Shown here: in pieces, positions 1 to 64,000 of the stretch
How positions within the stretch are numbered: position 1 is the stretch's first letter
Layout of the letters: the number at the start of each line of letters is the position of its first letter
DNA from: Candidatus Omnitrophota bacterium
GTDB lineage: Bacteria; Omnitrophota; Gorgyraeia; Gygaellales; Profunditerraquicolaceae
Assembly: GCA_028717885.1 (NCBI GenBank)
Contig: JAQUMX010000005.1
Coordinates: 4,838-68,837, forward strand
Direction: 5' to 3'
DNA: 64,000 nt
Made by a program: the position numbers and the translations under genes
Notes under the pieces: generated by a model
Seen by the model: only the letters and a program-made list of their open reading frames with translations
Told to the model about the DNA's origin: nothing
Database searches by the model: none

Positions 1-1280
1 TGCGCATGTAAATGCGCTTCTGGTTCTTCGATTAATACTAAATGTAGCGGTGGAAAAAAATTCTTTTCACTTACTTTAGCTGCTGCCTTTTTACCGTCTT
101 TTCCTACTTTCATCCAGCTATCACGGAAACTCATTAATCTAAAAACTATTGAAATCAAGTTTTGATATCCCAATCCATTATATTCTTCAGGCAAGCGCGG
201 AGCCCCCCAAGATTCACTTTTTGGAGAAGTTACCTCATATTGGAGCGCCGAAGAATGATTCAAGCCATCTATTGGTTTAATTTTAGTCGAAATTATTAAT
301 TTTGGATCCGTAACTCCTGGATACCCCAAACCTTCTAATTCTTTCAGTGCTTCGCTAAAACCTTCTCTTAGTTTCTTATCAAACTCATCCTGAGCATTTT
401 GTATCGCCTCTAAAGCTGCAATATCCGAAGCCTCTACCATATCATCAGAAGGATTAATATGCCTATCATAGTAAGTTCGCAATTGTCCTGATAATCTACC
501 TTTATAATGACGCTCTAAACCTACTCTACCATCTGGTTCAGGCAAAACATTATCGGGATCCGAGAGACCTCTTTGTGCGCTAATCACGTCAATACGAATT
601 AAATCTTTAAATGGATTCCCACTTAAAAACTCGCTTGCTTCTGGTAGCGGTTGAGGCTTAGCAATTCCTATATTATCAGGGTCATTGAGTTTTTTAGGAT
701 CTAGCAAGTAAGGATGTACTTCGAAGTGATTCGCAAGGCGTTTTTCAAGAAAATCGCTCATCGATCTTGGCCATAACTTTACGGCGCATTTATCTTGTTT
801 CTTCCTGGTTTCTTCAATTGTTTCTTTTGCCGTTTTTATTGCAGTAATATATTCTTTATACAGCGCATCAACATCCTTTGGTTCGTAACGCAACCTCACC
901 CCAAGAAGCTCTTTGTCGCTCCAATCAAGTGTAGGTAGAATATGACAAACATGCTGAAATTCGTTTTTCTCCACCTTTAACCAAACATCCAAAGCAGGCA
1001 AAATCTCATTCCACTCAGCAAGCGTATGCTCTTGCGAATCTTTGACTGTTTGGGATTTTTCCCATGATTCTCCAATTTTATTAATAGTCCCCCAATTCGA
1101 TAAAGTGAAATCATTGGTACAAAAAGCATTTGTATCAACCAAAAAATATTTTAAAGCATCCATTGCTGAGGTCTTCCCGCTGTTATTCGCACCTACAAAA
1201 AGTGTCGTTTTATCTGCGAGCTCAATCCGAACAGATTTTAGTTTACGAAAATTTTTTATTTCTACAAATTTGATTTGCAT
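1..1280 (-). CDS. OLD-family / ABC-type (AAA_15/AAA_21-like) ATPase, N-terminal 426 aa; 3' end lies outside the window
   Basis: Absent from the ORF track because no stop lies inside the window. Minus-strand ATG at 1280 follows an in-frame TAA at 1289-1287. I checked every codon down to nt 3 and found no stop. N-terminus MQIKFVEIKNFRKLKSVRIELADKTTLFVGANNSGKTSAMDALKYFL carries Walker A GANNSGKTS. Internal ISAQRGLSD and NGLGYQNLISIVFRL. Last residues PLHLVLIEEPEAHLHA give the Walker B/D-loop. This motif set is typical of P2 Old, GajA, AriA and PtuA relatives. Any Toprim/nuclease part is off-window. Confidence 0.8.
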   Translation of the reverse strand, partial: MQIKFVEIKNFRKLKSVRIELADKTTLFVGANNSGKTSAMDALKYFLVDTNAFCTNDFTLSNWGTINKIGESWEKSQTVKDSQEHTLAEWNEILPALDVWLKVEKNEFQHVCHILPTLDWSDKELLGVRLRYEPKDVDALYKEYITAIKTAKETIEETRKKQDKCAVKLWPRSMSDFLEKRLANHFEVHPYLLDPKKLNDPDNIGIAKPQPLPEASEFLSGNPFKDLIRIDVISAQRGLSDPDNVLPEPDGRVGLERHYKGRLSGQLRTYYDRHINPSDDMVEASDIAALEAIQNAQDEFDKKLREGFSEALKELEGLGYPGVTDPKLIISTKIKPIDGLNHSSALQYEVTSPKSESWGAPRLPEEYNGLGYQNLISIVFRLMSFRDSWMKVGKDGKKAAAKVSEKNFFPPLHLVLIEEPEAHLHA

Positions 1281-1333
1281 AAGATATTAGCTGGAAAACT
1301 ACTTCGCAAGATTAGAAATAATCCCTGTCCTCC

Positions 1334-1537
1334 TCAATGGCCTCTTCCTTTTAAATAGCTTGCCTCTTGCTCGGGAGTAAGCTTAAATGTTCTGAAAGTA
1401 CCATTACTCATTTTTTCATATGTAAAGCCACAATAAGGACAAACTATATCTTCTTTTTCTTTTGTTCCTGGCATTGCTCCGCCCCATTCTGCCACTTCAT
1501 ATAATCTATTACATCTTTCGCATCTTTCAATATCCAA
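1334..1537 (-). CDS. small zinc-ribbon protein (67-73 aa), function unknown
   Basis: ORF track 1334..1555 (73 aa) begins at a TTG. The sequence GGAAGGAGGG inside those first codons is a strong SD placed 6 nt before a second in-frame TTG at 1537, so I prefer 1537 as the start. Two CxxC pairs (CERC ... CPYC) give a zinc-ribbon signature. Same strand as the neighbours, sandwiched between the REase and OLD-ATPase genes. Confidence 0.55.
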   Translation of the reverse strand: MDIERCERCNRLYEVAEWGGAMPGTKEKEDIVCPYCGFTYEKMSNGTFRTFKLTPEQEASYLKGRGH

Positions 1538-1644
1538 TAATATCCCTCCTTCCAAAAAAATATAAAGGCAACTCCCCTATTTCTTAGAGAGCTGCCTTAT
1601 AAGTTTTCATCCTAACCCATATAGGGCTCCTTTATGGGATTAAT

Positions 1645-2556
1645 CTAGTGATTTAAAATCTCATTTAATATGCCTTTTCTAGCAAATTCTATATTCAAGA
1701 TATAATCCATATCGTTAAAAGCATTTGTTATCTGATGAACTCCGCCTTTCCAGCCTACCCCGTCAGTTAACCAAATAAATCCAAAACCATCTTTCGCAAG
1801 CTCATTCTTTCTATTCGTATAGGAGTCTACAATTTCTTGAGGTTTCGAGCCCTGCCCGTCGTAATAGTTCACTTCCATATTATAAACTTTGCGCTTGGTG
1901 ATAATAGCATAATCGAATTTTCTATCTGCGAGCTTAGCTGGTATTTTCATTTTATATTCTTCTTGAAGATATTGAAATTTCTTTTGCTTCACAACCGTTA
2001 TATCTTTAATAGTATCTATTATTGGCTCGATTAGCTCTTCCATGGCTGTACCGCTTCTATTTTTTCTAGCATTAGTGTCGCTACCTGTTTCTACCCCCAA
2101 AAGAAAGTCTCTTAAATTCTTGATCTTAAGAGAAGAAAACAAATTGAATATCCCAGATTTATCACAAAAGGTTACCAACTCTGTAATTTCTTCATCCTCG
2201 AGTTTACCTTTTGCTTCGAAATCAAAAATTCTCAAACTTTCAGCTGGCTTAGCCCTATCCTCAATAACGGTAATTTCTGAATCATGCACTGCAATTATTA
2301 AAGGTATCACCGTAACAACTTCGGGATTCTTCTTTAAGATCTCTCTCAATTTTTCTTTGGGCTCCGCTATGCCAACCAAATAATTCAGGATGTTAATTTC
2401 GTATTCATATTTCTTTACATTAGCCTGAATCTTTCCCCAATCAACAAAATAAGAAAAGGTTTTGTTTGAAACCAATAGAGTTTCCTGAAATTTCCTTAAT
2501 AACTCATTGGTATTATTAATATTGTAGAATTTTTTGTAAACTGCTAAATTTGCCAT
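1645..2556 (-). CDS. type II restriction endonuclease, DpnII/MboI family (GATC-specific family)
   Basis: 303 aa. Blocks DKSGIFNLF, GVETGSDTNARKNRSGTAMEELI, RKFDYAI, MEVNYYDGQGSKPQE and FIWLTDGVGW line up with my recollection of R.DpnII (EKSGIFDLL, GVEVGMDTNGRKNRTGDAMENIV, KRFDFVI, IEVNFYSGSGSKLNE, FMWITDGQGW). Starts 5 nt after the methylase stop. Confidence 0.88.
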   Translation of the reverse strand: MANLAVYKKFYNINNTNELLRKFQETLLVSNKTFSYFVDWGKIQANVKKYEYEINILNYLVGIAEPKEKLREILKKNPEVVTVIPLIIAVHDSEITVIEDRAKPAESLRIFDFEAKGKLEDEEITELVTFCDKSGIFNLFSSLKIKNLRDFLLGVETGSDTNARKNRSGTAMEELIEPIIDTIKDITVVKQKKFQYLQEEYKMKIPAKLADRKFDYAIITKRKVYNMEVNYYDGQGSKPQEIVDSYTNRKNELAKDGFGFIWLTDGVGWKGGVHQITNAFNDMDYILNIEFARKGILNEILNH

Positions 2557-2561
2557 TTGGA

Positions 2562-3440
2562 TTATTTTTTATTAAACTCGTCTTTTAATCTTTTTATGGA
2601 AACATCCAAATAATCTTTTTCTAATTCAATTCCGATATATTGTCTTCCTTCTATAAATGCAGCAATGCCAGTAGTCCCGCTGCCCTGAAAAGGGTCTAAA
2701 ATTATATCCCCAGGCCTTGTGGCAGCTAACACAATCCTATTTAGCAACTCCAAAGGCTTCTGTGTAGGATGCTTCCCATATATCTTTTCTATCGGCCCCG
2801 GTGCTTTAATAGACCAAAGACTTAACATCTGTTTGTTGTTATTCATCTTCCTCATTAACTCGTAATTAAAATAGTGTCGGCTATTTTTATTCTTGGCCGC
2901 CCAAATAATAGTTTCTGTAGAATGAGTAAAATAACGACAGCTTAAATTCGGAGGGGGATTAACTTTAAACCAAGCTATGTCATTTAATATCCTATAACCT
3001 AGAGTTTGCATAGCAGAGCCGACTGTATAAATTATGTGTGAAGTTCCTGATACCCAGATTGTGCCGTTTAGGGTTAAAACGCGCTGACATTCCCTTAGCC
3101 ATCTTTGAGTAAAAATATAATTTTCCTCTACTCCCTTAGAAACATCCCACTTTCCTTTATTGACTGAAACCATTTTCCCAGCGTGACAAGTAATTCCACC
3201 ATTAGAAAGAAAATAGGGTGGATCAACAAAGATCATATCGATAGAGTTCTCAGGAATTCTTGGCAGGATATCGAAGCAATCTTCTTTAAAAAGAATAAAT
3301 TTATGCTTTTTATCTTCAAGATATGGCTTGAACGAAACATTTTTACTTAATTCAAAAATGTCTTTCTTGTGTGTGATTTTTTCGTGGGTAAGCGTAGTCA
3401 TGGGTATAAACGATGACGACCTATATATTTCTTCCTGCAT
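2562..3440 (-). CDS. beta-class N6-adenine DNA methyltransferase, DpnA (M2.DpnII)-like
   Basis: Motif IV DPPYFLSNGG precedes motif I DPFQGSGTTG (beta-class order). Also NLSCRYFTHSTETIIWA and GKHPTQKPLELL, as in DpnA. The track start (GTG 3449) overlaps the SD AGGAGGTG. The ATG at 3440 (MQEEIY...) sits 6 nt after that SD, so it is preferred. Confidence 0.9.
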   Translation of the reverse strand: MQEEIYRSSSFIPMTTLTHEKITHKKDIFELSKNVSFKPYLEDKKHKFILFKEDCFDILPRIPENSIDMIFVDPPYFLSNGGITCHAGKMVSVNKGKWDVSKGVEENYIFTQRWLRECQRVLTLNGTIWVSGTSHIIYTVGSAMQTLGYRILNDIAWFKVNPPPNLSCRYFTHSTETIIWAAKNKNSRHYFNYELMRKMNNNKQMLSLWSIKAPGPIEKIYGKHPTQKPLELLNRIVLAATRPGDIILDPFQGSGTTGIAAFIEGRQYIGIELEKDYLDVSIKRLKDEFNKK

Positions 3441-3490
3441 ATTTACCACCTCCTACTATAATTGACGTAAAAGGTGGCAAAATCTAACAA

Positions 3491-3703
3491 CTATTTTTTT
3501 CTTCCAGTTAACTCGTCTAAACCAATCCCAAATGCATCCGCAATCCTTATCAGTGTTTCCATGGAAGGATTGGGGGTATAACCAGCCTCTATTTTGGCTA
3601 AAGTACTGAAAGGTATATCTGCCTTCTTCGAGAGTTTGTCTTGAGTTATTCTATATCTACTTCTCAATTCTTTTATGCGCTTCCCTAAATTAACACTTGA
3701 CAT
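3491..3703 (-). CDS. XRE-family helix-turn-helix protein, probable R-M controller (C) protein
   Basis: 70 aa. LGKRIKELRSRYRITQDKLSKKADIPFSTLAKIEAG is a classic HTH_3 pattern. First gene of the co-oriented C-M-R operon, 50 nt upstream of the methylase. Confidence 0.75.
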   Translation of the reverse strand: MSSVNLGKRIKELRSRYRITQDKLSKKADIPFSTLAKIEAGYTPNPSMETLIRIADAFGIGLDELTGRKK

Positions 3704-3836
3704 ATATACCCAAGTTTTGATACTATAATTTAGATACCAAGTTAACCATCTTTATAAGTATTTTACCACAAAATTATTAATTTCAAACTATTTTCCTTAC
3801 CTTAAAATTGCGGCGGTTTTTTGAAAAGACGTTGCT

Positions 3837-3871
3837 GGGCGGGGCGCGGCCCCCCACCCCGCGCCCCGCCC
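3837..3871. repeat. perfect 13-bp all-G/C hairpin (GGGCGGGGCGCGG / CCGCGCCCCGCCC) with loop CCCCCCACC
   Basis: Arms 3837-3849 and 3859-3871 are exact reverse complements. The minus strand reads GGGCGGGGCGCGGGGTGGGGGG, four G-tracts. Confidence 0.9.
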
Positions 3872-4010
3872 AATCCATGGCTTTCTCAAGTGTTTATCGG
3901 GAGAGGCGCAGTATGCCGCACCGCGAGTCTTTAATCGTTAAATGCGGCATAGCGGACGAACCTCTAAAAAATTTTGTTTTTAGCTTGTAAGAATGTGTCG
4001 GGTGAGGACG

Positions 4011-4048
4011 CTGGTGTTGCGGCCGCCCCCACCCGGCCGCAACACCAG
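4011..4048. repeat. perfect 15-bp hairpin (CTGGTGTTGCGGCCG / CGGCCGCAACACCAG) with loop CCCCCACC
   Basis: Arms 4011-4025 and 4034-4048 are exact reverse complements. The loop is near-identical to that of the 3837-3871 hairpin although the stems are unrelated. The 3' arm abuts or overlaps module 1. Confidence 0.9.
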
Positions 4049-4210
4049 CTGCGCCGCACACGCATTGCATTAGCTCGAAGGCAGCCGGCCAAGGCTGCCG
4101 CCAAAGGAGCCCCGCTCCTAAGCGGGGCGACTGGTGCATTGGGAGATGTGGGAGCGCCCCCCAAGGCGCGGTGCATTATAGATGTTTCCTTAGAGACCAG
4201 CTTTACCCGG
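4046..4210 (+). repeat. GC-rich modular repeat, copy A (modules 1-2-3 with two inserted hairpins)
   Basis: Module 1 at 4046-4080. Hairpins GGCAGCC/GGCTGCC at 4080-4099 and GCCCCGC/GCGGGGC at 4109-4128. Module 2 at 4141-4178 (contains GCGCC-CCCCAA-GGCGC). Module 3 at 4181-4210. A 10-bp inverted repeat 4185-4194/4271-4280 closes a further long hairpin. Confidence 0.7.
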
Positions 4211-4290
4211 TATTATAAACAAAAACGGTAAAAGGCGGGGCAAGGCATTAACATAGTTGGAGAGGTTCTTTCTAAGGAAATTTTATTTGC

Positions 4291-4336
4291 AGGGCGCGGG
4301 GATAAGGAGATGTTTCAGGAGAGAGCTTTACCCGGG
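4291..4336 (+). repeat. GC-rich modular repeat, partial copy B (end of module 2 plus module 3)
   Basis: GGGCGCGGGG...GGAGATGTTTCAGGAGAGAGCTTTACCCGGG parallels GGCGCGGTGCATTATAGATGTTTCCTTAGAGACCAGCTTTACCCGG of copy A. Confidence 0.55.
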
Positions 4337-4445
4337 GGTTTTAGAGGCGATCAAAATTTGATTCGATTCCTGGAATATCTGGACCCCATATTATTATTTT
4401 GCCTTTCGGCGAAGAATTTGTAGGGGTATCTGTAAGAAAACAATA

Positions 4446-4565
4446 GGCTTGCTAACGCAAGCCACAGCTGCTCCGCACACGCATTGCATTACCACGAAGC
4501 GAGCGGCCCAGCGAGCGCCGTTAATCGGGAGATGTAGGAGCGCCCCCCAAGGGCGCGGGGCATTA
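4446..4565 (+). repeat. GC-rich modular repeat, copy C (hairpin + module 1 + unrelated insert + module 2), abutting the 5' region of the lipoprotein gene
   Basis: Hairpin GGCTTGC-TAAC-GCAAGCC at 4446-4463. Module 1 at 4465-4499 (32/35 identical to 4046-4080). Module 2 at 4527-4565 (36/39 matches to 4141-4178, including a 1-nt indel). Ends about 30 nt before the AGGAGG SD of the 4605 CDS. Confidence 0.7.
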
Positions 4566-4604
4566 GTGATATTTCTAAAAAATAATAATAGGAGGCTTTT
4601 TGAG

Positions 4605-5432
4605 ATGAATAAGATATTTTACCTATTAATATTAGTGCTCTTATTATCCGGTTGCGCCACAAAAATGGCTTATCTGAATACACAAAAACCACCTGAAGAG
4701 GTCAGAAAAGATAAGGATGATTGTCAGGTAATAATTGATTCCTCTGATTTTAAGGACGCTGGTTTAAAACAGAATAAATTCAATCAGTGCATGAAGGATA
4801 AAGGGTATAATGTTGTTTCAGAGGATAAGGCGGAGGAGGTCCAGGGATTCAAGGAGTTATGGGTAAAGTCGGGAACAGATTTCAAGGCCTACGAAGCGAT
4901 CTTTATCGACCGCGTAGACGTAAGTCAGGTGAAAGAAAAAAATAACAATATCCCCGGCACCAAAGTAACCGATAATGATATAAATAACCTGGGCGATGAA
5001 ATGTTAAAGCGCTTCTCCGGGATTTTAAGCGCTGTGATGCCGGTTATACGGGATAAAGAGGAGGCGGCCGGCAAAAAAGTTCTTTATGTGAGGTTAAAAT
5101 TGAATAATATTGCCCAGACTAAAGTCGGATTTAATGCAGCGTTACAAGTAGCAGGCCAGGTGTCGGGCTTGCCTTTGCCCGGAGGTCCGGCAGGGTCATT
5201 TTCTTTTGAATGCGCGATCGCTGATTTTGTCACCAAAGAAAAATTGATGGTTATTTCAAGCGAAACCAAGGCGGATAAGAACGCTTCTCTGGCGGGATTG
5301 GAAAAATTTAAGCACTGGAAGCGCGCATACAATATCATGGATTACTGGGCAGACCATCTGGCGGCATTGCTTGCCAAAGAGCGCGGCCAGAAATACAAAT
5401 CCCAGATAAGGATTAAAATAATTGATTTCTAG
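4605..5432 (+). CDS. lipoprotein of unknown function
   Basis: The track ORF starts at 4449, but its first 52 aa lie in the GC-rich repeat. The internal ATG at 4605 is preceded by AGGAGG and opens MNKIFYLLILVLLLSGC (signal peptide plus lipobox). Confidence 0.7.
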   Translation: MNKIFYLLILVLLLSGCATKMAYLNTQKPPEEVRKDKDDCQVIIDSSDFKDAGLKQNKFNQCMKDKGYNVVSEDKAEEVQGFKELWVKSGTDFKAYEAIFIDRVDVSQVKEKNNNIPGTKVTDNDINNLGDEMLKRFSGILSAVMPVIRDKEEAAGKKVLYVRLKLNNIAQTKVGFNAALQVAGQVSGLPLPGGPAGSFSFECAIADFVTKEKLMVISSETKADKNASLAGLEKFKHWKRAYNIMDYWADHLAALLAKERGQKYKSQIRIKIIDF

Positions 5433-5652
5433 CAAGTGAAAATTTCTTTATATGAAATATGGGGCATTCTCCCAGGACTTCCCCTTTTTCAGATAAGCTG
5501 TATACAGAGAGTCTTTCTGCCGCGCAATATTTCTGGGCGTCCTTACCGGGTTCACCTCTCAAATTTCCCAAGAGCTGTATATAGAGTCCTTCCTCTTCTT
5601 GAATATTACTGCTGAATCGTTACGGGATTACCTTATAAAATGATAAATTACC

Positions 5653-5704
5653 TTGACAGAACAAAAATTGAATGGTATATTTTAATTGTGAACACTTGTT
5701 CACA
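5653..5704 (+). promoter_or_regulatory. sigma70-type promoter plus palindromic operator of tetR-1
   Basis: TTGACA (5653-5658), 17-nt spacer, TATATT (5676-5681). This is followed by the perfect palindrome TGTGAACA-CT-TGTTCACA (5687-5704). Confidence 0.6.
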
Positions 5705-5731
5705 AATTAGATGGTATTCATGGGAGCATAG

Positions 5732-6343
5732 ATGAGCGTATTAAACAGGAAAGAAAGAGATAGGCAGTTGCGCAGATCCGATATCCTTAAAGCAGCAGAA
5801 CATTTATTTGCTTTAAAAGGCTACCATAAGACAACAATAAGGGATATTGCAAAAGAATCTCAATATGCAACCGGTACGGTTTATTTGCATTTTAAGAATA
5901 AGGACGATCTTTATTTTGGTTTGCTGGAAGAAAAATTGGAGCATTTATTATCTATAATTAAGGAAAAAACAGGGCAAGTTAAGGATGCGAAAGAGAAACT
6001 AGAGATTTATATACGGGAAGATTTAATTTTTTTCGAGAAAAACCAGGATTTTTTTCAGATATCTCTATTGGAAGGAAGCGAATTATACGCAGAAAGGAGA
6101 ATTTTTAAATCTCTCTTCAGGTTACAAATGCTAGAATATACAATAAGCATGCTCAAAGAAGCGCAAGAGCAAGGAGTTATCAACAGTGGTTTTGATCCAG
6201 AGAAACTCTCCGATGTGCTTGGCTCTATTATAAAAACGGTTACCCTCAAATGGCTGCAAGAGAAAGAAAGGAAGGCTGAAAGTTTAGTAAGCTTATCCGA
6301 CACAATTCTTAGGTTGTTTCTATACGGCGCTGCAAATAAATAA
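5732..6343 (+). CDS. TetR/AcrR-family transcriptional repressor (paralogue 1)
   Basis: N-terminal HTH ILKAAEHLFALKGYHKTTIRDIAKESQYATGTVYLHFKNKDDLY. Sits immediately upstream of the RND efflux operon. Confidence 0.9.
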   Translation: MSVLNRKERDRQLRRSDILKAAEHLFALKGYHKTTIRDIAKESQYATGTVYLHFKNKDDLYFGLLEEKLEHLLSIIKEKTGQVKDAKEKLEIYIREDLIFFEKNQDFFQISLLEGSELYAERRIFKSLFRLQMLEYTISMLKEAQEQGVINSGFDPEKLSDVLGSIIKTVTLKWLQEKERKAESLVSLSDTILRLFLYGAANK

Positions 6344-6387
6344 ACTTCGTTTTAACATTCTCACCGAATATTCTTTACAAGATTAAC

Positions 6388-6458
6388 TTGACAAAACCAC
6401 AAAAGAATGGTACGCTTTATTTGTGAACACTGGGTCATATAATGACATAATGTTCACA
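6388..6458 (+). promoter_or_regulatory. promoter plus nested-palindrome operator of the RND efflux operon
   Basis: TTGACA (6388-6393), 17-nt spacer, TACGCT (6411-6416). Then TGTGAACA (6422-6429) ... GTCAT-ATA-ATGAC ... TGTTCACA (6451-6458). The half-sites are the same as in the tetR-1 operator. Confidence 0.55.
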
Positions 6459-6527
6459 ATTACCCCGCGTAAATTTACAAAAGGTAATAGGGCAACTAAA
6501 AGCTTAGATCATCACGGAGAAGATATT

Positions 6528-7634
6528 ATGCGTAATTCAGGAATAAAATGGATATTGGTTCTACTTACCGTTGGATTATTGTTGGCCGGTTGTGGCAACC
6601 GCGGGTCTCAAAAAGGACAGCAACAAGGTTGGCTGGAGGTCGGGGTCGTAACCATAAGAACTGAGCGCGTGGTGTTGACAGATGAATTGCCTGGCCGTAC
6701 GAACGCTTTTCTTACCGCCGAAATTCGGCCCCAAGTAAACGGCTTGATTCAGAAGCGCTTGTTTACAGAAGGCTCGGAAGTCAAAGCAGGACAAGTACTT
6801 TACCAAATTGATCCTGCCCAGTACCAGGCTGCTTATAATAAGGCTAAGGCCAATCTTCCGGCGCTTAAATTAAGAGTTGAACGCTACAGGGAAGCATTGG
6901 TTGATAAAGCAGTCAGCCAACAGGAATTTGATGATGCGGAAGCTGCCTATAAACAGGCGCAGGCGGAGACGGAAAACGCGCGGATAAACCTTAATTACAC
7001 CCAGGTTGTTTCGCCAATTACTGGGCGTATCGGAACCTCTAGCGTTACTGATGGAGATATTGTTACGGCATACCAGGCTACGACTTTAGCTACGGTGCAG
7101 CAGTTAGACCCGATTTATGTGGATATTCCTCAATCTACTTTGGAAATACTGCGTTTGCGCAAGAGCCTTGAAAACGGAGGGCTTAATTCAGATAATACCA
7201 ATCAAAATAAGGTAAAGCTGATTTTGGAAGACGGAACATCTTATCCTGCTGAGGGTACGCTTCAATTTCAGGATGTCACCGTAGATCCAACTACCAGCTC
7301 GGTAATCCTGCGGGCGATATTCCCTAATCCGAAAAATATCCTTTTGCCCGGGATGTTTGTCAGGGCAATAATCGTAGAGGGTGTGGATGAACAAGGAATT
7401 CTTGTTCTCCAGCAGGGAGTTTCTCGTAATACAAAAGGAGAAGCTGTGGCGTTAATTGTCGATAAAGAAGATAAAGTCCAACAGCGAATACTTTCGGTAG
7501 AAAAAATCATAGGTGATAAATGGCTTGTTTCCGCGGGGCTAAATCCCGGAGACAAGGTGATTGTTGAGGGAATCCAAAAGGTCAGGCCCGGAGTGGCGGT
7601 AAAGGCCGTTCCTTTTGAAGACAACAGGAATTAA
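6528..7634 (+). CDS. RND efflux periplasmic adaptor (AcrA/MexA type) lipoprotein
   Basis: The track starts at 6423, but the ATG at 6528 follows GGAGAAG and opens MRNSGIKWILVLLTVGLLLAGC (lipobox). Body shows typical MFP motifs (AEIRPQVNGLI, VVSPITGRIG). Confidence 0.88.
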   Translation: MRNSGIKWILVLLTVGLLLAGCGNRGSQKGQQQGWLEVGVVTIRTERVVLTDELPGRTNAFLTAEIRPQVNGLIQKRLFTEGSEVKAGQVLYQIDPAQYQAAYNKAKANLPALKLRVERYREALVDKAVSQQEFDDAEAAYKQAQAETENARINLNYTQVVSPITGRIGTSSVTDGDIVTAYQATTLATVQQLDPIYVDIPQSTLEILRLRKSLENGGLNSDNTNQNKVKLILEDGTSYPAEGTLQFQDVTVDPTTSSVILRAIFPNPKNILLPGMFVRAIIVEGVDEQGILVLQQGVSRNTKGEAVALIVDKEDKVQQRILSVEKIIGDKWLVSAGLNPGDKVIVEGIQKVRPGVAVKAVPFEDNRN

Positions 7635-7645
7635 ACGTAGAGACT

Positions 7646-10600
7646 ATGCTATCTAAGTTTTTTTTGAACCGTCCGGTTTTTGCATGGGTAATTGCCATTA
7701 TGATAATGGTTCTGGGTGGTTTGGCGGTTTTCACCCTGCCGGTTTCCCAATATCCGCCTATCGCCCCGCCGTCTATCCGCATCACAGCTCTTTATCCCGG
7801 CGCTTCCGCGGAAACCGTAGAAAACAGCATTACGCAAATCATTGAGCAGCAGATGACCGGTTTGGACAGGATGCTTTATATGTCCAGCTCCAGCGACTCT
7901 TCTGGTTCATCAAGTATTGAATTGACTTTTTCCCCGGGCACTGATCCGGATATTGCCTGGTCTAAGGTGCAAAATAAGCTTCAACTGGCCATGCCGCGGC
8001 TTCCTGAAGTAGTGCAGCGCCGTGGAGTTTCCGTACAGAAATCCACCCGTAATTATCTCCTGATAGTGGGATTAGTCTCTGAAGACGGCAGCATGACTGA
8101 TATTGATTTACGCGATTACATGCAAAGCGTCGTGCAGCCTGTTTTGGCGCGCGTGCCCGGAGTGGGCGAAGCAGAGTCGTTCGGCAGCGAATATGCCATG
8201 CGTATCTGGTTTGACCCTAGCAAGTTGGTCAGCTATGGGCTAACAGCGGACGATGTTATCAGGGCAATACAAAATTACAATGTTGAAGTTTCCGGCGGCC
8301 AGTTTGGTGACGCTCCGGCAATAAAAGGGCAGCGCCTGAACGCATCCATCATAGTGCAAAGCCTGCTAAAGACCCCGGAAGAATTTTCTGATATTCCTGT
8401 GCGCATTAATCCCGACGGATCAACGATTAGGATTAAAGATATCGGCCGCGTAGCATTGGGAAGCGACCAGATGAACATAAAGCTCTACTTTAACAAAGGG
8501 CAGCCTTCGGCAGGGCTCGCCATTCGCCAGGAGCCCGGAGCTAATTCCCTGCGTACGGTTGACGCCATCAAAGCCAAGATGGAAGAACTAAGCCATTATT
8601 TCCCGCCGGGGATGAAATTAACTTACCCTTATGATACCACGCCTTTTACCAGGGTCGCCATTAAGGAAGTATTTAAAACGCTGGTTGAGGCCATTGTTTT
8701 AGTTTTCCTGGTAATGTATTTGTTCATGGGCAATATCCGGGCAACTTTTATTCCTACAATCGCAGTGCCGGTGGTATTATTAGGGACTTTTGGGGTATTG
8801 GGAATAGCCGGGTTTTCCATTAACATGTTGACGATGTTTGCCATGGTATTGGCTATAGGCTTATTGGTAGACGACGCTATTGTCGTAGTGGAGAACGTGG
8901 AGCGTTTAATGAGCGAAGAGGGCCTTATGCCGCGGGAAGCAGCCGCTAAATCTATGGAGCAGATCACTCCCGCATTAATCGGCATCGGCCTTGTGCTTTC
9001 CGCGGTTTTCGGGCCGATGGCATTTTTTGGGGGCTCTACCGGCATTATTTACCGCCAATTTTCCGTAACCGTTATTGCCGCAATGTTACTTTCGGTGGTA
9101 GTGGCTTTAATCCTGACACCTGTTCTTTGCGCTTCGTTTCTTAAGCCGGTGCCAAAAGGGCATCAGCCAGCCGAAGGCGGAATCTGGTTTTTGCGGCCTT
9201 TTTTCCGTTGGTTTGACCGGATTTTCTTTAAGTCACGCGACTTATATGTCGGGCTGGTCAGTCATTCATTTAGCCGGAGCGCGCGGTATATCTTCTTTTA
9301 TTTTATAATCGTGGCGGCAATGTTATTTGTTTTCTTGCGCATGCCCACAGGCTACCTACCCGATGAAGATCAGGGAATCCTGGTTGTTATGGCTAATTTG
9401 CCTTCCGGAGCAACTCTTGAGCAATCTGAAGCGGTGCTGAAAAAGGTACAGCAGTATTTTACAGATCAAGAGAAAGATGCGGTTGAGTCAATCCTTACGA
9501 TCGCCGGAGCGAATCAGGCAGGCCACGGGCAAAATACGGGAATGGCTTTTATCAGGCTCAAAGACTGGGAGTTACGCAAAAAAGAAGAGCTAAAAGCGGA
9601 TGTGATAGCAAACCGCGCCATGAAGGAATTTATGTCATATAAAGAAGCGCTGGTTTACGCTTTTACTCCTCCGGCAATCGTTGAATTGGGCACTGCCAAA
9701 GGTTTTGATTTTGAGCTGCAGGATCGCGGCGGTGCAGGCCATGAAAAGCTGATGGAAGCACGCAGGCAGCTCTTGGAGATGGCCTCTAAAGACCCTCGCT
9801 TAAGCCGGGTGCGGGCAAACGGCCTGGAAGATGTGGCGCAGTATAAAATTGATTTGGATTGGGAAAAGGCCGGAAGCCTGGGGGTTCCCATTGCATCCAT
9901 CGAGGATGCGATTTCTACTACTTTTGGCTCAAGTTATGTCAATGATTTTATTAAAGACGGCAGAATTAAACATGTGGATATCCAGGCTGACGCTCTTTAC
10001 CGCATGCAGCCGGAAAATTTGAAAAACCTTTATGTACGGAATACCCAGGGAAAGATGGTGCCTTATTCTTCTTTTGCCTCCGGGCATTGGATTTTCGGCT
10101 CGCCGAAACTGGAACGCTACAATGCTTTTCCATCCGCCGAAATCCTGGGCGAAGCGGCAAAGGGCAGGAGTTCCGGCGAGGCAATGAAGGCGATGGAGGA
10201 ACTTTCAGCGAAACTGCCCCGCGAGTTCGGCCATGATTGGACAGGGCTTTCTTACCAGGAACGTCAGTCCGGCTCACAAGCTGGGCCGCTTTACGCCTTT
10301 TCTATTCTGATTATCTTTTTATGCGTGGCGGCATTGTATGAAAGCTGGAGTATCCCCATCGTGAATATGTTGATGTTGCCGCTGGGCGTTTTTGGAGCAA
10401 CGCTGGCAACGCATTTACGCGGTATGCCCAATGACGTTTATTTTCAGATCGGTTTCCTTACTACCTTAGGGTTATCCACTAAAAACGCTATTTTGATTAT
10501 TCAGTTTGCCCAGCATCGCATTGAAAACGGTGAAAAGATGATTGAGGCGACTCTGGGCGCGGTAAGAACCAGGTTCCGCCCGGTAATCATGACTTCTATG

Positions 10601-10837
10601 GCTTTTTTCTTTGGCGTCTTGCCGCTGGCAATTTCCACAGGCGCAGGCGCAGGCGCACAGAACGCCATAGGAACCGCGGTTGTCGGCGGGATGCTTTCTG
10701 CTACATTCATTGACCTTATTTTTATCCCGTTGTTTTTTATCATCGTATCCCGTTTTTTCAACCATAAAAAAGAGCGGTCGGCAGAAGTTACGGCTGCCGG
10801 ACAGGTAACGCGGAATAATATAAGGAAAAAGAATTAA
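7646..10837 (+). CDS. RND multidrug efflux permease (AcrB/MexB type)
   Basis: 1063 aa. N-terminus MLSKFFLNRPVFAWVIAIMIMVLGGLAVFTLPVSQYPPIAPPSI is the AcrB-family hallmark. 12-TM architecture with two large loops. Confidence 0.95.
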   Translation: MLSKFFLNRPVFAWVIAIMIMVLGGLAVFTLPVSQYPPIAPPSIRITALYPGASAETVENSITQIIEQQMTGLDRMLYMSSSSDSSGSSSIELTFSPGTDPDIAWSKVQNKLQLAMPRLPEVVQRRGVSVQKSTRNYLLIVGLVSEDGSMTDIDLRDYMQSVVQPVLARVPGVGEAESFGSEYAMRIWFDPSKLVSYGLTADDVIRAIQNYNVEVSGGQFGDAPAIKGQRLNASIIVQSLLKTPEEFSDIPVRINPDGSTIRIKDIGRVALGSDQMNIKLYFNKGQPSAGLAIRQEPGANSLRTVDAIKAKMEELSHYFPPGMKLTYPYDTTPFTRVAIKEVFKTLVEAIVLVFLVMYLFMGNIRATFIPTIAVPVVLLGTFGVLGIAGFSINMLTMFAMVLAIGLLVDDAIVVVENVERLMSEEGLMPREAAAKSMEQITPALIGIGLVLSAVFGPMAFFGGSTGIIYRQFSVTVIAAMLLSVVVALILTPVLCASFLKPVPKGHQPAEGGIWFLRPFFRWFDRIFFKSRDLYVGLVSHSFSRSARYIFFYFIIVAAMLFVFLRMPTGYLPDEDQGILVVMANLPSGATLEQSEAVLKKVQQYFTDQEKDAVESILTIAGANQAGHGQNTGMAFIRLKDWELRKKEELKADVIANRAMKEFMSYKEALVYAFTPPAIVELGTAKGFDFELQDRGGAGHEKLMEARRQLLEMASKDPRLSRVRANGLEDVAQYKIDLDWEKAGSLGVPIASIEDAISTTFGSSYVNDFIKDGRIKHVDIQADALYRMQPENLKNLYVRNTQGKMVPYSSFASGHWIFGSPKLERYNAFPSAEILGEAAKGRSSGEAMKAMEELSAKLPREFGHDWTGLSYQERQSGSQAGPLYAFSILIIFLCVAALYESWSIPIVNMLMLPLGVFGATLATHLRGMPNDVYFQIGFLTTLGLSTKNAILIIQFAQHRIENGEKMIEATLGAVRTRFRPVIMTSMAFFFGVLPLAISTGAGAGAQNAIGTAVVGGMLSATFIDLIFIPLFFIIVSRFFNHKKERSAEVTAAGQVTRNNIRKKN

Positions 10838-10838
10838 T

Positions 10839-12323
10839 ATGAAACGGTTAATGATTTTTGCGTTGGGTGTTGTTTTTTTGAGCGGATGTTCGCTGGCTCC
10901 GAAATATATCCGGCCGCAAGCTCCGGTCCCTAACCATTGGCCAAGCGGGCACTCTTATCCGAAGTCAGTGCCGGAATCAAATATTGTAGATGCCATGCAG
11001 TTGAAGTGGCAGGGATTCTTTACTGATCCCAAATTACAACAGATCATCCTGATGGCTTTGCAGAATAACCGTGATTTGCGGCTTGCCGCATTGAATGTGG
11101 AAAGGGCGCGGGCATTATACGGCATTCAGCGCTCTGAATTATTTCCGGTTATTGATGCGCAAAGCGGGTTTATTAAGCAGCGTGTTTCTGCCGATTCTTC
11201 GATTTCCGGGAAGTCATATATAACGCAGCAGTATAGCGCTGATCTGGGCATTACTGCCTGGGAGGTTGATTTTTTTGGCCGTATCCGCAACCTGACAAAA
11301 CAGGCATTAGAAGAATATCTGAATACGGAAGAGGCCCGCCGTAGCGCGCAAATCGCGTTAATTTCTGAAGTCGGCCGGACATACTTGGTTTTTGCCGCGG
11401 ATCAGGCTAACTTTATTTTGTCCAAATCTACTCTTGAGGCACAGCAAGGCGCTTATAAGCTGGTTCTGCGCCGGTACAATGCCAAGATCGCTCAGGAAAC
11501 TGATCTGCTCCGGGCGCAAACCCAGGTGGATACGGCTACGGTAGATGTTTTGCGTTATGCGCGGCAGTTGGCGCTGGATAAAAACGCATTAGACCTTTTA
11601 GCAGGTTCTTCTGTGCCGGAAGAGCTATTGCCTCCTGATTTGGCCAGCGTCAAGCAGTTTAAGAATATTTTTCCAGGTTTGCCTTCTGAGGTGCTTCTTA
11701 AACGCCCGGATATTATGGCCGCGGAACATAAATTAAAAGGCGCCTATGCCAATATCGGGGCAGCCCGGGCCGCTTTTTTCCCTAGTATCTCCATAACAAC
11801 TGCCCTTGGCACGGCAAGCAGCGCTTTTTCCGGCCTGTTTTCATCCGGCAGGTCTACTTGGACTTATGCACCTCAGGTTACGATGCCTATTTTTGATATG
11901 CGTATCTGGGCGGCGTATAGAGTCAGTGAGGCAGATCGCAAGATTGCGCTGACACAGTATGAAAAATCCATCCAGACAGCTTTCAGGGAAGTATCCGATG
12001 TTTTGGCTGTTCAAGGCACAGTGGATCAGCAAATAACAGCGCAACAGTCAAATGTAGATTCCGCGCAAAAGATTTACGGTCTTTCGAGTAAGCGCTATGC
12101 AGATGGTATTGATAGTTATTTAAGCGTCCTTGATGCGCAGCGCTCGCTTTATAGCGCGCAACGCGAGCTCATCGCTTTGCAAGTGATAAAGCTTGCTAAT
12201 GAGGTGAGGGGCTATGCGGTGCTGGGTGGAGGCGCATTAGGAGATATGGAAGAGAAGAGTAAAAGCAGCCGAGAGGCTTTACAAGACCATATCCTTTCTA
12301 TCTTGGATTCTAAGTCAAAATAA
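10839..12323 (+). CDS. outer-membrane efflux factor lipoprotein (OprM/NodT family)
   Basis: 494 aa with lipobox FLSGCSLAPKY. WWxxFxDPxL-like region WQGFFTDPKLQQII. Last gene of the adaptor-pump-OMF operon. Confidence 0.9.
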   Translation: MKRLMIFALGVVFLSGCSLAPKYIRPQAPVPNHWPSGHSYPKSVPESNIVDAMQLKWQGFFTDPKLQQIILMALQNNRDLRLAALNVERARALYGIQRSELFPVIDAQSGFIKQRVSADSSISGKSYITQQYSADLGITAWEVDFFGRIRNLTKQALEEYLNTEEARRSAQIALISEVGRTYLVFAADQANFILSKSTLEAQQGAYKLVLRRYNAKIAQETDLLRAQTQVDTATVDVLRYARQLALDKNALDLLAGSSVPEELLPPDLASVKQFKNIFPGLPSEVLLKRPDIMAAEHKLKGAYANIGAARAAFFPSISITTALGTASSAFSGLFSSGRSTWTYAPQVTMPIFDMRIWAAYRVSEADRKIALTQYEKSIQTAFREVSDVLAVQGTVDQQITAQQSNVDSAQKIYGLSSKRYADGIDSYLSVLDAQRSLYSAQRELIALQVIKLANEVRGYAVLGGGALGDMEEKSKSSREALQDHILSILDSKSK

Positions 12324-12366
12324 TCACAGCGTGTGAGGAAATTACCTCTCTAAACCGCGATTTTTC

Positions 12367-12394
12367 TTGTTTCCTGCCGTAGTTTCACTATAAT
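12367..12394 (+). promoter_or_regulatory. candidate sigma70 promoter of the 12466 transcription unit
   Basis: TTGTTT (12367-12372), 16-nt spacer, TATAAT (12389-12394). This places the 42-nt repeat copy 1 in the 5' UTR. Confidence 0.4.
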
Positions 12395-12411
12395 ACATAC
12401 CTGTAATTGCA

Positions 12412-12453
12412 GAGAGGTTTTCCTTCGGCTCATACGAGAGGGACCCCAATTTT
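12412..12453 (+). repeat. 42-nt intergenic repeat, copy 1 (5' UTR of the 12466 gene)
   Basis: GAGAGGTTTTCCTTCGGCTCATACGAGAGGGACCCCAATTTT. It is 39/42 identical to 13376-13417, and all three differences are transitions. Confidence 0.8.
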
Positions 12454-12465
12454 AATACAAATTGA

Positions 12466-12816
12466 ATGATAAAAGAAATTTGGAATAGTGGTTATGCGTG
12501 GAGGAGTAAGACAGAAGTATTTGGTTGGCCTTTAGTACACATTGCTATTGGGCGAGATCGGGAAACAGGAAAGTTTCTTGTCGCAAAGGGTATTATCGCA
12601 ATAGGGCAATTTGCGATAGGTATAGTCGCTATAGGGCAGTTTGCAGTTGGCTTAATATTTGGTTTGGCGCAATTTGCTGTAGGAATGTTTGCGGTCGCCC
12701 AGATCGCTGTGGGGTTTGTATTTGGCATAGGACAATTCGCAACAGGGATAATCGCTATTGGTCAGTTTGTCATAGGTAATTATGTGTTTTGTCAAACAGG
12801 CCTTCGAATATTTTGA
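12466..12816 (+). CDS. small hydrophobic protein built of about six tandem 10-11-residue repeats (consensus xxAIGQFAxG)
   Basis: 116 aa: ...IIAIGQFAIG IVAIGQFAVG LIFGLAQFAVG MFAVAQIAVG FVFGIGQFATG IIAIGQFVIG... The other frames are also open here only because of the repeats. Confidence 0.6.
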   Translation: MIKEIWNSGYAWRSKTEVFGWPLVHIAIGRDRETGKFLVAKGIIAIGQFAIGIVAIGQFAVGLIFGLAQFAVGMFAVAQIAVGFVFGIGQFATGIIAIGQFVIGNYVFCQTGLRIF

Positions 12817-12825
12817 AAATATGAT

Positions 12826-13377
12826 ATGCTGATGCGTAGAACATATTTAATTTTTTTCGTCTTTTTTCTCGCCCTTTTGTTTTTATCTCCCGTATCTAGT
12901 TACACAAACGACACTTTCATCGGTAAAGTTGCTCCTGTTTTTAAAGTAATGTCAGGTGATAAGAAAACTTTAACCTTAAATGATCTGAAAGGAAAAGTGG
13001 TGGTATTGTTTTATGAAACCAAAAGCGCCATTGAGCAAAATCGAAAGCTAAAGACTACCTTAAATATATTTTATGCCGAGCAGCCAAATCCCTTTAAAAA
13101 AGATATTATCAGAATCGGGGTGATTGATTGCCATGGTGTATTTTTTAGGGGTGCATGGGAAAAGGGCCTTCGCGATAATTCGTTGAAAGAGGGGATAACG
13201 ATATACGGAGATTGGGATGGGGAAATGGCAGCTGATTATCGAACCACAGAAGACGTAAGCAATGTGATAATCATAGATAAGAAAGGGATTGTAAGGTATT
13301 ATACTTCAGGCCAGGTTGAAGATAAAAATTTTAGCATAATCGAGAAATTGTTAGATAATCTGGTTAATAAAAAATGA
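12826..13377 (+). CDS. secreted thioredoxin-fold (AhpC/TSA- or YtfJ-like) protein lacking a redox Cys motif
   Basis: Signal peptide, then GKVAPVFKV..GDKKTLTLNDLKGKVVVLFYETKS. This is the redoxin-like pattern, but Ser replaces the catalytic Cys. Confidence 0.5.
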   Translation: MLMRRTYLIFFVFFLALLFLSPVSSYTNDTFIGKVAPVFKVMSGDKKTLTLNDLKGKVVVLFYETKSAIEQNRKLKTTLNIFYAEQPNPFKKDIIRIGVIDCHGVFFRGAWEKGLRDNSLKEGITIYGDWDGEMAADYRTTEDVSNVIIIDKKGIVRYYTSGQVEDKNFSIIEKLLDNLVNKK

Positions 13378-13417
13378 GAGGTTTTCCCTCGGCTCGTACG
13401 AGAGGGACCCCAACTTT
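13376..13417 (+). repeat. 42-nt intergenic repeat, copy 2 (overlaps the stop codon of the 12826 gene)
   Basis: GAGAGGTTTTCCCTCGGCTCGTACGAGAGGGACCCCAACTTT. Followed by the A/T-rich hairpin TTTTTGCC-TAA-GGCAAAAA at 13415-13433. Confidence 0.8.
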
Positions 13418-13470
13418 TTGCCTAAGGCAAAAAACGTACTTGAGGCTATTATAATTGTTGATTAGCCAAT

Positions 13471-13965
13471 ATGGACAATAAGAGCAATCAACCTACGGGG
13501 TTTAACAAGATTTTCGGCAGCGGCCCTGCCGGATTATTGGTTAGCGTTACGCTTTTTATCGTTGCGAACTGGCTCAACAAAAGAATCAATCCCCCGCCAT
13601 TGTCAAATAGCAGGTTTTTCCTTGGCTCAATATTCATCGTTTCGATCCTGGTGACGCTGACCGTAATCGTTTGGAGTATTAAGTCATTGTCTGCATCTGA
13701 ACGAGGCAATAAACTCTGCATCAGTGGCGTATTTAAGTATGTCCGTCATCCGCTCTACGCCGCTTTTTTGTCTATATTTAACTTCGGATTAGCTTTTTAT
13801 CTCAACAGCTACATTTTTGTTTTGTGGGCGCTGTTTCTGCATCCGATATGTCATTATCTCGTAAGATACGAAGAAAGAATGATGATTGACGCGTTTGGAG
13901 ATGCCTATATTGAATATCAGAGAAAAACGGGTCGATTTTTCCCAAGATTTGGATATAAGAAATGA
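13471..13965 (+). CDS. isoprenylcysteine carboxyl / phospholipid methyltransferase-family membrane protein
   Basis: C-terminal half GVFKYVRHPLYAAFL ... RYEERMMIDAFGDAYIEYQRKTGRFFP matches the ICMT/PEMT signature. Confidence 0.7.
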   Translation: MDNKSNQPTGFNKIFGSGPAGLLVSVTLFIVANWLNKRINPPPLSNSRFFLGSIFIVSILVTLTVIVWSIKSLSASERGNKLCISGVFKYVRHPLYAAFLSIFNFGLAFYLNSYIFVLWALFLHPICHYLVRYEERMMIDAFGDAYIEYQRKTGRFFPRFGYKK

Positions 13966-14226
13966 TAGTAAGCGGTTGAGGCATTTTCTTCCCGATAGAA
14001 AACTCCTTTGAAGTCCGAATATTGCGCTTTGGGAAACAGTCAGGAACTAAAAAATTGGCTTAATATTGGGCAGAGAGGTTGAAAGGAAAAAATAACAAAA
14101 ACACATTTTTTTAAACTATGTTATAATATGGTCGTTAATTAAAGATTTTTGCGTTGTCATCTTGTAAGTGAACACAAGGGAGTCGTTTATTATTTATAAT
14201 ATCATTTTGAATTTATCTTTTAGCCT

Positions 14227-15699
14227 ATGATATCGATTGAAAACATTTTATTATGGGTTGCGGTGCTAATATTCGTGAGCGCTGTTTCAAGTAAGCTTTC
14301 GGACAAGTTCGCCATACCTGCTTTGTTGCTATTCCTGGTTATCGGGATGCTTGTTGGTTCCGAAGGAATCGGCAGGATTTATTTTGATAATGCGCAGTTA
14401 GCCAAGTCCATTGGAGTTGTCGCCCTTATTTTTATCATTTTTTCCGGAGGGCTTGATACTAATTGGAAAGATACTAAAGCGGTACTTTGGCAAGGAGTAA
14501 TTCTTTCTACAGCAGGGGTTTTGTTGACCGCGATTATAACGGGCTTTTTCGCCGTTTATATCTTTAAATTTTCTCTCCTGGAAGGTATGCTCCTTGGCTC
14601 CATAGTTTCTTCGACCGATGCCGCAGCGGTATTCAGTATCTTAAGGTCTAAACGGATAGCCTTAAAACAGCCTCTGAAGCCATTACTTGAATTTGAATCC
14701 GGCAGCAATGATCCGATGGCGGTATTTTTGACTGCTGGTTTTCTTAGCATCTTGACTACGGAAAATATGGGTATTGCCGCCTTGATTCCCAGGTTTTTTC
14801 TGGATATGGGCATGGGCGCGGCTATAGGATATCTGATGGCTAAAGTTACCGTATTTTCCATTAGCCGCATGAAATTGTACTACGAAGGGCTGTATCCGGC
14901 GGTTATGATTTCCCTGGTCCTTTTGACTTATGTAATCGCTGTTTTCCTAAAAGGCAACGGGATACTGGCGGTATATATTGCGGGCTTGGTGCTTGGCAAC
15001 GCAGAATTCCCGAATAAAAGGATGATTGCAAAATTTCATGATGGCCTGGCATGGCTGATGCAAATCACGATGTTTATAACATTGGGCCTGCTGGTTTTTC
15101 CTTCTCATATTGTCCCGTTGATAGGCCCGGGATTATTATTAACGTTTCTTCTTATGGTGGTTGCCCGTCCTGCCAGCGTATTATTGTGCCTGTTGCCGTT
15201 TAAAATCAATATGCGCAAAAAAGCCATGGTCGCATGGGTTGGCCTTAGGGGCTCGGTTCCGATTATTCTGGCCACATTTCCTTTTATGGCGGGCATCGCA
15301 CAGGCGGACATTATTTTTAATATTGTTTTCTTTATTGTTATAGCATCAGTTCTTATCCAGGGGACATCTATTCCGATTGTTGCTAAAATATTGAGATTGG
15401 ACCTTCCCTGGTCTAATAAAACGCGTTATCCCATTGAATTCGAAAAGACAGAAGGCATTGATGCTAAACTAACGGATATAATAATCCCTTATAATTCAAT
15501 TGCCGCAGGTAAGATGATTCGCGATTTGGACGTTCCCGAGAAATGCCTGATTATGCTTATTTCCAGGAACGATAAGTTCATTATTCCTGCCGGGCCTACG
15601 ATTATAGAAGGCGGAGATGTCTTACTGGTACTTGCAAATACAGAGGACCTTTCTGTTTTTCAGCAAACCGTGCTGCACCTTAAGGAAAATCAAAAATAA
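14227..15699 (+). CDS. K+/H+ antiporter (CPA1, NhaP2/CvrA-like) with C-terminal TrkA-C domain
   Basis: 490 aa. LESGSNDPMAVFLT motif, about 11 TM segments, and a C-terminal soluble TrkA_C-like region (GKMIRDLDVPEKCLIMLISRNDKFIIPAGPTIIEGGDVLLVL). Confidence 0.85.
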   Translation: MISIENILLWVAVLIFVSAVSSKLSDKFAIPALLLFLVIGMLVGSEGIGRIYFDNAQLAKSIGVVALIFIIFSGGLDTNWKDTKAVLWQGVILSTAGVLLTAIITGFFAVYIFKFSLLEGMLLGSIVSSTDAAAVFSILRSKRIALKQPLKPLLEFESGSNDPMAVFLTAGFLSILTTENMGIAALIPRFFLDMGMGAAIGYLMAKVTVFSISRMKLYYEGLYPAVMISLVLLTYVIAVFLKGNGILAVYIAGLVLGNAEFPNKRMIAKFHDGLAWLMQITMFITLGLLVFPSHIVPLIGPGLLLTFLLMVVARPASVLLCLLPFKINMRKKAMVAWVGLRGSVPIILATFPFMAGIAQADIIFNIVFFIVIASVLIQGTSIPIVAKILRLDLPWSNKTRYPIEFEKTEGIDAKLTDIIIPYNSIAAGKMIRDLDVPEKCLIMLISRNDKFIIPAGPTIIEGGDVLLVLANTEDLSVFQQTVLHLKENQK

Positions 15700-15784
15700 A
15701 TTTCAAAATTCGCGGAAACTATTTTAAGGTTAATTTAAGCAATGAGTTATTCTAAAAACTTATCTGTATAGCCACAATATCACA

Positions 15785-16453
15785 ATGCGCATACTATTAG
15801 TCGAAGACGAAATAAAAATGGCCAGTTTTATTGAACGCGGCTTAAAAGAAGAGGATTACGTCGTGGATGTAGCAAATGACGGCGAAAAGGCATTATTTTT
15901 GGCGGAAGTTAATCCCTATGACCTTATAATACTTGATATTATGTTGCCGGTTAAAGACGGTATTACAGTATGCCGGGAACTCAGGAGTAAGAAAATAAAT
16001 GTCTTTGTTTTGATGCTTACTTCAAAAGACAGGGTAAGGGATAAAGTTTTAGGCTTAAATTCCGGAGCCGATGATTATCTGGCCAAGCCGTTTGCTTTTG
16101 AGGAGCTGTTAGCCAGAATCAGCGCATTATTACGAAGAAATAAAACAGACAAAACCGGAATCTTGAAGATTGCCGACTTAGAGATGGATCAGCTTAAGCA
16201 TAAAGTTACGAGAGCCGGAAAAGAAATCCAGTTAACCAGCAAAGAGTTTGCGCTTTTGGAATACCTTATGCTTAACGCCACTCACGTCATCACCAGGACA
16301 ACGATTTCTGAGCACGTATGGCATGAGGATTTTGACAGCTTCACGAATGTTATAGATGTTTATATGAATTTTTTGCGCAATAAAATTGATAAGGGGCATA
16401 AAAAGCAGCTTATCCATACTATTCACGGCAAAGGATATGTCTTAAGGGAATAA
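15785..16453 (+). CDS. OmpR-family response regulator (CusR/CopR-like)
   Basis: REC domain MRILLVEDE...DLIILDIMLP plus a winged-helix output (LTSKEFALLEYLMLN...IHTIHGKGYVL). Confidence 0.9.
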   Translation: MRILLVEDEIKMASFIERGLKEEDYVVDVANDGEKALFLAEVNPYDLIILDIMLPVKDGITVCRELRSKKINVFVLMLTSKDRVRDKVLGLNSGADDYLAKPFAFEELLARISALLRRNKTDKTGILKIADLEMDQLKHKVTRAGKEIQLTSKEFALLEYLMLNATHVITRTTISEHVWHEDFDSFTNVIDVYMNFLRNKIDKGHKKQLIHTIHGKGYVLRE

Positions 16454-16455
16454 AA

Positions 16456-17484
16456 ATGCGCGCTAAAACTATTAAATTAAAAATCAGCATATTATACGCA
16501 TTCATATTGGGGGTTTTATTATCTTTATATATTGCTTTCTTACTTAATATTCCAGCGGATACGCTAAAAAGTATTAAATTGCTTTACATATTAATTCCTA
16601 TCCCTGTTACTTTATTATTCGGTTATTTTGTCGGTCAGATTATTGTAATAAGGATCTTAAGGCCGATTAAAGAAATTACCGATACCGCTAATAACATTAC
16701 CCATGAAGATCTAAGCTTGAGAGTAAAGGCAGAAAATGTTGATGAGGAGCTGCGTTGTTTGATAGAGGCTTTTAACGGGATGGTTTCGCGGCTGGGGGAG
16801 TCATTTGAATATATAACCGACTCAAGCTCGTATATCGCCCATGAATTAAAAACTCCTATCGCCATTATTAGAGGGGAATCGGAATTCGCCTTAAAAAAGG
16901 AGCGCGATAAAGAAGAATACAAAAGAGTAATCAGCGTCAGCTTGGAAGAGACCAAGAGGATGCTTAAAATCATAGAGGACTTGCTGCTATTGACCAAAAT
17001 GAATTACCAACCTGATGTTTTGAAATTTGAGCAGATTGATTTAACTGAGTTCTTCCGGATAATATATGAACAGGCAAAGATTTTAGCTTCCAAGAAGAAT
17101 ATAACGGTAAATACTGATATTCCTGAAGAGGCGGGCGCCGTCAATGCTGATGAGCTGCATTTGAGACGACTGTTTCTGAACCTAATAGATAATGCGATAA
17201 AATTTACCCCGGTTAACGGCAGCATAGGTATAAGTTTAAAGCACGAAAACCAGAAAGCCCTTGTTTCTATCACGGATACAGGAATCGGCATCGAAGAGGA
17301 GAACATGCCGAAGCTTTTTGAAAAGTTTTTCCGTATCGAAGGAAAGGCTAAAGATGACGCGCCTAGCAGCGGATTAGGTTTGAGCATCGCCCAATCGATA
17401 GCCGAGTTGCACGATGGCGAAATTTCGGTAACCAGCCGCGTCGGGCAAGGCTCTAATTTTACCGTCTCCATCCCACTTCTTTAA
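16456..17484 (+). CDS. sensor histidine kinase (HAMP-HisKA-HATPase), partner of the OmpR-type regulator
   Basis: H-box SSYIAHELKTPIAII, N-box LIDNAIKFT, G-boxes DTGIGI and SGLGLSIA. Starts 3 nt after the regulator stop. Confidence 0.9.
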   Translation: MRAKTIKLKISILYAFILGVLLSLYIAFLLNIPADTLKSIKLLYILIPIPVTLLFGYFVGQIIVIRILRPIKEITDTANNITHEDLSLRVKAENVDEELRCLIEAFNGMVSRLGESFEYITDSSSYIAHELKTPIAIIRGESEFALKKERDKEEYKRVISVSLEETKRMLKIIEDLLLLTKMNYQPDVLKFEQIDLTEFFRIIYEQAKILASKKNITVNTDIPEEAGAVNADELHLRRLFLNLIDNAIKFTPVNGSIGISLKHENQKALVSITDTGIGIEEENMPKLFEKFFRIEGKAKDDAPSSGLGLSIAQSIAELHDGEISVTSRVGQGSNFTVSIPLL

Positions 17485-17679
17485 GTAACAAATCTTAAAT
17501 TCCCCCTCGCATTTTTCGGATAGCCAATTATTAAAAATTTTAATTTCTTTTTAACGCTTCTTTAATCCGGCATAAGGCATACTTATTCCGGATGAAAAAA
17601 TGGAAATTGGGTGGCTGTGGGGGTTTATTAAGAAATGTAGTTTAACTCTGCAGCCGCCCGCTCATTTAAAGGAGCGGGA

Positions 17680-18408
17680 ATGACAAGGATCCTTATCGTT
17701 GAAGATGAAGAAAAGGTAAGAAGGATGTATAACGCAATGCTTAAAAACGAGGGTTTTGTGGTTCTCGAGGCCCCTGATGCTATTCAGGCATCCTATATAT
17801 TGAATAGAGAACCCGTAGACATAATGCTGCTTGATATAAAAATGCCGCAGGTCTACGGCAGCATGTTTTACGATATGATGCAGAGATCTTACAAGAATAT
17901 TAAAGTAATCGTTGCCAGCGTTTATCCAGTTGATGAGCAGAAAGAAATGATTAAGGGTGCCGCGGATTATTACGATAAATCACAAGGGCTCGATTTGCTG
18001 CTGGAAAAAATCAAGAAAGTCGAGCACAGTATTAAACAGCAAAAAAGCATATTGGTGATTGATGATGAGCCCCGTATCAGGATGATATACCGCCATTATT
18101 TAGAGGAGCACGGCTATCGTATTATTGAAGCCTATGACGGCGATGCCGGTTTAGATATATTAAGGAAGAGCAATGAAGTTGCCTTAGTAATTCTTGACCT
18201 TGCCATGCCTAAGCAAAGTGGGTTTGAAATTTACGAACAGATAAAAAGAGAATTTCCTAACATAAAAATATTAGTCGCCAGTGTTTTTAACCAAAACGAC
18301 CAGCAATTTTTTCTTCCCAATGCCGATGACTATTATGATAAATCAGAAGATGCATCCGGCTTGATCAAGAAAATAGAAAAACTAATATTCACAGATTCTC
18401 CTGCGTAA
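17680..18408 (+). CDS. tandem receiver-domain protein (REC-REC, no output domain)
   Basis: Two CheY-like modules (RILIVEDEE...IMLLDIKMP and SILVIDDEP...LVILDLAMPKQSG). The SD is partly buried in a 7-bp hairpin at 17657-17678. Confidence 0.85.
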   Translation: MTRILIVEDEEKVRRMYNAMLKNEGFVVLEAPDAIQASYILNREPVDIMLLDIKMPQVYGSMFYDMMQRSYKNIKVIVASVYPVDEQKEMIKGAADYYDKSQGLDLLLEKIKKVEHSIKQQKSILVIDDEPRIRMIYRHYLEEHGYRIIEAYDGDAGLDILRKSNEVALVILDLAMPKQSGFEIYEQIKREFPNIKILVASVFNQNDQQFFLPNADDYYDKSEDASGLIKKIEKLIFTDSPA

Positions 18409-18456
18409 TTAATTAAAGCCCCTGTAATTTGGTTAAAAGGGGTAAGGAGGTTGATT

Positions 18457-18681
18457 ATGTGCCCATATTTTATTTCTTCAAAGCTTCAGAGTTTATGCGC
18501 TTGTTATCCGGGAAAACTATTTTGCCCGAGCCTTCAAAGAAGGCATGATTTTTGTTTTAGCAAATTCCGGGACTGCCACTATTTTAAAATAGAGGCATTT
18601 ACTGATACAAACTTAAATCAAAAAGGAGGTGTATATGGCAGAGAAACAGATGTCTCTTCAGCAGCTGAAAGAAGCGCTTGA
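18457..18681 (+). CDS. hypothetical Cys-rich 74-aa protein
   Basis: ATG at 18457 lies 6 nt after AAGGAGG. Sequence MCPYFISSKLQSLCACYPGKLFCPSLQRRHDFCFSKFRDCHYF... contains six Cys. Its 3' part overlaps the next small ORF in another frame. Confidence 0.35.
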   Translation: MCPYFISSKLQSLCACYPGKLFCPSLQRRHDFCFSKFRDCHYFKIEAFTDTNLNQKGGVYGRETDVSSAAERSA

Positions 18682-18760
18682 ACAGGCTAGTATCGCTGTA
18701 GGTGATATTATTGTGATAATTGAAGAAACGAGCGAAAACAAAGAAGCGCCCGCTCAATAA
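18635..18760 (+). CDS. hypothetical 41-aa protein (not in ORF track)
   Basis: ATG at 18635 lies 5 nt after AAAGGAGGTG. Sequence MAEKQMSLQQLKEALEQASIAVGDIIVIIEETSENKEAPAQ. Followed by a strong terminator-like hairpin. Confidence 0.45.
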   Translation: MAEKQMSLQQLKEALEQASIAVGDIIVIIEETSENKEAPAQ

Positions 18761-18784
18761 GAAAAACACCAAGGCTGTTTAAGC

Positions 18785-18822
18785 AACCCCAGGGTTAGCA
18801 TCCGCTAACCCTGGGGTTTAAA
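18785..18822 (+). terminator. intrinsic-terminator-like hairpin
   Basis: 15-bp perfect stem AACCCCAGGGTTAGC / GCTAACCCTGGGGTT (18785-18799 / 18804-18818), 4-nt loop, then a short TTT tail. Confidence 0.55.
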
Positions 18823-18855
18823 AAAGACGAGTAAAATTTTAAAGGAAAATTTGAT

Positions 18856-19392
18856 ATGCAGCTTTATATACCACAAAATATTTTTGTTCAAATAGCCATA
18901 CCCCTTTTGATTTTTTTGGCCCGGGCCGCGGATGTCAGCATGGCGGCAATGAGGATTATTTTTGTTACCCGGGGCATAAGAGCGCTTGCCGCAATCATAG
19001 GCTTTTTTGAAATGCTGATTTGGCTTATAGGAGTCACCCAGATAATGCAGAATTTAAATAACCCCATAAATTATATTGCTTTTGCGGCTGGATTCAGCAT
19101 GGGGACTTTTGTCGGCATCACAATAGAAAAAAGGATAGCTATAGGAAATTTAGCCATCCAATTTATAACAGAAAAGGATCCAGTTGGGTTATTAACATGT
19201 TTCCGCGCAAATGGTTACGGCGCAACCGCAATCGACGCGCAGGGGACATCCGGGCCTGTAAAGATTATTTTCATAATTGCGCGGCGCAAAACACTGGATA
19301 GGATATTAGATATAATAAAAAAATTTGACTCAAATGCATTTTATACCATAGGAGATGTACGAACGGTGGCGCGTCTAAGCCCCGCCATTTAA
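18856..19392 (+). CDS. UPF0316-family membrane protein (DUF5698/DUF2179)
   Basis: RIIFVTRGIRALAAIIGFFEMLIWLIGV ... GYGATAIDAQGTSGPVKIIFIIARRK matches the UPF0316 pattern (three TM segments plus a C-terminal DUF2179). Confidence 0.75.
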   Translation: MQLYIPQNIFVQIAIPLLIFLARAADVSMAAMRIIFVTRGIRALAAIIGFFEMLIWLIGVTQIMQNLNNPINYIAFAAGFSMGTFVGITIEKRIAIGNLAIQFITEKDPVGLLTCFRANGYGATAIDAQGTSGPVKIIFIIARRKTLDRILDIIKKFDSNAFYTIGDVRTVARLSPAI

Positions 19393-19504
19393 AAGGAAAT
19401 GAATGATGTGCCCTTATATCGTGTCGGTAAATTTATGGATTGTCCATTCTATAAATTAGAAATGAAGCCTATTATCATTAAGTCAGTACGGGGATCAAAA
19501 AGTA

Positions 19505-20185
19505 ATGAGGCATGAATACTTTAGTTTGGCTAATGCAAACCATTTTATGGATATGAGAAACATTTCAATTGATATTGAAAAAGAACTAAGGAAATTAAAC
19601 GACGAGTTGCTTAAAGGCTGCCGTTTAACACAGGAGGCTATAAGCAAAACATCTAGCGTCCTGGCGTGTTTTGATGCCCAAAAAATACAAGAGATAACGG
19701 ACAACAACAAAAAAATAGGAGTTCATTGCGTTGCTTTTGGCGAGCATTTCTCCGGCATCATCGAACAGCATAAGCCCGAAGGCGTAGTCCTTAAATTATT
19801 GTCTTCAGGAATAAGCATTTACGTTGAATTAAAGGAAATTTCTGATTTGACGATAGGGATTGCCAAAAGTTTATCGAATTTAGATATGGGAATACCGGAG
19901 AGATATAAAATCAACGCTTCTCAATTTGCTAAAATATTTCAAAATATCACCTGGGATTCCGTAATTTCTTTCTTGAAGCAGGATACAGAGCTAGCAAGAA
20001 AAACTATTTTAGCGAGTCTTGAACTGAAAAAAATATGCAACCGCGCGCGGGAAGATTTATTAGGGGCTGACCGGATATCCGAATCTGTAACTAAAAGTAA
20101 TTCCGATTTATTATTTATTATTCAATGTATCGAGGATATCGCTGTGCACACCGTTAATATTGCAGAGCATGTTGCATGTTTGTAA
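19505..20185 (+). CDS. PhoU-domain protein
   Basis: C-terminal IIQCIEDIAVHTVNIAEHV resembles the PhoU ERIGDHatNIAE motif, and the body is helical. The true start may be downstream (for example MDMRN at 19550). Confidence 0.55.
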   Translation: MRHEYFSLANANHFMDMRNISIDIEKELRKLNDELLKGCRLTQEAISKTSSVLACFDAQKIQEITDNNKKIGVHCVAFGEHFSGIIEQHKPEGVVLKLLSSGISIYVELKEISDLTIGIAKSLSNLDMGIPERYKINASQFAKIFQNITWDSVISFLKQDTELARKTILASLELKKICNRAREDLLGADRISESVTKSNSDLLFIIQCIEDIAVHTVNIAEHVACL

Positions 20186-20209
20186 TCAAAGAACACTAAG
20201 GAGCTCAAA

Positions 20210-20728
20210 ATGAAAGACAAGAAAATTTATATCACGCAAGCAGATTTTGACCGCCTTGCAGAAATAATCAAAAATATGAGATCTAAGCAGGAAATTGACA
20301 GGCGGTCTCTTGATGAACTGGAGCATAGCTTCAGCTCGCGGGATGAATTGGGATTAATTAAAGAGGTAAGAAAAATAAAGAATTCAAGAAATGATGCAGA
20401 GTGGGCACGGGTTGAAGACCTTGAAGCCGAATTAAACAAAGCAGTCATAGTTGATTCCGATAAGGTTCCGCCGGATATCGTTACCATGAACTCCAAGGTT
20501 TACCTTAGGGATATGGATACAGGTAAAGACGAGTTTTATCAACTGGTGTATCCCGATGATGCAGATATTGAACAAAGCAAGATTTCTATTTTAGCCCCTA
20601 TCGGCACCGCAATATTAGGCTATAAGGTAGGAGATATTATCGAATGGAAAGTTCCAGCAGGGATGAGAAAGCTGAAAATTAAGAAAATATTATATCAGCC
20701 GGAAGCGGTAAAAGATTACCATCTCTAA
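20210..20728 (+). CDS. rnk: Rnk (regulator of nucleoside diphosphate kinase) / GreA-GreB C-terminal-domain protein with an extended N-terminal coiled coil
   Basis: VVTMNSKVYLRDMDTG...LVYPDDADIEQSKISILAPIGTAILGYKVGDIIEW...ILYQPEAVKDYHL parallels E. coli Rnk (VVTMNSRVKF...[22 protein letters not shown]...LEYQPEAAGDYLL). Confidence 0.85.
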   Translation: MKDKKIYITQADFDRLAEIIKNMRSKQEIDRRSLDELEHSFSSRDELGLIKEVRKIKNSRNDAEWARVEDLEAELNKAVIVDSDKVPPDIVTMNSKVYLRDMDTGKDEFYQLVYPDDADIEQSKISILAPIGTAILGYKVGDIIEWKVPAGMRKLKIKKILYQPEAVKDYHL

Positions 20729-20781
20729 ACGTAGTTAGGCAAAAAACTATCGAAAACAGTTTAAAATAGGGAGAATATCAG

Positions 20782-20997
20782 ATGCGCGGGAAAATAGCAT
20801 TAATTATTGGGGATACGATAAAATATTCCGGAGAGCATACCGGCGTTATTGACAAAATCAGAGTAATTTCAACGGGCAACTATATTGAGCAATATGAATA
20901 TAACGGTAGTGACGAAGATATAGTTTTAAGCTTAAAAAATGACCACGGCATAGCAAATCTTTGGCTTAAGGATGTGGCTATTTCTAAAATATTTTGA
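20782..20997 (+). CDS. hypothetical 71-aa protein
   Basis: ORF with GGGAGA SD. No recognisable motif. Confidence 0.45.
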   Translation: MRGKIALIIGDTIKYSGEHTGVIDKIRVISTGNYIEQYEYNGSDEDIVLSLKNDHGIANLWLKDVAISKIF

Positions 20998-20999
20998 AA

Positions 21000-21287
21000 A
21001 TGAGCTGTAAGCGCAAGGGAAGGATTTCTGGTAGATTACTGGGCGTTAAAGTAAAGAAAATAGATAATAATGCCCGGAGATTAGTTGTGGAAGAAAAAAG
21101 AATCAGCGGAGAGAGGGTAAAATGTATAAAAATAATTTTTAGCATAGACCCTCATACATTGATTATAGCCAAAGGTAATAAATCCGTATGTTTTTCCGAT
21201 ATAAAAACCGGCAATAAGATTGATATAGATTTTATAAAGACTCAAGATAAGAAAATATTGGCTAAGGGCATTGTCATATTAGGCTAA
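21000..21287 (+). CDS. hypothetical ~95-aa protein (beta-rich, Lys-rich)
   Basis: The track start is a TTG at 20994. The ATG at 21000 overlaps the upstream stop region, which suggests translational coupling. Confidence 0.45.
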   Translation: MSCKRKGRISGRLLGVKVKKIDNNARRLVVEEKRISGERVKCIKIIFSIDPHTLIIAKGNKSVCFSDIKTGNKIDIDFIKTQDKKILAKGIVILG

Positions 21288-21364
21288 CTTTATTGAAGGA
21301 GTGCGCGAAGAAACATTTTAGCAATAGAGGTTAACAATAATTACATAACAGAAAGGAGCGTCGA

Positions 21365-21541
21365 ATGGCTGCAAAAATAAAGAAAGTTGTATCCGATAAA
21401 AAAGAAACAATCTCTAGGCCTGAGAAGTTATTCGTTGAGGTGCAAAAGAAAGCATATTATTTTTGGGAAAAAGAAGGAAAACCTCAAGGTAAAGATTGGG
21501 ATATGTGGCTTAAGGCAGAAAAAGAGCTTTTAGGTAGATAA
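21365..21541 (+). CDS. DUF2934-family mini-protein (58 aa; not in ORF track)
   Basis: GAAAGGAG SD. MAAKIKKVVSDKKETISRPEKLFVEVQKKAYYFWEKEGKPQGKDWDMWLKAEKELLGR carries the DUF2934 signature AYxxWExxGxPxGxDxxxWxxAE. Confidence 0.7.
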   Translation: MAAKIKKVVSDKKETISRPEKLFVEVQKKAYYFWEKEGKPQGKDWDMWLKAEKELLGR

Positions 21542-21598
21542 GATGATATTGAAGCAGGATAGTCACAATCCGGGTTTAAGCATAAAGGAGCAGAGGCC

Positions 21599-22057
21599 AT
21601 GGCAATAAACGTATTTGTTAGTTTTAACCACGCTGATCAAAAACAGATTGAAGCCTTTGATTTGCTAAAAAATAAAACAAAACATGTGTTTGAAGTTCAT
21701 GATCATTGTTGTAAAGAAGTATCGCCGGACGGCAGCGAAAAATTAATTATATGCCAGATAAGCGAAGGCCGTTCGAAACCAATGCGCGAAGAAATTATCA
21801 AGAAATTTGAACAGTGTTCCAAGCTGGTAGTTTTAATGGGGAATGAAACTTATAAAGATGCATGGGTTGAATGGGAAATCAACAATTTTTATAAGATGAA
21901 AGATGCGCTTTTACCGGGAAAAGCATGGATGAGTATTCGGGGCATGTTTCTTGAGGGCTGCGAAAAAGCAGCTGCTCCCAAGACGCTGGAGTGCAGATCG
22001 ACGAAGAGCCTGGAATGGGGCCCTGAAGCTTTAGAGAAATGGATAGAAGAGGGTTAG
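21599..22057 (+). CDS. TIR-like domain protein (DUF1863 / ThsB-type)
   Basis: N-terminal VFVSFNHADQKQIEAF and central REEIIKKFEQCSKLVVLMGNETYKDAWVEWEI match the ThsB/DUF1863 pattern (VFxSFxxxD ... vVLiGxxTxxxxWVxxEI). Confidence 0.65.
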   Translation: MAINVFVSFNHADQKQIEAFDLLKNKTKHVFEVHDHCCKEVSPDGSEKLIICQISEGRSKPMREEIIKKFEQCSKLVVLMGNETYKDAWVEWEINNFYKMKDALLPGKAWMSIRGMFLEGCEKAAAPKTLECRSTKSLEWGPEALEKWIEEG

Positions 22058-22315
22058 GACCTTGCCCGCTGCGCTGATTTCATTATCAATCTCACTTACC
22101 AATTTGGCTGATTTTCTCCCCGGATTTTTCTAAAAGATTTCGTTCTTGAGTTTAGCTGCCTGAGTGATAAAATATAGACATATAAAGTGTATTTCTGTTT
22201 GAAGATCTATATTCTGTATATTAAAAGGGGGTCAATAGTATGCTGCCGGTCGGTCCGTCCGCCATCAATTTATTCATGTTACGTATAAAAATATTGTTTC
22301 AGAATGGGAGAAAAA

Positions 22316-22642
22316 ATGAGTAAAAACAAATTGTCGGCGAAGGCATTCGTTATGGAGGATTTACTCAAGTATCAGGCCGACGCAATCGTCAGCCAAGAGA
22401 TCGTGAAAAAAGATACCGGCACCGTCACTTTATTCGCTTTTGACAAGGGGCAAGGATTAAGCGAGCATACGGCTCCGTTTGACGCTTTGGTGTATATTGC
22501 AGACGGCCGGGCGGAAATTAAGATTTCCGGGAAGCCCTCTATCGTAAAAAAAGGCGAGATGATCATTATGCCTGCTAATAAACCCCATGCCTTGAAAGCA
22601 GTGCAGAAATTCAAGATGCTCTTGGTTATGCTTAAGAGTTAA
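22316..22642 (+). CDS. cupin-domain protein
   Basis: GLSEHTAPFDALVYIADGRAEIKISG...GEMIIMPANKPHAL is a cupin two-motif pattern. The ATG at 22316 follows GGGAG by 5 nt. The track alternative is 22304. Confidence 0.75.
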   Translation: MSKNKLSAKAFVMEDLLKYQADAIVSQEIVKKDTGTVTLFAFDKGQGLSEHTAPFDALVYIADGRAEIKISGKPSIVKKGEMIIMPANKPHALKAVQKFKMLLVMLKS

Positions 22643-22726
22643 ACATGTAAGCGGCCAGGGCGCTTAATTTAAAGAATATCTGAATATCGAAACAATAAGG
22701 GATTTTTTCTTCGGACTCCAATCCCC

Positions 22727-22969
22727 ATGCCCTGGCATATCTATATCCTCGAATGTAAAGACGGTAAACTTTATACCGGCATCACCAATAACCTCTCCCG
22801 CAGAATTAAAGCCCACAACAGCGGCAATGGCTGCAGATATACTAAATACCGGGCTCCGGTAAAATTATTGTATAGCGAAGAAGTTCTTGATAAGCCATCG
22901 GCGCTTAAGAGGGAAATCCAAATCAAGCGCCTCAGAAGGCCGAAAAAACTGGCTTTGATTGCAAAATAG
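22727..22969 (+). CDS. GIY-YIG nuclease-superfamily small protein (UPF0213/YhbQ-like)
   Basis: WHIYILECKDGKLYTGITNNLSRRIKAHN gives the GIY...YTG...R...H motif. Confidence 0.8.
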   Translation: MPWHIYILECKDGKLYTGITNNLSRRIKAHNSGNGCRYTKYRAPVKLLYSEEVLDKPSALKREIQIKRLRRPKKLALIAK

Positions 22970-23044
22970 CAAAAACGCCCGTCCCCGCAAAAGGCATTCA
23001 TTTAAGCGGGGGCATGTTGAAAGGCTCTTTAGCATCTTTTTACT

Positions 23045-23073
23045 TTGACGCGAGCTCATTTATAGGGTATACT
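23045..23073 (+). promoter_or_regulatory. sigma70-type promoter
   Basis: TTGACG (23045-23050), 17-nt spacer, TATACT (23068-23073). Confidence 0.5.
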
Positions 23074-23079
23074 ATAGAG

Positions 23080-23152
23080 TAAATCCAAAGTTAAAGATTA
23101 GAAAATCCTTTAAGCCGTAAAGGGCACGACTACTAACCTTTACGGTTTTTTT
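23080..23152 (+). ncRNA. candidate ~70-nt sRNA or terminator-containing leader of plsC
   Basis: Bounded by the promoter above and an intrinsic terminator: CCGTAAAGG (23115-23123) / CCTTTACGG (23137-23145) followed by T7 (23146-23152). No ATG inside. plsC starts 33 nt later. Confidence 0.4.
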
Positions 23153-23184
23153 ACAGCAACATTACCTCGAATCGAGTAAAGCGA

Positions 23185-23907
23185 ATGTGGCCGAACATAA
23201 AGCAATCGATACAATCAGTGATAATATGGGTTGTGGGAACGGCTTTGGTCGTTATTTTATTTTTGGCGATGGCATTGTTGTCAATATTACTTTACCCCTT
23301 TGACCGCAAGCGCAAGATCGTCCACGCCCAGTGTTTTTGGTGGGCGGACGCAATGACTGCTTTGAACCCTTATTGGGACGTGCAAGTAAGCGGGCTTGAC
23401 AACATCGACCATAAAAAAACATACGTCGTTGTTTCTAACCACCAGAGCTTGGCTGATATCGTATTAATGTATAAGACTAAGATGCAATTTAAGTGGGTAG
23501 CTAAAGACAGCCTTTTCAAAATCCCGGTTTTAGGATGGAATATGCTGCTGGCGCGCCATATCCGGCTGCAGCGCGGCGATTTCTCAAGCATCAAAAAAGT
23601 TTATAGAGAAGCGGGAGAGTGGTTACGTAAAAAAGTATCAGTGGTGTTTTTTCCCGAAGGGACCAGAAGCGGTAACGGAGGAATAGGGGAATTTCAAAAT
23701 GGCGCATTTAAACTTGCAATCAAGGAAAAAGTGCCTATTTTGCCGGTGTTGATCAAAGGGACTAAAGACGCTATTCCCAAGGGAAGCTGGAGATTTACCA
23801 CCAAGGTTTCCTGTGTTGTGGAAGTGCTTGCTCCGATAGAAACCTCGCAGATGTTCTCCGGCGATTTTACCAAACTGCGCGATTTAACTAAAGCGCAATT
23901 ATCTTAA
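23185..23907 (+). CDS. plsC: 1-acyl-sn-glycerol-3-phosphate acyltransferase
   Basis: NHQSLADI (HX4D motif), FPEGTRS, and an N-terminal TM segment. Confidence 0.85.
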   Translation: MWPNIKQSIQSVIIWVVGTALVVILFLAMALLSILLYPFDRKRKIVHAQCFWWADAMTALNPYWDVQVSGLDNIDHKKTYVVVSNHQSLADIVLMYKTKMQFKWVAKDSLFKIPVLGWNMLLARHIRLQRGDFSSIKKVYREAGEWLRKKVSVVFFPEGTRSGNGGIGEFQNGAFKLAIKEKVPILPVLIKGTKDAIPKGSWRFTTKVSCVVEVLAPIETSQMFSGDFTKLRDLTKAQLS

Positions 23908-23915
23908 CTACGAAA

Positions 23916-25169
23916 ATGCAAAAGACATTGAAAATCAATAATCCTGGGCAGGGTTTTTATGGTTTGGGTATTGCTCCGAAGATCCTGGAAATCCTGGAAC
24001 AAATAAAATTTAAAGTTCCTACCCCTATTCAGTTCAAGGCGATCCCCATGGCCATAGAGGGCAAGGATGTTATTGGCATTGCCCAAACCGGCACCGGAAA
24101 AACGCACGCCTTCGCTATTCCAATGTGCCAGCATCTGGCACAAAAGAAAGGGGTAGGGTTGGTGCTTGCTCCTACCCGCGAATTAGCTATTCAGATTGAC
24201 GAGGCTTTTCAGCCCCTCACGCGTTCTTTTGGCATGAAAACCGCCTGTTTGATCGGCGGCGCTCCTATGCCCGGCCAGGTCCAGGCTTTGCGCAAAAATC
24301 CCAGCGTAGTTATTGCTACTCCGGGAAGGCTTATTGACCATATGAGCCAATGGAATTTTTTACCGGATGAGGTAACTATGCTTGTGCTTGACGAGGCTGA
24401 CCGTATGCTGGATATGGGTTTCGGCCCGCAGATAAATAAAATTTTGCGCGTATTGCCCAGAAACAGGCAAACCATGCTTTTTTCCGCGACCATGCCAAAA
24501 GACATTATGCAGATTGCCGCTTCCCATATGAAACTTCCGGTTTCGGTAGAGATAGCGCCTTCAGGGACAACTGCCGAGCGGGTAACTCAGGAATTGTTCA
24601 TTGTGAAAAAAGAAGACAAGCGCAGGCTTCTAAGCAAGATACTTACTCAATACCATGGTTCGGTGCTTTTGTTTTCCCGTACCAAGCATAACGCGCGTAA
24701 AATTACCGTTTCAATCCGTGATATGGGTTATAGTGCCGCAGAGATACACTCTAACCGCTCGCTGGCACAGCGCCGCGAAGCTTTGGATGGGTTTAAATCA
24801 GGCAAATACAGGGTATTGGTAGCTACAGATATAGCGGCGCGCGGTATTGACGTAAGCGGCATAGAGCTGGTACTTAATTACGACCTTCCCGAAGATGCCG
24901 AGAATTACGTGCATCGTATCGGCCGCACGGCAAGAGCAGGCAGCCAGGGGCATGCTATTTCTTTTGCTACTCCTGACCAGAGAGGTGATGTAAAAGATAT
25001 TGAAAAGTTAATCAGGGTAAGCCTGCCGGTGTCAGTGCATCCGGAAATGAAACCGGAAAAATTTTCTGAAGGGTTTGAGGTTAAACAACGGCCATTTAAA
25101 AAGCATCATCAGCAACCGCGGAATAAATTCAGCCGGTTTCGAAAGAAAAGGGAAATCCCTTTTAGGTAA
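23916..25169 (+). CDS. DEAD-box ATP-dependent RNA helicase (RhlE-like)
   Basis: Q-motif PTPIQ, AQTGTGKT, PTRELA, DEAD, SAT, HRIGRTARAG, and a basic C-terminal tail. Confidence 0.93.
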   Translation: MQKTLKINNPGQGFYGLGIAPKILEILEQIKFKVPTPIQFKAIPMAIEGKDVIGIAQTGTGKTHAFAIPMCQHLAQKKGVGLVLAPTRELAIQIDEAFQPLTRSFGMKTACLIGGAPMPGQVQALRKNPSVVIATPGRLIDHMSQWNFLPDEVTMLVLDEADRMLDMGFGPQINKILRVLPRNRQTMLFSATMPKDIMQIAASHMKLPVSVEIAPSGTTAERVTQELFIVKKEDKRRLLSKILTQYHGSVLLFSRTKHNARKITVSIRDMGYSAAEIHSNRSLAQRREALDGFKSGKYRVLVATDIAARGIDVSGIELVLNYDLPEDAENYVHRIGRTARAGSQGHAISFATPDQRGDVKDIEKLIRVSLPVSVHPEMKPEKFSEGFEVKQRPFKKHHQQPRNKFSRFRKKREIPFR

Positions 25170-25181
25170 AATTAGCCTAAG

Positions 25182-25418
25182 ATGATGTGGAAAATTAAGT
25201 ACCTGAACACTATCCTTACATTTATTCTCATCCTGCTTATCCTGCTTTGTGTTTTTATGTTACAGATGCGGCAATCGCTATCCGGCCTAAACCAAAGCCT
25301 GGAAACCCTAACTCAAACAAATAACTCGATCATCTCGCTGAACCAGGAGTTAGGCACCACAATTTCCGCCCTGGAAAACCAAATCGAATTATTCAATAAG
25401 AAATTCCTGAAACGATAA
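25182..25418 (+). CDS. hypothetical single-pass membrane / coiled-coil protein
   Basis: 78 aa. One TM segment (ILTFILILLILLCVFML) followed by a Q/N/L-rich helix. Confidence 0.5.
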   Translation: MMWKIKYLNTILTFILILLILLCVFMLQMRQSLSGLNQSLETLTQTNNSIISLNQELGTTISALENQIELFNKKFLKR

Positions 25419-25433
25419 GAATGCATAATTCGC

Positions 25434-25462
25434 TTGACTTGGTAAAATAAATAGCCTAACAT
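25434..25462 (+). promoter_or_regulatory. sigma70-type promoter
   Basis: TTGACT (25434-25439), 17-nt spacer, TAACAT (25457-25462). Confidence 0.45.
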
Positions 25463-25468
25463 ATGTAG

Positions 25469-25560
25469 ACATATTGACAAAGGTTAGCGGCGAGGCAGGC
25501 CATGATTGTTCAGGATTTTGCCAAAAAGCAATTCTCTTAATCCGGGGAATTGCTTTTTTT
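25469..25560 (+). promoter_or_regulatory. candidate leader-peptide attenuator upstream of the MscS-like gene
   Basis: 12-codon ORF MIVQDFAKKQFS (25502-25540), with GAGG 6 nt upstream. It ends inside the terminator AAAGCAATTC (25525-25534) / GAATTGCTTT (25547-25556), which is followed by a T-run. The SD of the MscS-like gene starts at 25578. Confidence 0.4.
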
Positions 25561-25591
25561 ATTTTTAAAGAGTTTTTAAAAGGAGGTGCAT

Positions 25592-26098
25592 ATGCAGAAC
25601 ATCTGGGATAAGGCGATAGGGTATATTATGCAGTACGGCCTTAGTTTTCTCTACGCCATCCTTATTTTTATTATCGGAAAATGGTTAGCGCGATTAGTTT
25701 CCAAGATTTCCGGTTCAGTCATGCATAAAGCGAGATTGAATGAAACCCTTGCCGCTTTTTTGAAAAATATCGTTTATTACGTCCTGCTGATTTTTGTCTG
25801 CATCGCGGCATTGAATAAGGTCGGCATTGAGACAACTTCTTTTGTAGCTTTGATCGGCGCAGCCGGCCTGGCTGTAGGCCTGGCTTTACAAGGTTCATTG
25901 GCAAATTTTGCCGCGGGAGTAATGCTGATCCTTTTTCAGCCTTTTAAGGTGGGGGATGAAGTAGAAGCAGGAGGGGCAAGCGGGCTAGTTAAAGAAATAC
26001 AGATTTTTAGTACGATTATGGAGACGGCGGATAGCAAGACGATTATCGTGCCTAATGCTAAAATCACTGCCGATAAAATCGTCATTCATAAAAAATAA
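25592..26098 (+). CDS. short mechanosensitive-channel (MscS-family) protein, paralogue 1
   Basis: ATG at 25592 follows AAAGGAGG (the track GTG at 25586 overlaps the SD). Pore helix [34 protein letters not shown] and the start of the beta-domain are present. The protein ends at about 168 aa, with no C-terminal alpha/beta domain. Confidence 0.8.
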
Positions 26099-26115
26099 AC
26101 AAGAAAGGAGGAAAG

Positions 26116-26439
26116 ATGTCTATAGTCAAAGAATTCAAAGAATTTGCTGTAAAAGGCGATGCCGTAGATATGGCAGTGGGCATTGTCATCGGAGCTGCTT
26201 TTGGTAAAATCGTCAGTTCTCTGGTCAACGATGTGATTATGCCTCCCATAGGATTGCTGCTTGGCGGGGTGGATTTTAAAAACCTGGCGATCACTCTTAA
26301 AGCAGCTACCATTGACAAGCCGGCAGTAACCCTTAATTACGGCCAATTCATCAACAACGTGTTTGATTTTTTGATCGTTGCATTCGCGATTTTTATGGTA
26401 ATAAAAGGGATTAATACTTTGAAAAGAAAACAAAGTTAA
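26116..26439 (+). CDS. mscL: large-conductance mechanosensitive channel
   Basis: [54 protein letters not shown] is the canonical MscL N-terminus. Confidence 0.95.
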
Positions 26440-26459
26440 CCTATTAAGAGGAGGTGCCC

Positions 26460-26624
26460 ATGAAGGTTTTAAAAATTATTTTGGCGATTCTTCTTCCTCC
26501 GGTGGCTGCATTTATGCAAGTAGGCTTGACCGCGCATTTTTGGATCAATATAGTTTTGTCGCTTCTCTTTGTCTTCCCTGGGATACTTCATGCGCTCTGG
26601 TTAGTATTGACGGATAAGAAATAA
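26460..26624 (+). CDS. YqaE/Pmp3-family stress proteolipid (54 aa; not in ORF track)
   Basis: GAGGAGGTG SD. MKVLKIILAILLPPVAAFMQVGLTAHFWINIVLSLLFVFPGILHALWLVLTDKK matches the Pmp3 pattern (LPPxAVF...FWINIxLTLLGxxPGxIHAxxV). Confidence 0.8.
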   Translation: MKVLKIILAILLPPVAAFMQVGLTAHFWINIVLSLLFVFPGILHALWLVLTDKK

Positions 26625-26664
26625 AACGGCTTTGAATCGAAGTTATTAAAACGGAGGAAAGAAG

Positions 26665-27006
26665 ATGAAAAAATTATTGTTATTAGGGTTGATTATCTGT
26701 TTTGGGTTTGGCTTAATTTTAGCTGTTGGCTGTGCCAAGAAAGCCGCCACGGTAGACGAGGCAATCCAGAATTCCCAGACGTTAAAAACCGTTCAGGAAA
26801 AAGCAAATTACCTAATACAACAGGCTCAGGCGTTTTATAATTCAAAAGAATTTCAGCAAGCTATTCAGACAGCCCAGTACGTACTGAGTAATTTAGATGC
26901 GAATTCTCAATCCGCCAAGGATCTGATTGAAAAAGCAAAAACTCAGCTGCAGGCAGCTGCCCAGAATGTAGCAGGAGACGTAAGCAACAAACTTTTTGGT
27001 AAGTAA
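26665..27006 (+). CDS. lipoprotein, helical, unknown function
   Basis: Lipobox LAVGC. Q/A-rich helical body. Confidence 0.6.
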   Translation: MKKLLLLGLIICFGFGLILAVGCAKKAATVDEAIQNSQTLKTVQEKANYLIQQAQAFYNSKEFQQAIQTAQYVLSNLDANSQSAKDLIEKAKTQLQAAAQNVAGDVSNKLFGK

Positions 27007-27022
27007 GGACAAGGAGGGGTTT

Positions 27023-27559
27023 ATGGCAGAATTATTGCCGGAAAAATGGATGCGGGGTGTGGCTATTACCACAACATGCTTGGCAGTGATGACTGCTATA
27101 GCGGCCTCGCGCGGGACAGCCTGCGCCGCAAAGACCCAGCTTTTAACTGCGATAGAGTCCAGTAAATGGGCCTATTATCAGGCAAAGAGTATCAAACAAA
27201 ATTTAGCTGAGACGCAAAAGAATGCCTTTGAAGTCGAGTCCTTAAGCGCAGTTATCCCCGAGCAAAAGGCGCTATACGAAGAAAAGCTTAAAACCGCCGT
27301 AGAGGAAATCACCCGTTATGGCAACGAAAAGAACCAGATAAAGAAAGAAGCCGAAGATACCGCGGCATTGAATCAGGCCGTATCGAAAAAAGGCAACTTT
27401 TTTACCGGTTCGGTGGTTTTCTTTCAGATTGCGATTATGCTTTCTTCGGTAAGCGCTCTGCTAAAGAGGAAATTCATGTGGGTTATTGGTTTGGCCTTTG
27501 GCGTTTTTGCCGTGGGGCTGCTTGGCTATGCCTTGGCAATACAGCCGATCCTGTTTTAA
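27023..27559 (+). CDS. DUF4337-family membrane protein
   Basis: ATG at 27023 follows GGAGGGG. Shows the SSKWAYYQAKSIKQNL motif and a C-terminal TM pair, as in DUF4337. Confidence 0.65.
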   Translation: MAELLPEKWMRGVAITTTCLAVMTAIAASRGTACAAKTQLLTAIESSKWAYYQAKSIKQNLAETQKNAFEVESLSAVIPEQKALYEEKLKTAVEEITRYGNEKNQIKKEAEDTAALNQAVSKKGNFFTGSVVFFQIAIMLSSVSALLKRKFMWVIGLAFGVFAVGLLGYALAIQPILF

Positions 27560-27564
27560 CTTGG

Positions 27565-29037
27565 CTACCTGGAGGGGATGACCTGAAAGATCATTCCCTC
27601 TGGGTTATTATACAGTACTTTAAAATTCGCAGGGTCATTCGTTATTTCCCGGTAAAGCGGTTCGCCTATCGCGACAAAACCATATTCTGCCTTAAAAATC
27701 TTATTTATTGCGGTTTTTGGATTACCTACCCGGCCCAGGCTTAAATCATCCAGCAATTGCAGCTCTTTTCTGTGTTGCCAATACATATAAATCGGGTCAA
27801 ATCCGTTAATGTAATAATCCTTTGGATTAAAACAAAGAAAATAATGCGAGGTATCCCACGCGCTATGGTAGATAATTTCTCCCGCGGGGAGGTTTTTATC
27901 CATCCATTGCGCAATATCCTCTAAATATGCACTGCGCTGGCCAAAGCGCTCGATGTGCTGATTTAATACTGCGCGGTTTTGCAGGGAAAAGATCATTGCA
28001 ATTGCGAGAAACGCCGCGGCAGCTATTTTTATTCCTTTCGTAAACTCTAGCTCACCGATAAAGGCCCCCAAAAAAATAAAATAATAGAGGTTCGCTTCAT
28101 ACCAGTAACGGTTGGCGCGTAAGGCGAGAGCCAGATAAAGGATAGCGCAGAAAAACCAGATGCTGGTATCCATTGCGATCCTGCGGCGCTTACGAAATAT
28201 TATCCAGGCAACTAAGAAAAGAGAAAGAAAAATTACCGGGTTATAAAGCAGGGCGTGCTTAATATTTTGCGGCAATAACTCTCCGGCAAATCCGATATCG
28301 TTTCCGCTAAAAGCTAAAAGTGGGGTAGCTATACCGTTAAGGAATATTACCATCAGGTTATTCGGGAAATTAGGATGCAGCAAAATACCTAAGGCGATTC
28401 CTGCGATTATTGAGGCAACGTTTTTGGCGAAGAATTCCTTGTGATATAAATAACGCAAGGCCTCGCTAACTACTACTATAAGCACAAGCAATATAAAGGA
28501 AAGATGAGCCAAGGTATAAAGAAAAGTAAGGATTAATACTAAAACAGGTTTTTTATTGATCAGGAAATAGATAATCAGCATACCTAAAACGGCAGCTAAG
28601 TGTATTGAGCGTAGCTGTAGACAATAAATCGTAAATATAGGAGAGAGTAACGGCAAAACCAGCAGAAGCGCGGTTAATTTAGCAGAGAGGTATTTTTTCA
28701 AAACAAAAATATAGGTGGTAACTAGCAGCAAGTTGAAAAAAATGAGCGCAAGTTTTCCTGCGGCTACGGGATTTTTAAGCAGGACTAAAAAAGGCACAAT
28801 CAGCAGATGAAAGAAAACATCCTTATCTGCGAAGTTGTCTTTAAGAATGGAAAATTGTAACCAGGGGAAGGGATGGCGCAGACCAAAATCCTTGATAAAA
28901 CCGCTAAAAGCGATGTGGTAATAGCTGTCCGCGTCAAAAAATACAGCTTTGCTATAAAGCAGGCTGGCCAGGTATGCTATTACATAAAAGGCAGCGAGAA
29001 GAAGTATTAGTTTGCCGGAAAATTTTTCCTCTTTCAT
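27565..29037 (-). CDS. polytopic membrane protein (>=10 TM) with C-terminal soluble domain; GT-C/ArnT-like glycosyltransferase suspected
   Basis: 490 aa and highly hydrophobic, with an early DADSYYH-type loop. This is the only minus-strand gene in the core region. The functional call is weak. Confidence 0.45.
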   Translation of the reverse strand: MKEEKFSGKLILLLAAFYVIAYLASLLYSKAVFFDADSYYHIAFSGFIKDFGLRHPFPWLQFSILKDNFADKDVFFHLLIVPFLVLLKNPVAAGKLALIFFNLLLVTTYIFVLKKYLSAKLTALLLVLPLLSPIFTIYCLQLRSIHLAAVLGMLIIYFLINKKPVLVLILTFLYTLAHLSFILLVLIVVVSEALRYLYHKEFFAKNVASIIAGIALGILLHPNFPNNLMVIFLNGIATPLLAFSGNDIGFAGELLPQNIKHALLYNPVIFLSLFLVAWIIFRKRRRIAMDTSIWFFCAILYLALALRANRYWYEANLYYFIFLGAFIGELEFTKGIKIAAAAFLAIAMIFSLQNRAVLNQHIERFGQRSAYLEDIAQWMDKNLPAGEIIYHSAWDTSHYFLCFNPKDYYINGFDPIYMYWQHRKELQLLDDLSLGRVGNPKTAINKIFKAEYGFVAIGEPLYREITNDPANFKVLYNNPEGMIFQVIPSR

Positions 29038-29096
29038 TAAAGATGATTATAGCACAATTTATTGATTTTACACACGATAGCAGTATAATAAACGTC

Positions 29097-30860
29097 ATGC
29101 ATGCCTTAACATTATTGGTTATTAGCCTGCTTGTTTTTGCTTTGGCGTACCGTTTTTACGCCAAATTTATGATCACCAAGATCCTTATTCTTGATGATAA
29201 GAGGCCGACACCTGCGCATACCTTTAAAGACGGAAGGGACTATCATCCTACCAACAAGTTTGTGCTTTTTGGCCATCATTTTGCGGCAATTTCCGGAGCC
29301 GGGCCTTTAGTCGGGCCGGTTTTAGCAGCGCAGTTCGGCTTTTTGCCGGGATTTTTGTGGATTTTGATTGGCGCAGTTTTAGGCGGGGCTGTGCATGATA
29401 TGGTAATCCTTTTTGCTTCGGTAAGGACTAAGGGGCTCTCCTTAACCCGGCTGGCAAGAAAAAATATCAGCACCACCGCAGGGCTAATTACCGGTATAGC
29501 AATACTTTTTATCATTGTTACTGCCTTAGCAGGGCTGGCATTAGTGGTGGTTAATGCCTTAAGCGAAAGCTCCTGGGCAACTTTTACTATTGCCATGACA
29601 ATCCCTGCTGCGCTGATAGTTTCCTTATATATGTATAAGCTGCGGCCGGGCAAGATTATCGAAGCCTCGCTAATCGGAGTGGTGATTGTAGTTGCCGGAG
29701 TAATTTTTGGCGAGCCGCTTTCTAAATCAAGTTTCGGCCAATATTTTTTATTTTCTAAGCCTGCGCTTTCGATAATCCTGCCGATTTACGGCTTTATCGC
29801 TTCGATCCTGCCGGTTTGGCTGTTATTATGTCCGCGCGATTACTTAAGTTCTTACATGAAAATCGGTACGATTTTATTCCTGGTAGTTGGAATATTTATC
29901 GTGAATCCGCAAATCAAAATGCCGGCATTTACTTCTTTTATCCACGGCGGCGGGCCGATAATCCCGGGAAAAGTCTGGCCGTTTGTCTGCATTACTATTG
30001 CCTGCGGAGCAATCAGCGGTTTTCACAGCTTAGTAGCTTCGGGAACTACGCCGAAAATGATCAACCGCGAATCGGATATCAGAATGATCGGATTTGGCGC
30101 GATGCTGGTAGAGGCAGTGGTTTCGATCATGGCATTGATTGCCGCAACAGTGCTTTTGCCGGGGGATTATTTTGCGATTAATGTACCGGTTTCCGTATTC
30201 CATTCACTGGGCTTAAATATTACGCAGCTTCCGGAAATTGAGAAGATGACCGGCGAGCTTTTAGCAGGTGGGACCGGAGGCGCAGTTTCATTGGCAGCCG
30301 GGATGTCGGTGATTCTTTCTTCGATTCCCGGTATGAAACATTTAATGGGGTACTGGTATCATTTCGCAATTATGTTTGAGGCGCTTTTTATCCTTACTAC
30401 TGTTGACACCGGCACGCGTGTTGCGCGCTACATCTTCGAAGAATTGATCAAGCTGGCTAATCCTCGCGGCAAAGGGATTAAATCCCTCGCAGGAATCGCC
30501 TTAAGCGGAGCAACCATAAGTTGCCTTTGGGGATACCTGGTTTATAACGGCGATATCTCGACCATCTGGCCGATGTTCGGCGTTGCGAACCAGCTTTTAG
30601 CTACCTTGGCTTTACTTGTCGGCACACTCTATATCTTAAAGCAGACAAAGAAATGGGCATATGCCTTGACCACTTTTCTTCCGGCAATCTTTATGTTCGT
30701 CACTACAATTACCGCCGGTATTTTAAATATCACGGATAATTACCTGCCGAAACACGATTTTCAGGGAAACCTAAATGCTGCTTTGTCGGCAGTAATGATT
30801 GCTTTGGTGGTGGTTATCTTTTTCGAATCGCTAAAAAAAATTTACCATACAGTTTGTTAA
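29097..30860 (+). CDS. cstA: carbon starvation protein A (peptide/pyruvate transporter family)
   Basis: YRFYAKF...PTPAHTFKDGRDYHPTNKFVLFGHHFAAISGAGPLVGPVLAAQFG is the CstA hallmark. The track start at 28974 adds 41 non-homologous residues that overlap the divergent gene. Confidence 0.9.
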   Translation: MHALTLLVISLLVFALAYRFYAKFMITKILILDDKRPTPAHTFKDGRDYHPTNKFVLFGHHFAAISGAGPLVGPVLAAQFGFLPGFLWILIGAVLGGAVHDMVILFASVRTKGLSLTRLARKNISTTAGLITGIAILFIIVTALAGLALVVVNALSESSWATFTIAMTIPAALIVSLYMYKLRPGKIIEASLIGVVIVVAGVIFGEPLSKSSFGQYFLFSKPALSIILPIYGFIASILPVWLLLCPRDYLSSYMKIGTILFLVVGIFIVNPQIKMPAFTSFIHGGGPIIPGKVWPFVCITIACGAISGFHSLVASGTTPKMINRESDIRMIGFGAMLVEAVVSIMALIAATVLLPGDYFAINVPVSVFHSLGLNITQLPEIEKMTGELLAGGTGGAVSLAAGMSVILSSIPGMKHLMGYWYHFAIMFEALFILTTVDTGTRVARYIFEELIKLANPRGKGIKSLAGIALSGATISCLWGYLVYNGDISTIWPMFGVANQLLATLALLVGTLYILKQTKKWAYALTTFLPAIFMFVTTITAGILNITDNYLPKHDFQGNLNAALSAVMIALVVVIFFESLKKIYHTVC

Positions 30861-30899
30861 ACTAAATGGGGTGAAGGTTATTTTATTAAGGAGGTAAAT

Positions 30900-31418
30900 A
30901 TGCAGGTGGATTGGGACAAGATAGCCGGATATGCGGTGCAATTCGGAATGAGCTTTATCGCAGCAGTACTTATTTTTGTCATCGGCAAATGGGTAGCGCG
31001 GATAATTTCCCAGGTGATCGAAAAAGCTATGGAAAAGGGCAAGGTTCATAAGACCCTGGCCTCTTTTACCAAGAATATTGTTTACTATACGATTTTGATT
31101 TTCGTTGCTATCGCCGCACTCAACAAAATCGGGATAGAGACGAATTCTTTCGTAGCGCTTGTGGGCGCTGCGGGCCTGGCAGTAGGTTTTGCCCTGCAGG
31201 GGTCATTGGCAAATTTCGCAGCCGGCGTAATGATTATTTTATTCCAGCCATTTGAAGTGGGCGATACTATCGAAGCTGCGGGAGCTACCGGAAAAGTAGA
31301 AGAGATTCAGATGTTTAATATAGTGCTCAGCGCAGAAGATAAGCGCATCATCATCCCAAATGCCAAGATTACTTCGGATAAAGTCACAATTTCCTTAAAA
31401 AACCGTGCAAAAAAATAA
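30900..31418 (+). CDS. short mechanosensitive-channel (MscS-family) protein, paralogue 2
   Basis: 172 aa, colinear with 25592-26098 ([34 protein letters not shown]; IIIPNAKITSDKV). AAGGAGG SD. Confidence 0.8.
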   Translation: MQVDWDKIAGYAVQFGMSFIAAVLIFVIGKWVARIISQVIEKAMEKGKVHKTLASFTKNIVYYTILIFVAIAALNKIGIETNSFVALVGAAGLAVGFALQGSLANFAAGVMIILFQPFEVGDTIEAAGATGKVEEIQMFNIVLSAEDKRIIIPNAKITSDKVTISLKNRAKK

Positions 31419-34377
31419 TTATTCAAAGCCACGCAACCTTATCGCATATCTCATAACAGCTGTTTTGATTTTCAATTATGCGCTTGCCAATGCCGAGACC
31501 TACAGCGAAGCGGTAACCCACGCCCAGAATCACATCGATGATAACACTAATTTTATCCCTAATGACCCGCTCGTCTACAAAGAGATAATCGTCATTACGC
31601 CCGGCAGCACCGATTACGGCCTGACTTACGAAACTTACGGTACCGATGATTATCTTTCCTGCCGCACCTTCACTAAATCAAAAAACTTTTTCAATAGCTC
31701 GACACAGACGCTTACCGGGGTAGGAGATGCTACGATTTTCGGTAATCCCACTACTGATGCTGCCTGGGTAACTGTGGGTAATGACGCTACTAAGCTTCTT
31801 GACAGCCAATCCGCCACCGCTGCTACAGTGACTAATATTCTTGAGCGAGGCTTAGGGATGAATGATGATGCTTCGCATAATATGATTGTCGAATATGCGG
31901 TTGTCCCTGATAACGACAATATTATGCGCCCTACCCGGAAGCCTGATATTGCGGATTATTCTACGACTTCCAGCGATTATGCTTTTAGCGATAACTTCGA
32001 TAGCATTACTGCGCCTACAGGAATGCTAGCAACCACCTTGGCAAACCTCAAAGCATACCTTAAAGCCTGGCAAAAGGATGCCTTAGGTACGCTTGATGCT
32101 ACAGGAAACCCTACCTGGCATGATATCAGGCCGGTTGCCGGGCATGAAAACTGGAGCAGGTTTCCCTGGGGCCAACTTGGTTATACCTATTTTTGGAATA
32201 GCGGAGGGTTAGATTTAAAACATATACAAGGAATGACTGAATTCATTATTTTAGGGGGCACATCCGTAAAAATCATGGGGATTTATTCTCCGCAATCATA
32301 CTTTTATACGAAGAACCTGGGTGGGGTATTTAGTTCCGACGCGGACGCACAATACGGCAATGGTTTTCCGAATTTTAATATTACCGGAAGCTGCGATACT
32401 GTCTGGGCAGGAAATGCTTTTCAGAAAAACGTTTCTGCCAGCAGTGCTTCAGGAGACGAAAACACGATTACTATCGGCACTAACGGTTCGGTTTCCGGAG
32501 GGCAGGGGGTTTTAGTCTGGTCTACTAATTATAAGGTAACTAATAATGGTACTATCAGCGGGGCGACACAAAATAAACTTTACTATAATTCTTCCAGCAC
32601 CGGTTTGACCGGCACTGCGAATGTGGCAGTGCTTTTTAAGGGAGTGACAGACGACGCCGGCGGCTCAAATCAGCTGATTAATAACGGCACAATTTCCAGC
32701 CCCGGCACCGCTATCGAAGCAGATGCCGGAGTTACCTCGATCACAAATAACAGCGGAGGTATTATTTCCGGAGACGATTACGCTATTCTTACCGGCACCG
32801 GCAATGATATTGTCACGATAAAAGGCGGAGAGGTTACCGGTAATATAGATTTAGGTACCGGCACCGATTCATTCACTGTGGACAACACCAGTGTTGCCAA
32901 GCTGCATTTTTATCTGGACAGGGATTCGGAAAGTTCCGCGCAGATCGTAAACGCGGAAACCGTAAGTATCGCCGATGATACCATACTTGCGGTTGATGCG
33001 GCCGGCGGCACTAAAAATTTCCGTAATAACGAGCGTTTTCTGATCGCTCAATCTACCAACCCGATCACCGTGACTGCGGCTAACTTGACAATAGAGAACG
33101 ATGTAACATTGCCGATGATAGATTTTACCGCCAGCGCCGATTCCACACATCTTTATTTGACTGCAACCCGCAATAATTCATTTTATCAGGATAACAGCGG
33201 CAATAGTTCCTTGGGTGCAACTCTTGATGGTTTGGCAAATTCCTCGAGTGACGCAATGGCGGAGCTTCTTGGTGCCCTCGATGATACGGGAGATGCCGGC
33301 AATGCCCAGAAGTTGGAACCTGTTGCGGCCATGCCAGTAATCAATACTGCGATCCATAACTTGAATAATTTCGGCAATACTTTTTCCCAGCAGATGGCGC
33401 GGCTGAATAAAGAAGATGATTCGATAGAGGTATACGCGGTAAACAACGGAGAAAGGAAGCGCGTTCCGGAAAGTGTTTTAGATAATCTTTTAGCATATAA
33501 TAGCGATTCCATTTTGGAAAATTCTTTTTCCAGGCCGCAGAATTGGGAAATTTTTGCCAGCGGTTTCGGCACCATGGCTTTTCAGTCCGATCATGATAAT
33601 GCAATAGGCTATAAAGCCAAGGGAGGCGGTACGCAGTTCGGTTTTTACCACCGCACCACTGACCAGCTTTTGCTGGGCATGCTTGGCGGTTATATGTTCG
33701 ATAATATTAAATTGCACGAGGATTCCGGGTCACAGGATATTAATTCTGTGCGTATCGGCCCCTGCGCAAAATTATTGCGTGATCGTTTCTACGCCACCGG
33801 CGCTGTTACTTATGGATTTCATAACGTCCAGGCAGACCGGAAGATCCAATTTGGCACTGTTAACCTGCAGGCCGACGCAGATTATGACATGTTTGATCTT
33901 TCACCGTTTTTGGAAACCGGGTATATTTTCCGGCCGCTAAAAAACCTGGAGATTGTGCCGAATATTACCCTGCAATATGATTGGATGCATAACCAGTCTT
34001 ATGATGAATCGGGGGCAGGGGCAGCAAACTTAAGTGTCGAAGCATTCGATTCCAATTCTTTGATTTCCGTATTGGGTGTGCGTTTTAATGGCAGGATAGA
34101 CATGAAAGAAATAACCTTCCTGCCGGAATTTAATGTCGGCTGGCAGCATGAATATTTGGGAAGGGCAGGGGATATTAACGCTTCGTTTTCCAGCGAGTCT
34201 GCCGGGTCGTTTATGACCCGCACCAATGTCTTTGACCGCAGCGCCGTGCGTGCGGCAGTTGCGGCAAGTTTTATTTACGGCAAAAACCATAATTCTTTAT
34301 CGGTAGAGTACGACTCTGAAATTTACGATTCCGCATCGAATCATACCTTTAGCATTACTTGCCGTAATTATTTCTAA
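31405..34377 (+). CDS. autotransporter (type Va) outer-membrane protein
   Basis: Signal peptide. Passenger with NNGTISG / GTGNDIVTIKGGEVTGNIDLGTGTDSFTV repeats. C-terminal ~270 aa are beta-barrel-like and end in ...CRNYF. The GTG start overlaps the upstream gene by 14 nt. Confidence 0.7.
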   Translation: MQKNNYSKPRNLIAYLITAVLIFNYALANAETYSEAVTHAQNHIDDNTNFIPNDPLVYKEIIVITPGSTDYGLTYETYGTDDYLSCRTFTKSKNFFNSSTQTLTGVGDATIFGNPTTDAAWVTVGNDATKLLDSQSATAATVTNILERGLGMNDDASHNMIVEYAVVPDNDNIMRPTRKPDIADYSTTSSDYAFSDNFDSITAPTGMLATTLANLKAYLKAWQKDALGTLDATGNPTWHDIRPVAGHENWSRFPWGQLGYTYFWNSGGLDLKHIQGMTEFIILGGTSVKIMGIYSPQSYFYTKNLGGVFSSDADAQYGNGFPNFNITGSCDTVWAGNAFQKNVSASSASGDENTITIGTNGSVSGGQGVLVWSTNYKVTNNGTISGATQNKLYYNSSSTGLTGTANVAVLFKGVTDDAGGSNQLINNGTISSPGTAIEADAGVTSITNNSGGIISGDDYAILTGTGNDIVTIKGGEVTGNIDLGTGTDSFTVDNTSVAKLHFYLDRDSESSAQIVNAETVSIADDTILAVDAAGGTKNFRNNERFLIAQSTNPITVTAANLTIENDVTLPMIDFTASADSTHLYLTATRNNSFYQDNSGNSSLGATLDGLANSSSDAMAELLGALDDTGDAGNAQKLEPVAAMPVINTAIHNLNNFGNTFSQQMARLNKEDDSIEVYAVNNGERKRVPESVLDNLLAYNSDSILENSFSRPQNWEIFASGFGTMAFQSDHDNAIGYKAKGGGTQFGFYHRTTDQLLLGMLGGYMFDNIKLHEDSGSQDINSVRIGPCAKLLRDRFYATGAVTYGFHNVQADRKIQFGTVNLQADADYDMFDLSPFLETGYIFRPLKNLEIVPNITLQYDWMHNQSYDESGAGAANLSVEAFDSNSLISVLGVRFNGRIDMKEITFLPEFNVGWQHEYLGRAGDINASFSSESAGSFMTRTNVFDRSAVRAAVAASFIYGKNHNSLSVEYDSEIYDSASNHTFSITCRNYF

Positions 34378-34378
34378 C

Positions 34379-35209
34379 ATGATAATATTTACTCTGCTTA
34401 TTTTGTGTGCTTCTCTGATAGCCGGTTTTCTCGGCGCATTAACCGGGTTAGGCGGCGGGGTGGTGATTGTGCCTTTACTGACTTTGGTATTTAAGGTAGA
34501 TATTCGCTACGCTATCGGGGCATCGCTAATTTCAGTAATTGCTACTTCTTCGGGCGCTGCTTCTGCGTATGTTAAAGAGGGTTTTAGTAATATCCGTATC
34601 GGGATGTTTTTAGAAGTCGCTACTACTCTGGGGGCCTTGCTGGGGGTTTTTATTGCCACAAAATTATCCCCTTCGATAATTGCCATTATCTTTGGTTTAA
34701 TCCTCATTCATTCAGCTTATTTGACTTTAAAACGCATAAGCGAGCCGGCATTGGCGCACAAGCCGGATCCTTTAGCGCAGCGCCTTAAGTTTGACAGTAA
34801 GTATCCTGTTCCCGGAGGCTTTGAATCTTACCATGTGCAGGGAGTACCATTAGGTTTTTGTTTAATGTTTTTAGCCGGAAGCATTTCAGGCTTACTTGGC
34901 ATTGGCTCAGGCGCGGTAAAAGTCCTGGCAATGGACCAGGCAATGCGCATACCTTTTAAAGTTTCTACAGCCACGAGTAATTTTATGATCGGCGTTACCG
35001 CAGCTGCAGGCGCAGGGGTTTATCTAAACCGCGGCTATATTGACCCTGTTCTGTCTATGCCGGTAGTATTAGGAGTATTGTTGGGCTCATTGTTGGGCGC
35101 GCGGCATTTATTTACAGCGGAAACAAAAAACTTACGCATTATCTTCAGCATAATCATTTTTCTATTGGCATTAGAAATGATCTATTCCGGAGTAAAGGGG
35201 CATATTTAA
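34379..35209 (+). CDS. TauE/SafE-family (DUF81) anion exporter
   Basis: Two-fold repeat of GxGGG-containing TM bundles (GALTGLGGGVVIVPLL ; GLLGIGSGAVKVLAM). Confidence 0.8.
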   Translation: MIIFTLLILCASLIAGFLGALTGLGGGVVIVPLLTLVFKVDIRYAIGASLISVIATSSGAASAYVKEGFSNIRIGMFLEVATTLGALLGVFIATKLSPSIIAIIFGLILIHSAYLTLKRISEPALAHKPDPLAQRLKFDSKYPVPGGFESYHVQGVPLGFCLMFLAGSISGLLGIGSGAVKVLAMDQAMRIPFKVSTATSNFMIGVTAAAGAGVYLNRGYIDPVLSMPVVLGVLLGSLLGARHLFTAETKNLRIIFSIIIFLLALEMIYSGVKGHI

Positions 35210-35210
35210 A

Positions 35211-35597
35211 ATGGCGCAACGAACTAAAGCCTGGACTGACCATCAGGTAGAAATATTTATCGGCAACCTCTTAAGAATCGGCGTAATCACGTCAGCCCTT
35301 TTGGTTTTCTTGGGAGGTTTAGTTTATTTATTGCGCCACGGTTTTGCTTTACCGGATTTTAAATCCTTTAGAGGCGAGCCCGAAGAGCTTTGCCATGTAG
35401 GTGGAATTATAAAATACGCATTTTCTTTGCACCCAAGAGGATTGATCCAGTTGGGATTGCTGTTATTGATTGCCACCCCGGTTGCGCGAGTGGTATTTTC
35501 CATTTTTGCGTTCCTACGCCAGCGGGATAAGATGTATGTGATTGTAACTTCAATAGTGCTGCTTATTTTATGTTATAGCCTCTTCGGCAGCAGATAA
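35211..35597 (+). CDS. DUF1634-family membrane protein (usual partner of DUF81 permeases)
   Basis: 128 aa with three or four TM segments. Starts 2 nt after the TauE stop. Confidence 0.6.
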   Translation: MAQRTKAWTDHQVEIFIGNLLRIGVITSALLVFLGGLVYLLRHGFALPDFKSFRGEPEELCHVGGIIKYAFSLHPRGLIQLGLLLLIATPVARVVFSIFAFLRQRDKMYVIVTSIVLLILCYSLFGSR

Positions 35598-35607
35598 AAA
35601 GCAAGCC

Positions 35608-36270
35608 ATGAATAAGCTGATCATTTTATTTTTTCTGGTTTTGGGGTTAAACGGATGCGTAACACCTGCCAAACAGCCTCTTCAATCTCCGCTTGGCCTA
35701 ATAGAAAATCCTATTGTAGACAGCGATATTACCCTGGAGGAAGCTTTACGTAAAGAAGCCCCTGCGGAATTTAAAGCCAGGCAAAGGATGGTTAATGTGT
35801 TTTATTATTCTTTTGACGGAAAAATCCACCGCGGCCAGGTGGTAATAGAAGAGAGGCTGGCAGGGGAGATTGAAGAAGTTTTTCAGGTGGCTTTGGAAAA
35901 TAAATTCCCGATTACTTCGGTAATCCCGATTTCCCATGACCGGTTCTTTAGTAATGGCAAATGGAACGAAGATGACCTTTCCATGCATTCCAATAATACT
36001 TCGGCTTTCAACTACCGTAAGGTCACCGGCGGAAATTCCCTTTCCAGGCACGCCTATGGTTATGCGATTGATATTAATCCCGTGCAAAATCCCTATATAA
36101 AGGGAGGGGTGGTTTTGCCTGCCGGCGCAGTATATGACCCCCGCCAACCCGGAACGCTTACGCCTGATTGCCCGGTAGTAAAAACTTTCTTGCGCCTGGG
36201 GTGGACTTGGGGCGGTAATTGGCATTCCCTGAAAGATTACCAGCATTTCGAGAAAGTCCTTTCGGAATAA
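35608..36270 (+). CDS. M15-family D-Ala-D-Ala carboxypeptidase-like metallopeptidase lipoprotein
   Basis: Lipobox LGLNGC. SRHAYGYAIDINP and WGGNW...DYQHFE give the H-D-H zinc triad pattern. Confidence 0.75.
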   Translation: MNKLIILFFLVLGLNGCVTPAKQPLQSPLGLIENPIVDSDITLEEALRKEAPAEFKARQRMVNVFYYSFDGKIHRGQVVIEERLAGEIEEVFQVALENKFPITSVIPISHDRFFSNGKWNEDDLSMHSNNTSAFNYRKVTGGNSLSRHAYGYAIDINPVQNPYIKGGVVLPAGAVYDPRQPGTLTPDCPVVKTFLRLGWTWGGNWHSLKDYQHFEKVLSE

Positions 36271-36289
36271 TCCTTTTAAAAAAAATCCC

Positions 36290-36360
36290 TTGCAAAATAT
36301 AAAATGAATAGTATAATCATAAAATGAATATTCTACTGTTAAAATGAATACAAATTCATT
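36290..36360 (+). promoter_or_regulatory. promoter plus operator array of tetR-2
   Basis: TTGCAA (36290-36295), 16-nt spacer, TATAAT (36312-36317). AAAATGAATA occurs at 36301, 36321 and 36341 (exact 20-bp phasing). The last copy forms the palindrome AATGAAT-ACAA-ATTCATT (36343-36360). Confidence 0.55.
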
Positions 36361-36388
36361 AATTATGATGATACTCTAAGGAGGCAAA

Positions 36389-37006
36389 ATGATTACCTTA
36401 ACCAGGAAAGAAAGAGACAGGCAGCTGCGTAAAACAGATATTATAAAAGCCGCGGAGCGTATCTTTGCCTTAAAAGGGTTCCATGCGGCAACCATGCAGG
36501 ATATTGCCAAAGAAGCCCAGTATGCGACCGGCACGGTTTACCTGTATTTTAGAGATAAGGATACGCTTTATTTTTCCCTTGTGGAAGAAAAATTGCAGGA
36601 TTTGCTGGAAAGCGTAAAAATAGATATCGCTAAAGTGCTTGATGCGGAGGATAAGATCAGAATTTGCCTGGACCATAACCTTGATTTTTTCGAAAAAAAT
36701 CAGGATTTTTTCCGCATTTTCCTGTCAGAGAGGACCAAAATCCAGGTACAGAAGGAGAATAAGCTTTATAAATCGTCGGTTTTGTTGCAGTATAAGGAAT
36801 TTATCGTCAGCCTCGTAAAAATCGGCCAACAGCAGAAAATTATCAGGAATGATTACGAAGCCGGGCAAATTGCGGAAATTTTTTTCTCTATTTTTGTGTC
36901 TATGATTATCGATTGGTTTATGAAGGAACCGAAAAATAGCGCGCGCTTAACCAATCTATCCGGGTTTATCCTGGATGTGTTTTTAAGAGGAGTAGGGAGA
37001 AAGTAA
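36389..37006 (+). CDS. TetR/AcrR-family transcriptional repressor (paralogue 2)
   Basis: RKERDRQLRKTDIIKAAERIFALKGFHAATMQDIAKEAQYATGTVYLYFRDKDTLYF is nearly colinear with the 5732 TetR. Heads the TolC/EmrAB-like operon. Confidence 0.9.
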   Translation: MITLTRKERDRQLRKTDIIKAAERIFALKGFHAATMQDIAKEAQYATGTVYLYFRDKDTLYFSLVEEKLQDLLESVKIDIAKVLDAEDKIRICLDHNLDFFEKNQDFFRIFLSERTKIQVQKENKLYKSSVLLQYKEFIVSLVKIGQQQKIIRNDYEAGQIAEIFFSIFVSMIIDWFMKEPKNSARLTNLSGFILDVFLRGVGRK

Positions 37007-38338
37007 GTGAAACGAAGAATTGCCTCCATCATATTGATTTCCGGCATATTTTTTCATCTTGAGCCTTTGTGCGCAGAGGAAAGGGGCAGGGTAATCACGA
37101 TTTCGCAGGGGATCCAGATGGTGCTTAAGGATAACCGCCTGATCAAAGTGACTTTACCTGACAATGAGATGGCTTATCAGGATTCATTGGTGAGCCGCTC
37201 GGCATTATTGCCGAACTTGAATGTCAGCGCAATTAAAACCTATAACCAATTCCAACCTAAAATGAAATTCGGCGCATCGGAAGTTGCAGTTTCCAATAAA
37301 GACCCGTTTTCTTTCGGGGTGGATGTTTATCAAACCCTTTTCGACTTCGGCAAAAGCCTTAACTATTATCGCGCTTCAAAGGATTCCTGGAAAGCCGCAA
37401 AAGCCCATACCGAAAGCGTAAAAAGAGTAGCAGTGCTGGAATTCATCGTCGCTTATTTCGACCTTCTGGAGTCGGAAAAAATGATCGAAGTAGCCCAAAA
37501 AGAAGTAGAGAGCCTTACCTCTTACCTTGATGATATCGGGCATCTTTATGAACAGGGAGTAGTGGTAAAGAATGATTTACTGCCTGCGCAAGTAAAGCTT
37601 GCCGATGCCAAGCAAAAATTAATCGCAGCTAATAATGCCCGGGAAGTTATTGCTGCCCGTTTAAATAATATCCTTGCTATATCCTTACGCGAAAAAATCG
37701 CAGTACAAGATATAAAAATGGCTTCCCCGGCATTGCCGGAAATGGAAGCTGCCTGGAAACAGGCGCAGGAACAAAGGCCGGAAGTTGCATTTTACGTAGA
37801 TCAGATTAAAGCTTCTTTTTCCCGCGAGAGGGCAAAGGCCGTGGAAAATTTTCCGGTAGTTTATGCCGACGGAGGTTTTACCTATAATCAGAATCAATAC
37901 CAGGCGCATGAGGATAATGCTTCGGTTAATTTGGGCGCAAAGATGAATCTCTATGATGGAGGGCTTGCTAGGGCGGAATTACTCAAAGAGCGCTCGCGCC
38001 AGGGCCAGCTTAAGGAACAAAAAGAAAAGCTGATCGAGGATATTAAATTCGAGATCGAAGACAGTTTTTTCGGCTTAAAAAATTCTATCGAGAAAGTAGT
38101 GGTTTCACAGGATGCATTGAACCAGGCAGATGAAAACGTGCGTTTTTACCGGGTGAAATATAATGTGGGAAGCGCTACCTCTACTGATGTGCTTGAGGCA
38201 ATTACCCTGCAGACCCGCGCACAAACAAATTATTATGGCGCAGACTATGATTTAAAACGCGATTATGCAAAACTTATTTATGCCATGGGAGTTGACCTGG
38301 CCTCCACTTATGAGGAAATAGAAAAGGAGAAAAAATGA
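37007..38338 (+). CDS. TolC-family outer-membrane efflux protein
   Basis: 443 aa with a signal peptide and two-fold repeated coiled-coil/beta architecture. GTG start directly after the tetR-2 stop, with a GGGAGAAAG SD. Confidence 0.8.
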   Translation: MKRRIASIILISGIFFHLEPLCAEERGRVITISQGIQMVLKDNRLIKVTLPDNEMAYQDSLVSRSALLPNLNVSAIKTYNQFQPKMKFGASEVAVSNKDPFSFGVDVYQTLFDFGKSLNYYRASKDSWKAAKAHTESVKRVAVLEFIVAYFDLLESEKMIEVAQKEVESLTSYLDDIGHLYEQGVVVKNDLLPAQVKLADAKQKLIAANNAREVIAARLNNILAISLREKIAVQDIKMASPALPEMEAAWKQAQEQRPEVAFYVDQIKASFSRERAKAVENFPVVYADGGFTYNQNQYQAHEDNASVNLGAKMNLYDGGLARAELLKERSRQGQLKEQKEKLIEDIKFEIEDSFFGLKNSIEKVVVSQDALNQADENVRFYRVKYNVGSATSTDVLEAITLQTRAQTNYYGADYDLKRDYAKLIYAMGVDLASTYEEIEKEKK

Positions 38339-39207
38339 GTTTACCGAATACCAAGAAGGGGAAGATTGTTTTCGTCCTGGCAATATTAGGCATTTTGCTT
38401 GCCGGCGCGTTACTTGTTTATATTGTCTATGGCTTTAATCATATCACTACCGATGACGCATATATAGAAGGTAGGATCCATAGTATTGCGCCGAAGATAC
38501 CGGGAACGGTAAAAGCAGTAGCCGTGGAAGATAACCAAAACGTCCGAAAGGGCGAGGTATTGGTGGAGATTGACCCGGTGGATTATGAATTGAAGGTCAA
38601 TGAGGCCCAGGCAAATTTTGACATTCGTAAAGCTTCTTTTGAGCAGGCAGCGCGGGATAAAGAGCGCGCAGAGGTGCTTTTTAAGCAGGAGGTTTATCCA
38701 AAGGAACGGTATGAAAATACCTTTACCGCGTATAATCTGACCAAAGCGCAAATGGAAGCTGCCCAGGCGCAATTAAAAATCGCCCAGCAAAACCTGGAAT
38801 ATACGAAAATTTACGCGCCCACAGACGGTTATGTTACGAAAAAGTCGGTTGAGACAGGCAACCAGCTGCAAGCCGGCCAGCCATTGATGGCAGTGATTGC
38901 TTTGGATGATATCTGGGTGATTGCGAATTATAAAGAAACGCAGTTAAAGAACGTCAAACCCGGCCAGCGCGTGGTAATAAAAATAGATACCTATCCCGGG
39001 AAAAAATTCTTAGGGAAAGTCGATAGTATCATGGCGGGCACAGGGGCTGCGTTTTCCTTGTTTCCTCCGGAAAATGCGCTGGGAAACTATGTAAAAGTCG
39101 TGCAGAGAATTCCCGTAAAGATCGTTTTCGACAAAAATACCGACACCAAACATGTATTGCGTATAGGCATGTCATGCGTCCCTACGATTATCGCAAAGAA
39201 TGAATAA
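38335..39207 (+). CDS. HlyD/EmrA-family membrane fusion protein
   Basis: N-terminal TM segment, ITTDDAYIEGRIHSIAPKIPGTV, YTKIYAPTDGYVTKKSVETG. ATGA overlap with the upstream gene. Confidence 0.88.
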   Translation: MSLPNTKKGKIVFVLAILGILLAGALLVYIVYGFNHITTDDAYIEGRIHSIAPKIPGTVKAVAVEDNQNVRKGEVLVEIDPVDYELKVNEAQANFDIRKASFEQAARDKERAEVLFKQEVYPKERYENTFTAYNLTKAQMEAAQAQLKIAQQNLEYTKIYAPTDGYVTKKSVETGNQLQAGQPLMAVIALDDIWVIANYKETQLKNVKPGQRVVIKIDTYPGKKFLGKVDSIMAGTGAAFSLFPPENALGNYVKVVQRIPVKIVFDKNTDTKHVLRIGMSCVPTIIAKNE

Positions 39208-40735
39208 AGCAAGTAAGTGGATTATTGCTTTAGCAGTAGTACTTCCTACCTTACTAGAAGTTATCGATACCTCGGTAGTAAATGTTTCTCTTGACCATAT
39301 CCGCGGCAGCCTTTCCGCAGGTATTGATGAAGCTACCTGGGCAATTACCGCATATCTTGTATCCAACGCCATAATCATCCCGATGACCGGATGGTTGAGC
39401 AGTGTTTTCGGGCGTAAGCGGTATCTTATATTTTCCGTAGTGCTTTTTACGATTAGTTCCTTTATGTGCGGAAGTGCGACCAGCCTGGCAATGCTGGTTT
39501 TCTTCCGGATAGTACAGGGAATAGGCGGCGGCGCGCTTCAGCCTATTTCACAGACAATACTTTTAGAGGCATTTCCTCCTGCGGAATACGGTATGGCGAT
39601 GGCGCTTTTTGGAGTAGGGGTAATGTTTGGCCCGATCGTTGGACCGGTTTTAGGAGGATGGATTACCGATAATTGGTCGTGGAACTGGATTTTTTATATT
39701 AATATTCCTATCGGGATCCTTTCGGTCATCATGATTATGATGGTTATTCAGGACCCGCCGTATTTAAAAAAGGTAAGAAAAAAAATCGATTATTGGGGGA
39801 TTGGCCTGGTTACTGTTGGTATCGGCTGCCTGCAGGTAATCCTTGATAAAGGGCAGCGCGAAGATTGGTTTTCTTCTGCTTTTATTACGAGGCTGGCGAT
39901 CATTGCATTTGTGAGCCTGGTTATTTTCGTGATTGTGGAGTTGCGGTCGCGCGAACCCATCCTTAATTTAAGGGAATTGAAAGATATTTCTTTTGCCAGC
40001 GCAAATATTATCCAGTCCTGCGCGTTTTTTGTGCTTTTTGGCAGCATCCTGTTGATGCCGCTTTTTGTGCAGCAGCTTTTGGGCTATAATTCTTTTCTTT
40101 CCGGTATGGCATTGGCTCCCGGAGGGGTGGCTACTTTGATTGCAATGCCGATAACGGGAAAGCTAATCTCCAAAGTCAGCCCAAAGGCAGTTTTGGCTTT
40201 TGGCCAGCTGATTACCGCGTATTCTATTTTCACCATGTCAAAATTCAATTTATATATCGATTTTTATACCGTAGCGCTTTCCAGGATTTTAATGGGGGTA
40301 GGGATGGCAATGGTTTTTGTCCCTTTATCGAGTATGGCTTTCAGTACGATTAAAAAAGAAGAGATGGGTAATGCTACTAGCATCTTTAGCCTGTTGCGTA
40401 ATATCTCCGGAAGTTTCGGCGTGGCAATAATGACCACTTTGCTTGCTCGTAGGGCACAGTTCCATCAGTTTCGCCTTAACGAAGCCTTAAACCCGTTTGA
40501 CTTAAATTATCAGATGGGGCTTTACAAAAGTACAGGTATAATAGGAGCGCAGACCGGTGTTGCTAATGGTACAGCTGCTAAAGGCCTGATCTATCAGCAA
40601 ATGCTTAGGCAATCGGTTTTATTTTCCTTTACTGATGCCTTTTATTTTGCTACCCTGATTTTACTTTGTATTATTCCGCTGATATTTTTATTGAAGGAAT
40701 CGCGAAGCGGTCAAAGAGAAGCCATGGTGCATTAA
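39200..40735 (+). CDS. DHA2-family MFS drug efflux transporter (EmrB/QacA type, 14 TM)
   Basis: LEVIDTSVVNVSLDHIRGSL, GWLSSVFGRKR, FRIVQGIGGGAL. Overlaps the upstream gene by 8 nt. Confidence 0.9.
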   Translation: MNKASKWIIALAVVLPTLLEVIDTSVVNVSLDHIRGSLSAGIDEATWAITAYLVSNAIIIPMTGWLSSVFGRKRYLIFSVVLFTISSFMCGSATSLAMLVFFRIVQGIGGGALQPISQTILLEAFPPAEYGMAMALFGVGVMFGPIVGPVLGGWITDNWSWNWIFYINIPIGILSVIMIMMVIQDPPYLKKVRKKIDYWGIGLVTVGIGCLQVILDKGQREDWFSSAFITRLAIIAFVSLVIFVIVELRSREPILNLRELKDISFASANIIQSCAFFVLFGSILLMPLFVQQLLGYNSFLSGMALAPGGVATLIAMPITGKLISKVSPKAVLAFGQLITAYSIFTMSKFNLYIDFYTVALSRILMGVGMAMVFVPLSSMAFSTIKKEEMGNATSIFSLLRNISGSFGVAIMTTLLARRAQFHQFRLNEALNPFDLNYQMGLYKSTGIIGAQTGVANGTAAKGLIYQQMLRQSVLFSFTDAFYFATLILLCIIPLIFLLKESRSGQREAMVH

Positions 40736-40754
40736 TATTTTAAAGGAGGGGAAG

Positions 40755-41231
40755 ATGAAACAGGTGAGGATAATTTTTAGTTCCTTATTTTTTCTTTTTA
40801 TCAGCTTGATTATTGCGCAGGCGCAGGAATTATTGCCGGACCTGCAAGTTGACTCGATAAATTTTACTCCCGTCCCTAAAGAAAACGGAGCAATCAATTC
40901 AGCAAAGATCAGTATTTCAAACCAGGGAAAGGCGGACGCAGCAGCATGTGTTTTAGGCTTAAGTTGCACGGTAAAGCAATGTAATGAAGGAAAAAAATGC
41001 GATGAGCTCAGCCGATTGATCTCTGCGGATATCGCAGTGCCTGCCTTAAAGCAGGGGGAGAAGGCTGATTTGTTATGGCAACCGGCTGCCCCGATGCTTT
41101 GGGTCTCCGGAAAGTATTCCCTGATAGTCTCTATCGACAAGTATAACGTAGTAAAAGAATCGGATGAATTGGATAATAATGCGCAAAGCACAACTTTTGT
41201 ACAATCGCTTTCTCCGCGCGCATCGCCGTAG
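40755..41231 (+). CDS. secreted CARDB-like domain protein
   Basis: Signal peptide, then LPDLQVDSINFTP...ISISNQGKADA...DKYNVVKESDELDNN (CARDB-style PDL...N.G...ES.E.NN). Confidence 0.5.
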   Translation: MKQVRIIFSSLFFLFISLIIAQAQELLPDLQVDSINFTPVPKENGAINSAKISISNQGKADAAACVLGLSCTVKQCNEGKKCDELSRLISADIAVPALKQGEKADLLWQPAAPMLWVSGKYSLIVSIDKYNVVKESDELDNNAQSTTFVQSLSPRASP

Positions 41232-41317
41232 CGCTGCTACGTATCCGGCCATCCAGGGTGTTATTTAATAAAATTTTTTATTGCAAAATAGAAAATTTAT
41301 TTATATAATATTCCTAA

Positions 41318-42652
41318 GTGAAAAAACTTTTCCTATCTGCGATTATTTTTTTCTACAGCATTTCTTGCGTATTCGCGCAGGATAAAGTTTCTCCTTCCGC
41401 GGTAGCGAATACTTTTCTGCAAAATTTCGAATCCTGGTGGAACGGCACATACTTTTTCGGCGACTGGGCAGGCAAGAGGCAAAAGCTTGCTGACCAGGGG
41501 GTCGATATCGTTAGTACTTATGTTGCTGACCTTTTGACCAATTCTGTCGGCGGTTTAAGAGAGCACCGTTTCCGCTATGATTCTTCCCTCGGTTTGGATG
41601 TCAATGTCAACTTAGAAAAAACTTCCAATTTAACCGGATTACAATTTCATATTTCCGGGCTCTATCGCCAGGGAAAAAACCTTGCCGGTGATATCGGAAA
41701 CAGGTTCCCGCCTTCAAGTATTTACGGTTCGGAACAAGTGCGTTTGTACAATATCTACCTGGAACAGGCGATGTTCAATGGAAAGGCAAGCCTAAAAGCA
41801 GGTAGGTTAGGTACCGGAGACGACTTTGCGCAATCGCCGCTTTACTGGACTTTTCTTACTAATTCTATTGATGGCTGCCCGATTAATTTACCGATTAATT
41901 TCTTTTTTACGGTTTATCCTACTGCCACCTGGGGAGCGCGTTTAAAAGTTAATCCGGTGAGCGCTTGGGCCTGGAAAGGCGGCATTTACCATGAGGATAG
42001 CAGGATCGGCCGCAATGAAGCGCACGGAGCGGATTTTACCTGGAGAAAGAATAAGGGGTTGTTATTTATTCAGGAATTTAGTTTCCTGCCTAATCAATAC
42101 CAGGATGCAAAAGGCCTGCCCGGTAATTATAAGCTCGGGCTTTTTTATACTACCGGCCGTTTCAATGATTTATACCAGGATGAAAACGGGAATTCCTATG
42201 CTTTAACCAGCCAGCCGCAAAAAAGGCGCTACGGCAATTATGGTTTTTATTTTCATGCTGACCAGATGCTTTACCGCGAACCGAATACGATAGATCAGGG
42301 GTTCCTGCCGTTTTTCGTCGTAGTAGCACAGCCTGCGAACGTAAATGAAATCCCGTTCTTCCTTGATTTGGGGCTGACCTATAAAGGGCTGATCCCCGGC
42401 CGCGATAATGATGTAGCGGGAGTAGCTTTTGCTTATGGCAAATGGAGCAGGCAACTAAATAAATACCAGAATGATTCCGGACAGCTGCCGCAAAAATATG
42501 AAATGGTGATTGAAACTACCTACAAGATCGCCGTCAATCAATGGCTGTATTTCCAGCCAGACATCCAATATATTATTAATCCTAAGGGCGGCAATAATAA
42601 TGACGCCGATGATGCCCTGGTTACCGGTGCCAGGGTAGGTATTACATTCTAA
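41318..42652 (+). CDS. carbohydrate-selective porin, OprB family
   Basis: WWNGTYFFGDWAGKRQKLADQGVDIVSTYVADLLTNSVGG is the OprB N-terminal signature. Beta-barrel-like, ending ...GITF. Confidence 0.8.
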   Translation: MKKLFLSAIIFFYSISCVFAQDKVSPSAVANTFLQNFESWWNGTYFFGDWAGKRQKLADQGVDIVSTYVADLLTNSVGGLREHRFRYDSSLGLDVNVNLEKTSNLTGLQFHISGLYRQGKNLAGDIGNRFPPSSIYGSEQVRLYNIYLEQAMFNGKASLKAGRLGTGDDFAQSPLYWTFLTNSIDGCPINLPINFFFTVYPTATWGARLKVNPVSAWAWKGGIYHEDSRIGRNEAHGADFTWRKNKGLLFIQEFSFLPNQYQDAKGLPGNYKLGLFYTTGRFNDLYQDENGNSYALTSQPQKRRYGNYGFYFHADQMLYREPNTIDQGFLPFFVVVAQPANVNEIPFFLDLGLTYKGLIPGRDNDVAGVAFAYGKWSRQLNKYQNDSGQLPQKYEMVIETTYKIAVNQWLYFQPDIQYIINPKGGNNNDADDALVTGARVGITF

Positions 42653-42708
42653 CTACAAGCATCCGGCCTTATCGGAATAGGCTGGTGTGTATTTCTATAT
42701 AAGGAGGA

Positions 42709-44064
42709 ATGATGCTGATTATTTATGTCATTGCTTTCGTGGCTGCTTTGGCAGGGCTATTGTTTGGTTATGATACGGGTGTAATTTCCGGGGCGATACT
42801 TTTTATTAAAGATCAGTTTAATCTTACCTCTGTTTTAGTCGAGAGGGTGGTGAGCTCGGTTTTGTTAGGCGCTGTAATCGGCGCGGCATTCAGCGGCTCA
42901 ATGGCGGATAAACTGGGCAGGCGGCGCAGCATCGTGATTACTGCTTTACTCTTTTCTTTGGGTGCCGTCGGCTGCGCATTTTCACCCACTATACCTATAT
43001 TAGTATGCTTCCGTTTTTTGATCGGGCTGGCTATCGGTGTAGCTTCTTATGTCGCCCCGCTTTATATTTCGGAAATTTCTCCTCCTGATGTGAGGGGTGC
43101 CTTGGTTTCTTTGAACCAGTTGATGATTACCTGCGGTATCGTGGTTTCCTACTTGGTAGCTTACGCACTTACTTTAGGCCAGAATGAGTGGCGATGGATG
43201 TTTGGTTTGGGGGCGGCACCCGCGATAATATTGCTGATTGGGATGATTTTTCTTCCCGAGTCTCCGCGCTGGCTGATTTCGCGCGGGCTGATTGATCGCG
43301 CCCGGGCGGTGCTGGCAAAAACTAATAAAGGAAAAAACCCGGATGTAGAAATAGAAAATATTTCTAAGACCCTGACAGAAAAAGGGTGTTGCTGGAGAGA
43401 AGTATTCCAGCCTTGGGTCAGGCCTGCGCTTCTTGTAGGTATTGCCTTGGCATTTTTTCAACAGGCGACCGGCATCAATACGATTATTTATTACGCTCCT
43501 ACGATCTTTGAATTTGCCGGGTTTGGCTCGCACCGGGTAGCGATACTGGCAACTATCGGCGTAGGAACAGTCAATGTTTTAATGACTATTGTGGCGATCT
43601 GGCTTTTGGATAAAATAGGCCGTAAGCCTTTATTGTATATCGGTATGGCAGGGATGACGATCAGCTTGGCGATTTTAGGTATTGCGTTTTATTTGCCCAG
43701 CCTTTCCGGAATTTTAAAATGGATTGCCGTAGGAAGCGTATTATTTTATATTGCTTCATTCGCAATTAGCTTAGGCCCGATTTTCTGGTTAATGATTGCG
43801 GAGATCTATCCTTTAAAGATCCGCGGCCGGGCAATGAGCTTAGCTACTTTGGCGAATTGGGGTTTTAATATGATAGTGGCTGCGTCATTCCTTACGCTTA
43901 CGGATAAGCTCGGCAAAGCCGGGACATTCTGGCTCTTTGCCGTAATTTGTGTCGTAGGCATAATTTATTCCTATTTCTTTGTTCCGGAAACCAAAGGTCT
44001 TACCTTAGAGCAGATAGAAGAGCATTTGCATAGCGGCAAAGGACTGTATAAATTGGGCGCGTAA
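42709..44064 (+). CDS. sugar-porter-family MFS transporter
   Basis: FGYDTGVISGA, GRRR, PESPRWL, PETKG motifs. Confidence 0.9.
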   Translation: MMLIIYVIAFVAALAGLLFGYDTGVISGAILFIKDQFNLTSVLVERVVSSVLLGAVIGAAFSGSMADKLGRRRSIVITALLFSLGAVGCAFSPTIPILVCFRFLIGLAIGVASYVAPLYISEISPPDVRGALVSLNQLMITCGIVVSYLVAYALTLGQNEWRWMFGLGAAPAIILLIGMIFLPESPRWLISRGLIDRARAVLAKTNKGKNPDVEIENISKTLTEKGCCWREVFQPWVRPALLVGIALAFFQQATGINTIIYYAPTIFEFAGFGSHRVAILATIGVGTVNVLMTIVAIWLLDKIGRKPLLYIGMAGMTISLAILGIAFYLPSLSGILKWIAVGSVLFYIASFAISLGPIFWLMIAEIYPLKIRGRAMSLATLANWGFNMIVAASFLTLTDKLGKAGTFWLFAVICVVGIIYSYFFVPETKGLTLEQIEEHLHSGKGLYKLGA

Positions 44065-44077
44065 AAGATCCTGAGAA

Positions 44078-44866
44078 ATGAATTCTCTCGTATTATATTA
44101 TTTTTCTGCAACCGGAAATTCCCTGGTAGTTGCCAAAGACCTGGCAAGCGCACTTGGCGCTGCCCAACTTATTCCAATCGCCAAAGCTATTCACGACAAT
44201 AACGACCAATCGTATGAAGCCGTAGGTATCGTTTATCCGGTTTACATGTTTGGATTGCCGCTCATCGTTGCGCAATTCCTGAAAAAAATCAGGCTTAACC
44301 CGCAAGCCTATATTTTTAGCGTTGCTACTTTAGGCGGTGCTCCGGGATTAGCGCATACTCAGGCGCGCAATATTCTTACCGGGCGCGGCCTGGAATTGGC
44401 TGCCGGATTTTCTTTGCTTATGCCGGGGAATTATACCCCTCTTTATGGGGCAATTGCTCAGGAAAAGCAGGACGAAATGTTTCGTAAAGAAAAAGAGCGC
44501 ATAGGAATTATCGCAGAAAATATTCGCGATAAAAAACGCGGCATTATGGAAGAAAAGCCGTTCCTGCTCAATTTTTTATTGCATAAACTGCTGTATAAAG
44601 GCGGGATATCGCAGGTGCCGCTTTCCGGAAGAAATTTTTGGGCAACCGACGCCTGTATTAAGTGCGGCCTTTGCGCTAAGGTTTGCCCGGTCGAGAATAT
44701 AGTATTAGCCGATGGCCGGCCAAAATGGCTTACGCATTGCCAGCATTGCATGGCCTGCCTACAATGGTGCCCGGTAGAAGCCATTCAATACAAAAAATCT
44801 ACTATCGGTAGGAAACGTTACCATCATCCCGCAGTCGCTGCGCAGGATATTATTGCACAGAAATAA
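44078..44866 (+). CDS. EFR1-family ferredoxin (flavodoxin-like N-domain plus 2x[4Fe-4S] motif)
   Basis: YYFSATGNSLVVAKDLA at the N-terminus. CIKCGLCAKVCP and CQHCMACLQWCP at the C-terminus. Confidence 0.75.
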   Translation: MNSLVLYYFSATGNSLVVAKDLASALGAAQLIPIAKAIHDNNDQSYEAVGIVYPVYMFGLPLIVAQFLKKIRLNPQAYIFSVATLGGAPGLAHTQARNILTGRGLELAAGFSLLMPGNYTPLYGAIAQEKQDEMFRKEKERIGIIAENIRDKKRGIMEEKPFLLNFLLHKLLYKGGISQVPLSGRNFWATDACIKCGLCAKVCPVENIVLADGRPKWLTHCQHCMACLQWCPVEAIQYKKSTIGRKRYHHPAVAAQDIIAQK

Positions 44867-45012
44867 TCTAATCCGGTTATCTGCTCATAATCTAAACAAG
44901 GAGGAGAAGTGGTAAAAAAAATTGTGGTTTAATCTGCCTGGGGCAGGGCTGTTGAAGGAAAAAATGAAACACGGAAAATCATGAAGGTAATCATGGAGGC
45001 TTTTAATAAATA

Positions 45013-46188
45013 ATGTTAAAACAAGTTTTCTTATTGACGGCGGCTATTCTTATTTCCGGATGCTCCAGTGTGCGCCATGCCGTACCGGAGAATCTTTTGA
45101 ATGATACCCGGGTTTCCGGAATGCAGGATATCCGGGCCTTTAGCGGCATACCCAGCGACGCGATAAAAAAAGATTTTATCAAATTGCTGGAGCAGGAGGG
45201 GAAAGAAGCCCCTTTTTTTAATTTTCAGAACCCTCAAACCTATCACATGCTGGCAATTTCCGGGGGAGCCGGCAATGGAGCGTATGGAGCAGGGCTATTA
45301 AGCGGATGGTCCCAGGCAGGCACGCGGCCGGTTTTTAAGATCGTTACCGGAATAAGTACTGGAGCTATTATCGCTCCTTTTGTATTCTTAGGCAGTAAAT
45401 ACGATGATAGGCTAAAGGAGTTCTACACCAAATATTCCACCAAGGATGTTGCGCAGATAAGGATCCCGTTTGTCAATTCTTTTGCCAGCACGCGCCCATT
45501 GGAGTCGTTAATCGGCCATTATTTCGACGCAGCATTGTTAAAAGAGATCGCTGCCGAATATAATAAAGGCCGCAGGCTCTACGTAGGCACTACTAATCTG
45601 GATGCCGAGCGCCTGGTAATCTGGGATATGGGGAAAATTGCCGCTATAGGAGATGAGCAGTCCTTAAAGCTCTTTAGGAAAATTATCCTGGCATCATCTT
45701 CGATACCGATCGTTTTCCCGCCGGTTTATTTAAACGTAGAAGCCGATAATAAAATGTATGATGAAATGCATGTGGACGGAGGAGTGAGTAAGCAGGTATT
45801 TTTTCTTTACGATGTATTACAGGGGTTTAATGTAGCCTTGAAGGAAAAAGGCATCGATAGTTCCCGCAATCATTATATAATCTACGTGATCCGTAATGGC
45901 TATGTCGAGCCTTTTTACAAAGAAGTTTCGGATAATCTTTCCGCGATTACCGCCCGCACGGTAGAAGCTTTAACTAATGCGCAATCTGTCGGGGACCTTT
46001 ATCAATTGTACTATTTTGCGAAAAGCAGTAACGGCGATTTTAACCTTGCCTATATACCTGCGGATTATTTTTTAGAGTTTAAAGAGCTGGTTGACCCGAT
46101 AGCAATGCGTAGGCTCTTTGATTTAGGGTTTCAGGAAGCAAAACAAGGCTACAACTGGAAAAAGGCCCCGCCGGGGTTAAAAAGATAG
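45013..46188 (+). CDS. patatin-like phospholipase lipoprotein
   Basis: Lipobox LISGC. SGGAGNGAYGAG (oxyanion hole), GISTGA (GxSxG), HVDGG (catalytic Asp). Confidence 0.85.
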   Translation: MLKQVFLLTAAILISGCSSVRHAVPENLLNDTRVSGMQDIRAFSGIPSDAIKKDFIKLLEQEGKEAPFFNFQNPQTYHMLAISGGAGNGAYGAGLLSGWSQAGTRPVFKIVTGISTGAIIAPFVFLGSKYDDRLKEFYTKYSTKDVAQIRIPFVNSFASTRPLESLIGHYFDAALLKEIAAEYNKGRRLYVGTTNLDAERLVIWDMGKIAAIGDEQSLKLFRKIILASSSIPIVFPPVYLNVEADNKMYDEMHVDGGVSKQVFFLYDVLQGFNVALKEKGIDSSRNHYIIYVIRNGYVEPFYKEVSDNLSAITARTVEALTNAQSVGDLYQLYYFAKSSNGDFNLAYIPADYFLEFKELVDPIAMRRLFDLGFQEAKQGYNWKKAPPGLKR

Positions 46189-46196
46189 GAGAAAGC

Positions 46197-46628
46197 ATGA
46201 AAAAGATAAGCTGGATAATAGTTTTAAGTTGCGCGGTTTTTTGTTTAGGCCCATATTTTGCTGATGCGCAGCAGCTGCCTGAACAGCCTAAGAATATGCC
46301 CGAGCCTGAAAGGCCAAAGGCGGTTTTGATGAAGATCAAAAAGGTGGATGTGAATAAAGACGGTGTAGCGGATGTAACTTATTATTATGATAATGAAGGC
46401 GTAAAACAAGCAGAGGCAGATACGAATTTCGACGGGAAGAAAGATGTTACGATTTATACGGTAAACGGAAAATTCGGTTCTGCAGAAGTAGATAGCAACC
46501 ACGACGGCAAGGTTGATAAAAAATTTGATAATGAAAAAGAGTTTAAGGCCTGGTTAAATAAAAATAATCGGCAATTTAACGATTCCTTAGGTTGGTCTGA
46601 TTGGTCATATAAGGCGTTAAAATTTTAG
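46197..46628 (+). CDS. secreted protein with DxNxDGxxD calcium-binding-like repeats
   Basis: Signal peptide. DVNKDGVADV, DTNFDGKKDV and DSNHDGKVDK at roughly 25-aa spacing. Confidence 0.5.
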   Translation: MKKISWIIVLSCAVFCLGPYFADAQQLPEQPKNMPEPERPKAVLMKIKKVDVNKDGVADVTYYYDNEGVKQAEADTNFDGKKDVTIYTVNGKFGSAEVDSNHDGKVDKKFDNEKEFKAWLNKNNRQFNDSLGWSDWSYKALKF

Positions 46629-46629
46629 C

Positions 46630-47562
46630 ATGGAAATTTTATTAAAGGGATTAGAAAAATTTTCCCGGTTATTGGTAATATGGGTAGTTTTGGCTGCAGG
46701 AATAGGCTTTGTTTATCCGCAGGCATTGGTACCTTTATCGCCTTTTATTGATTGGCTCTTTGCAATTACGATGTTCGGAATCGGGTGTTTGCTTTCTTTA
46801 AAAGATTTCGCTCCTATCCTGGAAAAGCCAAAGCTGGTATTGCTGGGTACTGCAGCGCAGTTTGTGATTATGCCGCTTTTGGCTTTTTGTATCGTGAAAT
46901 TTTTTGGGCTGGTTCCGGCATTGGCTGTTGGTTTGATTTTAGCAGCAGCAGTCCCTGATGCCATGGCTGCGGGAGTAATGTCATACTTAGCCGAAGCTGA
47001 CGTAGCTTTTTCGGTAGCTTTAACTACTGCCACAACACTGGTTTCCCCTTTAATCACGCCTGCCTTAACACTTCTTTTAGGCCGGGAATATATCCCGATC
47101 CAATTTTTACCGATGATGAAAAGTATCATGGTTATGGTTATCTTGCCGCTGATACTGGGTTTATGGGTGCAGCACAGGTTTCATAAAATTACCGCCCGGA
47201 TAAAACCGGTATTTCCCGCGCTCTCAACGCTTTTTATTGCTTTTATCTGCGGGTTAGTTGTAGCTTTAAACAAACAGGCATTAGGAAAAATTACTCCGGT
47301 AATTTTTGCTGCTGTAATTATCTTGAATGTTCTTGGCCTGCTATTTGGTTATTTGGCAGGAAAAGGCATGCGGTTTAATTTAGCGCAGCGCCGTACGCTG
47401 GCGATTAATGTGGGAATGCAAAATGCCGGGATGGGGGCGGTATTGGCAATCAAACACATATCGGCGGAAGCCGCGATCCCTAACGCGCTTTTTGCCACCT
47501 GGTGCATTGTGAGCGCTGCGGTATTAGCAGCGATTTGGTCGAAAACAAAGGAGAAGGGATGA
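46630..47562 (+). CDS. bile acid:sodium symporter (BASS) family transporter
   Basis: 310 aa, about 9-10 TM segments, with typical BASS core segments (GLILAAAVP, NVGMQNAGMGAVLA). Confidence 0.8.
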   Translation: MEILLKGLEKFSRLLVIWVVLAAGIGFVYPQALVPLSPFIDWLFAITMFGIGCLLSLKDFAPILEKPKLVLLGTAAQFVIMPLLAFCIVKFFGLVPALAVGLILAAAVPDAMAAGVMSYLAEADVAFSVALTTATTLVSPLITPALTLLLGREYIPIQFLPMMKSIMVMVILPLILGLWVQHRFHKITARIKPVFPALSTLFIAFICGLVVALNKQALGKITPVIFAAVIILNVLGLLFGYLAGKGMRFNLAQRRTLAINVGMQNAGMGAVLAIKHISAEAAIPNALFATWCIVSAAVLAAIWSKTKEKG

Positions 47563-49103
47563 GAAGTCTAAGGGTTGTTTTTATTTTAATTTTTTTACTG
47601 AGTTTTGGGCAAGTAAATGCGCAAGATAATAAAAATGTTCCTACTCCGGAACGCTGGAAGCAAATTACCGACGACCTTGAACAATACCTGCAAAAAGGGA
47701 TGAAAGAATGGGAAATTCCCGGTATGGCCATAGGAATAGTCCAGGGCGACCAGGTAGTTTATACGAAAGGTTTTGGCGTAAAAGAGGCAGGCGCTGTTTC
47801 GGCAGTTTCTTCGGAGACGATTTTTCAGATTGGCTCTACTTCCAAGGCTTTTACCGCCGCAATTGCGGCAATGCTGCAGGATGAGGGTAAGTTCAATTGG
47901 GAAGACCCGGTAATAAAATATCTTTCTGATTTCGTGATGTATGACCCGTGGGTAACCCGGGAGATTGAGGTTTGGGAACTTATGGCGCAGCACAGCGGCC
48001 TACCAGGTTATTCTGCGGATCTTTTATCGATCTGCGGATTTGACCGCAATCAAATTATCAAGGCTATCCGTTACATTAAGCCAATATCGAGTTTCCGCAC
48101 CAAATACGCCTATCAGAACAATATGTTCCTGGCAATGGCAGCGCTTGAGGAAAAATTAAGCGGCAAGAGCTGGGAAGATAATATTAAGGAGCGTATTTTT
48201 AAGCCGCTTGGCATGTCAGATTCGACTCTTGACCTGGCATCTTTTCGCCAGGCTAAAGATGTTTCTTTTATCCATATGAAAGCAAAAGACAAGATCGTAG
48301 CTGTGCCCATGGATTGGAAATATATGAACTGGGTTTATACCTATGCCCCGGCAGGCGGGATTAACTCCAATATCAAGGATATGGTAAAATGGCTTAAATT
48401 TCAAATTAACGCAGGTGCCATCAACGGAAAACAATTAATCAGCAAAAAGAATATGGAATTTTTGCATAGCCCGAAGACGATCATTGACGAGAAAATCAGC
48501 GGCCATTCGGCTTATTATGCCCAAGCCTGGCTTTATATGGAAAATGAGCCGTACCCGGTAATTTGGCATAACGGAGGTACCAGCGGCAGTAAAACCATGA
48601 TCGCTTTTGTGCCGCAGGAAAAAATAGGCATCGTAATCCTTTCCAATCTCATCACCGGTTTTCCGGAAGATGTAGCTTTCAGGTTCTTTAATAATTATTT
48701 TGGAAAGCCACTTAAAGATAATATTACTGAAATGAAGGAAAAGGAGAAGAAGGAGAGGGACGAAGAATTAGCCAAAATCCCCAAGGCCCCGCAGCAAATG
48801 TGCCCGTCGCTGCCGTTAGAGCAATATAGCGGCGAGTATCAAAATAATGTTTATGGAAAAATTTCCGTTTCGCAAAATAACGGGAACCTGTCGATTTTTA
48901 TCGGCCCGCTCAAAGCGGAATTAAAATTAACGCACTGGGACAAAAACGATTTTACAGCTACCTGGCCGGATTTTGATTTAAGCGAAACCCCCACTTTTGT
49001 CAGGTTCGATGTGGACCCGGATAATACTGTTTCTGGCGTTATTATAGGGGCAATTAACGAAGATGGCTGCGGTAGCTTCGAAAAAGTCCAGGAAAAGAAA
49101 TAA
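47559..49103 (+). CDS. beta-lactamase-fold serine hydrolase with C-terminal DUF3471-like domain
   Basis: ATG at 47559 (ATGA overlap with the BASS stop) opens signal peptide MRSLRVVFILIFLLSFGQVNA. SxxK as GSTSKAF and YxN as YQN. The track start at 47502 is an in-gene extension. Confidence 0.85.
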   Translation: MRSLRVVFILIFLLSFGQVNAQDNKNVPTPERWKQITDDLEQYLQKGMKEWEIPGMAIGIVQGDQVVYTKGFGVKEAGAVSAVSSETIFQIGSTSKAFTAAIAAMLQDEGKFNWEDPVIKYLSDFVMYDPWVTREIEVWELMAQHSGLPGYSADLLSICGFDRNQIIKAIRYIKPISSFRTKYAYQNNMFLAMAALEEKLSGKSWEDNIKERIFKPLGMSDSTLDLASFRQAKDVSFIHMKAKDKIVAVPMDWKYMNWVYTYAPAGGINSNIKDMVKWLKFQINAGAINGKQLISKKNMEFLHSPKTIIDEKISGHSAYYAQAWLYMENEPYPVIWHNGGTSGSKTMIAFVPQEKIGIVILSNLITGFPEDVAFRFFNNYFGKPLKDNITEMKEKEKKERDEELAKIPKAPQQMCPSLPLEQYSGEYQNNVYGKISVSQNNGNLSIFIGPLKAELKLTHWDKNDFTATWPDFDLSETPTFVRFDVDPDNTVSGVIIGAINEDGCGSFEKVQEKK

Positions 49104-49105
49104 AA

Positions 49106-49966
49106 ATGAAAGTTTTGGTTTTAATAAAAAAGGCGCTTATCTTTTTATCTTTAATTTTTTTTATTTACGGTTGCGAGAAACCGGTATTTTATAGTTCTTG
49201 GGCAGGGGATAAGATCAGTATAGACGGCAGATACCAGGACTGGAATGATTTTTCTCCGGCTTATTACGATGAAAAGACAAAAACTTCTTTGTACCTGGCA
49301 AATGGCCATGATTTCCTGTATTTGTGTTTAATTACCAGGAACCGCGAAATTGAAGCGCAGGTTATGGGTAGAGGCATGGTGAGTTGGTTTGATGCCGAAG
49401 ACAAGCAAAGGCAGGTTTTCGGAGTAAGTTTTCCCGCGGGCGGTATGTTTTTAGGAGAAGAAAAAAGAGGAGAAGATGTAAATTGGCGGGACCAGCAGGA
49501 TACAGGCGGCTTAATAGACAGGGAAAAAGAAAGGCTCTTGGATAAGGATTTTAATCGGCGTTTGGAGACCGCTGAGGAGTTGGCGGATAGGTTTGAAATT
49601 ATCGAGCGCCCTGCGGATTATCAAGCAAAAGAAAAGCATCCGCGTAATCGCAGCCGTAAAGGCGAAAAAGGATTATTCCCCGAAGACCTCTTAAAGGATA
49701 AACCTCTGGAGCTGTCTTCGCAAGAAGCAAACGAGTTAGGATTTGCAGCAAAAGTCGGCAGAGAAAACGATTATTTTGTTTATGAACTGAAAGTCCCGCT
49801 TTCTAAAACGCCTCAATACCCGCATGCTATAGGCGTAAAACCAGGCAGGCCAATCGCTATCGGCTTAACAATAGAAGGCAGGGGCCCAAGCGCAAAACAG
49901 GGCATGTTCGAAACCAGCGATATTTTCCAATTCTGGATGACAGTTATACTCTCGCCCCAAGCTTAA
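49106..49966 (+). CDS. hypothetical lipoprotein
   Basis: Lipobox FIYGC. 286 aa with an acidic/basic low-complexity centre. No motif recognised. Confidence 0.5.
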   Translation: MKVLVLIKKALIFLSLIFFIYGCEKPVFYSSWAGDKISIDGRYQDWNDFSPAYYDEKTKTSLYLANGHDFLYLCLITRNREIEAQVMGRGMVSWFDAEDKQRQVFGVSFPAGGMFLGEEKRGEDVNWRDQQDTGGLIDREKERLLDKDFNRRLETAEELADRFEIIERPADYQAKEKHPRNRSRKGEKGLFPEDLLKDKPLELSSQEANELGFAAKVGRENDYFVYELKVPLSKTPQYPHAIGVKPGRPIAIGLTIEGRGPSAKQGMFETSDIFQFWMTVILSPQA

Positions 49967-50024
49967 AAACTCTTTCACCCCCATTTTTATAAAACTTATG
50001 ATCATAGAATTTAAATTATTTTAC

Positions 50025-50077
50025 TTGACAAAATGTATAATATATGATGTAATTACTTTACTTAAAGTAATTACATC
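50025..50077 (+). promoter_or_regulatory. promoter overlapped by a perfect 15-bp inverted repeat (probable operator of the MerR-like gene)
   Basis: TTGACA (50025-50030), 17-nt spacer, TGTAAT (50048-50053). GATGTAATTACTTTA (50046-50060) / TAAAGTAATTACATC (50063-50077). Confidence 0.55.
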
Positions 50078-50091
50078 AAGTAGAAGGAAAA

Positions 50092-50322
50092 ATGAGAAAA
50101 ATAATTTCTTCAGTCGAGGTCTGTGTTAAATTCGGCTTACCTTATTCGACGCTAACGCATTATACCAACTTAGGGCTGCTTAAAACGGTAGGCCGCCGGG
50201 GAAATAAGCGCCTATATGAAGAAGGAGAGGTTAGTGAGAGGCTGCTTAAGATTAAAACTCTGGCGAATAAGGGGTACCCATTATTGCTTATACGGGATAC
50301 GATTTCAGATACAAGCGTATAA
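50092..50322 (+). CDS. short MerR-family HTH protein
   Basis: FGLPYSTLTHYTNLGLLKTVGRRGNKRLYEEGEVSERLLKIKTLANKGYPL fits the MerR HTH-wing pattern (TLRYYxxxGLL...RxY). Confidence 0.7.
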   Translation: MRKIISSVEVCVKFGLPYSTLTHYTNLGLLKTVGRRGNKRLYEEGEVSERLLKIKTLANKGYPLLLIRDTISDTSV

Positions 50323-50440
50323 CATAAAGCCTATCTTAAAAGCATAGCTGTATTTCTCTAACGTTTTTTTGTCATTTGAGCGATAGCCGTAAGTTAAAAT
50401 CCTTTCTCTTTATCAAGCATCTAAATATAATAAAAAAGAT

Positions 50441-50469
50441 GGAACTTTTTTCGCATTTTGGTTGTCTAA
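50441..50469 (+). promoter_or_regulatory. ECF (sigmaE-type) promoter
   Basis: GGAACTT (50441-50447), 17-nt spacer, TCTAA (50465-50469). Lies 30 nt upstream of the anti-sigma gene ATG. Confidence 0.55.
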
Positions 50470-50498
50470 GTTGGTAGAAAGGCAAAAAGAGGGCGAAG

Positions 50499-50948
50499 AT
50501 GGATAAATGTAAAGAGATTAGAAGCGTGATCCTTACGGATTATATTGACGGGCAGCTGGAGGCCCCGGAAAAGGAACGCATTAATACACATTTAAGGCAG
50601 TGCGCTGTATGCCGGGGATTTCTGGAAGAGGCACAAAAAGGCCTGGTTACGCCCTTCCAAGGGCAAAACAGGCAAGCAGTGCCGCAAACTCTTTGGCCGG
50701 CGATCGTGGAAAAGATCTGCCAAGAGCAGGAGCATCCTGTGCGGGTTTTTATTCCCAGGTTAGCTCCGGTAGCGGTAAGCTTTCTTCTTGCGGTATTGAT
50801 TACTTCCGTGATTTTCTTTAACCAATATATGGCCGGCCTTAGGGAGGAAGAGCAATTAAACTATGTATCTTCGGCATTCGGAGTTTCGCAAGCGCAAACG
50901 GAAACAACAAGTGATTTTGGGACACTGATCGAGGAATATTTCCTCTAA
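50499..50948 (+). CDS. zf-HC2 anti-sigma factor (single-pass membrane)
   Basis: HLRQCAVC (Hx3Cx2C) at the N-terminus and one TM segment (LAPVAVSFLLAVLITSVIFF). Confidence 0.75.
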   Translation: MDKCKEIRSVILTDYIDGQLEAPEKERINTHLRQCAVCRGFLEEAQKGLVTPFQGQNRQAVPQTLWPAIVEKICQEQEHPVRVFIPRLAPVAVSFLLAVLITSVIFFNQYMAGLREEEQLNYVSSAFGVSQAQTETTSDFGTLIEEYFL

Positions 50949-50968
50949 AGAAAAAGGAGGGGGTAGAG

Positions 50969-51499
50969 ATGAATAAGCTGATACTTAAAAACAAGTTACT
51001 GGTAATCTTGTTGTTGCTTCCTGCGTTTACAGTTTTGTATTCGCAAGACGCATTTGCCTGGGGCGGGCACGGCGGCCGTGGGCATTATTCTTATCAAGGC
51101 GGCCGTTGGCATGACACAAACTGGTTTTGGGGGCTTTTCGGAGCAGGGCTGGCAATTGGCGCCATAGTTTCGACTCTCCCGCCGCGTTATGAAACAGTAT
51201 ATGTGCGGGGGGTGCCTTATTATTATGACGACGGGGTTTACTTCAGGCAGCATTCGGGAGGTTATATTGTAGTTCCGGCTCCGGCAACCACTGCTACTGT
51301 AGTGACTGTGCCTAATACTGTTGCAATTGTTCCTACGGTTGTGCCGGGGGCCGCAGTAGTAATCAATGTCCCCAATTCTCGCGGAGGATATACGCAGGTT
51401 ACTCTTACCAGGCAAGGCAATGGTTATGTCGGGCCACAAGGCGAATATTATGAAGGCAACCCTACTGTTGATCAGTTAAGGGCCCTATATGGGAAATAA
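50969..51499 (+). CDS. secreted His/Gly-rich protein with YYYDDGVYF motif, unknown function
   Basis: Signal peptide, then WGGHGGRGHYSYQGGRWHD, one hydrophobic segment, and VPYYYDDGVYFRQHSGGYIVVPAP. Confidence 0.5.
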   Translation: MNKLILKNKLLVILLLLPAFTVLYSQDAFAWGGHGGRGHYSYQGGRWHDTNWFWGLFGAGLAIGAIVSTLPPRYETVYVRGVPYYYDDGVYFRQHSGGYIVVPAPATTATVVTVPNTVAIVPTVVPGAAVVINVPNSRGGYTQVTLTRQGNGYVGPQGEYYEGNPTVDQLRALYGK

Positions 51500-51514
51500 C
51501 GAAAGGAGGAAATT

Positions 51515-51811
51515 ATGATGGTACATGGCGCAATTTTCTCGTTAGTACACGCAGTGGTATTGTTGGCGGTGAGCTACTTTATCCTGTTGACTGCGCGAAA
51601 ATCCGATTCACAGAACCTTAAAGTGTTCGGATATTGTATTGCGGTCCTGCTCTGGGTAGGCGCAGCATTAATACTGGGAAAAGGGATCTCCGGCAATAAC
51701 CGGGAATTCCATAAGATGCAGTTCATGGGGGAAAAAATGGAGCGTAAAATGAATTGCTCTGGCCCGGGGGCGATGCAGCAGGCTAATCCGCAATTACCGC
51801 AAGGCAGGTAA
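51515..51811 (+). CDS. small membrane protein
   Basis: 98 aa with two TM segments. AAAGGAGG SD. Confidence 0.5.
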   Translation: MMVHGAIFSLVHAVVLLAVSYFILLTARKSDSQNLKVFGYCIAVLLWVGAALILGKGISGNNREFHKMQFMGEKMERKMNCSGPGAMQQANPQLPQGR

Positions 51812-51831
51812 GTTTTGCTCATTTTCCAGAG

Positions 51832-52389
51832 GTGGCAATGCAGGATATAGCTAAAGAAATTGTGATCAAGGCGCAAGCCGGCGATACCGGTAGTTTCAGA
51901 AGCATTTATGAAGAAACTGCCGGCTTCGTTTATAATGTGGCTTTAAGAATAGTCAAGCGCAGCCAGGATGCCGAAGAAGTGGCTCAAGAGGTTTTTTTAA
52001 ATATTTACCGTAATTTAAAAAGTTTTCATTTTCAATCCTCTTTTAAAACCTGGGCCTATAGGATCGCGGTGAATGCCGCGCTTAATCACTTAAAAAAAAT
52101 GAAGAGAGAAGAAAGCAGGAGGGGCGAATTTAATGAGGAACTGAATTATAATCCGGTTTTTTCCGCGGATAAAGGCCTTTTAAGCGATAAACAAGAGCAA
52201 GAGGCGCAGGTAAATTCTCTATTGGATGCGCTTAACCCCGAACAAAGGGCGGTAGTTGTTTTACGTAATTTGGAAGGCTTAAGTTACCAGGAAATTGCGG
52301 ACACATTAGAGATCAATATTAATACGGTGCGGTCCAGGTTAAAAAGGGCGCGAGAGAGGTTGATCGCGCTAAAAGGAGGGCAAAGATGA
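51832..52389 (+). CDS. ECF-subfamily RNA polymerase sigma factor
   Basis: Region 2 DAEEVAQEVFLNIYRNL...FKTWAYRIAVNAALNH. Region 4 LSYQEIADTLEININTVRSRLKRARERL. Start is either GTG at 51832 or ATG at 51838. Confidence 0.9.
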   Translation: MAMQDIAKEIVIKAQAGDTGSFRSIYEETAGFVYNVALRIVKRSQDAEEVAQEVFLNIYRNLKSFHFQSSFKTWAYRIAVNAALNHLKKMKREESRRGEFNEELNYNPVFSADKGLLSDKQEQEAQVNSLLDALNPEQRAVVVLRNLEGLSYQEIADTLEININTVRSRLKRARERLIALKGGQR

Positions 52390-52883
52390 TTACTGAGCGG
52401 GAGAAAATATTCGTAGCGGTCACCGTTGTTTTATTGGCGGTATTGGCGTATTTCTTTTTTGCATCTTCCCAGGCTCCGTATTCCCGGCAGGAAAAAGGCT
52501 TCGGCAGTTTTGGGCGGATGCATCCCGGAGGAGAGCGTTTTTTTAAAAGCCTCGGCCTTACCAGCGAACAGCAAATGATGCTGGAGCAAAACCGGAATAA
52601 ACACCGTGAAATAAGCGGAATACTTTTTGCCCAGACGAACGAAAAAAGGGAAGCCATTCGCCAGGAATTGCAAAAAGAGCAGCTAAATAAGGGAAAAATC
52701 CTTCAATTAGCGACGGAGCTAAAGGCAATACAGGCGCAAATTGTCGATGAAAAAATCTCCGGAATGCTGGAAGTAAGAAAGATAGTTACTCCTGCGCAGT
52801 TTAATCAATTCATCTCCCAGGCACAGGCAGGGCCGGGCCGTTTTTTTAAAGGCCGCCAGGACCGGGAAAAAGATCTATTTTAA
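52386..52883 (+). CDS. membrane-anchored Spy/CpxP/ZraP-family (LTxxQ) periplasmic stress protein
   Basis: ATGA overlap with the sigma gene. N-terminal TM segment. LGLTSEQQMMLEQ and VTPAQFNQF are LTxxQ-type motifs. Confidence 0.65.
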   Translation: MITEREKIFVAVTVVLLAVLAYFFFASSQAPYSRQEKGFGSFGRMHPGGERFFKSLGLTSEQQMMLEQNRNKHREISGILFAQTNEKREAIRQELQKEQLNKGKILQLATELKAIQAQIVDEKISGMLEVRKIVTPAQFNQFISQAQAGPGRFFKGRQDREKDLF

Positions 52884-53002
52884 TCGGCCTGTCCTAGTAG
52901 AAAAAAGTCAGAAAAAAGCAGAGCCCCCCAGTTTACTTACCTGATATTTAAGAGATAATCCCCTTATGAAACAATTATTAACTGTTAACAAAGGAGGGAA
53001 AG

Positions 53003-53113
53003 ATGTGTGACGTATGCGGATGTACCCCGTGTAAATGCGGGCAACCGATCGAAAAAGGCGTTTGTAAAGGTTGCGGCAAAAAAGCCAAAGATTGTACCTG
53101 TAAGAAAAAATAG
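53003..53113 (+). CDS. 36-aa Cys-rich, Lys-rich mini-protein (metallothionein-like; not in ORF track)
   Basis: AAAGGAGGG SD ends 4 nt before the ATG. MCDVCGCTPCKCGQPIEKGVCKGCGKKAKDCTCKKK has 9 Cys in 36 residues arranged as CxxCxC, CxC, CxxC, CxC. Confidence 0.6.
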   Translation: MCDVCGCTPCKCGQPIEKGVCKGCGKKAKDCTCKKK

Positions 53114-53227
53114 GTTTAACCTTTCCTGTTGTTAGGCGCAATTCACCTATTTACAGGGTATGATATTACGGTATATAATAATACTTCCTCTGTTATAGGT
53201 AAATAATGCTTTCCAACGGGAGAAAAG

Positions 53228-54160
53228 GTGTTAGGTGACAGGATCCGGGTTTTAGATTTAGACGGCAGTATTTTGGAGCAGAAGAAGCTCTTGGGGCAGT
53301 ATAAATGCGATATCGTTGCCTTAAGGGAATTTGGTCCGCAGGCGCGCCATTTTACTTCCCGGCAAACCCGGGATCTTTTAGCGGATAGGTTGTTCGATAC
53401 GCCAAAGGAATCCATAACTTTCCTGGGTTCCGGGGATTTTCATCATATCAGCGAAATTCTCATCAGCCGTTTCGAAGAGCCTCTTACCGTGATTATGTTC
53501 GATCATCATCCTGACTGGGACAGCCGTCCTCCGCGCTACGGCTGCGGTTCATGGGTGACAGAAGTCCTTAAGTCCAGGCCCAATGTTAAAAAATTTATCC
53601 TTCTGGGCGTTTCTTCCGAAGATATCTCAAGTTTTAATATTAATGGCGCTTACCTGGAAGCGCTCAAAGATAACCGCCTGGAGATTTATCCCTATACGCA
53701 TAAGCCATCCAAAACTTTCGGCAAGGATGTCCCGGATAACGCTTCGCTGAAAATAGAGAAGAATTTTTTGTTTAATACTATCTTTTGGCAGGAGCTTAAA
53801 GGAAAAAATTTGGAAAATTTTTTCCGTTCGCTTCTCAAGCGTATTCCCACAAAAGACGTCTACGTTTCCCTGGACAAAGACTGTTTAACCAATGATTATG
53901 CATTGACTAACTGGGAAGAGGGCAATTTTTCTCTGGAAGAAGTCTTGTCTCTTTTAGGCCTTATTAAGGATAACTTTAATATTGCGGGTTTTGATATTAC
54001 CGGGGAATATTCCCCGATTTTAGTAAAGGGGATATTGAAAAGAATTGCCTCTTACTTTGACCATCCGAAGAAAATTAAAGCATTGAGCCTGCCGGGATCC
54101 CAGATTAGAAAAGTCAATGAAGAAACGAACCTGAAGATCATGAAAACAATTAACGCATGA
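53228..54160 (+). CDS. divergent arginase/ureohydrolase-fold protein
   Basis: GSGDFHHIS, MFDHHPDW, VSLDKDCLTNDY and FDITGEYSP occur in the order and spacing of the arginase-family metal-ligand motifs (GGDHS, DAHxD, SxDxDxxDP, DxxExxP). GTG start. Confidence 0.45.
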   Translation: MLGDRIRVLDLDGSILEQKKLLGQYKCDIVALREFGPQARHFTSRQTRDLLADRLFDTPKESITFLGSGDFHHISEILISRFEEPLTVIMFDHHPDWDSRPPRYGCGSWVTEVLKSRPNVKKFILLGVSSEDISSFNINGAYLEALKDNRLEIYPYTHKPSKTFGKDVPDNASLKIEKNFLFNTIFWQELKGKNLENFFRSLLKRIPTKDVYVSLDKDCLTNDYALTNWEEGNFSLEEVLSLLGLIKDNFNIAGFDITGEYSPILVKGILKRIASYFDHPKKIKALSLPGSQIRKVNEETNLKIMKTINA

Positions 54161-54924
54161 GGCATATCAAGAAGCTGAAGAACTTATTGCAGGTTGTTTT
54201 TATCAGTTTTGCTCTATGCGCTATTGTAATTTTAGGCTGGGTTAACCATATTGATTTTGAACGTTCGGTAATCAATGCGGAATTACGCGAATTGGAGATC
54301 ATTGCCAAGTCAGCCAGCCATGATATCGAAAACCGGGTCTTGGAGATCAGGCAGGAGCCGCTATATATAGAAAACTTGGTTCAGCATATCAACCGGGAAA
54401 CTGCTTTTACTACTTTTGTACTGGACAAGAAGCATATTATAGTGAGCGATCCGGTTAAAGCGGAAATCGGCAAGAGTTTTTTTAAGATCGGCAGCGCAGG
54501 GTTGAATCCGCAGGAGTTATTTGCCTTAAAATTTTTTCTGGAAAAAATCGATGCCAGTATTTCCGGGACGGCAGTGCTTGTGTTTCCGGTAAGAGAAAAA
54601 ACGAGGAAAAAAGAAATGAAGTTATTTGCTTTTTCCCGGGCGCACCGGCCGGACGGTTTTTATTCTGTGGTGGTGACGGAAAGCCTGGCCGCCTTAGTCA
54701 ACCCCATCCACCGGAATTTGCGCGATATTTTCGTGCTCATCGGCTTGTTTTTCTTTTTGCTGCTGGTTTTAGGCTATGTTTTTTACCGTAATCAAAGGCA
54801 TAAATTCCAGTTGGAAATCACGTCCCGGGCGCTGGAAATTATCAATAAACAGTTGCATTGCGAGATCGAAGATTACCGTTGCATCGAGAGAAACCTTAAA
54901 AACCATCGAAGAGGTGTTAAATGA
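54157..54924 (+). CDS. two-TM membrane protein with a periplasmic sensor-like (Cache-like?) domain and no output domain
   Basis: TM segment, ~170-aa extracytoplasmic region, TM segment, then a short coiled coil. 4-nt overlaps with both neighbours. Confidence 0.5.
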   Translation: MRHIKKLKNLLQVVFISFALCAIVILGWVNHIDFERSVINAELRELEIIAKSASHDIENRVLEIRQEPLYIENLVQHINRETAFTTFVLDKKHIIVSDPVKAEIGKSFFKIGSAGLNPQELFALKFFLEKIDASISGTAVLVFPVREKTRKKEMKLFAFSRAHRPDGFYSVVVTESLAALVNPIHRNLRDIFVLIGLFFFLLLVLGYVFYRNQRHKFQLEITSRALEIINKQLHCEIEDYRCIERNLKNHRRGVK

Positions 54925-55961
54925 TCCATCTGGCGTTGTTCGTGATCTTAGGGGTGATTTTAGTGGCTCCTTTTTCCGTGAAAAGAATCGAAGAGGAGCT
55001 GGAAATATTTCTTTTTATTATGGGGGGCGTGACCGTTACTATTACTTCCCAGTGGAGCGCGCATCTGATAGAGGAAGCGGTTATGGAGCCGATTAAAATT
55101 GCGGCTGCGGTCCTGATTGCCGGGATGCTCTTTAGGCTTTTTCAAAAATCGATCGCTAAGAATATCGAAAGGTTAGTGCGGGCAACAGGGTTGAAATTTT
55201 TTGTTTTTTCCCTGATAGTGTTGTTGGGGTTATTGTCGAGCATGATTACGGCTATCATTGCGGCATTGGCCCTGGTAGAGATCATCCATTGCCTGGGGCT
55301 GGAAAGGAAATCCATGGTACGCCTGACAGTGATTGCTTGTTTTGCTATCGGCTTAGGCGCAGCATTAACACCGATAGGCGAGCCGCTCTCTACCATCGTA
55401 GTGTCTAAATTAAAAGGCGAACCTTATCAAGCAGGGTTCCTTTTTTTATTCCAGCAACTCTGGCATTATGTCTTTCCGGGGGTCATTATTTTCGCTATTT
55501 TAGGAGCGGTGTTGATTTCCGGGAAACATAGGCGCAAAGACGCCTCGAAATCCCAGGAAGCAGAAAATTTTAAAGATATATTCATTAGGGCGTTGAAAGT
55601 ATATTTTTTTGTCATGGCGCTGATTTTTCTGGGGAAAGGCTTCAAGCCTATTATAGATACCTATATATCGAAAATGCCGGATGCCGGGCTATTCTGGGTG
55701 AATACGGTTTCCGCCGTACTCGATAACGCTACCATTGCCGCAGCGGAAATCAGCCCTGCGATGACCATCTTACAAATCAAATCAGCCTTGCTTGGCCTTT
55801 TAATTGCCGGAGGCATGCTGATCCCCGGAAATATCCCGAATATAATTTCCGCAGGAAAGCTAAAGATCAAGAGTTCGGAGTGGGCGAAATTCGCAGTGCC
55901 TTTAGGATTAGCCGCGATGATAATCTGCTTTTTCCTGTTGGAATTGGTGCGAATGCCTTAA
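54921..55961 (+). CDS. DUF1646-family membrane transporter (putative cation/Na+ exporter family)
   Basis: 346 aa, about 10 TM segments. N-terminal FSVKRIEEELEIFLFIMG and the overall layout resemble DUF1646 as I recall it. Confidence 0.55.
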   Translation: MIHLALFVILGVILVAPFSVKRIEEELEIFLFIMGGVTVTITSQWSAHLIEEAVMEPIKIAAAVLIAGMLFRLFQKSIAKNIERLVRATGLKFFVFSLIVLLGLLSSMITAIIAALALVEIIHCLGLERKSMVRLTVIACFAIGLGAALTPIGEPLSTIVVSKLKGEPYQAGFLFLFQQLWHYVFPGVIIFAILGAVLISGKHRRKDASKSQEAENFKDIFIRALKVYFFVMALIFLGKGFKPIIDTYISKMPDAGLFWVNTVSAVLDNATIAAAEISPAMTILQIKSALLGLLIAGGMLIPGNIPNIISAGKLKIKSSEWAKFAVPLGLAAMIICFFLLELVRMP

Positions 55962-56075
55962 TTTATCATGTAGCAATAGGTCAGAAAAAGGTAGAACTTT
56001 GTCTATCGTGTTTTAACGTTTTAATATAAAATTAACCTAAAGATTGATTTCTTTGTCTAATAAAGGAGTTAAGTA

Positions 56076-56825
56076 GTGCCGGAAAAAGTCCTTATTGTTG
56101 ATGATGACGAAGAATTTCGCCAGGAGCTTAAGGATGCTCTTGAGGATTACGAGCCAATAGAGGCTTCTAATGGCATGGAGGCATTGAAAATATTACGCCG
56201 AGCAAACGAGATCGGTGCGATTATTCTGGATGTGATGATGCCTGGGCCATCTGGCATCGAAATCCTGGAAGAGATCCGTAAGACAGACCCTGATTTAGGA
56301 ATAGTTATTTTAACCGGCCACAGTTCCAAAGATGTGGCAGTGGAAGCATTAAAAGGGCATGCGAATGATTATCTCGAAAAGCCGGTAGACTTTCATGTTT
56401 TAAAAGACGCCATAGAGAAGCTGTTATCTAAAAGGCGCGGTGAAGCGGATGCTGCCAGCCTTGACTTGAGAGGAAAAATTGAAAAGGTTAAAAGATTTAT
56501 GGAGCGTAACCGCTTCAAAAAGACCACCCTTAAAGAGGCTTCTCAGGCAGTTTATTTAAGCCCAAAATATTTAAGCCGGGTTTTTAAGGAATATTCCAAG
56601 ACCGGATTTAACGAGTATAGGCTGAAAATCAAAATTGCAGAAGCCAGGAAATTCCTGAAAAAATCAGGTTACAACGTCAATCAAATTTCGGATAAATTAG
56701 GGTACGAAAATACCGAATCATTCATCCGCCAATTCAAGAAATTTACCGGCAAGACCCCTACGCAATACCGCAATAAAACAAAAAAGGCACTCAAGAAAAA
56801 AACAGGCAAAAGGCATCTCAGATAA
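56076..56825 (+). CDS. response regulator with AraC-type HTH output
   Basis: REC domain (KVLIVDDDEE...IILDVMMPG) plus a C-terminal AraC HTH (LKEASQAVYLSPKYLSRVFKE...GYENTESFIRQFKKFTGKTPTQYR). GTG start. Confidence 0.88.
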   Translation: MPEKVLIVDDDEEFRQELKDALEDYEPIEASNGMEALKILRRANEIGAIILDVMMPGPSGIEILEEIRKTDPDLGIVILTGHSSKDVAVEALKGHANDYLEKPVDFHVLKDAIEKLLSKRRGEADAASLDLRGKIEKVKRFMERNRFKKTTLKEASQAVYLSPKYLSRVFKEYSKTGFNEYRLKIKIAEARKFLKKSGYNVNQISDKLGYENTESFIRQFKKFTGKTPTQYRNKTKKALKKKTGKRHLR

Positions 56826-56841
56826 GGAAAATTAGAATAGC

Positions 56842-59800
56842 ATGTCTATAAGAACCAAGCTTACCTTAATGGTCCTTTCAGTTGCTTTGATCCCCATCCT
56901 GATTGTTACTATTATAATCTTTACCAAGTACAGGAATTCTCTCTATAAAGATACTACTTCATATATGGAGAATATTGCCGCGCTTAAATCCGAAAAGATC
57001 GAAAGCTACTTCCGTGAATTAAAAACGAATATGCAAGTAGTGCAGATGTTTTATGTGATTAAGAAAGAGTTGCCGATCCTTATTCGGTTTTCCGATGACC
57101 GCGCTAATCCGGAGTTTGTGAATGCCAGCCAGTTGACTGATGAGGCGCTACATAATATACCGGCTGCTTTGAACATTTCGGACATCATGTTGGTAAATCC
57201 TGAGGGCGAGGTTGTTTATTCATCATTGCCAGGGAATCTTCAAAATGAACTTTTGGAAACTCTCCCGAGTACCGGGAAAAAAGCACTTGAGCAAGGGAAG
57301 CAAATAGTTTCCTTTTCCGGGATTTTCTTGAAACAAAAAGAAGTCGCGCGTCCGCAAATGATATTAGCCGCTCCTGCTTTCGATCTCGAAAATGCCATTA
57401 TCGGCGAGATTATTTTTGAGATTGATATGGTTCCGGCCTATAAGGTAATAGAGAACGCAACGGGCCTGGGTAAAACAGGGGAGGTGCTGATAGGGCAAAG
57501 GAAAGGGAACGAAGTTGTATTTTTGAATTCTTTACGACACGATAAAAATGCCGCTTTTAAACGTAGTGTTGTTATCGGCGGCCAACTCGGAGGGCCGATC
57601 CAACAAGCCGTGAAAGGAATTGCTGGTTCCGGGCAATTGACCGATTACCGCGGAAAGAAGGTTTTAGCTGCATGGAACTATCTTCCTGAATTGGATTGGG
57701 GATTGGTAACCAAAATCGATAGTGGCGAAGCTTTGTCGGGTGCGGCGTATTTGAAAAAAATAACTATTTTTATCCTGATTATCACATCTATTTTTGCAGC
57801 TTTTTTTGCATTTTCCATTGCCGATACCGTTGCTTCTCCGATCAAGAAGCTCTCCAAGGGGGCGCAGATCATAGGTAGCGGCAACCTTGAGCATAAAGTT
57901 GCGCTTAAGTCAAAAGATGAGATCGGCCAGCTTTCCAGGGCTTTCGATAAAATGACCCTTGACCTGAAAAAGAATTTAGCGGAGCTAGAGTTTGAGCGTA
58001 GAAGGTTCCATGAGGTCCTGGATGCTTTGCCGGCATATGTAGTTTTATTAGATCGGAATTACCATGTTCCGTTTGCCAACCGTTATTTTGAAGAACACTT
58101 TGGAAAATCAGAAGGCAGGCGTTGTTATGAATATCTATTTAAACGCAGTAAGCCATGCGAGAACTGCGAAACCTATAAAGTATTGAAAACAAATTCCCCG
58201 TTTCACTGGGAATGGCTGGGGCCGAATAAGCGTAATTATGATATTTTTGATTTTCCTTTTAAGGATGTCGATGGCGAAACGATAATTTTGGAGATGGGGA
58301 TTGATATTACCGAGCAAAAACGTACGCAGGAAGCCATGCGGCAGGCCTCGCAATATGCCCGCAGCTTAATCGAGGCTTCTTTAGACCCTTTGGTTACTAT
58401 TTCCGCAGACGGAAAGATTTCGGATGTGAATGAAGCTTTAATTAAAGCCACGGGCCTATTACGGCAGGAATTGATCGGTACCGACTTCTCCAGTTATTTT
58501 ACCGAACCGGAGAAAGCCCGCGAGGGGTACCAGCAGGTTTTTGAGAAAGGTTTTGTTACAGACTACCCGCTGACTATACGCCATAAAGATGGCCATATGA
58601 TGGATGTGCTTTATCATGCCACGGTTTATAGGGATGAGCACGGAGCGGTCTTAGGAGTTTTTGCAGCAGCGCGCGATATAACTATGCGTAAGCGCATTGA
58701 AGAAGAGCTTAAACAATACCGCAACCATCTGGAATTATTGGTGCAGGAACGCACCAGCCAATTAGAAAACACAAACCGGCAGTTACGCCAGGCGCGCGAT
58801 TACCTGGAGAGTATTTTTAATTATGCCAATGCGCCATTTATCTGTTGGGATACAAATTTTAAGATTACCCGTTTTAATCATGCTTTCGAACGCCTGACTA
58901 ATTATAAATCCGAAGAAGTTTTGGGAAAGGATTTAAGCGTATTATTCCCTTCCGAAAGCAAGGAAGAATCGCTTGGGAAAATAAAACGTACTCTCTCTGG
59001 TGAGCATTGGGAAGGGGAAGAGGTGCCCATCTTGCGTAAAGACAATGATATCCGGTTAGTGCTTTGGAATTCGGCGAACATTTATTCTGAAGACGGGAAA
59101 AATCTGCTAGCAACTATCGCCCAGGGGCAGGATATTACCGTGCGTAAGAAAATTTCCGAAGCTTTACGCCAGTCGAATAGAGAGTTAGAGCACAGGGTGG
59201 CTGAGCGCACAGAGGAATTAATAAGGGCACAGAACGAGCTTGTAGAAAAAAAGCGGCTTTCAGATATCGGTACTCTTTCTGCTACTGTTGCTCACGAATT
59301 GCGTAATCCTCTGGCAGCAATAAAAATGGCCACATATAATATTAGACGTAAGGCCAATAATCCGCAGCTTGACAGGCATCTAGCCAATATCGATACCAAA
59401 GTTTCTGAAAGCGAACAAATCATTAACAATCTTTTGTTCTATTCGCGTTTGAAAATGCCGCATTTTGAAAACACCAATATTTATGAGGTCCTGAATGAAT
59501 GTATTTCCTCTGTAGCCGAGCGTTTTGACAAATACCAGGTTTTAGTAAAAAAAGATTTAAAGCAATTGCAAGGCATAATGGCGCAGGTTGATCAGCTGCA
59601 GGTAAAAGAAGTTTTCAACAATATCTTGAACAATGCTTACGATGCATTTGCCGACCATAAGGGAGAAATCGAAGTCGCTTCTTCTGTGGATGACAGTATG
59701 ATCTCTATTTATTTTAAGGATAACGGAGAAGGGATAGATAAGGAATATTTGGAGAGGTTATTTAATCCATTCTTCACCACTAAAGCAAAAGGTACGGGGC

Positions 59801-59913
59801 TGGGTTTGGCAGTGTGTATGCAGGTTATGCGCCTGCATAATGGCAAGATCAATATCGAGAGTGAAAAAGGAAAGGGCACAACCGTTACCGTCATTGTCCC
59901 GGTTAGGCAGTAA
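56842..59913 (+). CDS. multi-domain sensor histidine kinase (Cache-like periplasmic domain, HAMP, several PAS, HisKA, HATPase)
   Basis: 1023 aa. TM segment, large extracytoplasmic domain, TM segment, HAMP (PIKKLSKGAQIIGSGNLEHKV), PAS blocks, H-box LSATVAHELRNPLAAI, G2 GTGLGLAVC. Confidence 0.9.
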   Translation: MSIRTKLTLMVLSVALIPILIVTIIIFTKYRNSLYKDTTSYMENIAALKSEKIESYFRELKTNMQVVQMFYVIKKELPILIRFSDDRANPEFVNASQLTDEALHNIPAALNISDIMLVNPEGEVVYSSLPGNLQNELLETLPSTGKKALEQGKQIVSFSGIFLKQKEVARPQMILAAPAFDLENAIIGEIIFEIDMVPAYKVIENATGLGKTGEVLIGQRKGNEVVFLNSLRHDKNAAFKRSVVIGGQLGGPIQQAVKGIAGSGQLTDYRGKKVLAAWNYLPELDWGLVTKIDSGEALSGAAYLKKITIFILIITSIFAAFFAFSIADTVASPIKKLSKGAQIIGSGNLEHKVALKSKDEIGQLSRAFDKMTLDLKKNLAELEFERRRFHEVLDALPAYVVLLDRNYHVPFANRYFEEHFGKSEGRRCYEYLFKRSKPCENCETYKVLKTNSPFHWEWLGPNKRNYDIFDFPFKDVDGETIILEMGIDITEQKRTQEAMRQASQYARSLIEASLDPLVTISADGKISDVNEALIKATGLLRQELIGTDFSSYFTEPEKAREGYQQVFEKGFVTDYPLTIRHKDGHMMDVLYHATVYRDEHGAVLGVFAAARDITMRKRIEEELKQYRNHLELLVQERTSQLENTNRQLRQARDYLESIFNYANAPFICWDTNFKITRFNHAFERLTNYKSEEVLGKDLSVLFPSESKEESLGKIKRTLSGEHWEGEEVPILRKDNDIRLVLWNSANIYSEDGKNLLATIAQGQDITVRKKISEALRQSNRELEHRVAERTEELIRAQNELVEKKRLSDIGTLSATVAHELRNPLAAIKMATYNIRRKANNPQLDRHLANIDTKVSESEQIINNLLFYSRLKMPHFENTNIYEVLNECISSVAERFDKYQVLVKKDLKQLQGIMAQVDQLQVKEVFNNILNNAYDAFADHKGEIEVASSVDDSMISIYFKDNGEGIDKEYLERLFNPFFTTKAKGTGLGLAVCMQVMRLHNGKINIESEKGKGTTVTVIVPVRQ

Positions 59914-59915
59914 AA

Positions 59916-60278
59916 ATGCTTAAAAAAATCATCATAGTTGACGACGATGCGGAATTAGCTGAAGAAATGGCGGAAATTTTGCGCGACGAAGGTTTTATCG
60001 TTGAGAATACCAGTGATACATTGCATGCAGAAAAGCTTATCAGCAGCCATTCTTACGACCTTTATTTATTAGATTACAAGATGTCGCATCTTAGCGGGGT
60101 AGATTTGTTAAAGAAGATAAAATTCAAGGATCCGGAAAGCAAAGTTTTTATTATCAGCGGCCGGCCTGCGATTGAAAAATTACTGGAAGAAGAAAAGGTG
60201 AACGAATTAGTTTCTGCTGTTTTCAAAAAGCCCTTCGACATAGAAACATTACTGCAAAGAATCAAATCCCTCGAATAA
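59916..60278 (+). CDS. single-domain (CheY-like) response regulator
   Basis: KIIIVDDDAE...LYLLDYKMSHLSG...KVFIISG. Confidence 0.88.
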   Translation: MLKKIIIVDDDAELAEEMAEILRDEGFIVENTSDTLHAEKLISSHSYDLYLLDYKMSHLSGVDLLKKIKFKDPESKVFIISGRPAIEKLLEEEKVNELVSAVFKKPFDIETLLQRIKSLE

Positions 60279-60462
60279 GTCATAAATCCTCCTTTTATTT
60301 TTGAAATTTCTTTGATCGCATGCAATTCTAAATAATGAATTGGTGCGCCCTAATTGGGCGAAAAAAGTCAATAAATTAAGGAATAAGGCAGTTTTCAAAT
60401 TTTTACTTTCTTTTATAATTGTTAATGAAACAGGAACCTAAAATCAGAAAGGAGTAAAGTGT

Positions 60463-60906
60463 ATGGCAACTATCAAAGAAGAGTTGGTAAAAATGTTGAA
60501 TCAGGCGTTGGAACTGGAGCATGCGGCAAGGATTCAGTATTTGGCTCACGCGGAATTAATCCAGGGTTTATGTTCAGAGAAAATCATCGAACGCTTAAAA
60601 GAAATCGCCTCTGACGAAGAAAAACACGAAGGAAAATTCCGTAATTTGATTGGTAATTACCTGATGGGAGAGCCGACCATGGGCATTGCCGAAACTCACA
60701 AGGCTAAAGAAACCGCACAAATCCTAGAAGTTAACCGTAAGAACGAAAAAGAAGCAATTGATTTCTATAAGAAGATCTATAATAAGGTAGTAGAAAACAA
60801 GCAAAGCCTGCAATATGAATTCGAGACTTTGGAGCATGAGATCCGGCATGTTATTCTTGATGAACAGGAGCATGTGTCTGAACTAACCATACTTTTGGCG
60901 AGGTGA
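60463..60906 (+). CDS. ferritin-like (bacterioferritin/rubrerythrin-fold) four-helix-bundle protein
   Basis: Paired ExxH motifs: ELEHAA, EEKHEG, and HEIRH..DEQEHVS. Confidence 0.7.
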   Translation: MATIKEELVKMLNQALELEHAARIQYLAHAELIQGLCSEKIIERLKEIASDEEKHEGKFRNLIGNYLMGEPTMGIAETHKAKETAQILEVNRKNEKEAIDFYKKIYNKVVENKQSLQYEFETLEHEIRHVILDEQEHVSELTILLAR

Positions 60907-60938
60907 GGATTAGTGTGGCAACAGATATAAAGATTACC

Positions 60939-61418
60939 ATGCAGCCGATCGGGCCATTAATGATCGAGCACAGGTTGATCGAACGGGTGATCGCTTTATT
61001 GGAAAAAAAACCAATTAACAAAAAAATCGTGGAAGCAGCGCTAGATTTCCTGATTATTTACGCCGACCGTTGCCACCATGGAAAGGAAGAAGGCTTCTTT
61101 TTTAAGGAACTTGATACCAAGCCTCTTTCTTCCGTTGATAAGATGATGCTGGAGAGCTTAAAAAACGACCATGAGCAGGTAAGGGGATTGGTGGCAAAAA
61201 TTGCCGATAAAACAAATGCCGAGGATATCGAAGCATTGACCAGGCTTTATCGCCTGCATATCCGTAAAGAAGATAAACAGTTCTTTATCCCCGCAATGAA
61301 ATACTTCAGCAAACAGGAACAGGACAGTATGCTTTGTACATTTTGGGAATTTGACCGTAAATTAATTCACGAAAAATATAAATCAATAGTAGCTAAATTA
61401 GAAAAGGGAAACCCATGA
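60939..61418 (+). CDS. hemerythrin (HHE cation-binding) domain protein
   Basis: MIEHRLIERV, DRCHHGKEEGFFF and HIRKEDKQFF are His/Glu ligand motifs. The track GTG at 60903 is an alternative start. Confidence 0.7.
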   Translation: MQPIGPLMIEHRLIERVIALLEKKPINKKIVEAALDFLIIYADRCHHGKEEGFFFKELDTKPLSSVDKMMLESLKNDHEQVRGLVAKIADKTNAEDIEALTRLYRLHIRKEDKQFFIPAMKYFSKQEQDSMLCTFWEFDRKLIHEKYKSIVAKLEKGNP

Positions 61419-61762
61419 TTCAGATAAAGCGGGTATATGCTCCGGCGTTAAAGCAGGATGGCGAGAGGGTGTTGGTAGACAGACTTTGGCCGCGCGGCTT
61501 AACTAAGGAAAAGGCAAAGATCGATTTTTGGGTTAAAGATATCGCGCCGAGCGATCATTTGCGCAAATGGTATGGACACCAGCCGCAAAAATGGCCGGAA
61601 TTTAAAAAGCTTTATTTTCATGAGCTAAGTATGCATAAAGACGCCCTGAAACCGCTAATTGCCGAAGCGAAAAAAGAAAAGATCACTTTGCTTTACGGCG
61701 CTAAGGATGAATGGTTTAACAACGCCGTGGCTTTAAAGGAATACATAGAGCGCAAATTGTAA
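61415..61762 (+). CDS. DUF488 (YeaO-like) family protein
   Basis: IKRVYAPALKQDGERVLVDRLWPRGLTKEKAKIDFWVKDIAPS..LRKWYGH is the DUF488 signature. Confidence 0.8.
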   Translation: MIQIKRVYAPALKQDGERVLVDRLWPRGLTKEKAKIDFWVKDIAPSDHLRKWYGHQPQKWPEFKKLYFHELSMHKDALKPLIAEAKKEKITLLYGAKDEWFNNAVALKEYIERKL

Positions 61763-61874
61763 ACATATATTTAAGGCACGTTAAAGCCATATTGTAATTC
61801 TCTTAAATAACTTCCCAACAAATCCATTCCCAAGCAAAACTTTTCATGTTACAATCATAACCAAAGCTTAAATT

Positions 61875-62873
61875 ATGGAGAAAATTAGATACGAATTCGA
61901 TCCATATAACAGGCTGACTGCGTTAAATTCTGCTTTGCGAGGCATAAGAAAGGTAATCGACGGCCAGTTTAAGATCTCCGGCCAGAATACCTTAACCTAC
62001 CATATTAAGTCCCCGGTTGCAAAGGAACTAAAAATCCCCCATCAGGTAAAATTAAAAGGCATCTGGTCATTGACCGAAAACCATCAGCTTAAAATCACTC
62101 TGGATAAATCAGCGAGGCAGGCTTTCGGCGACCAGGTGGTGTTGGAAGGCGAAATTATCGATCTGCGCGAAAACTCATTGCTTTTTGCGGTAACCGGCAG
62201 GACAAAAAAGGGGAATTTTTATATTTATGGCCTGGAGCTTTGCGGCTCATGGCAGGCAGATGAGCATAACCGGCTTAACTTTAAAGTAAAAAAAGAAGGC
62301 GGCGAATCCGATATTTTGATCTTTGAAGGCGCCTGGGAGGTTAATGGCCGTTATCAGATCGTTTATAATTACCGCAAAGAAAACCTGGTCCGTAAAACCA
62401 AAGAGGTGCATTCGCTTCTCCTACGGGGAAAATGGCAGGTAGTGGATAAAGCCAGGCTGTCTTATTCCCTGGGCATTGATTCGTTTTCCCGTTTCGATTT
62501 TTCCGCGCAGGCAGGCATATTCAAAAATAACTGTATTAAATATGAATTAGGGATCGGGATTTCGGGGCGGAAAAATCCGGTTAGGCGCACGATCACTTTT
62601 TTTGGCAAATGGAAGGTAGAGAAAAATATCGGTTTGTTGTTTGAAATCGAACGGCAGGGGAAAGGAATTCAATCCCTGGTTTTTGGGGCACAGGCAAGGC
62701 TTAACGATAAAAATACGGTTTCCCTTAATCTGAAGAATAATTTCGGCGAGGAGGTCGGAGCGGAACTGGAATTATCGCGGGACATCTTTTCCGGAGACGG
62801 CCAGGCATTTTTACGCTTGCTGCAATCAAAGAAAGAATCCGCTATCATGGCAGGGGCCGGATTGAAGTGGTAA
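61875..62873 (+). CDS. hypothetical beta-rich protein with five GxW-containing repeats
   Basis: KLKGIWSLTENHQLKITLDK, ELCGSWQADEHNRLNFKVKK, IFEGAWEVNGRYQIVYNYRK, LLRGKWQVVDKARLSYSLG and TFFGKWKVEKNIGLLFEIER at roughly 50-60-aa spacing. Confidence 0.55.
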   Translation: MEKIRYEFDPYNRLTALNSALRGIRKVIDGQFKISGQNTLTYHIKSPVAKELKIPHQVKLKGIWSLTENHQLKITLDKSARQAFGDQVVLEGEIIDLRENSLLFAVTGRTKKGNFYIYGLELCGSWQADEHNRLNFKVKKEGGESDILIFEGAWEVNGRYQIVYNYRKENLVRKTKEVHSLLLRGKWQVVDKARLSYSLGIDSFSRFDFSAQAGIFKNNCIKYELGIGISGRKNPVRRTITFFGKWKVEKNIGLLFEIERQGKGIQSLVFGAQARLNDKNTVSLNLKNNFGEEVGAELELSRDIFSGDGQAFLRLLQSKKESAIMAGAGLKW

Positions 62874-62936
62874 GTACTTTATTCTATTGATTTTAGTTTT
62901 TTGCGGGTATATACTTATCTTCTGAAAGGCGGCAGA

Positions 62937-64000
62937 ATGGATGACAGAGAACGAATCCAGAATGAGCTCCTTGAAGAAATAAATTCCCTGAAACGTTCTA
63001 TTGACGGCCTGGAAAAAATCGGCAGTCAATATATGAAGGTAGACGAAAAATTAGAGGAGAGCGAGAGCCGCTTAAGCCGTGTGCTCGAAGCAATTCAGGA
63101 AGGCATTACCTTTAGTGATGAAAAAGGGAATTTCTATATTTATAACCCGGCAATGGAGCAGCTTACCGGCTACACCATGGAAGAGGCAAATGCCGCGGCA
63201 GATTTTATTACTCTCTTATATCCTGACCCCCAGGACCGGGATAATGCTTTAAAAGGCGTTGAAGAGCTGTTAGCTACGAAAAAGAGCCGGGAAATAGAAG
63301 CTATGATTTGCACTAAAGCAGGTGAATTAAAAAATGTTCTTATTTATTCTTCGATAGTCCCCTACGAACAAGCCAACCTTTTCTTAAGCGTCTACCGCGA
63401 TATTACCGAACGAAAAAAAACCGAGCAGATATTAAAGATCAAAGAGCAACGTTATAGATTGGTGGCAAAAAATATTTCCGACGTGGTCTGGACTATGGAC
63501 TTAAATCTGCATTTTCAGTTTTTTAGCCCATCCGTGGAAAGAATACTTGGCTATACTTACGAAGAGGCGCTTACTTTGCGGCTGGACCAGTTACTGATGC
63601 CGGATTCTTATGCTTTGGCGCTGCGTACGGTCGTAGAAGAAATGTCTTTGGAGGAGAAACGCGAACAACAGGACCCTTATCGCTCGCGCACTTTACAGCT
63701 TGAAGAGATCCGCAAAGACGGCTCAACGCATTGGGCTGAAGTAAATGCCTCATTTTTGCGCGATGCAGACGGCAGGGCCACCGGGATATTAGGAGTATCC
63801 CGCGATATTACGGAGCGAAAAAAGACAGAGATTGAATTAAGGCAGGCATACGATAAATTAAAAAATGCGCAGGCGCAACTGATCCAGGCAGAGAAAATGG
63901 AAGCCGTAGGAACAATGGCTAGCGGTGTAGCCCACGAAGTAAAGAATCCTTTGGCAATTATCCTGCAATGTATCAATTTTCTGGAGAGTAAATACAGCGG
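62937..64000 (+). CDS. PAS-PAS sensor histidine kinase, 5' part (runs off the window)
   Basis: Not in the track (no stop in the window). ATG at 62937, and the frame is open to 64000 (checked codon by codon). Two PAS blocks each end in DITERKKTE. H-box MASGVAHEVKNPLAII near the end. Confidence 0.85.
   Translation, partial: MDDRERIQNELLEEINSLKRSIDGLEKIGSQYMKVDEKLEESESRLSRVLEAIQEGITFSDEKGNFYIYNPAMEQLTGYTMEEANAAADFITLLYPDPQDRDNALKGVEELLATKKSREIEAMICTKAGELKNVLIYSSIVPYEQANLFLSVYRDITERKKTEQILKIKEQRYRLVAKNISDVVWTMDLNLHFQFFSPSVERILGYTYEEALTLRLDQLLMPDSYALALRTVVEEMSLEEKREQQDPYRSRTLQLEEIRKDGSTHWAEVNASFLRDADGRATGILGVSRDITERKKTEIELRQAYDKLKNAQAQLIQAEKMEAVGTMASGVAHEVKNPLAIILQCINFLESKYS

Follow-up and report, generated by a model that had tools for sequence, protein, structure and literature searches.

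The block at positions 3836-4463 (plus strand, about 630 nt) is probably one copy of an uncatalogued family of large, modular, structured non-coding RNAs, and positions 4446-4575 are probably an extra, minimal copy of its core. The window analysed is a stretch of 64,000 nt from a Candidatus Omnitrophota bacterium. A first-pass annotation of this DNA had offered a novel structured RNA as one of several options, and this option is supported by homologues at 44 further loci, strong compensatory covariation, and the lack of an Rfam match. Since it is missing from the RNA-family catalogue, the RNA may represent a new class of non-coding RNA in bacteria. The RNA has a covarying 5' domain and core of about 350 nt, which tandem sub-repeats extend to at least 630 nt.

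Architecture of the locus

The block is a GC-rich region built of recurring modules. Its GC content is 0.52-0.66 over positions 3801-4300, compared with 0.29-0.42 in the left flank. It had been described as free of ORFs, and there is indeed no credible ORF of at least 50 amino acids, just overlapping ORFs on both strands. All of the modules, hairpins, and coordinates reported in the first-pass annotation were recovered by reading the sequence and with a repeat finder, and they are far above chance. The copies of module 1 (4046-4091 and 4465-4510) are 85% identical over 46 nt and share an identical 19-nt centre, and those of module 2 (4138-4166 and 4524-4552) are 93% identical. For modules 1 and 2, the centre is in each case present just twice in the 64-kb window, where 0.04 and 0.00 occurrences are expected by chance. 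The tail of module 2 and the start of module 3 are found three times (4163-4188, 4291-4316, and 4550-4575), and the module 3 core AGCTTTACCCGG is present at 4199-4210 and 4324-4335 with 100% identity. Perfect inverted repeats of 16, 14, and 10 bp lie at 4010-4025/4034-4049, 3836-3849/3859-3872, and 4185-4194/4271-4280, and a further inverted repeat forms the hairpin at 4446-4463. One point needs correction: the "unrelated GC-rich inserts" between modules are the variable, covarying helices P3 and P4 of one RNA architecture, and the "hairpin of unrelated sequence" that precedes each module 1 is helix P2 of the same conserved architecture. The modules are internal tandem duplications of the RNA, and their number differs between strains.

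The 5' domain is conserved as well as the core. It begins with hairpin H0 (3836-3872), a perfect inverted repeat with a 14-bp stem and the C-rich loop CCCCCCACC. This is followed by block b (3890-3960), in which the conserved strands CGGGAGAGGCGCAG ... AUAGCGGACGAACC surround hairpin Pb (3912-3951). The 5'-domain profile matches positions 3836-4013 in an nhmmer search (E = 1.1e-35). In 25 homologues H0 has ten predicted pairs, nine of which show changes on both sides, and its stems may be AU-rich or GC-rich. Pb stems also show compensatory changes between loci, for example UAUGCCGC/GCGGCAUA, UUAGCGCC/GGCGCUAA, and CUCCCGCC/GGCGGGAG. The H0 loop occurs in either direction, depending on the locus, and a terminator or DNA-level role would therefore fit for that one hairpin. 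The sequence 5' of H0 (3800-3835, CCUUAAAAUUGCGGCGGUUUUUUGAAAAGAC...) is common only to the closest subfamily, which includes L019, L041 (two copies), and L047, as seen by blastn and in sequence printouts.

An A/U-rich linker (3961-3999) separates the 5' domain from the core. By eye it contains a TG-preceded -10-like element, TGTAAGAAT (3986-3994), about 6-10 nt 5' of GGGUGAGG. A similar TGTAATAAT or TATAAT is found at the equivalent site in most loci and is absent, by eye, from the group of L013, L028, and L034. This element is a possible promoter of the core. Some loci have a small terminator-like hairpin (AGCGG..CCGCU plus a U-tract) between block b and the core. Because of this hairpin and the -10-like element, the core may form a unit of its own, apart from H0 with block b. 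A tag-peptide reading frame in the linker was considered and rejected, since the frame varies from locus to locus.

The core (4000-4175) is a junction in which the long hairpin P2 meets hairpins P3, P4, and P5, together with P1, a short and weakly supported closing helix. It matches the nhmmer profile over 4001-4195 (E = 1.5e-46). The 5' strand GGGUGAGGACGC leads into P2 (4010-4049), a 16-bp hairpin with the loop CCCCCACC. The first side of P1 is followed by the junction strand of module 1, GCACACGCAUUGCAUUAGCUCGAA (4056-4079), which includes a small hairpin, UUGC-AUUA-GC. P3 (4080-4099) has 7 bp and the loop GGCCAA. P4 (4101-4134) is an 8-bp hairpin with a CCUA tetraloop (usually CCCA), tandem G.A/A.G pairs, a 2-bp extension, and outer CC/GG pairs. 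Module 2 (4135-4169), as placed in alignment A2, consists of the strand GGGAGAUGUGGGAG (4141-4154) and hairpin P5 (4154-4169). P4 is missing in L024 and in the minimal copy (unit C), showing that this arm is optional.

Degenerate tandem repeats, each of block b plus the end of the core, make up the 3' part. The first repeat unit ends in the first copy of module 3, UUAUAGAUGUUUCCUUAGAGACCAGCUUUACCCGGUAUUAU (4176-4215), as its 3' tail. The second unit (4232-4347) is internally shortened, with block b' (4232-4289) followed by the module 2 tail and module 3 (4291-4347, copy B of the first-pass annotation). It is in register in L024, L045, L039, and L047, and it is missing in the near-identical strain L048. 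Conservation of module 3 was seen in 11 members of the window-type subfamily, and its units stand in tandem, with one in L048, two in the window, and about five after the first copy in L041. The palindromes CCCGGG and CCCCGGGG were seen in module 3 by eye and could hint at homo-oligomeric assembly of the RNA. A conserved 3' spacer (4348-4445) includes GGACCCCA and UUUUGCCUUUCGGCGAA; it is about 72% identical to L024 through position 4463, nearly identical in L048, and partially alignable with L045 and L039. The sequence of the 3' repeat domain is conserved, yet covariation is found in just two of 39 predicted pairs in five sequences, which are too few to support a structure.

Unit C (4446-4575) is a minimal core copy. 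It has a short P2 (4446-4463), P1' (4469-4474/4557-4562), module 1, P3' (4499-4518), module 2, and P5' (4540-4556), and it lacks P4 and the 5' domain. The nhmmer match (4456-4575, E = 1.4e-17) covers profile positions 43-191. Unit C is retained in L048 with two differences. The Shine-Dalgarno sequence AGGAGG (4590-4595) and ATG (4605) of a lipoprotein gene with a Pfam DUF3313 domain and a lipoprotein signal follow at 4590-4607 on the plus strand, outside the RNA family. The lipoprotein is 100% identical to a protein named by NCBI as from a Candidatus Omnitrophica MAG.

Distribution and covariation of the family

To date, the family is known almost exclusively from Omnitrophota. Pattern scans recovered the 44 loci from Omnitrophota MAGs, one MAG labelled Planctomycetales, and groundwater and sediment metagenomes. 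Exact-pattern scanning of 185,579 species genomes gave six true loci, from four Omnitrophota MAGs and the Planctomycetales-labelled MAG, which has two copies; all others have one match per MAG, in assemblies that collapse repeats. The same kind of scan of metagenomes gave 38 true loci. Similarity to the window by blastn extends over 3836-4347 in L045, 3888-4463 in L024, and 3759-4232 in L047. When copies were counted with nhmmer profiles, there were one to three per contig, and the window has two in 64 kb, both at this locus. Two or three copies are clustered within 2-8 kb in L015, L017, L036, L041, and L052. An AcrB protein encoded in the window is identical in sequence to one encoded in GCA_028706935.1. 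A phage or plasmid origin was rejected because IMG/VR, INPHARED, and PLSDB contain no matches to the element.

The stems vary freely with compensation, while the joining strands GGUGAGGACGC, ACACGCAUUGCAUUAGCAAGAAG, and GGGAGAUGUGGGAG and the C-rich loops CCCA, CCAA, and CCCCCACCC are near constant. RNAalifold predicted 33 pairs from 31 non-redundant cores, 21 of them compensatory. In the curated core structure (the 31 sequences of alignment A2), double changes occur in 30 of 48 pairs, and 84.9% of cells are paired compared with 69.8% after shuffling and 29-47% with slid partners. The covariation score is 0.311, compared with 0.102 for shuffled alignments (the observed score was reached by 0 of 500 shuffles) and at most 0.072 for slid partners. 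Covariation had been named in the first-pass annotation as a check. Compensatory changes exceed both controls in the core, and in the 5' domain, with H0 and Pb, 12 of 18 pairs show them. Within the core, covariation is found in 10 of the 12 distal pairs of P2, four of the seven pairs of P3, seven of the eight stem pairs of P4 and both of its extension pairs, and all three distal and one of two basal pairs of P5. In many loci P3 has tandem A.G/G.A in place of two Watson-Crick pairs (GCGAGC...GCGAGC). The outer three pairs of P1 are poorly kept; its G.U pair at 4053/4172 of the full copy is U.G in unit C (4472/4559).

A pseudoknot between the P2 loop and the 5' strand is probable, with modest support. 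The loop can pair with GGGUGAGG (4000-4007), giving 85.5% of cells paired (38-64% when the partners are slid), with one pair going from U-A to U-G to C-G. A long-range pairing of 9 bp between 5' CGGGUGAGG and CUUUACCCG of module 3 is present in the window and lost, by eye, in L019, L035, and L041, so the P2-loop pseudoknot is preferred. The near-invariance of modules 1 and 2 is partly forced, since the search patterns required them: the junction strand of module 1 is highly conserved in alignment A2 and partly fixed by the pattern, and the invariance of the module 2 strand is set by it. A copy in L015 (9938-10129) that was found with nhmmer has CUA-AAAC-UAG in place of the small hairpin of module 1.

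Strand, mode of action, and alternative explanations

The functional molecule appears to be the plus-strand RNA. The plus strand folds with -331.7 kcal/mol (z -5.6), compared with -289 kcal/mol (z -3.0) for the minus strand, an advantage of 43 kcal/mol, and both are better than shuffled sequences. The alignment contains 37 G.U cells, 23 of which belong to one conserved P1 pair, compared with about nine A.C cells. In L007 and L027, terminator-like hairpins with U-tracts lie on the strand of the RNA just 3' of the family tail. The conserved G.U pair, the tandem G.A motifs, and these same-strand terminators all point to the plus strand.

We lean somewhat towards a new class of giant modular RNA, seemingly specific to Omnitrophota and with few paralogues per genome, that works as a folded trans-acting machine or assembly (an RNP scaffold, a protein or ribosome decoy, or a ribozyme) in a role without a described counterpart, and whose genes would also be favoured places for defence and mobile DNA to settle. 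No conserved neighbour genes were found; the upstream and downstream ORFs are diverse (most were named by eye), suggesting action in trans. By analogy with other lineage-restricted ornate RNAs, the folded RNA could act as a scaffold or as a partner or decoy for a protein or ribosome. Synteny across the loci suggests no partner protein, so this mechanism is proposed by analogy. The purine-rich GGA/GGAG strands and C-rich loops would be likely interaction surfaces, either with each other in a pseudoknot or with a partner. In one respect the locus may resemble a tRNA gene, in that mobile and defence genes gather beside it.

The first-pass annotation had considered a long structured leader of the lipoprotein gene. 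Such a cis-regulatory leader, riboswitch-like or a tandem aptamer, would control the downstream gene, here that of the DUF3313 lipoprotein, with unit C as the sensor. Unit C does end about 30 nt 5' of the lipoprotein Shine-Dalgarno sequence, and a second minimal copy in L033 ends about 30 nt before that of another ORF. The core is also aptamer-like, a junction whose unpaired nucleotides are constant and whose stems vary, and the window has no plus-strand terminator between the RNA and the lipoprotein gene; the only one found at 3400-4800 is within an HTH gene. A gene-specific leader is nevertheless improbable, because the flanking genes are not conserved and four orthologous DUF3313 loci on other Omnitrophota contigs have no copy in front of them (upstream gaps 0-91 nt). 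Nearly every locus has different downstream ORFs, which vary in size and sequence and often lie on the opposite strand, and in L007 and L027 terminator-like hairpins follow the RNA on its own strand. Unit C with its leader shows no folding advantage over shuffled sequence (z -0.5), with the Shine-Dalgarno sequence left unpaired, and inspection of the pairings by eye found no alternative pairing or terminator as an expression platform. It is barely conceivable that covariance models missed a strongly diverged member of one of the known families of housekeeping or mobile RNAs (tmRNA, RNase P, SRP, 6S, group II intron, OMEGA, bridge, or retron). The size of about 350-650 nt, the pseudoknot, the nearby tRNA genes, and the restriction to one phylum would fit a housekeeping RNA, but several paralogues per contig speak against such a role. 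The 4227 covariance models of Rfam 15 gave no matches in the whole window at gathering thresholds, and in 20 homologous loci the matches were limited to tRNAs and one tmRNA, the latter at another place on a contig. In E-value mode, the region and nine loci gave one tRNA and otherwise weak, sub-threshold, unrelated matches, mostly to microRNA precursors. A tmRNA has a tRNA-like domain and a tag reading frame and is normally encoded by one gene per genome. A tmRNA- or tRNA-like 3' end, suspected from the tails GUUCGAAC...CCACCGCCA, was rejected: ARAGORN found no tmRNA and no other match in the window, a canonical tmRNA (6718-7141) shares the L013 contig with a copy of the RNA, and there are up to three copies per contig. 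These tails and the following sequence match what follows tRNA-Ser(GGA), and thus they belong to the ends of serine-recombinase elements outside the RNA. Inspection by eye showed no signatures of RNase P (GAGGAAAGUCC), SRP (GGAA loop/AGCA), or group II domain V, and in the same way no defining motifs of 6S, group I introns, retrons, omega and bridge RNAs, or c-di-GMP-II were seen. Across the loci examined, genes for reverse transcriptase, IscB/TnpB, or IS110-type proteins are not regular neighbours of the element.

A selfish or structural modular repeat of the BOX, BIME, or MITE type would spread or duplicate as DNA in Omnitrophota, with hairpins that are by-products, transcript stabilisers, or terminators and with no specific RNA function. 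The modular build, the number of module 3 units (one in L048 to about five in L041), the occasional clusters of copies on a contig, the two orientations of the H0 loop, and the break within the element in the NCBI assembly of a near-identical strain all agree with a repeat, as do the frequent mobile, defence, toxin-antitoxin, and restriction genes nearby; given this clustering, a cassette-boundary or selfish element would look alike. We consider a repeat rather unlikely. REP, BIME, BOX, and MITE repeats are scattered between genes in tens to hundreds per genome, while this element has one to three copies per contig and one or two matches per MAG. Of the REP/BIME- or MITE-like family proposed in the first-pass annotation, the modularity stands, but the low copy number and the covarying stems around conserved junctions across species do not fit a generic high-copy repeat. 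Paralogues on the same contig (three in L041, two in L015) are old, with compensatory stem changes and retained junction strands, which argues for selection on the fold rather than recent transposition. No terminal inverted repeats or target duplications were seen by eye at the imprecise borders in L041 or the window, and the viral, phage, and plasmid collections lack the element. A CRISPR or integron attC array was also rejected: CRISPR arrays have short regular direct repeats with unique spacers and attC sites are imperfect palindromes of 57-141 bp bounding single-gene cassettes, while the units here are 100-600 nt, irregular, and internally structured. No cas or intI genes were seen in the flanks, where a few ORFs were scanned with Pfam. 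A DNA-level element is highly improbable. It would consist of attachment or recombination sites, or their scars, bordering a defence island, or else of an origin-like cluster of hairpins that is recognised when folded as single-stranded DNA. The locus adjoins a low-GC DpnII restriction-modification insert, large serine recombinase genes adjoin the element in many loci (confirmed with Pfam in one, L003), and L015 has a recombinase-sized ORF between two convergent copies. In addition, insertions recur within P2, and in both H0 and the 4446-4463 hairpin an invertible loop is enclosed by inverted arms. However, the recombinase elements carry their own terminal repeats of about 100 bp, and they join at ..CCGCCA, which is the 3' end of tRNA-Ser(GGA) or a tail resembling it and falls outside the conserved core. 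The arms vary while the loops and joining strands are constant, the reverse of recombinase sites, in which the arms are conserved as binding sites. The conserved G.U and tandem G.A pairs are meaningless in duplex DNA and would be C.A and C.U/U.C mismatches on the other strand, and an ordered multi-helix architecture is kept over more than 170 nt across species. The earlier suggestion that recombination scars gave rise to the block gives way to a conserved locus, although its position at an islet boundary with mobile and defence genes is real in many genomes. The RNA loci appear to attract such genes.

Significance and comparison with known systems

Large structured RNAs are rare in bacteria; beyond rRNA, RNase P, tmRNA, and introns there are a handful (OLE, GOLLD, ROOL, HEARO, and raiA). 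Each of these opened new biochemistry, most recently RNA-only cages. The Omnitrophota are a largely ultra-small phylum with no known cultured members, whose biology is poorly understood. In this family the helices covary with unusual clarity, the joining strands are long and nearly constant, a pseudoknot is probable, and growth by tandem duplication has left its record in the modules. The family is a concrete, testable RNA target for structure work and metatranscriptome mining. It provides an annotation for a locus that is now left blank in Omnitrophota MAGs and breaks their assembly, and it marks sites where restriction, toxin-antitoxin, and recombinase genes collect in Omnitrophota genomes. 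Were it only a structured repeat, it would still be the first family of that kind described for the Omnitrophota.

The closest parallels are the large ornate RNAs. Like OLE, ROOL, GOLLD, and the raiA motif, the RNA has several hundred nucleotides, multiple domains, and covarying helices around conserved unpaired strands. It also shares with them a GC-rich island in AT-richer surroundings, restriction to one lineage, and the lack of a conserved cis target. ROOL and GOLLD, too, tend to be found near tRNA genes and mobile DNA. The RNA has no sequence or covariance-model similarity to OLE, ROOL, GOLLD, or raiA, and it differs from them in its variable internal tandem duplications and several paralogues per genome. 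GOLLD and ROOL are often present in phage and viral collections while this RNA is absent from those searched, and OLE has oap genes while this RNA has no associated protein gene.

Other likenesses are to repeats and multi-copy regulatory RNAs. BOX elements of Streptococcus pneumoniae and enterobacterial BIME/REP mosaics are also intergenic and hairpin-rich, have few module types of which one is repeated variably, and can disturb assembly. Genomes carry tens to hundreds of them, and they are poorly conserved among distant species, in contrast to the one to three copies per contig, the many species-level bins, and the compensated stems around constant junctions found here. The CsrB/RsmZ sponges and tandem sRNA arrays such as LhrC and RsmX, with C-rich or GGA motifs, are protein-titrating or multi-copy regulatory RNAs. 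They resemble this family in having several paralogues, some in tandem, a variable number of units, and recurrent short motifs, which here are GGA/GGAG in conserved single strands and C-rich loops of hairpins. However, the GGA motifs of Csr/Rsm RNAs are in hairpin loops while those here are outside loops, and the RNA has a rigid junction core rather than a string of equivalent hairpins.

Finally, the locus can be compared with tRNA and tmRNA genes that anchor genomic islands. In both cases a stable RNA gene, here a putative one, borders variable DNA, with partial gene copies nearby and adjoining restriction-modification, toxin-antitoxin, recombinase, and transposase genes. Unlike at those anchors, the mapped recombinase junctions are at the 3' end of tRNA-Ser or a look-alike tail and not in the RNA core. 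The partial copies, which several species conserve as parts of the locus, are not fresh duplicates of attachment sites.

The conserved locus and its homologues

The window carries a conserved multi-helix fold that is under selection, occurs in few copies per genome and is independent of any given neighbour gene. It lies within the gap 3704-4604. On one side of this gap is a - strand restriction-modification unit of DpnII type (endonuclease at 1645-2556, N6/N4 methylase at 2562-3449 and helix-turn-helix controller at 3491-3703), and on the other is a + strand DUF3313 lipoprotein gene with its ATG at 4605, which is followed by a TetR gene and then an RND efflux operon. The window is Omnitrophota DNA. 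The lipoprotein has 100% identity to a protein named by NCBI as from a Candidatus Omnitrophica MAG, and a sequence-identical copy of the AcrB is encoded on contig JAQTVE010000030.1 of GCA_028706935.1. The restriction-modification cassette (1645-3703, GC 0.26-0.42) abuts the 5' flank of the RNA, and to its left is a long open frame on the - strand (1-1290). A sigma-70-like promoter (TTGACA 3697, TACTAT 3726) is directed at the RNA from the start of the controller gene.

The first-pass annotation had described a GC-rich block free of ORFs, and this description holds. An ORF search found no credible ORF in the gap, and its GC content is 0.52-0.66 compared with 0.29-0.42 leftwards. Sequence reading and a repeat search recovered every listed repeat and hairpin where it had been placed. 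Modules 1 and 2 are two of its repeated sequence blocks; for the centre of each, the 64-kb window has exactly two matches (chance expectation 0.04 and 0.00), and comparable GC-rich perfect hairpins were not found elsewhere in it. The fold energy is -331.7 kcal/mol for the + strand and -289 kcal/mol for the - strand, and both strands beat shuffled sequence. Rfam 15 gave no match at gathering scores across the whole window; in E-value mode there were weak sub-threshold matches alone, to unrelated families and mainly to microRNA precursors.

Homologues were searched for with a two-part exact pattern built from modules 1 and 2. One-genome-per-species bins (185,579 species genomes scanned) contained six true matches, in four Candidatus Omnitrophota MAGs and one MAG labelled Planctomycetales (two copies), along with two chance matches in flavobacterial coding sequence. 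Metagenomes yielded 38 true loci and one chance match, and no copy was found in IMG/VR or in phage and plasmid collections. Similarity to the window extends beyond the modules in homologous loci (numbered with L), covering 3836-4347 in L045, 3888-4463 in L024, 3759-4232 in L047 and 3800-4228 in L019. This makes the ORF-free block a single conserved locus.

Structure of the putative RNA and support for the fold

The putative RNA consists of a 5' domain and a core, both on the + strand. The 5' domain begins with hairpin H0 (3836-3872), whose stem is AU-rich or GC-rich depending on the locus and whose loop resembles CCCGCACC. Block b follows at 3890-3960, where the constant strands CGGGAGAGGCGCAG and AUAGCGGACGAACC flank hairpin Pb (3912-3951), and after it comes an A/U-rich linker containing a -10-like TGTAAGAAT (3986-3994). 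The core (4000-4175) starts with the 5' strand GGGUGAGGACGC and the 16-bp helix P2 (4010-4049, loop CCCCCACC), and is closed by the short helix P1 (4050-4055 with 4170-4175). Module 1 is the junction strand between the 5' side of P1 and P3 (4080-4099). Next is P4 (4101-4134), which has a CCCA-type tetraloop, a 2-bp extension and tandem G.A; it is followed by the strand GGGAGAUGUGGGAG and by P5 (4154-4169). What had been taken for unrelated GC-rich inserts between the modules are P3 and P4, and the supposedly unrelated hairpin ahead of module 1 is P2.

Some loops are found in both orientations. The H0 loop (3850-3858) is CCCGCACC in most loci and its reverse complement GGUGCGGG, GGGUGGGGG or GGCGGCGG in others; besides the window, L028, L019, L041, L007, L046 and L024 were compared. 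The loop of the 4446-4463 hairpin (4453-4456) is UAAC in the window and the reverse complement GUUA in L024. Both loops seem to flip between their inverted arms. In some loci, namely L007 (3994-4007), L035, L016 and L043, the conserved AGCGGACGAACC strand forms a small hairpin with a U-tract, AGCGG-ACAA-CCGCU CAUUUUUU, directly 5' of the core's -10-like element. The core may be transcribed separately from H0 and block b.

Compensatory changes are found in most of the helices. RNAalifold predicted 33 pairs from 31 non-redundant cores, with compensatory changes in 21 of them. A curated structure of 48 pairs was compared with 500 shuffled alignments and with alignments in which the partner was slid by 1-3 columns. 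Cells were paired in 84.9% of cases, compared with 69.8% when shuffled and 29-47% when slid. The covariation score was 0.311 against 0.102 for shuffled alignments (0/500 reached 0.311) and at most 0.072 for slid ones. Changes on both sides occur in 30 of the 48 pairs, and covarying pairs number 10/12 in distal P2, 4/7 in P3, 7/8 in the P4 stem, 2/2 in the P4 extension and 3/3 in distal P5; P1 is well kept in its inner three pairs only. Among 25 sequences of the 5' domain, 12 of 18 predicted pairs covary, spanning H0 and Pb. There is modest support for a pseudoknot in which GUGAGG pairs with the P2 loop: 85.5% of cells are paired compared with 38-64% when slid, and one pair is U-A, U-G or C-G. 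The invariance of CATTGCATTA and GGGAGATGTRGGAG is partly built in, because the search patterns fixed both strands. A copy found by profile search alone (L015 9938-10129) has CUA-AAAC-UAG in place of UUGC-AUUA-GCAA, and the small hairpin is kept.

Several features point to RNA rather than DNA, and to the + strand. At one position of P1, 23 of the 31 sequences have a G.U pair, and G.U cells total 37 compared with about 9 A.C cells. This P1 helix has G.U in the full copy (4053/4172) and U.G in unit C (4472/4559), a minimal extra core copy. P3 has either two Watson-Crick pairs or tandem A.G/G.A instead, which is an RNA motif; the opposite strand would have pyrimidine mismatches. Hairpin and U-tract terminators lie on the RNA's strand shortly 3' of the family tail (L007, L027). 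Taken together, G.U content, G.A motifs and terminators argue indirectly for a + strand RNA.

Tandem sub-repeats, copy number and neighbours

Since its 3' part duplicates earlier parts of the RNA, the locus amounts to "block b + core" units arranged in tandem. The region 4176-4463 is also conserved (aligned with L024, L045, L039 and L047). Within it, 4232-4289 is similar to block b and its A/U linker, and in 4291-4347 the end of P5, GCGGUGCAUU and module 3 recur; the core of this second unit has lost its centre. Unit C (4446-4575, + strand; nhmmer E = 1.4e-17) is a third, minimal unit with a short P2, P1, module 1, P3, module 2 and P5, and is without P4 and the 5' domain. The arms of its short P2 match P2 of L047-type sequences. 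The number of short units varies: the near-identical strain L048 has a single one, the window has two, and about five follow the first L041 copy. In the 3' repeat domain only 2 of 39 pairs covary among five sequences, so its structure is without covariation support.

The public L048 contig (GCA_028706935.1, JAQTVE010000030.1; 1-340 against window 4170-4605) stops within the RNA, suggesting that the repeat caused a break there. It is without the window's second repeat unit (about 4216-4335) and differs at two positions in unit C. Module 3 has palindromes, CCCGGG, ACCCGGGU or CCCCGGGG, at a conserved place (4199-4210 and 4324-4339; also L039, L047 and L041). Lying in a conserved unpaired stretch, they could mediate RNA-RNA dimerisation.

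Copies are few and their neighbours vary. A profile search of all fetched DNA found two matches in the window, both at this locus. Other contigs have one to three copies (L041 has three within 5 kb, and L015, L017, L036 and L052 have two each), and the species-genome scan gave one match per positive MAG except for one MAG with two. The RNA is not a high-copy repeat, though MAGs can hide repeats. Comparison of flanking ORFs across loci revealed no conserved neighbour gene on either side. Upstream genes are mostly co-oriented with the RNA and of various families, and downstream genes vary in both family and strand. Mobile or defence genes are frequent among the neighbours: the window has the DpnII system, and Pfam identifies a large serine recombinase (L003) and a zeta toxin (L004); transposases and PIN, AbiEii-like and HNH-like proteins were read by eye alone. 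Several loci adjoin tRNA genes.

Large serine recombinase genes are present in L003 (5627-7566, the only one confirmed by Pfam), L014 (3124-5117), L021 and L015 (9770-12182). They carry terminal inverted repeats of about 100 bp and are located between a tRNA-Ser(GGA) 3' end (...CUCUCCGCCA) and the RNA-family tail (...ACCACCGCCA). In L015 the gene has an RNA copy on either side, and these two copies are convergent and have diverged; the same junction in L042 looks inverted, and the RNA there is truncated at P5. Inserts of about 1.7 kb in P2 part the 5' domain from the core in L037 (929-2954; with an ORF resembling a DDE transposase by eye) and L020 (1987-4040), and L014 has a short insert within the P2 loop (3140-3210). 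These repeated interruptions suggest that P2 is an insertion hot spot. In L041 (6800-12700, - strand) small gene groups are parted by three co-oriented RNA copies in a cassette-like layout. The groups were read by eye as a DUF134/NifX-like/permease/DsrE-like set, a MoxR-like ATPase and a pair of nucleotidyltransferase type, and every group has its own promoter-like TTGACA...TATATT 3' of the RNA.

Nature of the element and comparison with known RNAs

The element probably represents a true new family of structured RNA whose action is at the RNA level. The first-pass annotation had listed a novel structured ncRNA among its options, and the homologous loci, covariation and lack of an Rfam match favour it. 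Its proposal of a leader of the lipoprotein gene fits the ends of unit C and of the minimal copy L033, both about 30 nt 5' of an SD. The element is nonetheless missing from four orthologous lipoprotein loci, where the upstream gap is close to nil, and no expression platform was found in the window, which speaks against a cis-regulatory leader or riboswitch. A REP/BIME/MITE-like or BOX-type family agrees with the modular, multi-copy organization but not with one to three copies per contig, old paralogues, stems that covary around constant junctions and the absence of terminal repeats on inspection by eye.

Recombinase genes often adjoin the RNA, as expected if the locus consisted of DNA recombination sites. 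Their junctions lie beyond the core, at ..CCGCCA of the tRNA-Ser 3' end or of a tail resembling it, and variable arms with constant loops are the opposite of recombinase-site conservation; an origin as recombination scars is not upheld. Only H0, with its loop in both orientations, could be a terminator or have a role in the DNA itself. As for a divergent member of a known RNA family, tmRNA is ruled out by a canonical tmRNA on the L013 contig (6718-7141, ARAGORN tag peptide VQPTGWIRA), 4 kb from an RNA copy; against other known RNAs there are absent model matches and absent signature motifs only.

For a new RNA family, + strand transcription would yield a folded RNA acting in trans. Its constant strands, which are rich in purines and all contain GGA or GGAG, and the C-rich loops would form a tertiary core or a surface binding protein, the ribosome or other RNAs, and the tandem sub-repeats would supply extra copies of part of it. 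Within this reading, a scaffold or decoy role specifically has less than an even chance, and the RNA may have a ribozyme or processing role.

We rate the putative RNA, with reservation, as a new family that falls under none of the catalogued kinds, because it has no model similarity and no literature description. No description was found in literature on Omnitrophota and structured, large or ornate RNAs, and an Omnitrophota genomics paper annotated RNA by Rfam only (PMC10066038). Its likeness to BOX/BIME elements is modularity alone, and to tRNA and tmRNA genes it is being a neighbour of islands alone. Although it has no sequence or model similarity to the lineage-restricted ornate RNAs OLE, ROOL, GOLLD and raiA, and its repeat-built architecture differs from theirs, these would be its closest counterparts in working mode.

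Follow-up and report, generated by a model that had tools for sequence, protein, structure and literature searches.

Introduction

To our knowledge, very few bacterial metallothionein-like families have been described, and none from archaea or from the large uncultured anaerobic phyla. Beyond the metallothioneins, two types of Cys-rich metal site are close enough to the locus reported here to serve as references. One is the N terminus of the hydrogenase nickel chaperone HypB, which in E. coli begins MCTTCGC, the CTTCGC at residues 2-7 being the conserved CxxCGC motif (PMC12284835). Its affinity for Ni(II) is picomolar and the site square-planar, Cys2, Cys5 and Cys7 contributing their thiolates and the chain its N-terminal amine as ligands (PMC12284835). 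The other is the group of C(P)XCG zinc-finger micro-proteins known from Haloferax volcanii and further archaea, which two reports describe as shorter than 70 aa, carrying a minimum of two motifs of the C(P)XCG type, stand-alone and often unannotated (PMC11241148, PMC6562870).

We analysed a stretch of 64,000 nucleotides from a Candidatus Omnitrophota bacterium, referred to below as the window, and within it a 36-codon open reading frame (the mini-ORF). Its product, the mini-protein, belongs to a nine-Cys family that is widespread in anaerobic bacteria and archaea, previously undescribed, and outside the known metallothionein families.

Results

The mini-gene and its expression signals

The mini-ORF runs on the forward strand from an ATG at 53003 to a TAG ending at 53113, and its translation is MCDVCGCTPCKCGQPIEKGVCKGCGKKAKDCTCKKK. 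Nine of the 36 residues (25%) are Cys, at positions 2, 5, 7, 10, 12, 21, 24, 31 and 33, and another nine are Lys; Phe, Trp, Tyr and His are absent. The elements that we place at the locus are the following.

53003-53113, forward strand: coding sequence of the mini-protein with its nine Cys, supported by the sequence, by homologues, by purifying selection and by an ATG start in 85 of 85 distinct family genes
52990-52998, forward strand: Shine-Dalgarno site AAAGGAGGG, 4 nt 5' of the ATG; SD-like motifs stand before 65 of the 85 family genes
52932-52959, forward strand: candidate sigma-70-like promoter TTTACT-16 nt-GATAAT, a consensus match only (9/12)
52978-52988, no strand assigned: palindrome TTAAC-T-GTTAA, 3' of the candidate -10 element and 5' of the Shine-Dalgarno site

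The candidate promoter would imply a leader of about 37 nt. The palindrome could be an operator or a chance match, and it is not conserved in the relatives examined. A simple scan finds no intrinsic terminator 3' of the window's mini-ORF, and Rfam returns nothing relevant around it. On the opposite strand a 77-aa ORF with a TTG start (52908-53141) overlaps the mini-gene. A preliminary description of the locus had listed a 36-aa frame with a Lys-rich tail, nine Cys at 25% and a Shine-Dalgarno site 4 nt from the start; all of these sequence details are correct.

In Cys content the mini-ORF ranks first among the window's 619 ORFs of 25 aa or more, the runner-up reaching 16%. Since about 0.12 such Cys-rich 36-codon stretches are expected by chance per 64 kb, Cys composition by itself is borderline evidence, and the question whether the mini-ORF is a gene is decided by conservation in homologue searches rather than by composition. 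The exact mini-protein is missing from a collection of 15 billion proteins while its neighbour MDD4899050.1, of a Candidatus Omnitrophota MAG, is present, so that the mini-gene is unannotated in its own genome.

A family spread across anaerobic bacteria and archaea

A phmmer search of 1.84 billion cluster representatives returned 15 clusters at E <1e-3, the best at E 2.9e-7 with 78% identity. A profile search of 5.8 billion proteins collected 129 family proteins, every one of them named "hypothetical" or left unnamed and none carrying a Pfam domain; the first sequence of the family profile is 44 aa long. The mini-protein padded to 40 aa found no match in a word-indexed search. Scanning GTDB with one genome per species confirmed 268 loci that have the same nine-Cys pattern and the same start. 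Homologues from the phmmer and profile searches are 33-107 aa long, contain no further domain and are never fused. Scanning the ORF and 125 members with Pfam and NCBIfam assigned no family and gave solely sub-threshold matches, those to Pfam among the 125 members being all to zinc-finger, zinc-ribbon or eukaryotic metallothionein families.

The taxonomic range can be read from the 80 loci that were fetched of the 268 confirmed. Bacterial carriers in this set belong to Omnitrophota, Planctomycetota, Nitrospirota, Desulfobacterota, Clostridia, Patescibacteria, Aerophobetes, Dehalococcoidales and Acidobacteriota, and archaeal carriers to Bathyarchaeia and Methanoperedens. Nearly all are anaerobes, and the complete genome of the omnitrophotan Ca. 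Velamenicoccus archaeovorus is among them. When ten family members were checked, six were missing from protein databases; gene callers often skip such genes, which would have kept the family largely invisible so far. Literature searches by motif and by topic found no paper describing it.

The mini-ORF encodes a conserved protein

The nine Cys are retained almost without exception in 219 unique sequences, and Met stands immediately before Cys2 in all but about four of these, even where gene callers chose an upstream start. One member, P0005, has lost C2 and C10 together. Terminator-like hairpins lie 3' of 23 of 84 family genes, as against 10 of 170 random control positions. Both TGC and TGT are used at each of the nine Cys positions, and pairwise comparisons within the window's subfamily give pN 0.17 against pS 0.86 in the sense frame. 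Purifying selection on this frame is strong, and it is near certain that the mini-ORF is a genuine gene. On this point the preliminary description is borne out: it had proposed a real coding gene missed by annotation and had suggested looking for its Cys pattern in relatives, where the pattern indeed recurs, from the phmmer clusters through the 129 proteins to the 268 loci. Of the two outcomes that it had named as speaking against the proposal, a randomly substituted frame and an expressed antisense product, the first is contradicted by the pN and pS values of the sense frame.

The second turns on the longer antisense ORF, which is present as it had stated and is not under protein-level selection: pS in that frame (0.14) is lower than pN (0.32), and many relatives carry stops in it. 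We reject the 77-aa ORF as the true gene on these grounds, and attribute the openness of its frame to the TGY codons opposite, of which it is a by-product. More generally, a locus without a protein product of its own, whether a Cys-sensing leader peptide, a chance ORF or the shadow of an antisense gene, is something we consider almost certainly wrong here. The mini-ORF is intergenic, lies upstream of another gene and is spanned by that open antisense frame, all of which such a reading could use; against this, nearly every lineage has a different downstream gene, often on the other strand, relatives have terminators of their own, and non-Cys residues are conserved together with the spacing. A Cys-sensing leader peptide in particular is rejected because the downstream genes vary and relatives terminate the transcript themselves.

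Architecture of the family

The family follows the consensus M-C-x-x-C-G-C-x-P-C-x(1-2)-C-G-x-x-I-x-x-G-V-C-x-G-C-G-x(5)-C-x-C plus a variable tail. Its parts are found in the window at these positions.

53003-53023, forward strand: N-terminal M-C-D-V-C-G-C, codons 1-7, in which M1, C2, C5, G6 and C7 are each at least 90% conserved
53030-53077, forward strand: zinc-ribbon-like unit C-K-C-G-QPIEKGV-C-K-G-C-G, codons 10-25, placed by comparing the family profile with the PDB and by an AlphaFold2 model
53093-53101, forward strand: C-terminal C-T-C pair, codons 31-33, with C31 and C33 at least 90% conserved
53102-53110, forward strand: Lys-Lys-Lys tail, in the variable part of the family

The MCDVCGC of the window places Cys2, Cys5, Gly6 and Cys7 directly after the initiator Met, as in HypB, a motif that the preliminary description had overlooked. 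The strict N-terminal placement of CxxCGC in the family fits a role for the free amine. Three members carry an N-terminal extension, and in these His (two members) or Tyr (one) takes the place of the Met; these numbers are tiny. P0124 is without the N-terminal module and keeps the six-Cys module, a single member that suggests a modular build of the family.

The zinc-ribbon-like unit would consist of two Cys knuckles around a predicted short hairpin. Its first knuckle is CxxCG in two thirds of the family and CxCG in the window, the spacer between Cys4 and Cys5 being two residues long in 147 members and one residue long in 71, the window's protein included. Apart from the Cys, residues M1, G6, P9, G13, I16, V20 and G23 are unusually conserved, and conservation this high argues for one defined fold rather than a plastic metallothionein. 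The AlphaFold2 model of the mini-protein is compact, with a hairpin at residues 16-21 and a mean pLDDT of 81. Comparison of the family profile with the PDB gave weak matches (E 0.016 or worse) to Cys4 zinc-ribbon or RING segments, in RecR, L37e, L32, Nop10, the NOT4 RING domain and a designed mini-rubredoxin, all aligned to the PCxxCG...CxxCG part of the family. The tail may be absent (several homologues terminate right after the C-terminal CxC), Lys-rich, or an acidic stretch of Glu/Asp about 40 residues long at most, which ends in an aromatic residue in many Planctomycetota.

These features bring in the main rival to a metal-holding function, namely that the mini-protein is a structural zinc-finger micro-protein in which one or two inert Zn hold the fold while the protein acts through a specific partner, be it a protein, RNA, DNA or the ribosome. 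The C(P)XCG micro-proteins of Haloferax volcanii, an established class, set a precedent for such a mode (PMC11241148, PMC6562870). Two or three CxxCG knuckles are present, the natural proteins among the PDB similarities are limited to the zinc-ribbon modules of RecR, L37e, L32 and Nop10 and the NOT4 RING, residues other than Cys change very little between phyla and between domains, the tail is rich in Lys in many members, and the genes lie in housekeeping neighbourhoods and in small Patescibacteria genomes. On the other hand, nine conserved Cys are more than one or two Cys4 sites require, a supposed knuckle tolerates a one-residue indel, tails that range from poly-Lys to a 40-residue poly-Glu/Asp run argue against one conserved charged partner, and the roughly 88 loci described below yield no conserved neighbouring partner gene. 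We regard a purely structural zinc as a possible but tentative explanation. The conservation of non-Cys residues between bacteria and archaea, and the presence of the gene in reduced Patescibacteria genomes, fit it at least as well as they fit a metal buffer.

Genomic context

In the window, the mini-gene is preceded by a five-gene operon (50441-52883) made up as follows.

50441-50469, forward strand: ECF-type promoter GGAAC-N17-TGTCTAA, given as context only, matching the GGAAT-N17-CGTCTAA before the sigma gene in four relatives (L004, L038, L039 and L055)
50499-50948, forward strand: zf-HC2 anti-sigma gene, from Pfam/NCBIfam
50969-51499, forward strand: DUF6515 gene, from Pfam/NCBIfam
51515-51811, forward strand: gene for a small membrane protein
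51832-52389, forward strand: ECF sigma gene, from Pfam/NCBIfam
52386-52883, forward strand: gene for a periplasmic Metal_resist (PF13801)/LTxxQ protein, from Pfam/NCBIfam

From the end of the LTxxQ/Metal_resist gene at 52883 to the mini-ORF there is a gap of 119 nt. The preliminary description had put this distance at about 120 nt, which agrees, and had taken the position as an argument for a role in metal handling, which finds little echo in the wider family: among about 88 de-replicated loci only 5, the window counted, have an ECF sigma gene next to the mini-gene, and all five are apparently of Omnitrophota type. ECF-dependent transcription of the mini-ORF was considered and finds no support, as GGAAY-N17-YGTCTAA is absent upstream and the sigma-70-like promoter candidate stands there instead. 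Relatives (L004, L038, L039, L043 and L055) have a TGGTATAAT promoter at a similar distance. Velamenicoccus-like loci have the mini-gene upstream of the sigma gene, equipped with a TGGTATAAT promoter and an intrinsic terminator of its own; the sigma factors of this arrangement and of the window's are 33% identical. The adjacency of mini-gene and sigma gene has thus survived rearrangement within Omnitrophota, and, judged from the promoters and terminators, the two genes are probably transcribed separately. A functional link between the mini-gene and the ECF/LTxxQ cluster is weak.

To survey the surroundings of the family, 730 neighbouring ORFs from the approximately 88 de-replicated loci were clustered, and 285 of them were scanned against Pfam. 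No neighbour family is conserved across these loci; lineage synteny accounts for the largest cluster, which spans 8 of them. Most neighbours are housekeeping genes, for aminotransferases, SAICAR synthetase, glutamine synthetase and tRNA synthetases. No metal regulator, hyp gene or nickel transporter recurs near family genes in the approximately 88 loci, and hyp, cobW and hydrogenase families are missing among the listed most frequent families of the 285 neighbours.

Two themes do recur, if softly, in unrelated lineages and in unrelated arrangements. The first is metal export: heavy-metal P-type (P1B-type) ATPases lie within 3.3 kb in four loci (L021, L028, L035 and L083), cation-diffusion facilitators within 3.4 kb in three (L031, L065 and L082), and a gene of the MntP family, a putative manganese efflux pump, 360 nt away in L026. 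The second is anaerobic oxidative-stress defence. Genes for desulfoferrodoxin/neelaredoxin (superoxide reductase) are found 17 nt away on the same strand in L030, 709 nt away in L028, and about 2.7 kb away in L025 and L031; rubrerythrin is matched by two members among the immediate neighbours and by three among the second-tier neighbours; and ferritin, AhpC and hemerythrin genes lie nearby in L007. By an estimate from assumed gene frequencies, with no control set, both themes are several-fold above expectation, which is suggestive only.

The oxidative-stress neighbours could mean that the mini-protein is itself a redox-active iron or thiol protein of that defence, either a zinc-thiolate redox switch or a mini rubredoxin-like protein that passes electrons to superoxide reductase or rubrerythrin. 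The carriers are almost all anaerobes, the CxxCG...CxxCG arrangement is the rubredoxin knuckle pattern, and a designed mini-rubredoxin is among the weak PDB matches. We nevertheless hold this to be unlikely, given that the association is seen in only about a tenth of the loci, that five further conserved Cys are left over, and that the rubredoxin-typical aromatic core is missing along with any Pfam rubredoxin match.

Neither does the context favour a precursor of a Cys-rich ribosomally made and modified peptide, the alternative raised in the preliminary description, which had itself noted that no maturation genes are adjacent. There are indeed none nearby, and the same holds more widely: no maturase, protease or exporter recurs in the roughly 88 loci, and Radical_SAM is found in 2 of 150 second-tier neighbours, with one radical SAM gene about 4 kb away in L015/L016. 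The mini-protein is short and Cys-rich, as such a precursor would be, yet it is conserved from residue 1 over its whole length with no division into leader and core, and its gene is single-copy and stand-alone, often with its own terminator. We therefore think a modified-peptide precursor very improbable; named Cys-rich classes such as SCIFF and ranthipeptides were set aside for want of the adjacent maturase and of the leader and core that define them.

Discussion

We find it very likely that members of the nine-Cys family bind metal ions, since they combine nine invariant Cys in knuckle-type motifs with a Lys-rich composition and no hydrophobic core. Like metal binding itself, the grouping of the Cys into sites, the number of ions held, which metal it is and what the protein does in the cell are inferred. 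Among the explanations considered, we give about even chances to the mini-protein being a free-standing cytoplasmic metal-thiolate protein that holds or buffers thiophilic divalent metals of the Ni, Zn and Co type, metallothionein-like in function.

Such a protein might work as follows. The mini-gene would be expressed independently, and its 36-residue product would fold around thiolate-bound metal ions. Initiator Met is removed before a small residue such as Cys; with Cys as its second residue, the mini-protein would lose its Met, and the free N-terminal amine could then form a HypB-type CxxCGC site of high affinity with Cys2, Cys5 and Cys7. The other six Cys could make one or two tetrathiolate sites that clamp the chain into a compact knot, C10/C12 and C21/C24 facing each other across the short hairpin and C31/C33 joining them. 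This assignment is uncertain because the first ribbon knuckle of the window's subfamily is CxC and not CxxC. The many Lys would offset the negative charge of the thiolate cluster, and the whole might act as a buffer, a store or a hand-over point for thiophilic divalent metals.

The metal-holding explanation draws some support from context, the mini-gene lying beside the cluster of ECF sigma, anti-sigma and Metal_resist genes both in the window and in distant Omnitrophota. That context is soft, and it counts against the explanation that housekeeping genes surround the family gene in most of the approximately 88 loci. So does the promoter in Velamenicoccus-like genomes, which is strong and constitutive-looking rather than metal-regulated.

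A narrower version would make the family a free-standing HypB-type nickel site joined to a thiolate clamp, and thus a class of nickel-holding (or nickel/cobalt-holding) micro-proteins that has spread horizontally. We consider this doubtful as a specific claim. Were it true, the carriers would be anaerobes of both domains that rely on Ni enzymes, for example hydrogenases, CO dehydrogenase and methyl-CoM reductase. The HypB N-terminal peptide can bind other metals too, for example Zn(II).

Whatever its metal, the family is a compact and highly conserved nine-Cys protein, found in at least 268 species-level genomes across both domains and often left unannotated, which combines a motif that binds Ni(II) in HypB with a zinc-ribbon-like clamp. 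If metal holding is its function, it would supply a missing piece of metal homeostasis in Omnitrophota, Planctomycetota, Nitrospirota, Patescibacteria and Bathyarchaeia, and a natural scaffold of 33 residues for metal-binding studies. With its 36 residues the mini-protein is within reach of peptide synthesis, which opens the hypothesis to a direct test with no need to culture the organisms.

Comparison with known systems

In composition the mini-protein is metallothionein-like, as the preliminary description had proposed: it has 36 aa, 25% Cys arranged in CxC and CxxC motifs, and no aromatic residue or His. The likeness does not extend to membership of a known metallothionein family, which Pfam, NCBIfam and hhalign comparisons with SmtA and MymT all fail to support. 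The mini-ORF matches nothing in Pfam, PF02069 included, at E up to 10, and PF02069 is not among the 25 families most frequently matched by the 125 members at E up to 1.

BmtA/SmtA (Metallothio_Pro) is similar in being small, with nine Cys and a zinc-finger-like element, and in being a presumed cytoplasmic metal buffer. Both also contain a local C-x-C-x-P-C-x-C string, KCACEPCLC in SmtA and VCGCTPCKC in the mini-protein. They differ in length (about 56 aa against 36 aa) and in ligands, SmtA using His; the window's protein has no His and the family no conserved His, so that a site of the Zn4Cys9His2 type lacks its His ligands here. No SmtB/ArsR regulator was seen near the mini-gene. Homology to SmtA was rejected: hhalign, with a hand-typed SmtA sequence, gives a probability of 4.5% over 11 residues, and SmtA (1JJD) is not among the best 60 of the 65 PDB matches of the family profile at E up to 10.

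MymT, the Cu(I) metallothionein of mycobacteria, is likewise a small bacterial Cys-rich protein with CxC motifs, and differs by its His-containing motifs and its restriction to mycobacteria; hhalign shows no similarity to a hand-typed MymT sequence, and homology was rejected here as well. Rubredoxin was discarded for lack of a Pfam rubredoxin match and of any aromatic residue in the mini-protein. To judge from these comparisons, the mini-protein is a putative Cys-rich metal-binding micro-protein that falls outside BmtA/SmtA, MymT and rubredoxin.

The beta-domain of mammalian metallothionein (Zn3Cys9) resembles it in having nine Cys within about 30 residues, a Lys-rich composition and no aromatic residues, and 12 of the 125 members scanned have sub-threshold matches to Pfam Metallothio_Euk. 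This likeness is compositional only, as the nine-Cys family has a putative conserved hairpin, a Gly/Pro scaffold and CxxCG knuckles typical of zinc ribbons.

With C2-DV-C5-G6 and C21-KG-C24-G25, the mini-protein carries the two motifs that define the C(P)XCG micro-proteins, an operational class and not a homologous family. C(P)XCG micro-proteins usually have four Cys and bind one Zn or none, whereas in the nine-Cys family all nine Cys are invariant, with CxxCGC on the N-terminal side and CxC on the C-terminal side.

With HypB, finally, the family shares M-C-x-x-C-G-C in the same form and at the same position. In HypB a disordered extension of a GTPase domain begins with this motif, and the gene has hyp genes around it; the mini-protein is free-standing, with 36 residues, six more Cys and no GTPase domain.

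The ECF cluster and its promoter

The following elements of the ECF cluster in the window have counterparts in distant Omnitrophota.
49106-49966, gene for a protein of the 286-299-aa type
50441-50469, ECF-type promoter (GGAAC-N17-TGTCTAA), upstream of the anti-sigma gene
50969-51499, DUF6515 gene

In the Velamenicoccus-like Omnitrophota (loci L004, L038, L039 and L055) the ECF sigma gene is preceded by GGAAT-N17-CGTCTAA, a close match to the promoter in the window. This near-match between promoters suggests that the ECF system is autoregulated and that it is conserved across distant Omnitrophota. In distant Omnitrophota, as in the window, the ECF sigma and anti-sigma genes are accompanied by two further genes (8254-9721 in locus L043), one for the DUF6515 protein and one for the 286-299-aa protein, which has no Pfam match. 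The gene set of the ECF cluster is therefore conserved, though uncharacterised.

Transcription around the mini-ORF

Around the mini-ORF, which encodes the 36-aa nine-Cys protein, we identified the following features.
52978-52988, palindrome TTAAC-T-GTTAA, downstream of the mini-ORF's candidate -10 element and upstream of its Shine-Dalgarno site
53111-53113, TAG stop codon of the mini-ORF
53150-53179, near-consensus sigma-70 promoter TTTACA-18-TATAAT (11 of 12 matches), before the arginase-family gene
53228-54160, arginase-family gene
53422-53468 (-), Rfam match, below threshold, to the archaeal C/D-box sRNA sR39

The palindrome could be an operator; it was not found in the Velamenicoccus-like relatives. 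The near-consensus sigma-70 promoter implies that the arginase-family gene is transcribed separately from the mini-ORF. The sR39 match inside the arginase-family gene is most likely due to chance: it reaches 23.8 bits, where the gathering score is 50 (E 0.0015).

Diversity of the mini-protein family

In one subfamily, apparently mostly from Planctomycetota, the nine-Cys core is followed at its C-terminus by a poly-Glu/Asp tail of 25-40 residues (P0006, P0032, P0033, P0036, P0038, P0049, P0055, P0064, P0067, P0071, P0097, P0120 and others; example loci L010-L012, e.g. L010 5001-5204). These tails nearly always end with an aromatic residue and 0-1 further residues (...DYS, ...DYN, ...DW, ...EDY), and look like a separate module for interaction or cation binding.

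In several genomes the mini-gene is present twice, as diverged copies at different loci (L065 and L084, L075 and L085, L058 and L070, as well as L026 and L029, which lie on one Bathyarchaeota chromosome, CP070649.1). The mini-protein of L038, a MAG contig labelled Planctomycetia, is identical to that of L039 (Ca. Velamenicoccus archaeovorus, Omnitrophota) and the gene order is the same; the Planctomycetia label may reflect a binning or classification error.

The stop codon usage of the family is also unusual: among 85 distinct family genes (loci L001-L096 and the window), 26 end with TAA, 14 with TGA and 45, including the gene in the window, with TAG. This share is unusually high, since TAG is normally the least common of the three stop codons.
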